DNA of 64,000 nt. Source: Eledone cirrhosa. Taxonomy: Eukaryota. Within the stretch, counting starts at the first letter, position 1. Each line of letters starts with the position of its first letter. The position numbers and the translations under genes are program-made. The notes under the pieces are model-generated. The model saw only the letters and a list, made by a program, of their open reading frames with translations. It had not been told where the DNA came from and did not search any database. The stretch is from the NCBI GenBank assembly GCA_964016885.1, contig OZ024740.1, positions 221,154,001 to 221,218,000 of the forward strand, given 5' to 3'. Below are positions 1 to 64,000 of the stretch, piece after piece.

Positions 1-25
1 AATAATATACACACATGTGAGTATA

Positions 26-115
<90 letters not shown>

Positions 116-116
116 A

Positions 117-235
117 GGGTGTGGTAAGATACCAGGTGGACCATAACGCACCAGACTACTCAATACTAGTGGGTTGGTTCGGATTTGGTTGTCGAAACGG
201 CCGGAGCTCAGCCCTCGGGGTCCTGACTCTTTTCC
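117..235. mobile_element. Short (TA)n-embedded cassette of the family also at 2343-2518, 30871-30957, 40592-41237 and 44182-44322; carries the 3' half of a hammerhead (GAAA-CGGC..AGCC-UC-GGGG)
   Basis: Shared head GTGGTAAG.ACCAGGTGGACCATAACGCACCA.A.TACTCAATACT, followed by an inverted segment GTCGAAACGGCCGGAGCTCAGCCCTCGGGG. Confidence 0.6.
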
Positions 236-307
236 TATATCTATATGCATATATATATGTTTATCCCGGGTTCAATCGGGAGAAACCACAGTAAATAACG
301 TACTCAA

Positions 308-359
308 TTTCCTGATGACTTTTCCCGGATGAAACAGCTATAGTAGTTCTGTAGAAGCC
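308..359 (+). ncRNA. Type I hammerhead ribozyme motif (family also at 35292, 35553 and 38555)
   Basis: TTTC-CTGATGA-CTTTTCCCGGAT-GAAA-CAG..CTG-TA-GAAG: intact core, stem III CAG/CTG, GUA cleavage triplet; stem I is short in this copy. Confidence 0.6.
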
Positions 360-375
360 TTTTCTATATTTAATA

Positions 376-924
376 CATGGTGGCTGCCAACACGTTTTCG
401 AGTACGGCCACTACTTTATATCCATCTAGGGGAACCCCTACCAATGCGCTGAACGAGTGTGACTTTTTAGTCCAGCCAGCGACTTGAAAACTCTGGTACA
501 AACACTACACTTGTGACAATTATTGACACATAGTGCTGGGCCCATGGTACCATGTGACGACAAGTGCAGAGAGATCTCCAGATATAAAGCAATGCCTGTG
601 CTGTTAAGCTTTTATAGTGAGCAAAGGCACTGCACAAAGCCAGTCCCACTCTCTTAACCAAGATGATATTTACCAAAAAGAAGAACAATTCAACATCATT
701 GGATACCATCAGGGTTGCAGGTGTTATATCAGAGTTTTCCTTCTCCTAGAATTCTGCCTTGACAAAGGCTAAGAGGTCATCTCTCCCGGTGATTTTGGAT
801 GGCTATTGACTCTTAAGAGCCCCTTTGCCTTTTGACAGGTTTTGTTTTTAGTCCTGCAGGATGTCCAAAGCCACCCTCCTCACCAAGAAACCTTGGTGGG
901 GTTGCCAGTTTAGTCGCCAACGAC
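376..924 (-). mobile_element. Unclassified ~550-600 bp non-coding interspersed repeat, copy 1
   Basis: Near-identical reverse complement of ~54950-55497 and 18322-18725; flanked by (TACA)n/(CA)n. Confidence 0.8.
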
Positions 925-1345
<421 letters not shown>

Positions 1346-1676
1346 TCATACCATCTGAGAAATTTGCCTTTTGATAAATGAATGGTTTTCCAAATGTAAA
1401 CATACTTAAATCCTGGATTTTCCTTAATCATCTCCTTATTGCTGTATTTCATTTTACATTTATTTAAATCAATTACAATAATTTCCTTCCATATTTTTAA
1501 ATACCATTATCAAACATACATTCACTAAGTTACGATGACTTTGTTCTACCTATGTATCTATCAATCTCACTTTTGACAAGTGGTTAAGTGTTAAAATATG
1601 AAATGCTACACACACACGCGAGCGCGCACACACACGCGAGCGCGCACACACACGCGAGCGCGCACACACACACACA

Positions 1677-1759
<83 letters not shown>

Positions 1760-2277
1760 CACACACACACACAGACACACACGCACGCAAACACTCACGC
1801 TTACGCTGCCCACCTTCCATTCGAGCCTGGATGACACAACACATCACCCAGTCCGGGAATCGAATTCACGGCCCCTTAGCTTAATGGTTTAAAGCGCCTG
1901 ACCGGTATCTTGGAGATATGATGTTTAATTCCTCACAGCGGCCGGTGGCAACTTCTTTTTGAAGCCGCATGTCTTAGAGGTTAGAGCATGAGGCTTGTAA
2001 CTACGGAATATTGATATTTTAATATTAATCGTTGGGTAAGTAAATGAAAAAGAACCAGGAATTATAACCAACTGGAAAATTCGATTCATGAATCATGAAG
2101 CTATTTTTATGATGCCATTAGGGACACAGAATGCATAAACTATTTTTCTTTGATAGCGAGACTACCCATATGTTTATTGTATATAAACGAATAATATATG
2201 TTTATATATGTTTTCATACACACACATAAATATATATATATATATATATATACATCTCGGGAATTTTACCCGCCCTA

Positions 2278-2346
<69 letters not shown>

Positions 2347-2514
2347 ACGGGAGCGGTAACAACCAGTTAGACCATTACTCACCAGAGTACTCGATACTTG
2401 GGATAGTAGAGTGGGTAATTTGAATAATTCGGGATCCTTACGGCTGAGCTCCTGCCGTTTCAACAGGTAGATCCCTAGCTGTTGAAACGGCAGGAGCTCA
2501 GCCGTAGGGGTCCC

Positions 2515-2553
<39 letters not shown>

Positions 2554-3487
2554 TATTAGAGGTGCAAATTAATTGCGTCCGTAGGCTGTATGCCAAGATG
2601 AACACTCAATGCTGGTGGGGAGCTGAGTAGCAATAATAATAATATACAAGGGAAGAAAGAATCGTGGAGCTTCCGATTCCAGAGTCAGGATCGATCATTA
2701 ATCGCTCGTTCCTCGTGCTGATCGACATGAAACATATGTAATATGTAATTAAATATGTATATGATGCAACACTGATTCTGTGTTCCTTTATATATTATTA
2801 TCATACTATAGTAAACTCGAATTGAAATTGAACCGGTGGGTTAAATCTATACGTTAATGCAATTATAAATGTATTGTATTATAGTTTGTATGGTCGATTA
2901 GTTCCGGAAATGCTGGTCTGCCGATAAATCATTGAAGTTAAATAGAATCAAATTTGATTGCTTCTGAGATGCGTGACAGTTTGGGTAAACTCATTTAAGC
3001 ATTAACCAGGTTCTGTAAATCTTTTAGCAAGATTAAGCTAGGTTTTGTAAGAGCAGAGTAATCTTAAAAAGAAGATAAAAAAAAAACTTTCGTCTGGTTA
3101 AATGATTTAGAAAGTTTTACAATTTTCTCAATATTGATCTTCTTCCGAAACACATCGACCCAGAATTAGAAACGATGGGAAACGAGATTTGCTGATGTCC
3201 TACACTCCTTTTTCAAATGTGTTATTTGTGCAAATTAAAAGAAATGGTCCCGATCCGATCCCCTGCGTGACATATTGGACAAGTAAATTTACCATAATCT
3301 TATGTTAATCTATGTCTTGTAGGTGAAATTGGGTAGACTGAAACTGTGTAGAGGCTAGTCGAACGGATTTTATCTGTAATTCAAAGGTCAAGCTTTGTCA
3401 CATATTGTGTCATACTGATTCGATTTCTTTTTAATCATCAGTTCGAGCTTACTCAGATTCTCTCCCCTTCTTGATTTTTCATGGCAT

Positions 3488-3615
3488 GTGACAATTATAT
3501 TCAGTGAGATCTGGTGTCGTATGCTAACTGTGACAATTATATTCAGTTACATCTGGTGTCGTATGCTAACTGTGACAGTTATATTCAGTGACATCTGGTG
3601 TCGTATGCTAACTGA
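3488..3615. repeat. Tandem repeat, 42-bp unit x3
   Basis: TGTGACAATTATATTCAGT.A.ATCTGGTGTCGTATGCTAAC repeated three times. Confidence 0.9.
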
Positions 3616-4599
3616 TCACTATGTCTTCTCAGGGTGACCAGTGTGATTATTTTGACCATTGTGAAGTGTTGAACGTTAGTTATTACTAACCTGGTAACAG
3701 TTTGTCTTTTCAGGTTGACCAGTGTGAATATTTCGACCGCGGTGAGGTGTTTAAAGTCAGTTGTTACTAATCAGCTTTCCCTTACATCTTCAGCAACGCC
3801 CAGCAAAGAATTCTCTTCTTTCTCTAATAGTATCTAATACCTTTAGATACATTTTCGTATAGAGTCAATTTATCGGTTATACCCCACCTCACAGAATGCG
3901 TGACCTCTTACCAATCTTAAAAGTAACAATTAATCTGCTATAGTGTAACAATATATATATAAAGTTATTCCGATGATTTGATTAGGCATACATGTATTTA
4001 AGATTGAGTGACACAACTTCAAGTGATTAGCAATCTTTAGACACCCTAATCAATGAAACAATTGTTAATACTGTAAATAAAACCCTTTTTGTACTGTTGA
4101 CCATGTTATTCTTCACTCTTTCACTATATATATATATCATTCACACACGGTAGTGTGTGAATAATATTCTTAAGGTCAACTTTTTCCCACTTCTAGGACT
4201 TGTCACTAATTCAGTTCTCAACCAAATTTGATCCGGTTCTTTGCACTAGAATGGACTCATCCCAGGCTACATTTTGGTATAAGGAAATGGAAATTTGGGT
4301 TAGTAGAAAAAAGTTACGCTAAAATATGTGTGTTCAAGTAGTGGGGGATAAGGCCTCTCATTGACTTTGACTCATCATAACCTTTTAAATTTCGAATGGA
4401 ATTTCATGCTACCTATCTTAGTAGATAGAACTCGATAAGCTGAATCGAAATTTGTCAATATTGAAAAGATTGGTGCCATAGAAATCGAGTTGTGTGACTT
4501 TAAGTGACGAAATCAGATGGAGAGTAACGCTAAGGGACATAACTCTAGTATAAATCCATCGTAGCTGTACTAAATAGTTTCCCTTAATTATAGTTATTC

Positions 4600-5860
4600 A
4601 CAAAAGGCTTGATGAAATTTTTGGAGATCCCCCCAAAATGGCATATCCTTTTGGAAAAATGAATCTTCTTTTGTTTGGTGATTTGATGCAATTGCCACCT
4701 GTAAATGAAAAACCAGTATTTTTTAGAATTTCATCATATGATGCCAAAAGAACAGAAATTGGCATTAGTGGGCATTCATTGTGGAAATACTTTCAATATG
4801 ATGAGCTAACCATTAATATGAGACAAAAAGAAGACAAAGACAACTATGTTGATATTTTGGGAAGAATTAGGATTGGTTCCCCATCAGACTCTGATATTAG
4901 CATTCTTAAAAAAAGATGCCTATTTCCTGATAGAAAAGCATCTGTTGAAGAAATTGCTAAAAAATTGATTGAATTGTATTCTATTCCTGAATTAAAATTT
5001 GTATGCATTTTACCTTTGAATGAAGCTGTTGATGAGTTGAATAATGAAATGATTAAAAAATGCAACATAAATGCAGTGAAAACTTGCTGCAAAAGATTCT
5101 GGTATGAGACAAGTAAATGGAAGAAAAAAGAAAAATGTTGAAAAAGGCAAAAACAAGAAAACTTCTGATACTGCTGGACTAGAAACTTTGCTAAATGTTG
5201 GAATTGGAGCAAGAGTGATGTTGAAACGAAACATTGATGTAGATCAAGGCTTATGCAATGGTGTTATTGAAACAGTTATATAAGGGCGGTGGATTGGCAG
5301 TATCGGTAGAGGGTCGGACGCCATGCTTTCCAGCATAGTTACGTCCCTTTACGATCTGAGTTCAAATCCCGCCGAGGTTGACTTTGCCTTTCATCCTTAC
5401 GGGGTCGATAAAATAAAGTACCAGTAATGCACTGGGTAATTGCTGGCCTTGTGCCTAAAGTAGAAACAGTTATTGAAACAGTTATTGAATTAATTGGGAA
5501 TGGAAGCAATGTTGACAACATTTTGGCGTCTTTTGATACCAAAAAGGACAAACCCATTTCCATTGGAAGAGTTCACGCAGACTATGAAATTTCTCCTGGT
5601 GTTTTTATCACCAGAACACAATTTCCATTGTCTCTTGCTTACTCTAGAACAATTCACAAATCACAAGGAATTTCTGTGGATGGAATAATTGCTGATTTAG
5701 GAAATCAGATATTTTCTGATGGTCAAGCTTATGTGGCTCTTTCAAGAGCCAGAAAACTTTGCAATGTGTATCTCTGTGACTTTGATCCAAGATCATTGAT
5801 CATGGTTGACAAATCTGCATGGGAAGAGTACAACAAACTACGGGCTAGTACTGGAAGAGC
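4600..5860 (+). pseudogene. PIF1-like SF1B helicase C-terminal half (Helitron RepHel), frameshifted and SINE-interrupted
   Basis: PFG..NLLLFGDLMQLPPV, ELTINMRQ, RVMLKRNID..GLCNG, RTQFPLSLAYSRTIHKSQG and GQAYVALSRAR motifs. Confidence 0.9.
5282..5472 (+). mobile_element. tRNA-derived SINE (family A) inserted in the helicase
   Basis: A-box-like TGGCAGTATCGG and B-box-like GAGTTCAAATCC; TSD GAAACAGTTAT; removal restores GLCNGVIETVIELIG. Confidence 0.9.
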
Positions 5861-6019
5861 AGATTTGCCTCCATTGCCGCCTTGCAGGAAAAAGCATCCT
5901 TGCATGGCAAATGCTTCTAGCATGCCCAAGAAAAGAACGAAAAGAATTAATTTGGAAGATAATTCAAACCAACCTGCCAAAAAGAAGGAAAGAAATGAAA
6001 GCAGCCAAACTTTAATCCC

Positions 6020-6855
6020 TAAACATGAATTGATCAACCAAAGAAATGCTTGTTTTGCAAATTCAGTTGTCCAATCACTGCCTGAATTTGTAGAGTATTT
6101 GCATAATTTTAACAACATGAATGGAGTACATCAAGAATTAAGTAATATCATTTTTAATAATCATAATAATGTCTCTAACGTTAGAAGAATAATTGGAGGA
6201 AGATTTCATGATGGAAATCAGCAATGTGCTCATGAATTTTGGAAAGAACTCTCTTTACATTTGGACTTGGTATTTAGAGAAAAACTTCAATTTATTCAAA
6301 CTGATCATACTAGATGCATCCGATTGCATCAAACAAATGTTTGCAATTGTAATTCAAGAGCTGGATGTGGTATAGAATCTGAACTTCCATTTCAAATAAA
6401 AGAGGATTTGATATTAAATCCTATTAATGGCACACAACAATTTAAATCTCTACTTTCAACAACAAATACTTTGACTAAATACTGTGATACTTGTTCTGAA
6501 AATACTGAGCATCAAATAACTTCAAGAATTGAATTTACTAACGATTTCAAATATTTTGTCATCTCAATTAGTAGATTTTTGATTAATAATGAAGGAGAAC
6601 AAAGAATTAATTGTGATATTATGAACTTTAGCTCACAAAAGCAGCAAATATATGGCACACATTTCACATTAAAAGCTGCTATTCTTCATGAAGGACAAGA
6701 AGAATAGCATCTACGGCAGGCCATTATACTTGTCTGGTAAAAAGTGGTGCTGAAAATTGGGATGAAATTAGTGACAACATTATCAAAAAAAATGGCACAA
6801 TAAATTTCCTCCTAAGTTACCTAATGTGGTTGTATTGTTTATGGAAAACATTTAG
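6020..6855 (+). pseudogene. USP/peptidase C19-like deubiquitinase domain fused downstream of the helicase, with a stop/frameshift before the His box
   Basis: Cys box LINQRNACFANSVVQSL, QQCAHEF, CxxC pairs and LKAAILHEG; after the frameshift, AGHYTCLVK..W..ISD. Confidence 0.75.
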
Positions 6856-6859
6856 ATTT

Positions 6860-7160
6860 TTGATTTTGGACTATTGATCTTGGACTACCAACTTATAATT
6901 AGGACTACTGTTAATTCTGGACTACTTCATTTTGTTTTGGACTACTTGCTGATTATTTTGGACTAAATGCTGATTCTGGACTACTCAATTTTATTTTTGA
7001 CTACTTGCTGCTTATTTTGGACTAAATGCTGATTTTCGACTACATAATTTTATTTTGGACTAACTGCTAATTATGGACAAATTATTGTTGAATTTGAGCT
7101 CAGTTTATTGGCATTTTATTTATTTACTACTTAATTTTATTTATTTTTGACTCAGTTATT
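6860..7160. repeat. Degenerate minisatellite (TTTTGGACTAC/AAATGCTGA units) inside the Helitron
   Basis: Repeated GGACTA-centred ~20-bp units. Confidence 0.75.
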
Positions 7161-8595
7161 TTAATTGCTTGTTTTTCTAGCATCTTTAATAACTTCACTT
7201 GTTAAGTTAAACTCTAAATTGATCATTAGAGTATAGTCAACTATAGCTTTGTCTCTATGGGCACACCTGAAGGCTTGTAGTAAGGGTGTTCAGAAAAGCA
7301 AATGTCTCTATTGATTATATTCTACAAAATACCTTTTCAATTTTAATATTTTGGATTTTATAGAAATATTGAAATGAAAAATAAATTTTTATTGATGAAA
7401 AAAGGATTGTAAATGCCTTAGCAAATGGTCAAGGTAATTTAAATTAAATAATTTGCTGCAATGCCTTAAAAAAAGGGGGACTAGACCGAAAAATGCGGGC
7501 GCATGTGTATTAATATTCTTAAATAATAATAAACCTGGAAAAGTACAGGACAAGTAGAATTAACTCTTAAAATATTGAAGCTGGAATTTGAATTTGATGA
7601 ATTAAATGTACAATAATAAGCCTATGACATCACACTTAATCACAAGGAGGTGAAGGTTGTTAAGATGTCATGGAACAGGACGTTTCGGTGCAGGTATTTC
7701 TGTGCCAGCGTTTCGGCACTGGCATGTGGAATGGTCATTCCTAGCTCTTTCATGGATAGATTTAGAATAACACAAGAATGACCTAAAGACAACCAAGATA
7801 ATTTTTTACTTTAATTATTAATTAAATAATTAGAAACGATCTAGAAATCACCTTCATTCATTAGGAATGGCCTAGTTAATCTTTGGTGCTAATCTCTAAA
7901 AGATAGTCTCTGTTTTCCTCATAAGAAAGGAACAGTAATCCAGATTATCAATCAGAATGATATCGCACTTGATCACTAAATTTTCTTTTTGAAATACTGT
8001 TGACTATCTCTAATTGTCACTCAAAGGAACTGTAAAAATGACTGACAATTAGGGAGAGTCACAAAAAATAAAAGTTGGGCCAAAAATGGCGTTGACAATT
8101 AGGGAGAGTCAACTGTAATTCGATCTTGACAAATTTTGGCTTAACTTTTTTTTAAATGAAATTAGATTAATAATTTTAATATGATGACAATTTATGCAAA
8201 ATTTAGCTCATTACTTTTTACTATTAATTTCAATTAATTTTTAATGTCAATTTTTAAAGTAATACAGTATAATTAACCCACTAAAGGGACCAAAAAAGTG
8301 ACAACTTAAATGAACTGACAATTTATGTACAAAAGATTGATGACATTAATTGCATTTGGTTGGCAAAATGGTGATTGCTGACTTAGGCAAACTGATGACT
8401 TAATATCTAATAAATCCCCTAATTCATTATTATTTCTTATTATCTCTTGGCATTGCTAATTTTACTGTACATTGAATTCATCAAATTCAAATTCCAGCTT
8501 CAATATTTTAAGAGTTAATTCTACTTGTCCTGTACTTTTCCAGGTTTATTATTATTTAAGAATATTAATACACATGCGCCCGCATTTATCGGTCT

Positions 8596-8650
<55 letters not shown>

Positions 8651-8969
8651 TTTTTATATATATATTTATTTTTCAACATAGTCCCAGGAAAGAAACAATA
8701 CAGTTATTAATAAGATTTGAAATTAATGTATGTAAGATTTTATAGCTCTAGCATCTCTCCTTCACAGCAAACCTATCGATTTTCAGTATACCCTCGTAAT
8801 ACCCAATATAATGAAACAACCATTTCAAATGTCTTTCGTTTTTTTTTGTTTTTAGAATTTGCGTTTCTACACCTTAATTAATTTAATTTAGTATTCAAAT
8901 GTTGTCTAGAAGGCTGATGTCAGCTGCCAAAATATCTAATAGATGATGATAAATTAATTTCATTCGGAA

Positions 8970-10075
<1,106 letters not shown>

Positions 10076-10216
10076 CACGATACATTAAAGGAGCCACAGA
10101 CTCTGGCCGTTCCCTGTAAATAATGTGCTCAAAGGAGAGGAAATCCTGAACTCTTTATATATATGTATATATGTATGTATATATGTATATATATATGTAT
10201 GTCTATATATGTATGT

Positions 10217-10300
<84 letters not shown>

Positions 10301-10438
10301 ATATATATGTATATGTATATATACATATATATGTATATATATGTAGATATGTATGTATATATATATATATATATGTATGTATTTATATGTATGTATACAA
10401 TATATATATCTATATATATCTATCTATCTATCTATCTA

Positions 10439-10489
<51 letters not shown>

Positions 10490-10704
10490 TCATGTATGTA
10501 TATGTCTGTGTATATAGATGTGTGTGTGTGTACACACGTGACTATAAAACAGGAGAGGTATTCAATAATCAATGTCGTAGAGCCTATTTTTTTTTTCCTT
10601 CGAAGTTGATGATTCACTGTATCACTGGTTTGAATTTCTCGATCGTATGCACCCACCCTCTTCATACACACAAACACACAGACACGCACATATGCACATA
10701 CACA

Positions 10705-10764
<60 letters not shown>

Positions 10765-11192
10765 GTGAGATTGCTCTAGAGTGCTACTGATAACATATAA
10801 CCAGGTACAACCAGTCACATGGTCACGTCGTTGGTGACTAACTAAACCGGCAACCTCCCCACATCCGACTCATAAAAAAATTGCTAGACAGAGCTCGTTA
10901 GCCTTGACTGGTTGTCTGTTTCGGAAAGGGATTACACTGATTTCAAAACCGGGCTAGATGGGACTTCTTAGTCGCCTTGGTGACAACCTTTCAATTGGGC
11001 AATGGATTCATCCTTATGATGAGGTCGGATGAGCTGCAGTTCGGAAGCCATCTTCCAAGTAATGCTCAGATGAAGGTTCAGGACCCATCAACATCACTTT
11101 CTCCCCGATGAGAATCATGGACATACAGCATCATATAGATAAGCACTGGTGTAATTGTCCATAGTCCTTGACCCTCAGTAATGAGAATAGGA

Positions 11193-11375
11193 AGGTGGAT
11201 TGGCACTATCGGTAGAGGGTCGGACGCCATGCTTTCAAGCATAGTTACGTCCCTTTACGATCTGAGTTCAAATCCCGCCGAGGTTGACTTTGCCTTTCAT
11301 CCTTACGGGGTCGATAAAATAAAGTACCAGTAATGCACTGGGTAATTGCTGGCCTTGTGCCTAAAGTAGAAACAA
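11193..11375 (+). mobile_element. SINE family A
   Basis: Near-identical to 5282-5472; TSD AGTAAT(G/T)AGAATAGGAAG. Confidence 0.9.
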
Positions 11376-11423
11376 GTAATTAGAATAGGAAGAGAGAAAG
11401 ACAAACACACACACACACACACG

Positions 11424-11496
<73 letters not shown>

Positions 11497-11814
11497 ATAT
11501 ATTTAAGTATACATGCACATATATAAATGTGTATGTATATGTATATGTGTGTATGTATACATATATATATATATATTTATATATAATAGAATGAAACGAA
11601 ATTTCATTTCTCACTCTTAGTACGGCACTTACTTAAATGTAAGTATGTATGTATGTATACGTACAGACATATATGTATACAGACGTACAGTAGTATGTAT
11701 ATATATACACACATGCACACATATACATATGCACGTAAACAAACAAACAGCCCGAATTACGCCGTACAGTGTTTAGGCAACCACGTCACCTTTTTGTTCA
11801 ACACTGACACAGGA

Positions 11815-11857
11815 ACGATGTACTAGTTTCAAGCTTATTAGCTATCGTCAGCATCGT
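11815..11857 (-). ncRNA. Minimal type I hammerhead ribozyme
   Basis: Minus strand: ACGAUG-CUGACGA-UAGCUAAUAAGCUU-GAAA-CUAG-UA-CAUCGU; palindromic stem III; homolog at 36426-36468. Confidence 0.8.
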
Positions 11858-12295
11858 ATACCCTCCTGCCAGATGGTTGAACGTCTGAAAGTATATACTT
11901 TCCTTATGCATATTAACGGCTGAGCAGCCTAATTTGCATATCGAGCGAGTTCAGTCAGCCGGGCACACCGAAAACGATAAATGGAATAGAATGAAACGAA
12001 ATTTCATTTCTCACTCTTAGTACGGCACTTACTTAAATGTAAGTATGTATGTATACCTACATACATATATGTACGAAAAGCAAAAAGCTAAATTTATTTT
12101 AAGAACTGTCCTACTTTTGAAACATGCAGCTGTAATTCACTTGTAAGAATTTAAGTTAAAACATATATTAACATATCAAACACGGGCTTACAGTTTATAT
12201 TTTAAAACGATATGTTGACAAAGTTTTGCTTGGAGACTGTAAAAATCTGTTTAAATAACATAATTAGGTAAACCCTTCAAGCATGCATTAATTAT

Positions 12296-13560
12296 ATCGG
12301 TAGAGGGTCGGACGCCATGCTTTATGGTCTGAGTTCAAATCCCGCCGAGGTTAACTTTGCCTTTGATCCTCACGGGGTCGATAAAATAAAGTACCAGTAA
12401 TACACTGGGATAATTGCTGGCCTTGTGCCAAAAGTAGAAATAATTATATCCTAGAAATAAATTATTAAAATTATTTTTATCTTAAATTACTTCAACGTGT
12501 AAATAATCAGTAATCAACAAGCAGTATAGGTTTACTTTTATAAAAACAACAATTTTATCAAGACGCAAACTTCCCAGTTTGTAAGATAGTTCATATATCC
12601 GGTAATCCTAGTATGGCACACCAATCTTGTCGTCATTATTGACGACATCAGCGATGTCATTATTGACGACAAGGGCGGGGGATTGGCAGTATCGGTAGAG
12701 GGTCGGACGCCATGCTTTCCAGCCTAGTTACGTCCCTTTACGATCTGAGTTCAAATCCCGCCGAGGTTGACTTTGCCTTTCATCCTTACGGGGTCGATAG
12801 AATAAAGTACCAGTAATGCACTGGGTAATTGCTGGCCTTGTGCGTAAAGTAGAAACAATTATTGACGACATCAGCGATGGATTGGCAGTATCGCTAGAGC
12901 GTCAGACGCAGCGTTTTACGTTTTGAGCTCAAATCCCGCCGAGGTTAACTTTGCCTTTCATCCTTACAGGGTCGATAAAATAAAGTACCAGTAATGAACT
13001 GGAGTAATTGCTGCCCTTTGTGTCAAAAGTAGAAACAATTATTGACGACACTGAGGGCGTTGGATTGGCAGTATCGGTAGAGCGTCGGACAACATGCTTT
13101 GCGGCGTATAGTTACGGCCCTTTACGCTCTGAGTTCAAATTTAACCGAGGTTAGCATTGCCTTTCATCCTTCTACAAACAACTTTGTCCAGACTTGTGCC
13201 TCAGAGAGGAACTTTCTATGTGCAAATCCCATGGTCATTCGAGAGCGAAGGGAGTCTTTACTCTTTACCTTTTTAATCTGTGAAAAGGATAAGTAATATA
13301 ATTTCTTACATTTTTTAAACAACATTATTCTTAATATTAGGGTGGTGGGTTGGCAGAGTCGTTAGAGCGTCGGACAGCATGCTTTGTGGCATAGATTTAC
13401 AGCTGTTTACGTTCTGAGTTCAAATCCCACTGAGGTTAGTTTTGTTTTTCATACTTACAGGGTCGATAAAAAAAAAGTACCAGTAACGAACTAGGGTCTA
13501 TTTAATCGACTTTGCCCTCCCTCAGAATTGTTGGTCTTGTAAAATCAGAAAATTCTATTG
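12296..13560 (+). mobile_element. Cluster of five SINE family A copies of differing divergence (12296-12445, 12672-12862, 12878-13042, 13054-13150, 13338-13550)
   Basis: Repeated GGATTGGCAGTATCGGTAGAG ... GCCTTTCATCCTTACGGGGTCGATAAAATAAAGTACCAGT ... AGTAGAAACAATT. Confidence 0.85.
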
Positions 13561-13838
13561 ACGACACGGCCTCACTAGTTTTTATGTAATATATGAATGA
13601 ATGAATTAATTAATTTGTTTCCCATTGGTGAATGAGTCCTTGTCAAATATTCCGTGGCTTTATTTTGGATGTGGTCGAGGATTGTTGCCTTTCCAGATGT
13701 GACAGCAATAGTTATTTGGGGATCTTACTTGAAATTTGTCGAGGGTCAGCAGCTGTTCGGAATCGAAGTATTGTATGACCCTAAAGAGGGATGCTAGTCT
13801 TTGGAATACATATTTTGCTATGTTATGTAAGCTGGGAT

Positions 13839-14062
13839 GAAGGCGCGTGGCTTAGTGGTTATAGTGTAAGGCTCACGGTCGTCTGGTTATGAATTCCAAT
13901 TCTGGCGGCGCGTAGTGTCCTTGAGCAATACATTTTATTTCACGTTTCTCCAGCACACACCCTTGAAAAAAATAAATGAGTTGTACCTGTGATGAAAAAC
14001 AAAAAAACAACAACAACAAAACAGCCTTATCACACACTGTATTATGCAGAATTTTCCCGAGA
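13839..14062 (+). mobile_element. tRNA-derived SINE family B (also ~19220-19490, 19888-20200, 20612-20890, 23945-24412 on minus, 30969-31090)
   Basis: AGGCGCGTGGCTTAGTGGTT head; GTGTCCTTGAGCAA.ACA.TTTATTTCACGTT core shared among copies. Confidence 0.7.
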
Positions 14063-14064
14063 AC

Positions 14065-14409
14065 TACGAGGGTCAGTTGAAAAGTTAATAGGCTGACCAA
14101 GATACTCTCGTGGAATGATCAAATGAGGTTTATTTTTTAACACTGTCCCTAGAAAGAAACAATGCAGTTATTAATAAGAAGAATTGAAATGAATGCATGC
14201 AAGATTTAACAGCTCTAGCAACACTCCTTCATAGACTGTCCAAGAGACTCTCATGGAATGACCAAATGAGGTTTATTTTTCTACATAGTCCCTCGAAAGA
14301 AACAATGCTGTTGTTAATAAGAAGAGTTGAAATTAATGCGTGCAAGATTTCACAGCTCTAGCATTACTCCTTTATAGTCAGGCTATGAACTTTTCAGCAG
14401 ACCTTCGTA
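14065..14409. mobile_element. Mariner/Tc1-type MITE with an internal duplication
   Basis: Termini TACGAGGGTCAGTTGAAAAGTT / AACTTTTCAGCAGACCTTCGTA, TA-flanked; relatives at 17637-17821, 17828-18030 and partial 8665-8800. Confidence 0.75.
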
Positions 14410-14578
14410 CAGTAAAGGTAGACTTGTCAATGGAATGCTCAGCTATTTGCTCGTTAATTTCTCGTTGATTGAAGAACCAACGAAAGTCCAACACACACAA
14501 ATGTATCTGAGGATTCAAATATGGCTAAATGGTTAAAAAGTTTGCTTCGCAATCATTAGGTCCCAGGTTCAATCCCAC

Positions 14579-14767
14579 TGCAGACCTGCCAACCTCTAAA
14601 AACCCCAACGGGGAGTTCCATGAAAAAATGTGCCCCAAGACGGGGAGAAATAAGGCAAAATAGGGAGATTTTACATAATGAAAGCTATACCCATTTTCAC
14701 AAGAGAAGACATCTCTCACCCACCCCGAAGCGGGTGGGAGATATCGGGGGGATTTGACAGGTCTGCA
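14579..14767. mobile_element. Small MITE-like insertion with 14-bp terminal inverted repeats
   Basis: TGCAGACCTGCCAA / TTGACAGGTCTGCA (1 mismatch); internal GC hairpin; no clear TSD. Confidence 0.45.
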
Positions 14768-15725
14768 ACTGCATGACATCTCAGGCAAGAGTTATTTAGC
14801 ATATTTTGGGTCGACCTCTGCCATGTAAGTGAAATTAGGTAGATGCAAACTGTTTGGGATCCCATCGGATAGACTGTACCTGTAATTAAATAGGTCAGCC
14901 GTGTCACACATTGTGTTACGCTGAATCTTCCTGAGAATTACCTTTATGGGAATACACGTCTGTGGAATGCTCAGCCACATACAAGTTAATTTCATAAGCC
15001 AGCGGTTCCGTTGCTCGAACAGTCATCATTGAAACCGACGGAGGTTCATTTATATACCGTCGTGTCTGTATGGTTGCATATGTGTTTGTATATGTACACA
15101 CACACACACACACACATATATATAGCATTTGTATATATCTCTGTATGTAATTCACTCCAAATCAGAAACACACGTGCACCGGATCACGGTAACTTAATAT
15201 CTGGTTATAAGCAATTCGATTTGTATAACTAATGTCCTATTTTAGCATGCTAAATAGATTTAATCATCAGATATTTAATATATCAACAATCTAATCGAGA
15301 CAATATTTTTTGTATTTAGCATTAAGTTCGTTATAAAACCTTTACATATAGAATATTTCTTGTTTTCCTAAGATGGTTTATTCCAGTTAATTTCATCATA
15401 CTCATCAAATAAATTTATTTTAAGCTGTTTTATTGTCAATTTTTATGTTTGAAACTTTTTTAATGTAAAGAAATTTGCAATGTAGACTATTTGTGATTGA
15501 ATAAGAGAAGTTTTTCAGTTATTTTATAACTTTTCAGTACCCCTTCGTATTGTATGTTTCAAACTGTACTCAGTTTTACTGCCAGTCTGCGGCCAACCCT
15601 TGGTGAAGCTGGAAACAAATTTGATATCGCTAGTTCGTTCCCGTGTAGATACATCAGGCCACCATAACTTAATGCCCAGTTTAAATATTTCGATATGCAA
15701 GACAAAGATCCTATTTTAGTTTGTT

Positions 15726-16165
15726 AAATCCCGCCGTAGTTAGCTTTGCCTTTCATCCTTACGAGGTCTATAAAATAAAATACCAGTAACATACCGGGGT
15801 AGATTTAATCGAGTTTCCCTTCCCTCAAAATTGTTGGCCTTGCGCCTAAAGTAGAAACAATTATTATTATTATTAGCGCCGAGGTTAACTTTGCCTTTCA
15901 TCCTTACGGGGTCGATAAAATAAAGTACCACTGGGATAATTGCTGGCCTTGTGCCAAAAGTAGAAACAATTATTATTAGGGTGGTGGATTAGCAGTATCG
16001 GTAGAGCATCAGACACCATGCTTTGTGGCATAGAGGTTAGCATCACCTTTCATCCTTACGGGGTTGATTAAATAAAATACCAGTAACATACTAGGATCGA
16101 TTTAATCAACTTTCCTCCCCACTTCAAATTGCTGGCCTTGTGCCTAAAGTAGAAACAATTATTAT
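15726..16165 (+). mobile_element. Three tandem truncated SINE family A copies
   Basis: Each ends in GTAGAAACAATTATT. Confidence 0.8.
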
Positions 16166-16934
16166 CATTAGCTCACGCTTTTTTATCACCAATACGAGAC
16201 GAAGAAAGAAATTAAAAACATGATCATAGTAACATGCTTAGAGTCAATAGAAAACTAAGATCATTCAACAATTTTAACCCCAAAAGCCCCTTAACGCCGG
16301 AAGGGTTGCAAGGGTCCGAGGAATGGTCAGCCACATTCATGAACAGGCTATTCTGTTGATTGAACAACGGGAACACTCGTCATCGTTATCAACTGAGGTC
16401 CATTCCTTCTTTTATCGTGATCGAGATAATGTTTTTTATCTTTACAGCTGAGGTTTTTAGAAATCCTATACACAAAATATGTCTTGTTGAACTTAGAAGT
16501 GGCATTTCAGTGTTACTTATATATAAACGGTGGATTTGCAGTCATTTGAGTTTTGAGTAAAATGTTTTGTAGTATTTGTTCTAGATCGCTGCATTCTGAG
16601 TTCAAATATCACCGAGGCTTATTTTGCCTTTCATCTTTTCAGTACTGAGGTCAGTTTTTCTTTTATCTCTATTTCCCTTTCTCAGAAGAAACCAGACTTG
16701 GGGAGGGATCGGCTCTGTCAAAGTGTCAAACGTAAACCAAGATAGGGACCCACTTCACAAAATGGTTCACTAAACACGGGCGTTTCCTCCACACACGCAC
16801 AAAAAAAAAACATTTTTCCGTTTCTTCTTCTTAATCTTGCCTATGTTTCTGGTTTTCTTGTATTTCTCATGCTATCTTTTGGCGAAACATTAGCGTCCGA
16901 AACGTTAAGACTTTTTCCTACTATCTCTCTCTAT

Positions 16935-17200
16935 CTAAGGCGGGTAAAATTCCCGAGATCCATGGACGAGTTCTCTCCAGCGGTCTCTGTCCCTCATTAT
17001 CGCTGCCATGTCCTGCGTCTCCAACAGACCAGAGTCTGTCCTTAGGGCATCAACATACGTTAACCTTGGTCTTCCTCTTCTAGTGTGTCCATGTAGGGGC
17101 TCCCAAAGTAGTACTGAGTGCAATGTCAACTCTGGATGTCGGTGAGCATGTCCAGCTAACCTCAGTCTCCTCTGTGTCACTTTTGAGCTGACTCTTTGGA
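16935..17200 (-). mobile_element. RTE-clade LINE 3' fragment
   Basis: RRLRLAGHAHRH..LLWEP.HG..RRGRPRLTYVD...MRDRDRWR C-terminal RTE motif. Confidence 0.8.
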
Positions 17201-17636
17201 TGCTCCCATACAGCTCTGAGTTTATATATCTTCAGTGTAATGTATCATTCTCCCTGTGTTATTTTCCCTTTTACCTTTTGCCAAAAATATATACATACAT
17301 ACATACATACATACATGTATGTATGTATGTATGTATGTATGTATGTATGTATGTATGTATGTATGTATGTATGTATGTATGTATGTATGTATGTATGTAT
17401 GTATGTATGTATGTGAATGTGTGTCTGTATGTGTGTTTGACCAACTTCTACAATGTCTCTTTATCAAATTCCACTCACAAAGCATTGGTCAACCTGCAGC
17501 TATAGTAGAAAACATTTGCCTAATCTACCGCGCGGTGGGACTTGACCCAGAACCACATGGTTGTGAAGCCAACTCCTTAACCACATATCCATGTTTGAGC
17601 TCGTGAGATATATATCTCCAAATGTATTCCAAACTT

Positions 17637-18030
17637 GTTCGAGGTTCGGCTGGAGAGTTCACAGTCCGACTATGAAGGAAAGATGTGAAATCTTGCATGC
17701 ACTAATTTCAACTCTTATTAATAACTGCATTGTTTCTTTCCAGGGTCTAAAAATAAACATCGTTTGGTCATTCCATGAGAGTATCTTGGTCAACCTATGA
17801 ACTTTTTAGCCAATCCTTGTATGGAAGTACGGTGGTGGGCTGAAAAGTTCATAAACTGATTATGAAGGAGTGATGCTAGAACTGTGAAATCTTACATGCA
17901 TTAATTTCAACTCTTCTTATAAATAACTGCATTGTTTCTTTCCAGGGACTCTGTTGGAAAATAAACCCCATTTGGTCATTCCATAAGAATATCTTGGTCA
18001 ACCTATGAACTTTCAGCCGACTCTCATATC
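17637..18030. mobile_element. Two adjacent mariner-type MITE copies
   Basis: GCTGAAAAGTTCATA / TATGAACTTT(T)CAGCC inverted termini; internal sequence is the reverse complement of the 14065 element. Confidence 0.7.
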
Positions 18031-18321
18031 TTGAGACTGAGTTCTTAATTTGTCATCAAAATAATTCTCATAACGTTGCCCGGGCCATTCACAAGACCAC
18101 CCACATATAAATTTATCAGTCATGATTGGGTCTTCCGATATTTTCGTTCTTTCCATGGCATACGATCCCTCAAGGTCGGCAAATAGACGATGAACAGTTA
18201 TGATTTTTGTGTTTATATGCGTGTACATGCACCTGCGGGTGTATGTATGTATGTATGTATGTATGTATGTATGTATGTATGTATGTATGTATGTGTGTAT
18301 ATATGTATGTATATATATGCA

Positions 18322-18725
18322 TATGACCCCTTAGCCTTTGTCAAGGCAGAATTCTAGGAGAAGGAAAACTCTGATATAACACCTGCAACCCTGATGGTAT
18401 CCAATGATGTTGACTTGTTCTTCTTTTTGGTAAATATCATCTTGGTTAAGAGAGTGTGACTGGCTTTGTGCAGTGCCTTTGCTCACTATAAAAGCTTCAC
18501 GGCACAGGCATTGCTTTATATCTGGAGATCTCTCTGCACTTGTCGTCACATGGTACCATGGGCCCAGCACTATGTGTCAATAATTGTCACAAGTGTAGTG
18601 TTTGTACCAGAGTTTTCAAGTCGCTGGCTGGACTAAAAGTCACACTCGTTCAGCGCATCGGTAGGGGTTCTCCTACATGGATATAAAGTAGTTGCCGTAC
18701 TTGAAAACGAGTTGGCAGCCACCAT
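18322..18725 (+). mobile_element. Unclassified interspersed repeat, copy 2 (5'-truncated)
   Basis: Matches 55093-55497; preceded by (TATG)n. Confidence 0.8.
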
Positions 18726-21149
18726 ATATATGTATATGTATGTGTATGTGTGTGTGTATATACATATATGTGTATATGTATAGATTATATATGTATGTTT
18801 GTTTGTATTATGTATATATGTGTGTATACCTATATATATATGAGTGTATATATACATTTGTTTGTGTGTGTATGTATGTATGTATATATGTGTATATGTA
18901 TATATTTATGTATATATGTGTGTCATTATCGTTCACCAACAGTTTCTCATACCCACAGCCTCGTTAGCAAAGCATGATAACAAATGTTTTCCCAGGGACA
19001 AACGCATGAAGGTGAGGTTGGCTCGGTTCTCTTTTCATACACAGCTGTATAAATGGTAATTTTACAGTTGTGAACTAATATCAGCAAAGCTGTGGTGGAG
19101 GTAGTGGTGGGGGTGATACATGGTGGATAGTTTCACCACCTGCCTGGATTAGGCAGCCGTGAAAAATCAGAAATTACCATTCATGTTTTTTCTAATTTAG
19201 TGCCTGCTTCTCGTTATTGGAGGCGTGATGTCTAGTAGTAAGGGTGTTGGACTTACGATCATAGTATCACGGAATGGATTCATGGTCCGTGTTGTGTGTT
19301 GTGTTCTTGAGCTAAACACGTTGCACCAGTATACTCAGCTGAAAATGAGTATCAGCAACAATTGGGGTGTTAACTTTGCGATGGAGTGGCGTCCTGTCCA
19401 GGAGAGAGTCTTGTACTTCCAGTCACTTCACGCCACGGAAATCGGGATAAGAACCAGCCTGATGAGCATCCTGGCTCGAAACAGACTTTAGACCTTTTTT
19501 TCCTAGTTATTGGTATTTAACTCTAGGTCAGCATTGATGTAGTAGACCTATGGTCAAGTGTGTCCTTTTTTTTAAAAGTTAATTTGGCTACTATTTCCTG
19601 CATGTCGAACGACCGAATAGAGGTTCTCTCGAAAGCACATGCCTGCTAATAGTTGAATTTCTCGGTCGAAACACATGAATTTCGTCTTTTCATTGATTAT
19701 GTATACAAGGTTATTATAAAGTCCTCGTGTACTTTTAAATTTCAATAACTTCAATCCTATATACTGTAGAATATTTATAATATTATTTTACAAATACAAT
19801 AATCAAAGGAGATCACGTATCACCGCGCTTCAAACAAATGTTTCATGGGACCAGTGGTTCATTCTTGCGGATGACCACCTCTATATATGGTTTGAACGTT
19901 GGGCTTGCTATCGTGAGTTTGTGAGTTCGATTTCCGGACCGGGTGATGCGTTGTGTTTTTGAGCAAAACACTTTATTTCACTTTACTACAGATTACTCAG
20001 CTGTAGAAATGAGTTGCGACGTCACTCTAGCCAAGCTGTATCCGCCGTTGCCTTTCCCTTCGACAACATCTGGTGTGGAGAGGAGGACTGGTATGCATCG
20101 GAGACTGTTGGTTTTTCACAACCAGCCTTGTCCAGACCTGTGCATCAGAGGGGAACTTTCTATCTGCAAATCCCATGATCATTCGTGACCGAAGGGGGTC
20201 TTTACACTTTACCCTTTTAATCTGTGAAAAGGATAAATAATATAATTTCTTACATTTTTTAAACACCATTATTCTTAATATTAGGGCGGTCGATTGGCAG
20301 ATTCCATAGAACATCGGACAACATGCTTTGTATCATAGAGTTACGGCTGTAACAAATCCTACCGAGGGCGATAAAATAAGTACCAGTAATGCACTGGGAT
20401 CGATTTAATCGACTCCCTCTTCCCTTCAGATTACTGGCATTGTGCCAAGGTAGAAACAATTATTCCTAAGATTAGGAGGCGAATTGACAGGGTAATAGAA
20501 CATCGGATAGAATGCTTTACGGTATTTGTTCAGACACTCAGGAGTTTAAATCCCACTGAGGCCAACTTTGCCTTCCCTTCGAAGTAAAAAGAATATAGTA
20601 CAAGTTCAGTATTGAAGGCTCAGGGTCTAGTAGTTAGGGTCTTGTACTTACGATCATAGTATCAGGGGTTCGATTCCTGGACCGGGTTATGTGTTGTGTT
20701 GAGCAAAACACTTCATTCCACGTTGCTCCAGTATACTCAGCGGAAAATGAGTACTAACAGTAGTTGGGGTGCAACCCTGTCATAGACGGGCGTCGTGTCC
20801 AGGGGTGAGTCTTGTCCTCTCAGTCTCTTAAAGCTAAGGAAACCGGGATAAACACCGACTTAATGAGCCCCAGGGCTCGATACATACTTTAAAGTTTTCT
20901 TTAGACTTGTACTGGAGTAGTTTCGTCCTCTATATCTCTTTCTCCCTCTCCCCCTTCTCTGTAAGAGTTCAGACCTGGAGAGGGATGGGCTCCGTCAGGT
21001 TTAGAATTCTCAAAAATCGCCGTATGTCACAACGTCGCCTCTACGACTCCACCAGGAATTACAGGTTCATCTATCCGTCCACCCATCCATACATCCATAC
21101 ATCTATCCATACATACATACATGCATAAATTACATACTCGCCCATGTCG

Positions 21150-21625
21150 TAAGCAGCTCTCTAAAGATGTCATCACAGTACTATCTACCTATAGGCCATG
21201 ATGTAGTGGTCAAAACACTATATAATGCAACCCTTAGAAAAGATAGCCCCAACAATAAACACATGAAAAGCTACAGCAATGTGGAAGACATATACATAAT
21301 ATGAAAGAGCACTGGTGGAATGCTCCAGTCAAAACCTCAATAAAATGCAAGTATAACAGACCAGATATAATGATATGGCACAAGGAAAAGAAAGCATGGA
21401 GAGTATTAGAAGTCAGCTGCCCAGTAGATGCCAATATAATATTAAAGATTAACGAAACATAGAACATCTATGTAACTCTAATGAGGAATCTGCAGATACT
21501 CTACCCTGACTATGATTTTAGATTTTTACCTGTGATTATTGGGGTCTTGGGATGTGTTATTAACTGCCTCAGTACTAATCTTGAGAAGCAGGGCTTCACA
21601 GAACCAGAAAGAACAGGACTAGTTG
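21150..21625 (+). mobile_element. R4/Dong-like non-LTR retrotransposon 3' fragment (RLE endonuclease)
   Basis: Frame-broken YYLP.RHD..., WWNAPVKT..KCKYNRPDIMIW..VLEVSCPVDANI, LMRNLQILYPDY..LPVIIG; related to the 52842-53600 ORF; (TACA)n on both sides. Confidence 0.8.
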
Positions 21626-24448
21626 ATATAGTTTAAATCCCAGAGAAAGAGTCTTGTTTCTATGTTAGAAACCGACTCTCTCTCTATTTGTGAAAAATCT
21701 ATAAAATAATGAAACAAAAAGAACATACATACATACATACATTGTATGTATGTTAATTTTTAACATGTCCACCGTCATTATGTATACAAACCATGATGCA
21801 ATTGTGAATTTTTAGAAATACATTTTGCAGTTGACATTCAGATATGTCTTGAATCACAAGAGATATCCTATATTACAAGTCATCTGTAGACCGGGATTTG
21901 AATCTTTTGATGACGGAGGCCTCTTCTATGACTTTTTTTAAGGAATGTTATCATTCGAAAACTGCCCTAATTCTCGTAGCAAAATAAGGATTTCTCACAT
22001 AGGAGGTACATGGCTAGAAATTTTGGTGGAGCGGGGAAAGTAGATTATATTAACTTCAGTACTTGACTGGTACTTTATTTAATCGAGCTTTGAGGGATGA
22101 AAGGCAAAGATGACCTCAACAGGATTTGAAACCAGAACGTAAAAAGACATAACGAAATACTGCAATGTATTTCATCCGACGTACTACCAATTCTGCTAAC
22201 ACCCACCCACGCCTACTCGCTGAGGGTAAAGTAATAAGGCGCACCAACTTTCTGAAATAATGTATACCCTATCATTTTGTTTTGACTCTCTGCGTTTTGA
22301 GTTCAAATCCCACCGAGGTCAACTTGTCCTTTTTTTACATCCGGGCTGGATAAAATAAAGCAATAATCCAGGGCGATGGTTTTGCAGATTTGCTAGTGTA
22401 TTGGACGCGAGGTCTTGCAGTTTAGGTTCCGGCATTGGATGTTCTGGGTTCCAATCCTGCTGTGGCCTACATCGGGGTTAGACTTAAACCGTTCCACTGT
22501 TCAAAACCACCCTCTGGTCCTTAAATGCCTTTAGTAGAGTCCACGCTACTAGAAAAAATTCGGACCAGGTGTTCCATTTAATGATACCTTCCTTCTTCCC
22601 TCAATCCTTTCCATTAGTCTTGGAGGCCCTGAAATGAACCATGGACACTGACCTTTCGTCCTTAATTAAACAATAAAAAAAGTTGTAATTCGCTAGGTCT
22701 AGAATTTTTAAACGGCGCTAAGACTATATAATTAGATGTATATATAGTATGGTTAAAAGCTTGTCACATCTCATTTGCAATATCGGTTTTTTTTTCTTTA
22801 TATTGTAACAGGAAATTATAAATAAGATAAATGATAAATAAACAAATAGATAAATAAATAGATAAACGTATAAACAAATAGATAAATAAATAAACTGCAC
22901 GAAACCTATTTAAATTTAATGCAAGAATGCTTGAAGTGTATTAACATGTCATCATCGGATTGTGGTACAAGCGAATACAATTACACACTTTTCGTGACCC
23001 AAATGTATAAATAATTTTAGCACAAGGCCAGATATTTTTCTGGAGAAAGTAAAATCGAAAAGCTTATATAAACTAGGTGACAAATTAACAGAGTCATTGT
23101 GGTGACGGGTTAAATACTTTGCGGGATTTGTTCCGGCTCTCTGCGACTCCAAGTTCAAATCTCGCCGAGGTCAACTTTGCCATTCATCATTTCAGCTTCG
23201 ATAAACCCAATCCAAGAGCAGTAGATTGGAGAATTTGTTAAAGAGTCGAACAGGATGCTTTGCAGTAGTTGGTCCGGTTCTGTGTATTCTCAGTTGAAAT
23301 CATAAATTCAGTTGAAATCATAAAAACAGAGCATGAATCAATCAATCAATATTTATTATTTCAAATGAAATAATAGAACACAGAGAAATATATGCATATA
23401 CATAAACCATATTAAAATAATGTCATAATGTCATGTGGGAGATAAAATAAGAGCTATCATTGGCTTATGCATTCTTTTTGATGACTTTTGTATTTAGTTC
23501 CTTTGTGACCATTCTTTGGAATGTGGTCTTCGGTCTTTGTCTGTGCTTCATCTGTGGCATAACAAATGCAGACATTTTCACACGCACAGAGCAGTCAAAT
23601 TCCTATGCTGGGGTTCGAAACCGGGGATTGACATGGATTGGTCATCATATCCGACATCCAATTAGTAACTTCCATGCTGAGTGTCTACTGCTACAGAACA
23701 CGTGGACCATTAACTTAATTCTCAGGGAGATTCAGCATGACACTGTGTGTGCCAACTTGCTTAAGGACAAAACGCACCTATATGTAACGAACTTACGATC
23801 TTACAATCGTGAGCCAAACAGCTCAACCACAAAACCACACACTTTCCGAATGGAGTGTAGTTAGATTACTGATTACAAAAGAAAAGTAAGAATGGCGTGC
23901 TTGCAAAGGGAAGCGTTTTGAACAGTTAATGTAACTCTATAAAACCGGTACTCCGTCGGTTACGACGACGAGTGTTCCAGTTGATTTGATCAACGGAACA
24001 GCCTGCTCGTGAAATTAGCGTGCATGTGGCTGAACATTCCACAGACACGTGCACCCTAAATTTAGTTCCCAGGAAGATTTAAGGTGATACTGAATGTGAC
24101 ATAACTGGCCTTATCGGATTATAGGTACAACTCATTTTTGCCAGGTGAGTGGACTGCAGCAACGTGCATGTGACTGAGTATTCCACAGACACATGTACCT
24201 TGAACGAAGTTCTCAGGGAGATTCAATGTGACACAGAATATGACATTGCTAGCCTTTCGAATTACAAGTACAACTCATTTTTGCCAGCTTAGTGAACTGG
24301 AGCAACCTAAAATAAAGTGTGTTGCTCAAGGACACAACGCACTACCAGGAATCTGACTCACGACCCTACGATCGCGAGCCACATACCTTAACCACTAAGC
24401 AACGCGCCTTCACAATGGAACTATATAAACTTATATGAATTGTCTATA

Positions 24449-24892
24449 TGTAGTATAAGGAAAGAGGAAATGAAAGGGTCGATAGTGTAAAATTACATAC
24501 ACATGTACAACAGGTCCGAACACAGTGGAGCCAAACTCCCACTGTCATCGCCCCCGTCTTTCTCGCCCTCCCCATCTCTCACTATTGTGAGCAAATGTGG
24601 TCCCAAGTGCTGGCTTCCCCATGGCCCCGTCAGAGAGAATAGAGAAGGCGTTTCCTCGAAGAATGGTGAGGAAGATGCGCTGGCAGAGCCATTCCAGCTC
24701 GCGAGACTCACACATGCAGCTAGCCAGCCCAGCGCCTATGGTGGTGAGTAGGGAGGTAGCCCTAGGGCCAAGGTCGCCAGTGGTCTTCATTGCTAGGAGG
24801 CTCGACTTGTAATAAAATATAATATCATTCTGATTTATTCATATTGCTCAACAATAATCTTGTAAACTCAATACGCGTAACCCTATATAACA
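24449..24892 (+). mobile_element. Possible solo LTR
   Basis: TG...CA ends with imperfect inverted termini TGTAGTATAAGG / CCCTATATAACA; GC-rich interior; AATAAA near 24811; no matching TSD. Confidence 0.4.
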
Positions 24893-25107
24893 CCTTTGAG
24901 AGATCCATGAACGTCACAACATCACTTTCGACTGCATGAATTTGTTATTCAGACCGATCACCCATCATTGTATTCATGTATGTTCCCGGTGAGGAAAGGT
25001 CAAGCAATTGACTTTATTGCGCAATTGCGTGGCATAAATATTTATCTTAATGCAAATATTCAAATATATGTTGCATGCATATTTAATGCTATTACATACA
25101 TACATAT

Positions 25108-25231
<124 letters not shown>

Positions 25232-25316
25232 GTTTGTGTGTGTGTTTGTGTGTGTGTGTGTGTGCGTGTGTGTGTGTGTCTGTGTTTGTGTTCACGCGTA
25301 CACGTGTGTATGGATG

Positions 25317-25366
<50 letters not shown>

Positions 25367-25789
25367 CATACGTGTGTGTATGTTTATGTGTGAAAGAAGT
25401 ACGAAGTTTAAGAAAACAACAAAAAGGTCGTGATATCGATCTTTGTTAGATACACTATGTATTATAGTTAAAGACAAATTTTACTGCTCTATCTAATTGG
25501 TGTAGAAAATTTATGTGATTGTCTAATTAGTATCAGTCACACGATCTCGACAATAAACGATCGATGGAAATTATTGAAGCCTTAATACAACATGTGAATA
25601 AATAAATTTCATCCATGGAAACATTTTCAATCTTCACTTGAAGGAAACTTTCAGCTTAACATGTAAATTGAAGAGAAATCCTTTTAGTCACAAACATTAA
25701 TCTATCTTTATATTTACCTCAATCTTATCTATCTGTCTAGCTATTTATCTATCTATCTATCATTGATAAAGATTTTATGTAAAACCCCC

Positions 25790-26400
25790 GCCATCACGTC
25801 TTGTAATGTCCCATTTTTGTGCTGTCAAGGATGGGACCGATCCGCTTGACCACCGAGTCTATTGTAACGATCAAGCCGCCTCCCCTCTTCAAAAACGAAG
25901 GAGAGCGGTGTTTCTGTGCGTAATAGCCATAGCGAAAGAGGTTGTATGGTGGACGCCTCTGAAAGGACTGAGGTCAGACACCTTTCTCTCTGGCCAACAA
26001 CTGGTCCGTTTCTTCCGATTTCATTTCGGAAGAAGGATCAGGATGGAGAGAGAGGTGCCGTTTTTATGAAAGATGGGTGAAAGTGGCGAGAATGGCCCGT
26101 GTGAATGGGCCTTCACTCTACATCAGATTATAGGTGAGGAAGATGAAAGATCAAGGGAGCACCCCCTCTCTGTGCTCCTGAGGAGAAGGGTTGCACACTT
26201 ATTTCGGGGGTGTGTGCGACCCCCCAAGGCGCCTCCTCCCTCTTGAGGATTTTGTTATTAAATTTATTTTTGTTATATTTTATATTTTATTTTTTATATC
26301 TTGTTATTGCCTCCTCCTTATTGAGGACGCCTTTTTATGTAAACTACCCCCATTGTACTTGTCCCACTTTTTGATGCCCTGGTGGCAAATAAAAAGAAAG

Positions 26401-26471
<71 letters not shown>

Positions 26472-26688
26472 AAGGAGTACAAGCTCTTCGTACTCCTGGA
26501 GATGAGGGCTGCACATTTTTTTTCGGGGGTATGTGTTACCCATATAAACTGTCTCCCTCTATTGGGGGAAAATCGACTAACTTTTTAAATTCCATTTGTG
26601 ATAACATTTTACACGTTTTTATTGTATGTAAACTTCCCCCTTTGTATTTGTCCCCTTCTTTTGTGCCCCTGTGGCTAATAAAGAAATA

Positions 26689-26738
<50 letters not shown>

Positions 26739-27001
26739 ACTACCATGTGCTTGCTTGTGTTTGTCTCTCTATTTACTTATTTCCGTACTTCCCTACTTAC
26801 ATATCTACATACTCACCTACTTACATACCTACCTACTTATATGCATACATGCCCATCTATCTACCGGCCTACCTACTTATATGCATACAAGCCCATCTAT
26901 CTACCGACCTACCTACTTATATACATGCAAGCCCATCTATCTACCTACCTACCTACCTACGTACATACCTACCTACATACCTACCTACCTACTTATCCAC
27001 T

Positions 27002-27041
<40 letters not shown>

Positions 27042-27090
27042 GCCCACTTTTTGATGCGCTGGTGGCAAATAAAAAGAAACATATCTATCT
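25790..27090 (+). mobile_element. Tx1/L1-like 3' fragments stacked in (TCTA)n
   Basis: C-terminal-like peptide VFLCVIAIAKEVVWW..LVRFFRFHF; three similar 3' ends (..CCCACTTTTTGATGC.CTGGTGGCAAATAAAAAGAAA) each followed by (TCTA)n. Confidence 0.55.
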
Positions 27091-28348
27091 GTTGTTTATT
27101 CCCAGTCAAACTCTGATCAAAGGCGTTCCAGTATGATTTGGAGGATTTGCCATTTCTGGCAGTTCAGGCTACCACGTAGAGGTCTACTTCCTTTGTGTGT
27201 ATTCCATTGAGAGTTTATTTAAAAATAAATCTTGCTAGATTATTTATTTTATTTTAGACAGCAACAAGTAAAAAACGAAAAACAACAACAACATAAAACA
27301 ACTGAGTATTCTAAAACAACAATCCGAGATTTCTAACATTCCAATGTCTTTGAAGTTTCTAAAATCACATTTAGTAGGCATCAAAGATTTCAACTTAATC
27401 CACATTTTTTCTCTGTATAATGGAGATTGCGTTATTTATGCTTCGCATAACAGATGTGATACATAGAATTGCCGTAGTTGCTGCTGCTGTTGTTGTTTAG
27501 CTCTATTATTCCCATGACAGATCTGATCGAACGGACTTATGATTAAAGGCATTCCTACCGTGGCCATCACGGTTTTTTCTGACAATCTTCTATTTTACGT
27601 GTAATTTGAAGGGTATTCGGTAGCTATTTCTGGCAGATTGAGCGACCATGAAGAGGGTCACGCATTGGCTGCCATAAAATTGTTCTAGTGTATCTCTTGT
27701 TTCTGATTTAATGGCTATTTACTTTTGATTTATGAACACTTCAGAAATAATGAAAATATTTGGATACATTGACGTCGCAATATGTCATCAGGATATCATA
27801 TAGGTGTAGATATTTGCTGGAAAAGGGCTGCTCGGACGCCCAAGACTCCGCCGAAGCTTGTTGCTGTTCAGGTAAACAATGGCAGCGACGTTAGAATAAA
27901 ACTCGTGCCGCCTACGTGTAGATTTGTGACTATGTCCTTCAATTTGTCGAGTCTGCACCCGTTGCCACTCCTCCATTGCTGTAGGACTTGGAAAGAAATA
28001 TCTGCACATAAAAATGGCAAGGCTACGTACGTACTTGTGCTATACACATAACACCCACTCAACCACCGCAGCTATGTGTCCAGTGACAAGCTAAGGCGAG
28101 ATAACAGGATAGTTACGAAGATCGCATGTGTTATTGTCATGGAGTTTGACGTCTGCAGAAGGTGTAGCCGTACTCACCATGCTTGACCAATTATATATAT
28201 AACCACTCGACTCCCGGGAATGAATATGACCACAGCTAGTAAACAAAGACCCACACCCCACCCTCCCGCACCAAAATTAGACTTATCGTCCCCTGCTTTT
28301 GCTCTTTACTCTCTTTACTCTTTGTTCTTGAATCAAACCCCTTTTATA

Positions 28349-28393
28349 GCTCTGACGAATCCTACGGTTACGTAAGGAAGAAACATTGTAAGC
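28349..28393 (+). ncRNA. Minimal type I hammerhead ribozyme
   Basis: GCU-CUGACGA-AUCCUACGGUUACGUAAGGAA-GAAA-CAUUG-UA-AGC, followed closely by AATAAA. Confidence 0.7.
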
Positions 28394-28435
28394 CAATAAA
28401 AATCTTTTGATGCTGTAGACGCTCTTGTGTTCTTT

Positions 28436-28495
<60 letters not shown>

Positions 28496-28536
28496 CGAAA
28501 CATAAGTCAATTGCATGAACTCATAATCCTTTATTT

Positions 28537-28592
28537 ACTGCTATATATATTTCGATGATAGCCATTGAATGGCTATGACCTCATCAGGCAGT
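28537..28592 (-). ncRNA. Type I hammerhead ribozyme
   Basis: ACUGC-CUGAUGA-GGUC AUAGCCAU UCA AUGGCUAU CAUC-GAAA-UAUAUA-UA-GCAGU; G10.1-C11.1 pair. Confidence 0.85.
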
Positions 28593-28663
28593 TAGTCAGT
28601 TATTAGATATGCCAGCTCTGTGTTTATGGTGTTGATGGTATCAGAGCCTTGGGACATATAAAT

Positions 28664-28835
<172 letters not shown>

Positions 28836-29000
28836 GCACACACACACACACACACACACACGTATACAGATATATATATATGTACGTATGCGTTATATCG
28901 AACATTAGTAATGATATTCGATTCGTTTGCAACCAAACGGCCCGATAAAGCTGTGCTGTGCCGAATCGTCATCCGTTTGTTCAACACTTACATCGAGGAA

Positions 29001-29041
29001 CAATCAACATGTTTCTGGGTCATTACTCTTCATCAGGACTG
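29001..29041 (-). ncRNA. Minimal type I hammerhead ribozyme
   Basis: CAGUC-CUGAUGA-AGAGUAAUGACCCA-GAAA-CAUG-UU-GAUUG. Confidence 0.65.
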
Positions 29042-29233
29042 TTTACCTCTCAGCCAATATGTTGAACGGTTGAAAACATATAGCATTTTCTGGAGTGTAC
29101 ATCGGCAGATTAGCCTCATTTGCATACCGAGCGAGATACGAGTCTTGTTGGTGGACCTGCCACAGGTTCGGTGGTTGTTTTATGATACTTGCGGAGTCCA
29201 TACAGCGCTGGAATGTCATTATTTGAGACTTCG

Positions 29234-29424
29234 AAGGGCGGTGGATTGGCAGTATCGGTAGAGGGTCGGACGCCATGCTTTCCAGCATAGTTACGTCCCT
29301 TTACGATCTGAGTTCAAATCCCGCCGAGGTTGACTTTGCCTTTCATCCTTACCGGGTCGATAAAATAAAGTACCAGTAATGCACTGGGTATTTGCTGGCC
29401 TTGTGCCTAAAGTAGAAACAATTA
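29234..29424 (+). mobile_element. SINE family A
   Basis: Full-length copy; ~17-bp TSD TTATTTGA(G/C)ACTTCGAA. Confidence 0.9.
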
Positions 29425-29469
29425 TTTGACACTTCGAAATTGTTAGCCGTTCGCTTCCTTGGCCCTAGG

Positions 29470-29672
29470 ACATTAGACTACATCATCATGTGAGCGTCCT
29501 TTCTCTCCACATGTGATTGTGGTGATGTTTTTCTCATGTTGGTGATGTGGGTTTGCATTGTCTGGATGCAGTTTATCAGATTGTCTATCGACATTCTGCC
29601 AGACTTGTCTGAGAGGAAGCACAAGATGTCTCCATTCCTCACACGCCGTATGAGTTTATGCAGGCCCTCTGC
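29470..29672 (-). mobile_element. Penelope-like RT N-terminal fragment (diverged relative of the 60-63 kb element)
   Basis: GLHKLIRRVRNGDILCFLSDKSGRMSID aligns to GLRKLMQRSRNGEIACFPTDKSGRMSVD. Confidence 0.75.
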
Positions 29673-30048
29673 GTATTTGTGTGCGTTTGTATATGTCTTA
29701 AAACATACTGGCTCGACATATATTCATTAATAAAATGAATACCATACTTTAATAGCATAAAGTACTGGGGAAGAGATGATCAACTAAATCCCTTGAAGGC
29801 CGTACTGCACACAGCTTCAGTCTAATTACTTCTACTAGTAAAAGAATAAAATAATGTATATGCATAATTATTCTTTACGTTTTTACTCGTTTCAGTCATT
29901 ATACTGCGGCCATGCTTGGGCATCGCCATGATATGACTAATTATATATATATATATACACACACATACACACACACGCATATATACTTATGTATATATTA
30001 TATATACGCGCATACATAAATACACGCACACAGACAAGCACACACACA

Positions 30049-30129
<81 letters not shown>

Positions 30130-30424
30130 ACACACATACACACACACACACACACACACTCACACACACACACTAATAATAAAAATGCTGTCATTACCAT
30201 AACAGAAGCCCGACAGGCTTTTGATTCCAGAGTAGGGCCAGATCGATACAGATCGAACATTGAGCTGGTCAATCGCGAAACGCGCGTCACACCTCAATAA
30301 ATAAACGCAATGAATATCTAGCACTTCGTCCTTTTTATTATTAGTATTCCATTCAGCTTAGTACAACACCAATATACCTACTGGAGATTACGCATCGAGT
30401 GCTCACTCTGGACGTTGCAATTCC

Positions 30425-30468
<44 letters not shown>

Positions 30469-30601
30469 CAAAGGGATATTTAATTTGTTGGTAATTCAAC
30501 AAATATATATATTTATAACTGATTCGAAGCACTCGACAGGTTTTCCGGAGTATAATATCAATAATATTAATAAATGGAAACTATATTTATAAAACCATAT
30601 T

Positions 30602-30662
30602 TATTCTATTATATATATTTCAAGGGTACCAAAACTTTGGTACGCGCTCATCAGATAAAATA
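30602..30662 (-). ncRNA. Type I hammerhead ribozyme
   Basis: UAUUUUAU-CUGAUGA-GCGC GUACCAAA GU UUUGGUAC CCUU-GAAA-UAUAUA-UA-AUAGAAUA. Confidence 0.75.
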
Positions 30663-30732
30663 CAAAGTTTGTTTTATAAATATTGACATATCCAGGAAGC
30701 AGATCTTAACGGTTTAAGTTTTTCCAGGAATG

Positions 30733-30872
<140 letters not shown>

Positions 30873-31184
30873 AACGAGTGGGACACTCTACTACCCTAAG
30901 TATTGAGTACTTTGGTGCGTTATGGTCCACCTGGTTCCTTACCACATTTCCTTCGTTATATATATAGTGAAGGCGTGTGGCTGAGTGGTTAGAGAATTGG
31001 ATTCGAAAACGTAAGGTTGTAAGTTCGATTCCTGGACCAGGCGATGCGTTATGTCCTTGAGCAAGACACTTTATTTCACGTTGCTCCTTCTACCTGGAGT
31101 TGCGACCGATAGATAGTATTAGCAATTGGAAAGACCATCGGAAACATTGTTCCCTCGGTCCGATTTGACGAAAGTCGATCGTTC

Positions 31185-31215
<31 letters not shown>

Positions 31216-31923
31216 TTGTGTGTGTATGTGTGTGTGTAAGGTAAATGGAAATAACAACACAATCGGTACAGTATATAGACGGAATATATTAGGTTAACGC
31301 TTGAAATAACAGGAAGAGGGTCTTAACGCCTCGGACGCTAGTCATGGACTCAACTCACCTCCCCAATTTCTTTAATACCCCGTCTATTATAACACGCGCT
31401 TGTACCTTCAACCCTAGATTCCTAATGATCTCTTTTGATTTGATCATTAACAACTCTTACAACTAATACAGACCGACTAAATATGCTCACTCCACCTTTC
31501 CCTTCACTGCTCTGTATACACACATACACACCTTTATATTAACATACTTTTGCTCATAGCTTCGTACTTACATGCACACACACACTCTTTTACTTACATG
31601 CACACACACACTCTTTTACTTACATATACACACACAATTTTTCTTATCTTCGTACGGACCTATAACACACTCACACACACACACACACACATGCTTACGC
31701 ACGTGCTCAAGTATAGCTCGTTTTACAAAACGTTTTTTTTTCCATTTCAGGTAGACGCGCTCCATCATCCACTTTTCTAAAAAATAAATCATACACAAAA
31801 ATGCCAGCACCAACAGTTTTGCAAGAGATGTCAACATGAATGGACCTGTTATTTTTTTATCTAAAGACATTTTTTCCAATTCCAACCCGCCTGTCCCCTC
31901 AATCTATCTTATTTCTCATTCTT

Positions 31924-31959
31924 TCTTCTGATGAAGGAGTAGCGTCCGAAACGCTAAGA
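31924..31959 (+). ncRNA. Minimal hammerhead motif, partly degenerate (relatives near 16876-16911 on + and 46358-46395 on -)
   Basis: UCUU-CUGAUGA-AGGA GUAGCG UCC-GAAA-CG-CU-AAGA; the family consensus appears to be GAAACGUUAAGA. Confidence 0.55.
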
Positions 31960-32056
31960 CCCTCTTCCTGCTATATCAAGCGTTAACCTAATATATACCT
32001 TCCATATACTGTACCGATTGTGTCGTTATTTCTGTTTACCTTTTACACCCCCGGCC

Positions 32057-32104
<48 letters not shown>

Positions 32105-32281
32105 ATACTTTGGGAGGGTCATGTTGCCAATAAGAAACACACGCACCATGTGTGTTTCTTATTGGCAACATGACCCTCCCAAAGTATAACAATATCGGTT
32201 TCAACACACGATTTCAGATAAAGAATCTTGCTAAACAAATTCAGAAACGAAATATATATATATATATATATATACAATGGT

Positions 32282-32312
<31 letters not shown>

Positions 32313-32345
32313 TATATATATATACATCTCTCTCTCTTTATATAA

Positions 32346-32386
<41 letters not shown>

Positions 32387-32550
32387 CATACACATATATT
32401 TATATATACAAGGTAAAAAGCAAATAAGCTAATCAAGAAGAGAGAAAGGTTATGCAGATTACTAGCGAGTATAGAGAAGGTTGGTATGCTCAATGCATAT
32501 AGGTTGTTAGACTAGCGAGCCATGCGATTTAAATATGATATATATATATA

Positions 32551-32596
<46 letters not shown>

Positions 32597-32693
32597 GTAT
32601 GTATGTATATATATATATATATATTTCGTTTCTGAATTTGTTTAGCAACTGGTGCGTGTGTTTCTTATTGGCAACATGACCCTCCCTAAGTAT

Positions 32694-32812
<119 letters not shown>

Positions 32813-33059
32813 TCTATTACTTTATTACGTGTTTCAGCCGACAGGCTGAGGCCATGCTGGGGTACTGCCATTGTTGCTACACTTTCCACAGCCAGCATTC
32901 CCAATGGTTGGCGATTGATGCAAAAAGGAGTTTGTTGCTGCTGCTCTTATTTGCGCTTCGTCTCTTGCTGAGAGTTCAACCATGATCCCGATCAGCACAA
33001 TGTCGAGATGTAACTTGAAAACATACACATGTACACCATGTAGATTTCTCAGTCTCTTT

Positions 33060-33880
33060 GGCAGCTTATTTAAAATCTGGGGTCCCTTGAACCCCAGTCT
33101 ATTGTAGTATGTGGTTCATACTCTTGATGCGGCGGATTTCCACTATACATTGGCGTCCTGTTCGTGGGCTGGTCCTCCCTTAAATGCCGAGGTTTGGTGC
33201 TAATCCTTCCAGGATCTTCCATATATATATCGCTGCTTATCTCTCCCGTTTTCGCTCCAGGGAGCAACGCTTTAGATTTTTCAGTCTCTCCCAGTACCTC
33301 ATCTCTTTCGTTGAGGCGATCCCCTTGGTGTAGCTTCGTTGGATTGCTTCAAGTTCTGCAGTTAGTTTGACGCCGTGGGGCGACCACAGCTGAGAGCAAT
33401 AGTCCAGTCGGCTGAGGACGAAGTCCTCCTGAGGACCAACATGGTTTCCGGGTTTCTTGTCTTGAAGATGCTCAGAATCCAACCCACCAGTCGTCTGCAC
33501 ATTGTCGTCATTTTAGTGATGTGTGCATGAAACGACACATCATTGTTCATGTCAATATCCAGGTCCCGTATTGATTTTGACTCGGGGATTTCGATTCTTC
33601 CTGATTCAGTTTACCTTTGTTGTGGTGGTCCTATGTTTGTGGGTTGATAGCGGAGGGCTTGAAACTTACCTGAATTAAATTGCATATTGTTGTCTTCAGC
33701 CCATCTGTATATGGCAACTAAATCTAGTTTTAAGAGAACAACATCAACTAGTTTCTTGATTGCCTGTGCTAATTTCGTGTCACCAGCATAGCTTATGGGG
33801 GAGACTGTCTGAGAGAGCTACTACAAACAGTAGTGGCACGCCACTTGTTATTGACGTTTCCTTTAAGAGATCCCCTTTGG
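33060..33880 (-). mobile_element. CR1/L2-group LINE RT 3' fragment
   Basis: SYAGDTK (YADD-derived), FVLSRLDYCSQLWSPH, LEAIQRSYTK, YWERLK..SLERKRER. Confidence 0.8.
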
Positions 33881-34605
33881 CTGCAAGAGTCCCTGTACAT
33901 TCTGAGTTTAAATTCTGTCACGGTTAGCTTCTCCTTTCATCTTTACGGAGTCGATAAAACAAAGTACCAGTAACGTACTGGAGTCGATTTAATTTTGGCC
34001 TTGTGCCTAAATCAGGAACCTTCATACGCCACACATATACACCAATTAAACGTTTTAATTAATTTGTTCATAAAACGACCATAAGTGCTAAAAAATCATT
34101 CATGCCTCACAAAATGAAATAGGTGTAGCTTAAGAGGTCATTTATTTAAGTTTTATGTACTTTAGAGTTAATACATTAATACTAAGCAGCACTTTCGTAA
34201 TATTTAGCAGATTAAGCAAGATATTGTTGAAATATGCATTCAATTTATCCTGAGGCGTATACACTTACACACATAAACACCCACATACAAACACACATAT
34301 ACGCACACGCACACACACACATACAGATATATACATACACACACTCACAAACACACATATAAACACAGAAACGCAAACACACACACAAACATATATACAC
34401 ACAAACCTGCACACACATACACACAATCACACACACACACATATATATACGTATTGCTTTCTTTGTTTTATCTTCTTTTGTCTTCTCTTTCTATTTCTAA
34501 ATATTACGTACACATTTTTCTCTCACTCTCTCTGTCCCCCCCCCCCTACTTCCTCTCTCTTTCTCTCACACACACACATATTTCTAATATATACATATAT
34601 ATATA

Positions 34606-34643
<38 letters not shown>

Positions 34644-34670
34644 ATGATAATAAATATATATATATATAGT

Positions 34671-34856
34671 AATAATTGTTTCTACTTCAGGCACAAGGCC
34701 AGCAATTACCCAGTGCATTACTGGTACTTTATTTTATCGACCCCGTAAGGATGAAAGGCAAAGTCAACCTCGGCGGGATTTGAATTCAGATCGTAAAGGG
34801 ACGTAACTGTGCTGCAAAGCATGGCGTCCGACCCTCTACCGATACTGCCAATCCAA
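34671..34856 (-). mobile_element. SINE family A
   Basis: Reverse complement of the 5282 copy. Confidence 0.85.
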
Positions 34857-35112
34857 GTAATAATAATAAATATATATATATAGTAACATTAATAAAGATG
34901 CTGATGTTACATAGATCATTTATTCATTATAATTATTTCAACAGCTCTCCCATGCAATCAAGATGTAATTCAATGAAGTATCCTCAGATGAAATTCGATT
35001 TTGTGATATGCCGCCCGTAGGAAAAACACGTCCGTCTGTCCGTGCGTTCGGCAGACGAACGTTGAGAGCTTTCTCCTGTTTGCGCTTGTTTTTAACAAAA
35101 CAATCTCTTTGG

Positions 35113-35206
<94 letters not shown>

Positions 35207-35291
35207 AGTTTATCCCGGGTTCAATCGGGGGGTAACCACAGTAAGTAAGGTACTCAATACATTGCAGAGTATAAATATTTAATATAGAAAT

Positions 35292-35342
35292 GGCTTCTAC
35301 AGGACTAGAACTGTTTCATTCAGGAGAAATCATCAGGAAGCC
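35292..35342 (-). ncRNA. Type I hammerhead ribozyme; inverted twin at 35553-35603 has a CUAAUGA core
   Basis: GGCUUC-CUGAUGA-UUUCUCCUGAAU-GAAA-CAG UUCUAGUC CUG-UA-GAAGCC. Confidence 0.8.
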
Positions 35343-35603
35343 GACTGTGCAAGTAGTATGGTGTTAATTATACCTTTTCTGGTGGTAGGAGAGGGTGGAG
35401 ATTGGAATGGGTGGAGGTCATTGGTTAAAGAAAGGGGAATTCTTTAAAAGCTATTCTTTAAATCCATCAACCAATGACCTCCACCCATCCCAATCACCAC
35501 CCTCTCCTACTACCAGAAAAGGTATAAATACCACCATACTACTTGGACAGTCGGCTTCCTAATGATTTCTGCCGAATGAAACAGTTCTAGTCCTGTAGAA
35601 GTC

Positions 35604-35689
<86 letters not shown>

Positions 35690-35732
35690 CAGAAAAAAAG
35701 AGAATCAGTGTTGTGACGAATGGAATTTATTG

Positions 35733-35824
35733 GACATATTACAATCGTTTCTCTGGCGACCAGCTCGAGGATCGAAGTGATGATCGAACCTGACTCTGAA
35801 AATCGCAAGGTCCTCAGATACGTC
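35733..35824 (-). ncRNA. Type I hammerhead ribozyme with a long structured stem II
   Basis: GACGUAU-CUGAGGA-(~59 nt hairpin)-GAAA-CGAUUG-UA-AUAUGUC. Confidence 0.7.
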
Positions 35825-36046
35825 TTGATTCTACGAAGCAGATTTTCCTATAGGAAAATCTGCTTCGTAGATCATCACATCGATCGTGCCTTGAGCTGGT
35901 CGCCAGAGAGACGATTGTAATATGTCCAATAAATTCCATTCGTCGCAACACTCTTTCTATTTTTTTCTGTGATATCATACTCTGCTCTATGAGAGCATCG
36001 AGTGCTCATATGGCCTACCGCATACAGACGCTTTAAGCATCCAACA

Positions 36047-36162
<116 letters not shown>

Positions 36163-36425
36163 AATGGAAAAAATGAATTTTCATTTCTCACTCTTAGTAC
36201 GGCTGATACTTAAATATAAGTATGTATACGTACATACATATATGTATACAGACGTACAGTAGTATCTATATACATACATACATGCACACATATATATATA
36301 TATGTACGAATGGGTTTACCGAATATTTATTATAATGTTCAGTTTGTTTGTAAACAAACAGCCCGAATTAAGCCGTACAGTGTTCGGCAACACTCGTTGC
36401 CCTTTTGTTCAACACTGACAAAGGA

Positions 36426-36468
36426 ACGATGAACTAGTTTCTAGCTTATTAGATGTCATCAGCACCGT
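36426..36468 (-). ncRNA. Minimal type I hammerhead ribozyme (homolog of 11815)
   Basis: ACGGUG-CUGAUGA-CAUCUAAUAAGCUA-GAAA-CUAG-UU-CAUCGU. Confidence 0.65.
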
Positions 36469-36564
36469 ATACCTTCCTGTCAGTCGATTGAACGTATGCA
36501 TGTATGTATGTATATAGATACTACTGTACGTTTGTATACATATATGTATGTACGTATACATACT

Positions 36565-36598
<34 letters not shown>

Positions 36599-36753
36599 AA
36601 TATTGGTTTATGAACCAAGTCAAAGAGAATCAGTACAGCTTCGGCTGTCTCTCATCTACTCAATGATATAATAAAGTTTGTACGTTAGAAATACAAACCC
36701 ATCACTCAGACTGCACACATACGTCAATCAGTATGATAAACGTATGTGTGGGT

Positions 36754-37260
36754 AATAATTGTTTCTACGTTAGGCACAAGGCCAGCAATTACCCAGTACA
36801 TTACTGGTACTTTATTTTATCGACCCCGTAAGGATGAAAGGCAAAGTTAACCTCGGCGGGATTTGAACTCAGACCGCAAAGGGACGTAACTATGCTGGAA
36901 AGCATGGCGTCCGACCCTCTACCGATACTGCCAATCCACCGCCCTTATGTGTGGGTAATGATATTAGTATAACAGATATACCCGGACTGTACTAAACATC
37001 GGTTTCTGTACTAAAGTCTGTCAATAATAGTTCCAACTGGAACCACTATTCACAATAGTTAAGTATTACCTACCGACATTGGCAGTATCGGTAGAGGGTC
37101 GGACACCATGCTTTGCAGCAAAGAGTTACGGCCCTTTATGGTCTGAGTTCAAATCCCGCCGAGGTTAACTTTACCTTTCATCGTTACGGCGTCGACAAAA
37201 TAAAGTACCAGTAATACACTGGGATAATTGCTGGCCTTGTGCCAAAAGTAGAAACAATTA
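36754..37260. mobile_element. Two SINE family A copies, head-to-head (36754-36946 on -, 37078-37260 on +)
   Basis: Sequence identity to the family; the first has TSD TATGTGTGGGTAAT. Confidence 0.85.
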
Positions 37261-37314
37261 CACACATATATACATATATACATACATATATATATATGCA
37301 TATATATCTTAGTC

Positions 37315-38080
37315 TTAGGTTTTTCCGCGCCGTTCGGTACATCGATCAGTAAGTACTCGCCAACGGTCACGATCGGCGGCCTTTTCGCGTCTGTGCCAAG
37401 TGATGTTGGCTGCCATCAGGTCTTTTCGGAACGATCGTCGCCAGGTGATCTTGGGGAAACCCCGTCTCCATTTGCGTCTGGTAGAGTCCAGTTTATCGCT
37501 GTTTTCGAGTGTCGTTCGTCGGACAGACGCAGAATATGGCCTGCCAGGGGGCACCAACGCTCCGCGACAATCCTCTGTAACGTCACGACTCGGCTCTCTG
37601 CAAGATTTCCTCAATTTGCACTCGGTCGCGCTAGGACACACGAAGGATCATTTGCAGGCAGCGCTGGTGGAAAGCGTTCAGCCGTCTCTCTATCTTTGCC
37701 GTGCTCTTCCAGGTTTCGCTCGCGTAAAACACTGTCGGCAGTACGATGCTCTGGTCCAGGCATATCTTGGTCCTGGTGCTGATGTATGAAGACCACCAGA
37801 CTGGGCGCAACCACTGGAAAACTGCGGCTCCCTGCCGATTCGACAGTTGATGTCGGGATGCTGCCCAGATAGGTGAAGTGATAGACTTCCTCCAGGTCTT
37901 GTTGGTTGAATCTGATCGCTGGACCTGTGTTGTTGGCTGAGGAAACTGGCATACGCCGACGACATCGCTTTGATCGCTGAAGATAGTGCAGATCTGCAAG
38001 CCATAACAATATCCCTGCAAGAGAGTGCGGAAAAGATCGGCCTGAAAATAAACACCAAAAAGACCAAGGTGATTAGAACA

Positions 38081-38082
<2 letters not shown>
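37315..38082 (-). mobile_element. RTE-clade LINE fragment with a 5' inversion
   Basis: Minus part: LEEVYHFTYLGS, IVLPTVFYASETW, LNAFHQRCLQMIL. Plus part 37949-38082: AYADDIALIAED..LQESAEKIGLKINTKKTKVI. Confidence 0.85.
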
Positions 38083-38142
<60 letters not shown>

Positions 38143-38241
38143 GACATATATATATATATATATATGAAAGACATATATATATATATATGTAAAACAAGAA
38201 AATTTAAAAAATTAAAAATTAACTTACTTACTAAAATTTTC

Positions 38242-38323
38242 ACTCCAACTAATTAGTTTCTGTAACGGGATAAAGATAGTTACGCAATGTAACTATCGAG
38301 AATTCATTACGTCATCAGGGAGT
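38242..38323 (-). ncRNA. Type I hammerhead ribozyme with an extended stem II
   Basis: ACUCC-CUGAUGA-C GUAAU..GAUAGUUAC AUUGC GUAACUAUC..GUUAC A-GAAA-CUAAUUAG-UU-GGAGU. Confidence 0.75.
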
Positions 38324-38467
38324 CTATTCTCAGCTATGTCCCCAGGCAATGCGCAGACACTAGGGACTCATATAAAAATAATAATTCGGTGGATGGAACA
38401 GCTAGCGGGGACTGAATTCCATAGCACTGAAAAAGTTCACTGTCTCTGGTCAAGTGGCAGATTCTAC

Positions 38468-38516
<49 letters not shown>

Positions 38517-38554
38517 TCAATACATAGCAGAGTATACATTTTTAATATAGAAAT

Positions 38555-38606
38555 GGCTTCTACAGAACTAGAACTGTTTCATTCGAAGGAAATCATCAGG
38601 AAAGCT
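38555..38606 (-). ncRNA. Type I hammerhead ribozyme (family of 35292)
   Basis: UUUC-CUGAUGA-UUUCCUUCGAAU-GAAA-CAG..CUG-UA-GAAGCC. Confidence 0.7.
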
Positions 38607-39901
38607 CTGATACATACATACATACATACATACACACATACATGTGTATATATATATATATATATGATGGCTGAAAACTCTGCTAAGAGTTCTGCAGATT
38701 AAAGAGTTTGGTGCACTTTTAGGCTACGGCCAGTCACACAAACCTGTAACATATCCTGAACAAGCAATGCCTGTGCTTTGAAGGTTTTTTTAAGTGGGGA
38801 AAGGCCTTGCACACACATATATATATCTGTACATATACATACATATACCATACAATCATGCATGCATACATACACAAACACACACACACACACATAATAC
38901 ATACATACATACATACATACATACATACATACATACATACACACATAGATACACGCATACATATTGCACGTTAATTTCACGAACAGGCTTGAGCATTCAT
39001 CGTTGATACCGACAGGCGTTCATTCCATTCTATCTACATGGATAGCCGATTGATTTTGAAATGTTTTATGTTGAGATTATTTTCCATATTATATATATCC
39101 AATGACTATATATAAAATAACATTCTACGACTCCCAAACCATAGGTATGAAGCAACGATTGCAATTTGCTGCATCTCACCAGGGACTAAACATAAGAGAA
39201 GAAGACCCATGAAAATCTGTTGCAGAACATTTTAAAAGGACAGACCAGCAGGAAGTAAACATCTATATAAGAGAAGTGCAAACAACAATGCATATATATA
39301 TATATATGTATATATGTATGTGTATGTATAAATATTTGCTCTCCGGTTCTTATATATTTGATATGTATTTATCCTTACCGTTCAATCATGAATACGACGA
39401 GCTTGCCAATCACGTAAGTCTGATATTTGATTTCGGATTTCAAAGAAACACTTTAAACGATTAATCGTTTGATTTGTCCAGGTGTATTTTTTTCTCAGCC
39501 TGTTAGTTCTATCGTTACTTTGGTATAGTATTGTGTGTTAGATTTGCCTACCACAATGTTCGATTTGTCAAGCTATTTAAACGTATGTTATTACTCTAAG
39601 GCCCTGACTTATCGAGTGCTTTGCTAACTCATCATTTCATATAAGTAGGCCGAATTTACTTGCAAACCGCCAGAGATTCGATTTTACTAAATTTCCAATT
39701 ATATATATATATATATTAAAATAACAGATTAAAGTTTAAGCAAAGAATCTCTGCTTTCACCCTTAACGGGATCTTCTGAAACTAACAAAGTCAATCTGTA
39801 AGTCAATAGAGTGGTCAACCGAGGGAGCCAAATAGTAATAATAATAAATTTGAAGACTAAAATCCAAAGAGGGCTCTATTGACTTATAGATTGACTTTGT
39901 T

Positions 39902-39952
39902 AGTTTCAGAAGATCCCGTTAAGGGTGAAAGCAGCGATTCTTTGCTTAAACT
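39902..39952 (+). ncRNA. Hammerhead-like motif with A at position 4 (inverted twin at 39733-39783)
   Basis: AGUUU-CAGAAGA-UCCC GUUAA GGGU-GAAA-GCA..UGC-UU-AAACU. Confidence 0.55.
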
Positions 39953-40059
39953 TTAATCTGTTATTTTAATAAATATTTGCTCTACGGTTCTTATATATTT
40001 GATATATATTTATACTTATCGAGCCCTCTTTGGATTTTAGTCTTCAAATTTATTATTAT

Positions 40060-40100
<41 letters not shown>

Positions 40101-40122
40101 TATATATATGTATGTATATATG

Positions 40123-40198
<76 letters not shown>

Positions 40199-40261
40199 TA
40201 CCCATATATATACATACACACACACACGCATATATATGTATACACACATATATATATATAT

Positions 40262-40304
<43 letters not shown>

Positions 40305-40338
40305 TGTCTGTGTATATATGTATATACACACAGACACA

Positions 40339-40369
<31 letters not shown>

Positions 40370-40439
40370 GTGTGTGTGTGTATGTATATACATGTGTATG
40401 TATGTATGTATATATATATATATATATATATGAAAAAGT

Positions 40440-40510
40440 TTGTCCTCATCAGTGGCCTTCCAACCGTCGTAGGCATTTCGTCGCATTAAAGGCCATGTAC
40501 CTCAGGTTGG
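40440..40510 (-). ncRNA. Candidate pseudoknotted, kink-turn-containing hammerhead variant, family 2
   Basis: CCAAC-CUGA-GGUA-CA-UGGCCUU-UAAUGCGAC-GAAA-UGCC-UAC-GA-CG-GUUGG-AAGGCCA-CUGAUGA; all helices covary with the 43 kb copy. Confidence 0.5.
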
Positions 40511-40684
40511 TGCGAGCAACGGCTAAAAAAAGTCGTTGGGACACGTAAATAAGGGGGACGCTAGGGTAAACAAACAAAATGGTATATATATAACGAAGGA
40601 AATGTGGTAAGGAACCAGGTGGACCATAACGCACCAAAGTACTCAATACTTAGGGTAGTAGAGTGGGTAATAGGAACCAGTAAG

Positions 40685-40778
40685 ACCCCGACGGCTGGGC
40701 TCAAGCCGTTTCGACGGCTAATTCTGGACTGAATGAAAATTTATCCTGGTATTTAAATAGCCGAGCTTCTCAAGGGGT
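40685..40778 (-). ncRNA. Type I hammerhead with a U3-A8 core (inverted twin at 41129-41222 on +)
   Basis: ACCCC-UUGAGAA-GCU CGGCUA..UAGCCG UC-GAAA-CGGCU UGAGCCC AGCCG-UC-GGGGU. Confidence 0.7.
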
Positions 40779-41267
40779 AATTCCATATATGGTCAAAGTG
40801 ATTGTCAAAAGTTAGTAGTAATTCTGTGATGGCAAATTAGTAGGGGAGATGGTGGCTAAACCTGCCAGTAGGAGAAAAAGGGGAGGGGGTGGAGTAGACC
40901 CAATCATGCGTTGGTAGTGCCGGCTACAGCTGGGCATGAGGTCAAAGAAGATACTGGGAGAGGGAGGGGGAGGAATTCGAAACGGTAGGTAGAACAATTA
41001 GGGGTAAAACTACTCTACCCCCTCCCCTTTTTCTCCTACTGGCAGGTTTAGCCACCATCTCCCCTACTAATTTGCCATCACAGAATTACTACTAACTTTT
41101 GACAATCACTTTGACCATATATGGAATTAACCCTTGAGAAGCTCGGCTATTTAAATACCAGGATAAATTTTCATTTAGTCCAGAATTAGCCGTCGAAACG
41201 GCTTGAGCTCAGCCGTCGGGGTCTTACTGGTTCCTATATATATATATATATACACATACATATACAT

Positions 41268-41349
<82 letters not shown>

Positions 41350-41379
41350 CTGTGAACTAAGTGGCTGATTTCTAAAAAC

Positions 41380-41690
41380 ATTACTCACTCCAAGGAAGAC
41401 AATAAAGCCAATAAAATGCAATGGGTTGCCAAGAAGGAGAATGAACAAGACAAAGAGAACATAATTCTAGAAGCGAGATGATGTTTGATGTTGCCTTTGA
41501 ATTATAGCAAATGTTCGAGGCCAGCAAAGCAGGAAGCCAGAAAAGAATATTATGGACGAGATGTGGGAAGAAACTATCAGAGTAGAACTTCCGATTACAT
41601 TTAGGAACTTCAACTCTAAAAGGATGAGACCTAGCCACACATTAAAATCTGTTTTGAACCGAATCTGTGAGAGGTGTATATGTAAAAACA
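41380..41690 (-). mobile_element. Jockey/CR1-group LINE 3' end fragment
   Basis: ARSHPFRVEVPKCNRKFYSDSFFP-type C-terminal motif. Confidence 0.5.
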
Positions 41691-42278
41691 CATTTATATA
41701 TATAAACATATCTTATCTGCATATTTCTCTGTAGTTTGGAAATGAACAGTTTGACTTTAATTTTATGAAGATCTTCATCAGAATCTATCTACATCTTTTC
41801 ACAATCCACAACAAATTATGCAATCAAAGGTTTCATATACTCATCATATATGGCAGAACCAGATAATTGGACCTACTAATTAGAATAATTTTAATGCTTA
41901 TGGTGGTAATTAATTCAGTTACATATTAGAATGTGGACCTAGCAGCTGAATAATATTATAAATTCATATCTGTACAAAGAGTAGTAGTTTTTAACTGAAG
42001 TTGAGAGAACTATATATATATATACAATATGTTGAAAAGGTAACACACTAATTAACACATTTATTTATCGTGATATTTACCTCCTTATAACAGTCTTTCC
42101 TCTCTCTCTCTGTTTAGTTGAGCACACTTCTCTGGGTGGTTTTGGGCTGCCCTCTCTAGCAGCTCGTCCCTCAGACACCACTGGTTCACTGCCTTAAACA
42201 CGCAGTGACTTCTCTCTCTCATGTGTAACTGGACAGTCGCTTTAAATTCTCTTAGAGTTGTCTGAAATGTATAGCCTT

Positions 42279-42361
42279 ACACACGCTGATGAACCATGGG
42301 CTATTTCATTTCTGTCAACAACTTATTGGCGAAACAGATCTCTTTGGATTTGTACGTGTGT
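42279..42361 (+). ncRNA. Type I hammerhead ribozyme
   Basis: ACACACG-CUGAUGA-ACCA..UGGC-GAAA-CAGAUC UCUUUG GAUUUG-UA-CGUGUGU. Confidence 0.75.
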
Positions 42362-42608
42362 GTTATATAGTTATAGAGGTATGTATTTACACTTTAATTG
42401 ATATTTTTAATTATCGTGTGTCTACCCTGCCTTTTATAGGTTATAGATTCCATACACTGGTGGTTTTCCCTGTTTTATTGATGGCGCACTATCTCTCTCT
42501 AGTGTGTTACCTTTTCAACATATTGTATTTTAAAGAGCTCAGGATTCCTTCTCCTTTGAGCACATTATTGACAGGGAATAGCGAGAGTCTATGGCTCCGT
42601 TAATCTAT

Positions 42609-42724
<116 letters not shown>

Positions 42725-42758
42725 TAAGAACAGAAGATGGTTAAAGGAGTTCCATGTA

Positions 42759-42825
42759 TTTTATTATGCGCATTTCAAAAACAAATATCATCATGCAATA
42801 ATATTTGTGTTTTCATCAGATAAAA
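42759..42825 (-). ncRNA. Type I hammerhead ribozyme
   Basis: UUUUAU-CUGAUGA-AAAC ACAAAUAU..AUAUUUGU UUUU-GAAA-UGCGCA-UA-AUAAAA. Confidence 0.75.
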
Positions 42826-42826
42826 C

Positions 42827-42941
42827 AGGAGGACATGATATGAAGGCTAAAAAACACTTGTGGATAGTGCAGTTTTAAATCAACATGTTGATTTAAAACT
42901 GCACTATCCACAAGTGTTTTTTAGCCTTCATATCATGTCCT

Positions 42942-42944
<3 letters not shown>
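42827..42944. repeat. Perfect 118-bp palindrome with no spacer
   Basis: 59-bp arms checked base by base, centred on CAACA|TGTTG. Confidence 0.95.
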
Positions 42945-42987
<43 letters not shown>

Positions 42988-43004
42988 TTACGGGCGAAAG
43001 AGGG

Positions 43005-43078
43005 TAATATCCATCGTCAGTTGTCTGCTAGGAATCATAGCTATTTCTTCGCGTTAGAGACAAGATACCTCAGCCTAG
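43005..43078 (-). ncRNA. Candidate pseudoknotted, kink-turn-containing hammerhead variant, family 1 (partial duplicate at ~43570-43634)
   Basis: CUAGG-CUGA-GGUA-UC-UUGUCU-CUAACGCGAA-GAAA-UA(G/C)C-UAU-GA-UU-CCUAG-C-AGACAA-CUGACGA. Confidence 0.5.
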
Positions 43079-43128
43079 GGTGAACAATAACTAAAATAAG
43101 TTATTGGGATAAAAAAAAGGGGGGGGGG

Positions 43129-44032
43129 ATGTAAACAAACACGAAGGGTGAAGCAACGTAAATAGAGTAAAAATAGGAAACATATCAAGTCAACAATTCA
43201 TTTCGAACGTAAGATCTGGCGAGTTTGACGTCTTCACTGTAGCCGTGTTAGCGAGAGAAAAGACTGCTTACATTGGCGGACGAGGGAGGAAGCGAGCTAG
43301 CGGAGAGAGGGTGACTAGCAGAGAGGGACGGAGTGAAAGTAAGAGAAAGCGAGAAAGAGATAGCTATAGTGGCAGGCTAGCCGACAGAAGGTGACTGACT
43401 GGCAGAGGAGGTGAGCGAAAGTAAGAGAGAGAAGGAGAGAGAAGGGGGAGAGATGGGATAGCAACAAAGGGAGAGAAAAGAGACTGGTCACAGCGGAGAT
43501 GGAAGCTTATGTGAATGAAATGGCGAGCTGTGTGGTTGCATTTAAGTATAATGAAAAATAAAAGTTACGGATAATATCCGACGTCAGTTTTCTGCTAGGA
43601 ATCATAGGTATTTCTTCACGTTAGAGACAAGATGCAACCACACAGCGCGCCATTTTATTCATATAAGCTTCCTTCTCTGCTGTGATCAGTCTCTTTTCTC
43701 TCTCCTTGTTGCTATCCTCTCTCTCTCCCTCTTCTCCCTCTTACTTTCGCTCATCCCCTCTACTAGTCACCTTCTCTCGGCTAGCCAGCCACTATAGCTA
43801 TCTATTTCTCGCTTCTTCTTACTTTCACTCCGTCCCTCTCTGCTAGTCACCCTCTCTCCGCTAGCTCGCTTCCTCCCTCGTCCGCCATTGTAAGCAGTCT
43901 TTTCTCTCGCTAACACGGCTACAGTGAAGACGGCAAACTCGCCAGATCTTACGTTCGAAATGAGTTGTTGACTTGATATTTTTCCTATTTTTCCTCTATA
44001 AACGTTGCTTCACCCTTCGTGTTTGTTTACAT
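43129..44032. repeat. ~400-bp imperfect inverted repeat (43129-43541 / 43632-44032)
   Basis: Purine-rich left arm is the reverse complement of the pyrimidine-rich right arm. Confidence 0.9.
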
Positions 44033-44102
44033 TTTTTTCTTCAGGTAAAGGAAATAAATAAATATTCTTAAAAAGGCCCGAGTTGCATTTTCGATTTCTT
44101 TT

Positions 44103-44184
<82 letters not shown>

Positions 44185-44321
44185 AGTACAGAATTAGCCG
44201 TCGAAACGGCTTGAGCTCAGCCGTCGGGGTCTTACTTACTCCTATTACCCACTCTACTACCCTAAGTATTGAGTACTTTGGTGCGTTATGGTCCACCTGG
44301 TTCCTTACCACTTTCCCCTCG

Positions 44322-44407
<86 letters not shown>

Positions 44408-44411
<4 letters not shown>

Positions 44412-46212
44412 CGTTTCTGAATTTGTTTAGCAAGATTCTTTATCTGAAAACGTGTGTTGAAACCGATATTGTTATACTTGGGGGGGGTCATGTTGCCAAT
44501 AAGAAACACACGCACCAGTTGCTTTAACTTCAATTTATTATAAATTAAATTCATAAATTTAGGAATTTATAAATTTCCGGTTGGTTGGTTGATTCCACAA
44601 CCAGACGATTGTTCATATATTGTCAAAGTTCTTTCGTCACACATTCTGTGACCTCTTCAGTGACTGGGGATTCTTTTCTTTGTTTTTTGTGCCTCTCCTT
44701 TGTTCTGTCCTACACCATATTGTTTTTGTGTGTGTGTTGTGTGCTTAGTTTTCGCATGTGTTACATCCGGGTGTCTGTGTGTTTATATTTATTTATTTAT
44801 TTGTTTATTTACATGTTACTGGTTGGTTGTTTGTTCTATGTGTGTGTGTGTTTTCATTTTGTCCTTAATTGTAAGTTGTGATGTTGCTATTCCATTCATG
44901 CTTTCTATTTAATTTGGTTGGAGTTCATTTATGTTTATTGCCTCTGTGATTTGTCTAAACATTTGCGTCTTTTCTGTGTGTAGATTCTATTTTTATTTCT
45001 ATGTTCTTTAATTTACCCTTATGTTCTATTTTAGCATGTTGGTGGAGTACAGATGATTCTTTACTATCTTGAAGCTCTCGCCAGTGTTCATTTATCCGTT
45101 CCCCTATACTACGAGCTGTCTCACTTATGTACACAATATTCTTATCTCTACATTGTCCTTCAGTATATCTTATGCTATATACTACATTTATAGTTTTACA
45201 GTTAATATGGGGGCTTAGTTTAGAGATTATACATTTCTTATCTATACAGGGAGGTCTTTGAAAAGGGTATGTATTGCTAATAAGTGTTTTTATGGAGGTA
45301 CCTGGTCTTTCTACTATCTTAATATTGAGTTTATGTTTATCTAGGGCCCTTCTGAATTTGTAAGCTAATTCACCTCTAGGGGTTGTATTGATGAACATTA
45401 CACTCTGGTATTTATTGCTATCATACCATGAGTTTATTCTATTAACCTTATTCCTAGTTCTTTCTATTCTATTCCAAAATGTGCTCCTATACAAGGGGCA
45501 GGTCCCATTTGTATCATTATTTACCATTTTTTCCCATTTGGTTCTGGCTCCTCTATATACTCTGATTTTATCTCTCTGATTGTAACCAGCGAACTGCATA
45601 CGGTGGATGAAGTGTTGTATGTGTCTCTCTAGTTCTTTGGGGTTGCACATGCGGGACACGTTTCTCATCACCCGTACCAAATCCGCAATCAGTATGTTGA
45701 TTTTGGTGTGGTCCGAGACAGCTGAGTTTCGGTGGATCAGATATTTAGAAGTCATGGGTTTGGCATAATGGGAATGGAGGATATGTTTTTTGTTATTGAT
45801 AGTATCTAACCAGAGCTCTGTGTCTAGTACAGATAATCGATGGTTGGGGTGTTTGCTTGGGTAGTCTATAGTAACTCTAATACTCTGGTGGATGGAGTTA
45901 GCTATTTGCTATTTGCTATTTGCTATTTGCGCAAACTAATCACACAACACACACAAAAACAAGATGGCGTAGGACAGAACAAAGGAGAGGCACAAAAACA
46001 AAGAAAAGAATCTCCAGTCACTGAAGAGGTCACAGAATGTGTGACGAAAGAACTTTGACAATATATGAACAATCGTCTGGTTGTGGAACCAACCAACCAA
46101 CCGGAAATTTATAAATTCCTAAATTTATAAATTTAATTTATAATAAATTGGAGTGAAAGCAACTGGTGCGTGTGTTTCTTATTGGCAACATGACTCTCCC
46201 AAAGTATAACAA
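44408..46212 (-). mobile_element. Penelope-like element, 5'-truncated, with an inverted pseudo-LTR (45930-46212)
   Basis: ORF 44955-45755 encodes the RT thumb, a Cys-rich linker and a GIY-YIG EN (VVYSIRY..VYISETARSIGERINEH..HAKIEH); inserted in (TA)n. Confidence 0.9.
46017..46059 (+). ncRNA. PLE pseudo-LTR minimal hammerhead (copies at 44622-44664, 56679-56721 and 60512-60554 on minus; diverged 59586-59628 and 59708-59750)
   Basis: GUCA-CUGAAGA-G GUCACA GAAUG UGUGAC-GAAA-GAAC-UU-UGAC. Confidence 0.85.
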
Positions 46213-49200
46213 TATATATATATACATATATAGACATTCAGGTAATAAAATATATTTTATTATATATATTTCAATATATGCCAAAAGGAAATGGAAACAA
46301 CAGAGCAAACAAAATGAAGAAACATACTAGTTTAACGCTTGATATAGTAGGAAAAGAGTCTGTATGTTTCGGACACTAGTCCTTCACCAGAAGATAGAAG
46401 GAGAAATAAAAGATGAATTAAAAAGATAAAGAGTTAGAAACGGCTGAAACGGAAAAAGAAATTAATGAAATACAACCACACACAAGTGAAAGAAGAATAA
46501 TACCTGATTCATTGTAAATTCACCATGAATGGTTAAAGAGTTCGCTTCACAAACATTAGGTTACCTCTCATATTTGCGGAGTGGATAACATGAAATACCA
46601 GTCAGATACTGGGCCTGATTTAATCGACTAACCTCTAACCTCAAACTTCTGAGCTTGTGCCTATGTTAGTAACAATTCAGGAAAACTAAGTTAAACATTA
46701 TTTAAAAGTGTCAACATTTCCAAAAGCGCTAACCTACTGAGAAACATAATGTCTTTGGTTCGATGTGGAAAGTCAATCAGAAGAACGTGCTCAATCCTCC
46801 AGACCGAACCTAATCAAACTATAAAGTATAGTTAATACAAAGTATTGTGAGAAATGTAATAAAAGACCAATAAGTTTGAAAAAGCCGTTGAAATATACTG
46901 GGCAAAACCTTACTTTATTTTGTTTTATTTGTCATCATTTGCCTTTCGTATTTTTCTACCGCATTGTACCGGCCTTTTGAAACTAATCGGTATTTTATTA
47001 CAATTAAACTATGTTTCCAATGGGTCTCTGGTCGTAGTAGGATTAAGAGCAACGTCCTTTAACCTTCTTTATACTGTTTGGGAATGTTATGGATACAATT
47101 ACAATGCTGTTGTTCCTAATCAAAAAGAAATCAACATCCCATTTATCTATGTAGATAAATAGACCCAAATGATTAATGCTTCCTACTCAAAATTGTCCAG
47201 AATTAGCTGATTAATCTCGGATCACCGATCTCATATTTTATATTTGGTGCTCATATTTTAACATCTAAATCAAACAAGCTAATCATACGACATGTATATA
47301 AATTAGCCACTGTTGTTTTAACAACAGTACATGACCGCATCTTTATCGTTCAACTCAACAAATGATCATATGGAAATTGTTTCAAAGAACCAACAACACA
47401 CACACACACGTTCTTTCTCTCTCTCGCACACAAATTCCCCCCCCCCCCCACACACAAAACAAACAAACGCACACAGAGATGCACGCACACAAGCAGAAAA
47501 GTCATACAAACATACATACGTACATAAATACATATATACATACATATGATATTCTCTTTAATATTCGCCAATCAGATTATTGTCTATGTATAACAGCTTG
47601 TCGAAGTAAAATTGAAATGACATTCCCGCCAATATGTCTCTTTTACGCCCAACATCAGATACAATCTATATTAAGACAAAATTCATTTCAAATTAGCGTG
47701 TTCTATTCTGAACTATTGATTTATTTTGACTAAACACAATGTCTAATGTGTATACTAGGAGGGAGAAAAGGGGTGTTATATACTTTATACTTTACTCAAG
47801 AGCACTAGTTCTCATTGTTAAACCCCAGGCAAAACCTGACCTGTCAAACATTATAATAATTGATGCTCTGTTTATAGCTATGAAGTTGTTTTTGTAAATA
47901 CATTTCATATAAGAACATATTCTCCAATGTGTTAGAATTGGCTGTTGTGTTTAATTATACGAAAAAACGTACAGAGGTCTCCATTTATGGCATGCTATTT
48001 CTTCAAGATCTATCCATACTTGGCTCACTTCAGCTAGTCTCATATATTATAGAGCGCCTACTAGATTCATATCTTAAATTCTAATTTACTTTCTAAAGTT
48101 CAACGCCAATTTGTTTATGGAAGGAGTAAAGCTGACTGAATCGTTTTAGACTTATTGAGGTCTATCGATTGTGGAAGGGTGAAAAGCAAAATGAAATCCC
48201 AAGGAAGATTTTAATTCGAATAAGAGGGATGAAAAATAAACAAATCAATACACTTAGACTGGTGCTTTACTGTCTCGACAATCTTCTGAAATAATAATAT
48301 ATGAAATAGAGATCCCCTACCATAATAACCATTATTCGTTTCTAGATAATTCACAAATTGCTCAGTGTAGTAATGTCTATACATTTTCATACTTCTTAGT
48401 CAACACTGAAACTGTGCAAGTGAATATTTATCTAAATAGAAAGTACTGTTGATTTTAGCTCTAGTAACTTTCTGCTTACAGTCAATATTACAAATGCTGA
48501 TAAAACCAAGTCACGGTTGATCTTCAAATAGCACATTTTATTCTACTAAATTTCTCTTGTAATAGCAAATACTATGATAGATGATTTATTTGAAAAAATA
48601 ATATAACATTTTCTAAAGAAATTGAACATAAACAACAGTATGTATTTCTTGTATTAATTGAATATTTTCCAATATCAAAATGTTCTCTTCATCACATTAT
48701 ATAAATAACAAAGCGAATACGTTGCTTTTTTTTTGTTTCCACATTTCCGTAACTGTTATTGCTTTTGTTGTTGTAGTTAGTACTTTTGTTTTACGTTAGT
48801 TTCTTCACCAGCCTTTATATAACAAGCGAAAAAGTGTGTCTGTATTCAAACAACGTTGTCATTTTTCAACGTATCTACTTAAAGCTTGCATTCATACTTA
48901 TCCCTCAATAATCCATGAACCAAAAACTTTCGACTACCAACGCCGCTGGAGTATTAAGTGCAAATTATAGAAAAGTGGTGTAAAAAGATTGTAAGTTCTA
49001 ATGGAGTGGCATTGGGATAATTTGGAAGGAATAAAATATCCGTTCTGAAATAGAACAAAAGTAAGATGTTTTTGTGATATTTTTGTTCCAAAATAGAACT
49101 GTTATCTTTCTCTTACAATTACTAAATTCTTTATTTCACATTGACTCCCCCCCCTCTCTCTCTCTCTCTCGTTATGTCTGATCTCACCCATTCTTTCTTT

Positions 49201-49949
49201 CTACCACCAAACAACATTACCAATCTAATGTATGTGTATATCAACAGCTGCTATGACAACCATGTCGTTTCCTTGGCTGCAATTTGTTATCCATTTTGAA
49301 AAATTAGAGACATTGCATTGTTGCTGTTTCATTTAGAAGCAAACTTAGTGGTTGAGGAAAAATTTTGAACACAATAAAAATAATAAATTTTAACACCTCG
49401 GGGTACAACTGATGACGTCAGCACCATTTTATAATGCAGAAATGTATGTCTATCAATGGTCTGTACTTGTGCCAAATTTCATTGTCATTGCATTCGTGGT
49501 TCTGAAATAAAGCAAGGGAGGGCTCTGAGACACACCCAGCCTACCCCCGGGCTTACGGAGCTTCTAAAACCCCCAGGTTCTAGAGGGTTACGTAATGTAG
49601 TAAACAAATTTGATACAACGACTGAATCCTGCTTCTACTAAACACCGATATTCTGATCTCGAATTTACCTCAACGTACTTGAAATTGTTGCACTGTTCAA
49701 CAAGCTCCACTCCCTACCAAAACAACAACAACAACAACAACAACAACAGCTCAAGATTCCAGCAACTAGTAGCATAAACACCAGTTTCATTTCATGCTTC
49801 ACTACAGAGAGGCGTGCCTCCTAGCTCAGTGCATAATGAAAAATGATTTAAAGAATTCCCTTACATTTAACTTAGTTTTTGACGAATCAACATACATACA
49901 GAACAATCTACAACTGTCAGTAATTGTTTGTTATGTTTCCTTTGAAAAA

Positions 49950-50445
49950 GAAAAGATGTCTGAGTGGTATTAAAAGAAACAAGTCTGGTGATGACATTAA
50001 AATGCGTTTGAGAGTAGAAACCCCTTAAAATACATAAGTTCCACTGAAAAAACTCGTAGGTGTTGCAATAAATGGAACATCTAAAATGGTGGGGTGGGGG
50101 GGGGGGGAAACGAAGGATTAATTGTCCTTCTAAGAAATAACTCCATTTCTTAGAGACCTCCCCATGTTTTTTGCATTATTTATTGTGAATATCTAGCTAC
50201 CAGGTGTTCACGATGAATAATGAGGTATGAAGAGTCCTGAAAATGTGCTTGAAATTTTCAATTCGCTGAAACGGAAAGACTGGCCAACATTTCAGAACTT
50301 TTATTGAAGAGCTGGAGCTTGAAGATGAAAACAATGGTGTCTCTTTCTACGTCATTGTGAAACGACTGTCGTGGTAACCAGCAATGTCTTGTGTCTATTT
50401 GTGGAACTATTGGAACCTATCATTACTTTGCTTAAAGAAAATAAA
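49950..50445 (+). pseudogene. Highly degraded hAT (GTF2IRD2/SPIN-like) transposase fragment
   Basis: Broken frames give LVGVA..G..KMVG, CIIYCEYLA (HCIIH.E.LA-like), FIEELELED..VSFY..V and LFVELLEPIITLLKE. Confidence 0.55.
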
Positions 50446-51103
50446 AGATTCTATCTTCATCTATAAGACGATAAATAGATGCAGGATACGATGTAGCTTA
50501 CTGATATAAGGAATTATTTATGAAACCTCAACCGGGGAAAGGGTAAGATTATTTCTGATTTTACTTTGACAAATTTCAGATTTCCCAATATAATGGTTTC
50601 TGATTTAGGCTTGAGACTGGGGGAGGGAAAGTCGATTAAATCGGCCCCAGTGCGTTACTGGTACTTTATTTTATCGACCCCGTAAGAATGAAAGGTAAAG
50701 CTAACCTCGGCGGGATTTAAATTCAGAACATAAAGGGCCGTAACTATATGCAATGCATGTTGCCTGATACTCTACCTATACTGCTAACCCACTGCCAGAT
50801 TTCAGAATATAATATAAAATAATTTGTCAAAGAAAACGTAAAGAAGATAAAATTCCGTAGGGGCACCATATTCACATAAGGCGTTTCTAGGGCAAATTTT
50901 AAACCTGGTGGAGCCCATCTCCTCTCGAGGTCTGAACACAGTAAACTTTTTCCAGAGAAGGGTAGAGAGTGAGAGAATAGAAGTGGGAAAGAGATATAGA
51001 CGAAGAATCGACCACAGTACCAGACTGGTACTTTTTTTATCGACCTTGAGGCAAAATTGACTTCAGTGGGATTTGAACTCAACTCAGAGAGAGAAAGAGA
51101 AAG

Positions 51104-51182
<79 letters not shown>

Positions 51183-51659
51183 CGATAACCGCAAAACATT
51201 CTATCCAACGTTTTAACGACCCTGCCAATTCTCCGCTTTTTGTCGAAGAGACAATAAGATAAATATTGTCAAAGAAACTTTAGTCACTTTCCAAATCTCA
51301 GTAGAAGACAAAATAAATGTTTTGATATTGAAATACACAGCCCCCACCCATCCCGCAAAAAAGCAACAACAACCAACCAAACAAACAAAACAAAACACAA
51401 GCTGGAAGAATACAAAGATAAATTACATGGACTGTTTGATAATTATTTAGCCAGGCCTCGAACTTCCAAATGCAGAAGACCTACCCCATCATTCTTGTAA
51501 CCCCATTCATTGTTTATGTAGTCGTTGATAGCTGTTCCATTATCAAACTGCCGGTTACAGAATTATTTGCTGTGGAAATGAAAGTAATAAAATTACAGAA
51601 AGAAATACCAGCTTTTAAAAGGTGATCTATAAATTTAAGCCTACAACTAAGTTCTGGAA

Positions 51660-51960
51660 ATACAGGCTCCTCCTCCTCCTCCTCCTCCTCCTCCTCCTCA
51701 TCCTCTTTCTTCTTCTTCTTGGCCCACATATTCCCGAGAGGGTCATGGGGCAGAGTCCTCAAACATTCCTTCCAGCAGGTCCTGTGAGAAGCAACCGTTT
51801 TCAACTGATCCGGCTGGATCTCCAAGCATGACCAGCCAAGCTCATGGATGTTATCCAACCATCTTGTTCGGGGTCTACCCCTGGGTCTCTTGCCGGTTGG
51901 TTTTGCCCGTAAAATTTGTCCAGCGATTCTTTCCTGAGATATTCTAACCACATGCCCGTA
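51660..51960 (-). mobile_element. RTE-clade LINE 3' fragment with a (GAA/GAG)n tail
   Basis: GHVVRISQERIA..ILRAKPTGKRPRGRPRTRWLDNI. Confidence 0.8.
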
Positions 51961-52759
51961 GTATCGGAAATACGACCAAGAATCAAAATATTCAGAACTG
52001 AAAAAAAAAACAAAAAAAACAACAACTAGTGTACAGCACTGTTGTGAACCATTTTATTCTGTAATGAAGCTTGTTAAGTTGAAGCATCGTGCAATTCTTA
52101 CAAATAAACAATCCAATAAGATTATTCGAACAACTTTGACAAATCAGCCGTATTTTCATCGACGCATATTCAACAACTCTACTAGCAGTAAATAGTGGTT
52201 TTAATAGTCAGATAATTGTAGCATTGTTTGTTTGTGATAAAAATATTATGATGCGGCTGTAATCTTGTAAGATATCTAATTAAAATATCTTTAAGTCTAT
52301 TATTTTGCCTTTTTTCTTTTTATATATTTCCTTCCATGTTTTCACCAGATATTCACAATGAGAAATATATACATTAAAAATATTTCGGTTTTCTTCCCTT
52401 TAATTTTATTTTTGGCAGCCAAATTTTATGTTACTAAAATGTAAATCTACTAATTTTTCTTATATTTGTTGTCGGAGTTCATTACTGCATTAAATTCGCT
52501 CAATATAGTTAAAATAATCAATAATCAAAATTCTGAAAATATTTGGTACGTTGTGATTACCGAAACCAATACAAATTAGCAGTCTAAAAAAGTTTAAAAA
52601 AACAAAAACAAATGAAGAGTACACATATTAATAAATATTTTTGTATGCATGTATTTCTTCATGCTTATTAAACATTTTTGTTACAAAATCTTGTCTTGCA
52701 GCTCTCAAACATTATATGATTATATATATATATATGTATATATTATGTATGTATGTATG

Positions 52760-54768
52760 TGTATCTCTTTCTCTTAATTTCGAGTATATTTTTTTGACCG
52801 GCCACCTTCCTGGTGGCAAGGTTGTAAAAGAAAAGAAATTGTCATCCCTTGAATCGCAAGAATGTTTTGCAAATTTTGAAGGTGCCAGCTATCGCAGCCA
52901 TTTGTAGACTATGAATTAGGGAGCTGCGCTTTTTGTCCGCAAATCCAAGTTCAGTCATACTTTGGTCCAAGCGGGTTGGTATATAACCCGTAGCTCCAAT
53001 AATGATGGGTATGAAGCTAAAGGTGTATCTTGGATACTGGATTTGTAAACTCCTCATCAATGGTCCGTAGATATCCTCCTTCTCCTGTATTTTTCTGACA
53101 ACGTTTACATCAAGTGGGCAGCTGATCTCCACAACAAAACACGTTTTCAATGTGTGGTCCCAAACAACAATATCAGGCCGGTTGTGCTTTAATTTGGTGG
53201 CAGTTTTTATTTTCAGGTTCCACCAGTATTCCTTAGTGCCATCTGTCTCAATATATTCTTCCTCGTTTGTTGTTAATTTTGTTTTCCGAAGTGCGTTCCA
53301 GATGGTTCTAGCTATCCCATCGTGTCTCATGGGGAGGTAGTAGCGAGATGACATTCTTTCGCAGCTGGCAACAATGTGGCTTACATCCTCGATCTTTGTT
53401 TTAGATAGCCTACATTTATTGTCAGCTGCTGGCCCTCCTCTTTTGTGCAGCAGATATTCGGTAGGGAGTTCTTGTTCCTGTATTGCATAGAGATATCCCT
53501 CAAGGTGTGATGTCATAAACCTGTCGGAACTCCATGCCAGGCTTTTTGAGTGGTTTATCCCCTCTATGGTCTGTGTTTTACGCCTCAAGTATCCATGCAC
53601 AACTTTTTCTGTAAATTGGTCAATTTTTTAATCTTGTTTGAACATTGAATAGTATCTTCCGATTTCTCTGGGTGAGAGATTTATATCAGGCTTTATTCCA
53701 TATCTCTCCTCCAGATCAGTCGCTATTCTAATGATATTTTTTTTTTCATGCTCATAAACCTGGGCAAGATGGTTGCCAACCTTTTTCCTCTGTTGAAGGT
53801 GTTGCTTCAGTGTTACTATCTGGGGCTCATATGTTGTTAATATTGATTTTAGACCCCGGCCACCTTCCTTGCGTGAGAAGTATAGCCTATCCACATCACC
53901 ATTGATGTTAAAGTTCCCAGTAACACTGAGAAGTTTTCGAGTTCTAACATCCATTTCACTTAGTTCTTGCAATGACCAGTTCAGCAGGCCAAATGTTGGG
54001 GTTAGAAGTGGCACAGCATAAGTATTGTGGGCAATGTATTTGTTGTATGCTGACAGTTCTGATGACCATATTTTCTTTACTCATCTGAGGTATTCAGTTC
54101 TGGTTCTCTCCTTATTTATGGGTCCATCATATCTGATATTCTAATCCTGTCCAAGATATCTGTAGTTGTCACCTGACTGCAGAGGTTGTATTGTCAGGCC
54201 GTTCATCTCTAGATTTCTAGAGGAGGGCACAGCTCTTTCACGTTTTACTGCCAAATATGCACACTTGGACTCACCAATCATTTTGATGTCGGTTGAAAAT
54301 TGTGTAATGAGGTCCAATTTTTTCTTGATGTCATTGATATTTGGCCCATACAACTTCAGGTCATCAACAAAGAAAAGATGGGAGATACTTCTGGGCCCAC
54401 TTCTTTGTCCACCTTGTTTCCTGAGTAGGTAAGATAGTGGATTCAGTGAGAGAACGAAGAGTAGCACTGACAAGCTATCACCCTGAAAGATGCCCTTCTG
54501 GTAATGCATCTTATCAGTCTTAACTTGCTCCTTCTCACCTCTAAGGATCAAATTGGTGTACCAGTTCTTGGTCAGGCGTTCAACAGCAGCTACCAATGGT
54601 TGTGGGACTTTAGCTAACTGTAAAGCCTTAATAATCCACCCATGAGGTACACTATCAAATGCTTTTTGATAGTCCAGCCACACCACAGTCATGTTTCTGC
54701 GATTCTTTGTTGTTTTTTCCTGAATCATTTTGTTAGCTAGTAGGTGATCTATGCAACCCCACACCTCC
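52760..54768 (-). mobile_element. R4/Dong-like RLE non-LTR retrotransposon, 5'-truncated and disrupted
   Basis: RT motifs WLDYQKAFDSVPH, GIFQGDSLS and SHLFFVDDLKLY; degenerate CCHC, RHD and RPDIVVWD..VVEISCP..K..K..Y endonuclease; both ends in (TACA)n. Confidence 0.9.
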
Positions 54769-54885
54769 CTATGTATGTATGTATGTATGTATGTATGTAT
54801 GTATGTATGTATGTATGTATGTATGTATGTATGTATGATGTATGTATGTATGTATGTATGTATGTATGTATGTATGTATGTATGT

Positions 54886-55497
54886 ATGTCAGGTCACCAG
54901 TTGGTGCTACTGGTAACATGTATTCCAGAATAACCTGTCCCAAGGTCGGGTCGTTGGCGACTAAACTGGCAACGCCACCAAGGTTTCTTGGTGAGGAGGG
55001 TGACTTTGGACATCCTGCAGGACTAAAAACAAAACCTGTCAAAGGGCAAAGGTGCTCTTAAGAGTCAATGGCCATCTAAAATCACCGGGAGAGATGACCC
55101 CTTAGCCTTTCTCAAGGCAGAATTCTAGGAGAAGGAAAACTCTGATATATCACCTGCAACCCTGATGGTATCCAATGATGTTGACTTGTTCTTCTTTTTG
55201 GTAAATATCATCTTGGTTAAGAGAGTGGGACTGGCTTTGTGCAGTGCCTTTGCTCACTATAAAAGCTTCACAGCACAAGCATTGCTTTATATCTGGAGAT
55301 CTCTCTGCACTTGTCGTCACATGTTACCATGGGCCCAACACTATGTGTCAATAATTGTCACAAGTGTAGTGTTTGTACCAGAGTTTTCAAGTCGCTGGTT
55401 GGACTAAACAGCCACAATCGTTCAGAGTATCGGTAGGGGTTCTCCTACATGGATATAAAGTAGTGGCCGTACTCGAAAACGAGTTGGCAGCCACCAT
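54886..55497 (+). mobile_element. Unclassified interspersed repeat, longest copy
   Basis: Matches 376-924 and 18322-18725; 5' head shared with 58805 and 10764. Confidence 0.8.
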
Positions 55498-55506
55498 GTT
55501 TGTATG

Positions 55507-55606
<100 letters not shown>

Positions 55607-55822
55607 ATAATAATAATAATAATATTTAAACTCATATATATAATCTATATACAATTATAAATAAGAAAGTGTAATATTGTGTATTACCCAATTACCAGTA
55701 AGAAAATTAGCTCAATGTAAAATATCAGAGCAGAAATATAACATATAAAACAATCAAATGTAAAATATCAGAGCAGAAATATAACATATAAAACAATCAA
55801 ATGTTTGTTTAATGCATTTAAT

Positions 55823-55870
55823 TGCTGACGATCGTTTCTTTCACACAAATGTTTTGGTTTCATCGGAGCA
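55823..55870 (-). ncRNA. Degenerate hammerhead motif (C4)
   Basis: UGCU-CCGAUGA-..-GAAA-CGAUCG-UC-AGCA; weak stem II. Confidence 0.45.
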
Positions 55871-56417
55871 CATACAATGTTAAAACAAGTAATTACATTC
55901 CTAGTCTTTAGAATATTCAGTAAGAAACAATCAAATTAACAGTGTCGGTGACATCATATTGAAGAGCAAGAACAAAATAATATTACAGTGAAAAGTTAGT
56001 AAAATATTGAAAGGTGTTATAAAGAGAGTATTACTTAAAGTCAATATATCAAGCATATTACACAAAGGATGTTAATAATAACATGCACTAAGGCAAGACA
56101 GATGTATAATGATAGCATGCATATATATGTTATGCAAACATTACATGCTGAATTAGTTGCAGGCAAAGATATTTATGGTGGAGGTAATATAAAAAGTTTA
56201 TGTAGGAAATGTTAATATTTATAGTTGTGGCGTGTGTAAGCAATAATTATAGATTTGTAAAGTTCAAAAACAAACGTTTAATCCAACAGTAATTGGTTAT
56301 ATTGCATTTCTTCCTCAATGTTTCTCTATAAGGTATTTCTACCTTAATTGGATGTTTATGTTGCCGTGTCATAATCTGTGTTTGAATAATATCGTATTTG
56401 ACATTCCTCAATGTGTG

Positions 56418-56454
<37 letters not shown>

Positions 56455-56458
<4 letters not shown>

Positions 56459-56870
56459 GTTTCTGAATTTGTTTAGCAAGATTCTTTATCTGAAATCGTG
56501 TGTTGAAACCGATATTGTTATACTTTGGGAGGGTCATGTTGCCAATAAGAAACACACGCACCAGTTGCTTTCACTTCAATTTATTATATATTTATAAATT
56601 TATAAATTTACAAATCTACAAACTTATAAATTTCTGCTTGGTTGGTTGGTTCCACAACCAGATAGTTGTTTATATATAGTCATAGTCCTTTCGTCACACA
56701 CTCTGTGACCTCTTCAGTGACTGGGGATTCCTTTCTTTGTTTCTGTGCCTTTCCTTTCTTCTGTCCTACGCCATTTTGTTTCTGTGTGTGTGTTGTGTGC
56801 TCAGTTTGCGCATGCGCCACATCCGGGTGTCTGTGTGTGTTTGTGTTCATTTATCTATTTTTTATATAAC
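56455..56870 (-). mobile_element. Solo PLE pseudo-LTR / 3' end
   Basis: Matches 44408-44800, including the hammerhead; flanked by (TA)n. Confidence 0.85.
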
Positions 56871-57013
56871 ATATATATATAACATAAATATATAACATAT
56901 ATATATATATATAACATATATATAACATATATATAACATATATATAACATATATATAACATATATATATAACATAAAACGAAAAATCAGTGATGCATCTG
57001 GACTCAGTTTATT

Positions 57014-57105
57014 ATGTGTTACAATTGTTTCGCCGGCAGATAGCTCGAGACAGGATCATTGTATGGATCTGTCTGATTCTAGATCTGCGGGTTCTTCGGA
57101 CACAT
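57014..57105 (-). ncRNA. Hammerhead motif (C4) with a long stem II; partial inverted copy at 57129-57171
   Basis: AUGUGU-CCGAAGA-(~61 nt hairpin)-GAAA-CAAUUG-UA-ACACAU. Confidence 0.6.
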
Positions 57106-57261
57106 GAAATCCTTTCGGAACAAATTTTCGCAGATCTAGAATCAGACAGATCCATACAATGATCCTGTCTCTTCGTTTTATATTATATCACACTCTGCTC
57201 TGTAAGAACATAGAGTGCTCAACTGGCATACCGCCTATGGAAGCATCATAGCTACCATTAA

Positions 57262-57304
<43 letters not shown>

Positions 57305-57945
57305 AACAAAATTTGTATTCACTCTTACATAGCGGATATGGAAATGCAATTGGTGTGTGAATAACAATAATATTAATATTCGATTCGTTTGCAAGCTTCA
57401 TAACGCCATGTGCTTTCTAGATGAGTAACATCGTAGTTTTGCTCCAGCGCTGGCAGAGAGAGAAACAATTTATAATTGTTTCGGGTTATTGCTCTGTAAC
57501 AAGACTATGTATTTCCCTCTGTTCTGCTACACACTAGAAATCTTGAGAATATATAGTATTTTCCTAAAGTATACATCGACTAATTTGCATACCGAACGAC
57601 CCTACGGCTGGTTTTGTCAAATTTTGTCTTTAATTTTCGGCAAAACCAGCCGTAAAATCGCTTAATGGTGCTTTTTATATAATAATTGTTATCTGCATTT
57701 TTTTGTCAGCTCGAAACAGATCTATATTGACGTTAAGTATCGGTATTTACCATTTCATGTAAGTTCCTTACCTGCCTTCCGATTTTCTTGTGCTTTTATA
57801 TCTATATGTCTACACATGGATTTTCATACTTTTGTCTAAGTAATATTAACTGATGTGTACGCTCTGATCAGTTCTTTTCGCATCTGTTTTGTTATTATGC
57901 GATTGTCAGACAATAAAATCGATATTATTTTTATCAAAATTATTC

Positions 57946-58009
<64 letters not shown>

Positions 58010-58013
<4 letters not shown>

Positions 58014-58620
58014 AGTCGTTTGGAAGCCTCAACAATGCAAATGGATAAATCTCCGGGTAACAAGGTCCGGCGGTGGAGAGAGAGATGTAAGTGGGTGTAC
58101 GTTGAGATGCGTGGTATGTATAAGATGTGTGAGATGTGTAGAATGAAGGGAAGAGTATAAAGGATAAAATTAAAATAACAACACAAGAGAGAGTTACCTT
58201 GGGAGAGATTTAATAGTCCCTATATATTTCGGATTCACATCCATCAACTGGGGTTTTTTTCCGGGGTGGGGGAAAAGGTTGTCTGTCGGACAAGTCCAGA
58301 TATTCAAAACAACAAACAGCGAAGGATGCGCCCCGGACTTGTCCGACAGACAACCTTTTCCCCCACCCCGGAAAAAACCCCCAGTTGATGGATGTGAATC
58401 CGAAATATATAGGGACTATTAAATCTCTCCCAAGGTAACTCTCTCTTGTGTTGTTATTTTAATTTTATCCTTTATACTCTTCCCTTCATTCTACACATCT
58501 CACACATCTTATACACACCACGCATCTCAACGTACACCCACTTACATCTCTCTCCACCACCGGACCTTGTTACCCGGAGATTTACCCATTTGCATTGTCG
58601 AGGCTTCCAAACGACTTAAA
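58010..58620. repeat. ~290-bp near-perfect inverted repeat (58010-58297 / 58335-58620) between (TA)n tracts
   Basis: Arms are reverse complements; they contain a degenerate hammerhead CCC-CAGUUGA-UGGAU GUGA AUCC-GAAA-UAUA-UA-GGG. Confidence 0.9.
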
Positions 58621-58664
58621 GATATTTACTTATTGTTCCACAATGCTTCAAGCAAACTTCAATA

Positions 58665-58801
<137 letters not shown>

Positions 58802-58804
58802 GTG

Positions 58805-59325
58805 TGTCAGGTCTCTCCTGAGTGATACTGGTAACATGTAACCCAGTACATCGTGTCTCATGGTCCGGACGTCGGCGACTAAACCGGCAACTCACCCAGC
58901 TTGCTTGGTCACGAGGGTGATATTTGGACACCCTACGCGATGAAATACAACACTCGCAAAAGGCGGAGGAACTTAGCAGAGTCAACGGCCATTCAAATAG
59001 TACTTTTTTTTTTTTTTTTTTACCTGGGAGTGAAAGGCCTCCAGTTGTTGTCACAACACCTTTCTAAGAGAGGGAGTCTCTGAAAAAAAAACACCTGCGG
59101 CTTCGGAAGGATCCGATGAAGTTGACTAGTTCTCTTTTTCGGGTAGTGTTTTCGATGCTCAGAGAGTGGCATTGGTCGAGTGCAAGGCCTTTCTCCACTT
59201 AAAACACCTTCAAAGCACAGACATTGCTTGTTCAGGATCTGTTACAGGTTCGTGTAGTCTAAAAGTGCACCATTTTCTGTAATCTGATAAGCGATTGCAA
59301 TACTCTTAGCAGAGTTTGCAGCCAT
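58805..59325 (+). mobile_element. Diverged relative of the 54886 repeat (3' part also at 38666-38811 on minus)
   Basis: Shared head GTGATACTGGTAACATGTA..GGCGACTAAACCGGCAAC and shared AAAGCACAG.CATTGCTT and GCAGCCA(T/C)CA end. Confidence 0.6.
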
Positions 59326-59360
59326 CACACACACACACACACATATATAGTATATATATA

Positions 59361-59945
<585 letters not shown>

Positions 59946-60219
59946 AGATTGTATAGATTGGACTGCCCCCCAGCAACATCATTAAAGACAATAATGCTTC
60001 TTCTCTGAAGATTCTAAGAACATATTCTTTATAATAATATGTATGCATACGCACATATATATATAGACCTGTTATATTGATATCATACCTTAGAGTCTAA
60101 GGCTTAGACGAAACACTGTGTAAGGAGTAAATTTTGTTTATATATGTATTGCATTCTCCTACATTTATTTCTGCTTATATATAAGGAACTGTTTCATTGT
60201 TTTATTCATTATTTGTTTA

Positions 60220-60297
<78 letters not shown>

Positions 60298-60300
<3 letters not shown>

Positions 60301-63300
60301 CGTTTCTGAATTTGTTTAGCAGGATTCTTTATCTGAAAACGTGTGTTGAAACCGATATTGTTATACTTTGGGAGGGTCATGTTGCCAATAAGAAACACAC
60401 GCACCAGTTGCTTTAACTTCAATTTATTATAATAAATTTATAAATTTAGGAATTTATAAATTTCCGGTGGTTGGTTGGTTGGTTACACAACCAGATGGTT
60501 GTTTATATATTGTCAAAGTTCTTTCGTCACACATTCTATGACCTCTTCAGTGACTGGGGATTCTTTTCTTTGTTTTTGTGCCTCTCCTCCTACGCCATCT
60601 TGTTTCTGTGTGTGTGTTGTGTGATCAGTCTGCGCATGCGCCACATTCGGGTGTCTGTGTGTGTTTGTATTCGTTTATTTATTTGTTTATTTACATGTTA
60701 CAGGTTGGTTGTTTGTTCTATGTGCGTGTGTGTTTTCATTTTGTCCTTAATTGTAAGTTGTGACGTTGCTGTTCCATTCATGTATTCTATTTAATTTTGG
60801 TTGTAATTCTTTTATGATTATTGCCTCTGTGATTTGTCTAAACATTGCGTCTTTTCTGTGTGTAGATTCTATTTTTATTTCTATGTACTCTAATTTACCC
60901 TTATGTTCTATTTTAGCATGTTGGTAGAGTACAGATGATTCTTTACTATCTTGAAGGTCTCGCCAGTGTTCATTTATCCGTTCCCCTACACTACGAGCTG
61001 TCTCACCTATGTACACTATATTTTTGTCTCTACATTGTCCTTCAGTACATCTTATACTATATACTACATTTCTAGTTTTACAGTTAATATGGGGGCTTAA
61101 TTTACAGGTTATACATTTCTTATCTATACAGGGGGGTCTTTGAAAAGGGTATGTCTTGCTAATAAGTGTTTTTACGGAGGTACCTGGTCTTTCTACTATC
61201 TTAATATTGAGTTTATGTTTATCTAGGGCCCTTCTAAATTTGTAAGCTAATTCACCTCTAGGGGTTGTATCGATGAACATTACACTCTGGTATTTATTGC
61301 TATCATACCATGAGTTTATTCTATTAGCTTTATTCCTAGTTCTTTCTATTTAATTCCATAATTTGCTCCTATACAAGGGGCAGGTCCCATTTGTGTCATT
61401 ATTTACCATTTTTTCCCATTTGGTTCTGGCTCCTCTATACACTCTGATTTTATCACTCTGATTGTAACCGGAGAACTGCATACGGTGGATGAAGTCTTGT
61501 ATGTGTCTCTCTAGTTCTTCGGGGTTTCACATGCGGGACACGCTTCTCATCACCCGTACCAAATCCGCAATCAGTATGTTGATTTTGGTATGGTCCGAAA
61601 CAGCTGAGTTTCGGTGGATCAGATATTTATAAGTCATGGGTTCGGCATAATGGGAATGGAGGATTTGTTTTTTGTTATTAATGGTATCTAACCAGAGCTC
61701 TGTGTCTAGTACAGGTAATCGATGGTTGGGGTGTTTATTTGGGTACTCTAATAATCTGGTGGATGGAGTTAGCTATTTGCTGGATGCTTTCCATTGTGTT
61801 TTTCTCTAATTCCTGACTGTTCTCTAGTGGGGGTGTTTTAACTACGATGTTTATATCAGCAACGTAGCGGGAGTACATTATCAGGGTTAAGGGGGGTCTT
61901 CTAATTGTTCTTTAAGTTTAAGTTTAAGTCTACTGTCCCACTATACCATGAATAAGTTAGCTATGTCGCCTCCAATGCTAACACCAATGGCTGCTCCTTC
62001 TTCTTGGGCATATGTTTTTCCATTAAATTTGAACATATGTTCCTTAAGGGTTAATTTTATGCTGGCCCCCACCGCATGTGCAATCATTTTCTTTAGTTCA
62101 TCGTGGTTTTCGGGTGTCCGTATGGCTCTGGTCTACCCTTTCCATCTATCTGTGTAGGTTTTCTTGGCCATTGAGGTAATGGTAGGTGGTCTGTCTCTTG
62201 CTGGTCTTGTAGGGCACAGGTTGCTAAGGTCATATGTGTCTAGGTAATTATTACTATAGGTAAGTTTAAGTAGGAGTCCCAACTCAACATTGCTCTCACT
62301 GATCATTTATACGCATTTCTCCACAGAAAAATCTACGTCAATAGATGGATACAGGGACACAACATCCATACTGCCTATTATGCAGTTTGTTAGGTCCCGA
62401 GATCGGTTACTCTCGCCTATTCTGCTGAGGAGGTCCTCCGTGCTGTCACATATATCTGGGGACATTTCAATGATCGGGCGTATGATCAGGGAGAGGAAGT
62501 AGGACAGTCTGTAGTTACTAGCAATGTTAGCTCCACAGACTGGCCGTGTTGGTGGTCCCGTGACAGGGTTACTGCCCGTTTTATGGTCTTTTCGAAGCCC
62601 ATACAACGCTGGCACGTCATTGTTCCAGGCCTGGAAGCTGTTGGCAGTCCTTTTGTTGGGCTGCATTATATTCGTCCACATCACCATATGGGCATTGAGG
62701 GCTTTTTATCTATCCTCATGCCCTTGTGGTGTTACTTCTCTTGTGTTAGTGATGTGGGGTTGCATTGCCTGGATGTAGTTTGGCAGACTGTCAACCGACA
62801 TTCTGCCAGACTTGTCTGTTGGAAAGCATGCTATCTCTCCATTACGCGAGCGCTGCATGAGCTTACGCAAGCCATTTGCAGATTTTTCTCCCAGTTGCTG
62901 GGCCTCCATTCTATTATGCTTCTTGCTATACTGTTCTATAATATTTCTAAGTTTAGATCTAGCTATAATGAATTGTGCTTCTGTTTGTTCATCGACCTGC
63001 GACGGCAATTGCGTGCGTTTGTTAAAAGGTAAAGTCGTGGCGTGAACTCGTCGTAGGTCGAACGACTTATCGGAGGGATTATAAAAAGTAGAGTTCCAGG
63101 CTGCTGCTTTATGTGTACTAGTGCTATTGTTATTGTTAGTTGTGTTGTTTCTATTTCTATTTCCACCAACATCCTCATGGTTGTTTCTATGTCTCTCATT
63201 ATTACTCCTGTCTCTTTCCTCTGGCTCATTGTTATTATCTACTCTATTTTGTGTATCTGTGTGTTCGTTTTGGTTATTTTCTCTGTCCATAGTCTCCCTT

Positions 63301-63500
63301 CTCCTTTCAATCCTAATACCTTCCCTTATTTCTGTGCTACTGTCATTACCTGTTTTCTGTGTCTGTGTGTTTGTTAAGATTGTGGTGGTGGTGAGAGGCA
63401 TTGAATGTGTGTGTGTTGTTGTTGTTGTTGTTGTTGATGTGTGCTGTTGTTGTTGTCTCCGTGTGTGTTATTATTGTTGTGTGTGTTGTTATTGTTGTTT
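60298..63500 (-). mobile_element. Near full-length Penelope-like retroelement (RT + Cys linker + C-terminal GIY-YIG; Neptune-like by linker, clade unverified), pseudogenised
   Basis: PTDKSG, LYGLRKDHK..PTRPV, GSMDVVSLYPSI, QEEGAAIG, RYVAD (YVDD mutated, 61855-61866), CIDKKCITC..C, VVYSIRC..C..YIGETARSVGERINEH..H...H; hammerhead in the 3' pLTR. Confidence 0.92.
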
Positions 63501-63727
63501 GTGTCTGTGTGTCTGTTGTTGTTGTTTCTGAGTATGTTATTATTGTTGATGTGTGTGTTGTTGTTATTGTTGTTTGTGTCTATGTGTCTGTTGTTGTTGA
63601 GTTGTGTGTTGTATATGTCTGTGCGTATGTTGTTACTTTTGTTTATTTTTGTTTTTGAGGCTCCAACGTAATTTTGTAAATGATTTTTCTATTTCTGACA
63701 AACAATCCGTGGGATTGATACCAGTGA

Positions 63728-64000
63728 GCTGGGACTCCTACTTAAACTTACCTATAGTAATAATTACCTAGACACATATGACCTTAGCAACATGTGCCCT
63801 ACAAGACCAGCAAGAGACAGACCACCTACCATTACCTCAATGGCCAAGAAAACCCACACAGATAGATGGAACGGGTGGACCAGAGCCATACGGACACCCG
63901 AAAACCACAATGAACTAAAGAAAATGATTGCACATGCGGTGGGGGCCAGCATAAAATTAACTCTTAAGGAACATATGTTAAAATTTAATGGAAAAACATA
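63728..64000 (+). mobile_element. Inverted duplicate of internal PLE RT sequence (reverse complement of ~62010-62283), running off the window end
   Basis: GGGACTCCTACTTAAACTTACCTATAG... matches the reverse complement of 62220-62280. Confidence 0.9.

What the first reader, a model, noticed from the sequence alone, without database searches (positions are those of the whole stretch)
42985..43080. Candidate re-wired hammerhead: core in non-canonical order, closed by a pseudoknot and a box C/D-type kink-turn
Seen on the minus strand: CUAGG-CUGA-GGUA-UC-UUGUCU-CUAACGCGAA-GAAA-UA(G/C)C-UAU-GA-UU-CCUAG-C-AGACAA-CUGACGA-U. The partial duplicate at ~43570-43634 has UACC, which pairs perfectly with GGUA. 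All hammerhead core parts are present, but in the order stem III-UH, stem I 5', GAAA-stem III', stem I 3'-CUGAYGA. That order is not a circular permutation of types I, II or III: stem I (UUGUCU/AGACAA) crosses stem III as a pseudoknot. Distal stem III reads as a standard kink-turn (C-stem GGUA/UACC, 3-nt bulge UAU, tandem GA/AG, D-box-like CUGA, NC-stem CUAGG/CCUAG). Established: k-turns make a sharp bend and bind L7Ae/15.5K proteins, and hammerhead stems I and II lie side by side. Inference: the k-turn folds the chain back so it can re-enter as stem I, giving a new ribozyme topology that is possibly protein-gated and invisible to standard HHR descriptors. Weak point: stem II is only one clear pair (U10.1-A11.1) plus a distal UUA/UAA.
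Basis: partly seen in the sequence, partly recalled or inferred. Interest (0 to 1): 0.88.

Follow-up and report, generated by a model that had tools for sequence, protein, structure and literature searches.

The report
Rewired hammerhead ribozyme in Naiad-type repeats
A short jumping repeat with thousands of copies in this animal genome carries all the parts of a hammerhead self-cutting RNA in a scrambled order, held by stems that change in step between repeat families; it likely cuts its own RNA, and the same wiring appears in Naiad retrotransposons that were reported to lack a normal hammerhead.

Summary
The motif is one damaged copy of a hammerhead-core fold in non-coding tandem repeats (about 500-700 nt) inserted in (TA)n. 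Two loose descriptors match 10,738 sites against 29 for reversed controls. Across 18 family representatives, 17 of 17 same-branch double changes restore pairs (null 0.6).

The core order is not new: it is type SGC (Eckert 2023), known only from metatranscriptomes.

By eye, at least 15 of 54 published Naiad consensi, said to lack canonical hammerheads, end in this order (9) or its CSG relative (6).

In the window's family, 10 of 21 upstream motif copies begin within 8 nt of the predicted cut (7% expected); families A and G show 0 of 25. Cleavage and 15.5K gating are untested, and no intact Naiad was found here. Three earlier scan notes on other DNA reached the same reading.

The parts
43009..43110 (-). 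Whole predicted ribozyme fold (type-SGC core, kink-turn, four-way junction); this copy has two lesions
43107..43110 (-). P1 5' strand (RUCC), pairs with GGAY at 43012-43009; closes the whole fold
   Evidence: A-U/G-C swap at the outer pair in 6 vs 11 of 19 rows
43085..43106 (-). P2 hairpin, 8 bp with a U-rich loop
   Evidence: 3 pairs with double change; in the minimum-energy fold of 6 of 7 sequences
43080..43083 (-). P3 5' strand (UCGC in the family, UCAC here); pairs with GCGA at 43052-43049 and supplies distal stem II
   Evidence: C-G to U-A in 3 of 19 rows, 98.7% of cells paired; one tree event
43070..43078 (-). Kink-turn NC-stem 5' strand and D-box-like CUGA
   Evidence: 5 of 6 NC pairs with double change; 4n.4b is C-G, G-C or U-A
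43064..43069 (-). Stem III 5' strand and UH; predicted scissile bond between 43064 and 43063
   Evidence: analogy with type SGC (PMC10085705); 5' ends of copies cluster here
43058..43063 (-). Stem I 5' strand (pseudoknot), pairs with 43026-43021
   Evidence: 5 of 6 pairs with double change
43040..43057 (-). YUAAH linker, P3 3' strand, N11.1, GAAA and stem III 3' strand (G at 43041 breaks one pair)
43028..43039 (-). Kink-turn bulged strand: 3-nt bulge, GA, NC-stem 3' strand
43013..43026 (-). Stem I 3' strand, CUGACGA core and U10.1, the single stem II core pair with A11.1 at 43048
   Evidence: 11.1-10.1 is A-U 7, U-G 5, U-A 4, C-G 1, unpaired 2 of 19 rows
43064..43630 (-). One 567-nt non-coding, pyrimidine-rich repeat unit, from one predicted cut site to the next
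   Evidence: longest stop-free frame 80 codons; tandem units of 445-745 nt in related loci
43569..43633 (-). Upstream partial motif starting at the AUC triplet; lacks the stem III 5' strand; core reads CUGACGU
43632..44032 (+). Inverted copy of most of the unit, the PLE-type inverted 5' segment
   Evidence: inverted arms of 268 nt (96%) and 105 nt (88%)
42944..42985 (.). (TA)n at the 3' end, likely the insertion target
   Evidence: 176 of 240 motif copies run into (TA)n 55-200 nt after the site
44106..44182 (.). (TA)n beyond the inverted segment
40440..40547 (-). Copy of the same fold from a sister family; U16.1 is changed to C, so likely inactive
   Evidence: 106.6 bits with model R1

Best explanation
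The motif is a hammerhead catalytic core in the non-circular S-G-C order, with covarying helices, in a non-coding tandem repeat likely derived from the tail of a Naiad Penelope-like element, and it likely cleaves its own RNA after AUH. Shown from sequence: seven helices covary, the units are tandem, sit in (TA)n and carry inverted 5' segments. Inferred fold: stem III is bent back by a kink-turn so the chain can reach the far end of stem I. Stem II is one core pair stacked on a helix whose other strand comes from the 5' flank. That junction also holds hairpin P2 and closing helix P1, and P3 ties stems I and II together in place of the usual loop-loop contact. Inferred life cycle: cleavage is slow or partial and sets the 5' end of some template RNAs. 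A Penelope-like RT/endonuclease, working in trans, primes 60-130 nt past an uncut last motif and inserts 1-1.2 units, or longer arrays, into (TA)n. The window's own copies are probably impaired fossils.
For: Descriptor matches 6,060 vs 10 and 4,678 vs 19. 34 pairs, 95.5% of cells paired, 18 pairs with double change, every helix with at least one, 0 of 500 shuffles; slid controls 28-44%. 17 of 17 same-branch double changes restore a pair, null mean 0.58, max 4 of 5000. P1, P2, P3 and 10.1-11.1 were not constrained by the search patterns. Units are only 63-75% alike outside the motif. Family W 5' ends: 10 of 21 within +8..-6 of the cut vs 7% expected, p 6e-7; 3 of 91 for 3'-terminal copies. Type-SGC RNAs cleave at 0.007-0.19 per min (PMC10085705). 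Same wiring by eye in 9 Naiad consensi, with the k-turn in two octopus ones, and in metagenome loci L305/L308. Uncut RNA was the main substrate of one PLE in vitro (PMC11167929).
Against: No cleavage assay. Core invariance in the alignment is circular, because copies were found with a pattern fixing it. Stem III shows no same-branch double change, and P1, P3 and the stem II pair rest on one tree event each. Families A and G give 0 of 25 5' ends at the site; pooled 13 of 57. The 3'-terminal control is partly biased by how loci were chosen, and a promoter start at the same place would mimic the signal. 11.1-10.1 is rarely the preferred G10.1-C11.1. Only 15 of 76 family-W copies keep all nine elements. 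Naiads in this genome appear only as decayed remnants, none with the motif attached at its 3' end. A complete bivalve-type Naiad has no core in its tail.
Confidence: 0.76

Rival explanations
1. The fold is real, but it works mainly as a recognition or priming signal for the reverse transcriptase, and cleavage is negligible.
For: Arrays of 10 or more units persist. A and G show no 5'-end excess. Templates must pass an uncut 3' motif. Hammerhead mutants did not affect insertion by an Anolis PLE in vitro (PMC11167929).
Against: The complete core and UH are present in all families and in distant Naiad consensi with different flanks. 5' ends cluster at the predicted bond in W (10 of 21) and C (2 of 5).
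Confidence: 0.14
2. The active form is an ordinary-order hammerhead assembled between neighbouring units or two RNA molecules, and the S-G-C order is incidental.
For: Units are tandem. Some PLE hammerheads cleave as dimers (title cited in PMC10085705; paper not read).
Against: No C-block/GAAA combination in an 800-nt stretch spanning two motifs gives more than 1 bp of direct stem II. Naiad consensi carry the order once, at the tail. All seven helices close within about 100 nt.
Confidence: 0.05
3. It is a box C/D-like protein-binding module (snoRNA mimic), not a ribozyme.
For: Family A reads CUGA opposite AUGAUG with U.U and G-C, the box C/D pattern (PMC5689011).
Against: No snoRNA family reaches its threshold. 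CUGA becomes GUGA or UUGA with compensation in other families. Coral-type and metagenome relatives keep the core but not the k-turn.
Confidence: 0.03

Closest known systems
Type-SGC hammerhead ribozymes (HRIMA-1 and variants; Eckert et al. 2023, PMC10085705)
   Same: Order of blocks S-G-C; full core; stem I 5' strand linked by a short linker to the strand before GAAA; predicted cut after UH.
   Different: Found there only in metatranscriptomes, here in an animal genome. There stem II pairs with the strand after CUGAUGA (G-C plus 2 or more bp) and a separate I-II helix exists. Here that strand gives one pair or none, the rest comes from the 5' flank, and P1, P2 and a kink-turn are added ('kink' 0 times in that main text; its alignments not seen).
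Naiad Penelope-like elements (Craig et al. 2021, PMC8557442)
   Same: (TA)n targets, tandem and inverted insertions. Octopus Naiad consensi end in the same fold with the k-turn.
   Different: These repeats are non-coding. The authors report no canonical hammerhead (only 'HHR_core' and 'HHR_half_core' marks). No intact Naiad was found in this genome.
Metazoan non-LTR retrozymes (PMC7229834; bioRxiv 10.64898/2026.07.22.740005)
   Same: Non-coding tandem units with one hammerhead each, proposed to be PLE-derived and moved in trans.
   Different: Those carry canonical type I hammerheads and were shown to give circular RNA. Here the order is non-circular, units are 445-745 nt, and circular RNA was not tested.
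Box C/D and U4-type standard kink-turns (PMC4382518, PMC5689011)
   Same: 3-nt bulge, tandem G.A/A.G, C-G at -1; U.U at 3b.3n with G-C at 4b.4n in families A and D.
   Different: Sits on a ribozyme stem. L3, 3b and 4b.4n vary between families (U.C at 4b.4n in the window's family; 3b is C in B and C).

Membership tests
Hammerhead ribozyme | Core CUGANGA, GAAA and UH at a junction of stems I, II, III | tested here: met
   unbiased family-W tally: UH 73, CUGANGA in register 53 of 76 copies
Hammerhead ribozyme | Stems I and III supported by covariation | tested here: met
   5 of 6 and 2 of 5 pairs with double change; stem III has no same-branch event
Hammerhead ribozyme | Site-specific self-cleavage after UH | not testable with these tools
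   indirect only: 5' ends 10 of 21 in W, 0 of 25 in A+G
Canonical types I, II, III | Circular order C-G-S | tested here: not met
   order is S-G-C; no Rfam hammerhead match
Type-SGC hammerhead | Block order S, G, C with pseudoknotted stems | tested here: met
Type-SGC hammerhead | Block C uninterrupted: stem II formed by the strand right after CUGAUGA (G-C plus 2 or more bp) | tested here: not met
   descriptor; here 1 bp, then strand exchange to P3 and P1
Type-SGC hammerhead | Helix between the 5' flank of stem I and the 3' flank of stem II | tested here: not met
   those flanks pair elsewhere (NC stem, P1) with covariation
Standard kink-turn | C-stem, 3-nt bulge, G.A/A.G, NC-stem | tested here: met
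   GA/GA in 66 of 76 family-W copies; NC covariation
Standard kink-turn | Kinked geometry and L7Ae/15.5K binding | not testable with these tools
   sequence rules only
Non-LTR retrozyme | Non-coding tandem units, one ribozyme each, dispersed | tested here: met
Non-LTR retrozyme | Type I hammerhead | tested here: not met
   order S-G-C
Non-LTR retrozyme | Linear and circular RNA monomers in vivo | not testable with these tools
   no RNA run available to lay
Naiad PLE | ORF with N-terminal GIY-YIG, CxC and RT upstream of the motif | tested here: not met
   unit is non-coding; Naiad remnants in G000 lack an attached motif
Naiad PLE derivative | Shares the tail structure and (TA)n, tandem/inverted insertion style | tested here: inconclusive
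   shared fold seen by eye in published consensi; no alignable sequence outside the motif was shown

The most novel reading that the evidence does not exclude
A natural hammerhead rewired beyond the six published block orders, with stem II completed by a fourth strand, whose box C/D-type kink-turn makes cleavage depend on the host 15.5K/Snu13 protein. It would be a host-protein-gated self-cleaving ribozyme that sets retroelement template ends, and rearranged hammerheads would be the typical ribozyme of much of the Naiad clade.
Probability: 0.25. Interest if true: 0.92.

Novelty: new variant of a known kind. Interest (0 to 1): 0.8.

Why it matters
Non-circularly permuted hammerheads were known only from environmental RNA and DNA with no host or biological role. 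This places the order in an animal genome at over ten thousand sites and ties it to a named retroelement clade. It offers a direct answer to a stated gap, that Naiads 'lack canonical hammerheads', since their tails show the SGC and CSG orders, which are circular permutations of each other. The strand-swapped stem II breaks the assumption used to count possible hammerhead permutations, so current descriptors miss a class. A kink-turn on a natural hammerhead would give a simple test of host-protein control. Each claim can be tested with a 105-nt transcript.

Tried and rejected
Rfam: no hammerhead among the 150 of 248 window matches shown or the 16 local matches.

Energy folding cannot show the pseudoknots; z-scores -0.9 to -2.4 for 7 sequences, uninformative.

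Autonomous partner: the abundant C-terminal-endonuclease PLE beside one copy was rejected as parent. 2 of 30 of its loci have the motif nearby and 29 of 30 carry their own canonical-order core. A Naiad peptide pattern gave 0 hits; a second gave 14, those that were Naiad-like all decayed. A Naiad RT query scored 144 of 6,691 candidates: the best 11 (30-38% identity) are short, 10 of them with stops, and none of the 30 loci fetched has the motif downstream. An octopus-Naiad-type motif pattern gave 27 hits against 212 for its control; a handful look like decayed copies.

Public collections: strict pattern 0 in metagenomes. No Naiad relative in viral contigs.

Sequencing runs: no RNA holder listed. 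Laying three contig sets and one DNA run only confirmed family letters and tandem joints.

A sequence look-up in earlier scan notes found nothing.

Full report
Observation. The partial duplicate spans 43633-43569 and begins at the AUC triplet. No hammerhead family is among the 16 local Rfam matches. 0 of 3000 shuffles of a 628-nt unit give such a core with its stems.

Context. The window lies in a 3.0-Gb microsatellite-rich animal genome, probably an octopod: a neighbouring retroelement protein is 63% identical to an Octopus vulgaris protein. The motif ends a 567-nt non-coding unit that runs from one predicted cut site to the next. An inverted copy of most of the unit precedes it, and (TA)n flanks both sides. 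A DNA search gave 1,305 candidates; 40 were scored, giving 41 matches at 95-100%. A descriptor fixing only CUGA, UH, GAAA, GA and CUGANGA, and no pairing, matched 6,060 sites against 10 for its reversed control. The version starting with D matched 4,678 against 19. These counts reflect amplification, not independent origins. Units are tandem (445-745 nt; arrays of ten or more). 176 of 240 motif copies run into (TA)n 55-200 nt after the site, and the four family units compared are 63-75% alike outside the motif. This is the anatomy described for Penelope-like elements and retrozymes (PMC8557442, passages; PMC7229834, passages; bioRxiv 10.64898/2026.07.22.740005, parts 1-2 of 5).

Structure. In 5' to 3' order: P1a, hairpin P2, P3a, NC stem, CUGA, stem III, UH, stem I, a YUAAH linker, P3b, N11.1, GAAA, stem III', 3-nt bulge, GA, NC', stem I', CUGAYGA, N10.1, P1b. 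From 127 distinct copies I aligned 13 cluster medoids, 5 of 20 singletons chosen by hand, and the window copy. Of 34 pairs, 95.5% of cells pair and 18 pairs have a change on both sides, at least one in each of 7 helices. 0 of 500 shuffles reach this, and slid partners pair 28-44%. On a tree of the 18 non-window rows, 17 of 17 same-branch double changes give a standard pair, against a null mean of 0.58 and a maximum of 4 in 5000. By helix: NC 7, stem I 4, P2 3, P1 1, P3 1, stem II pair 1, stem III 0. Core invariance in this alignment is circular. A less biased tally of 92 family-W copies anchored on the 24 nt after the cut found 76 with the 5' part: UH 73, k-turn GA/GA 66, stem III strand 64, stem I 60, CUGANGA in register 53, all nine elements 15. 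The window copy has a G.G in stem III and an A.C in P3, where public contigs and reads mostly show the pairing letters, so it is likely impaired. A sister-family copy at 40440-40547 has lost U16.1.

Stem II. Position 11.1 pairs with 10.1 as A-U, U-G, U-A or C-G in 17 of 19 rows. The chain after 10.1 then leaves to form P1, while the four bases before 11.1 pair with a strand from the 5' flank. Stem II therefore opens after one pair into a four-way junction. In two metagenome loci (L305, L308) and, by eye, in the octopus and Acropora Naiad consensi, even the first pair appears to come from the 5' strand. The published enumeration of six permutations assumes CUGAnGA stays joined to its stem II strand, and the published SGC descriptor needs CGAAA, CUGAUGA(U)G and two more pairs. 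This fold fails both.

Kink-turn. The bulge and tandem GA match the standard pattern, and the adjacent pair switches among G-C, C-G and A-U. Families A and D have U.U and G-C, a combination reported to fold poorly in Mg2+ alone and to need L7Ae/15.5K (PMC5689011, abstract and discussion; PMC4382518, passages). The window's family has U.C at 4b.4n, and families B and C have 3b = C, which favours ion-induced folding. The coral-type and metagenome relatives use bulged helices instead. The k-turn is thus one lineage's way to turn the chain; gating is possible but not implied. Helix lengths (5 bp out, about 8 bp back, 6 bp of stem I) fit a return path by rough count only; no 3D model was made.

Indirect sign of cleavage. 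For motif copies followed by 150 nt or more of unit, I mapped where similarity begins. In family W, 10 of 21 at risk begin within +8 to -6 of the predicted bond, against 7% from the background truncation rate of 0.53% per nt (p 6e-7); 3 of 91 3'-terminal copies do so. Family B gave 1 of 6, C 2 of 5, and A plus G 0 of 25; pooled 13 of 57, p 1.5e-4. A and G have an A-U-rich stem I and a G.U stem II pair and form long arrays, consistent with slower cutting, but they were also sampled through full-length motifs. A transcription start at the same place would give the same pattern. Most insertions cross an uncut 3' motif, in line with internal priming on unprocessed RNA by an Anolis PLE in vitro (PMC11167929, passages).

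Naiad link. Craig et al. state that Naiads lack canonical hammerheads, though some have a core or half core. In search passages of their 54 consensi I parsed by eye 9 with the S-G-C order plus P3, and 6 with the C-S-G order. The 9 include Naiad_Obim and Naiad_Ovul with the k-turn and three Acropora elements; names were assigned from adjacent headers or file position. The 6 are mostly nematode elements by position. These are lower bounds: I saw 59 of 62, 15 of 23, 15 of 25 and 30 of 43 hits for four core variants, and line breaks hide others. The two squid consensi seen in part or whole and a complete bivalve-type Naiad (L452) show no clear motif. In this genome Naiads were found only as decayed remnants, whereas the repeat copies are up to 95-98% alike. 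PLEs with a C-terminal endonuclease are abundant with open frames up to 1,261 codons, carry their own canonical-order core (29 of 30 loci) and share the (TA)n sites. They are the likely movers in trans; this is inference.

Comparison and novelty. The core order is type SGC, validated in vitro, with no example from a known organism's genome (PMC10085705: main-text parts 1, 3, 4, 5 of 8, passages, supplement parts 1 and 8 of 42; its alignments not seen and they may bear on the k-turn and flank claims). Nine literature searches found no report of a permuted hammerhead in Penelope-like elements or of a k-turn in a natural hammerhead; most subscription journals are not covered. It works like a type-SGC hammerhead but fails two of its defining features, so I class it as a new variant. 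Three earlier scan notes, read after my own reading was written, agree; they are not independent evidence.

Verdict. Real, structurally well supported, catalysis likely (0.76) but untested. Interest 0.8.

Noticed in passing
window 44156-44687, 45994-46215 and 40583-41237: Pieces of other repeats with inverted arms. 44410-44500 matches the sequence after the ORF of the abundant PLE with a C-terminal GIY-YIG (L091; 39,147 candidates, open frames up to 1,261 aa), which carries a canonical-order hammerhead core in 29 of 30 loci.
   Followed up: partly
PMC8557442 supplement, File S5: Six Naiad consensi, mostly nematode by position, end in the other non-circular order, C-S-G, known before from two metagenome sequences.
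   Followed up: partly
L305, L308, L315 (metagenome contigs): Same four-way-junction S-G-C wiring with a 10-bp P1 and no standard k-turn; the carrying element is unknown because the records could not be extended.
   Followed up: partly
L451 and L452: Contigs filed as bacterial symbiont genomes contain an animal-type Naiad ORF (1,019 codons open in L452), probably host contamination; no hammerhead core in its tail.
   Followed up: partly
window 43053-43057: The linker keeps an invariant UAA in all 19 aligned rows with no pairing partner found; also present in Acropora Naiads. Possibly a tertiary contact.
   Followed up: no
window 42830-42943: Near-perfect short inverted repeat (about 55-nt arms) just beyond the 3' (TA)n; unrelated to the motif, perhaps a MITE or foldback.
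   Followed up: no
window 44033-44105: 73 nt between the inverted segment and (TA)n that do not belong to the unit; part of it also follows the 3' end in L024.
   Followed up: no
L481, L493: Another PLE family with open frames up to about 890-1,120 codons and no CUGANGA core seen in the roughly 1.5 kb downstream of the RT match in most loci.
   Followed up: no
window 35375-35520: Long near-perfect hairpin (about 55-bp arms) giving a below-threshold plant microRNA match; probably a foldback repeat.
   Followed up: no
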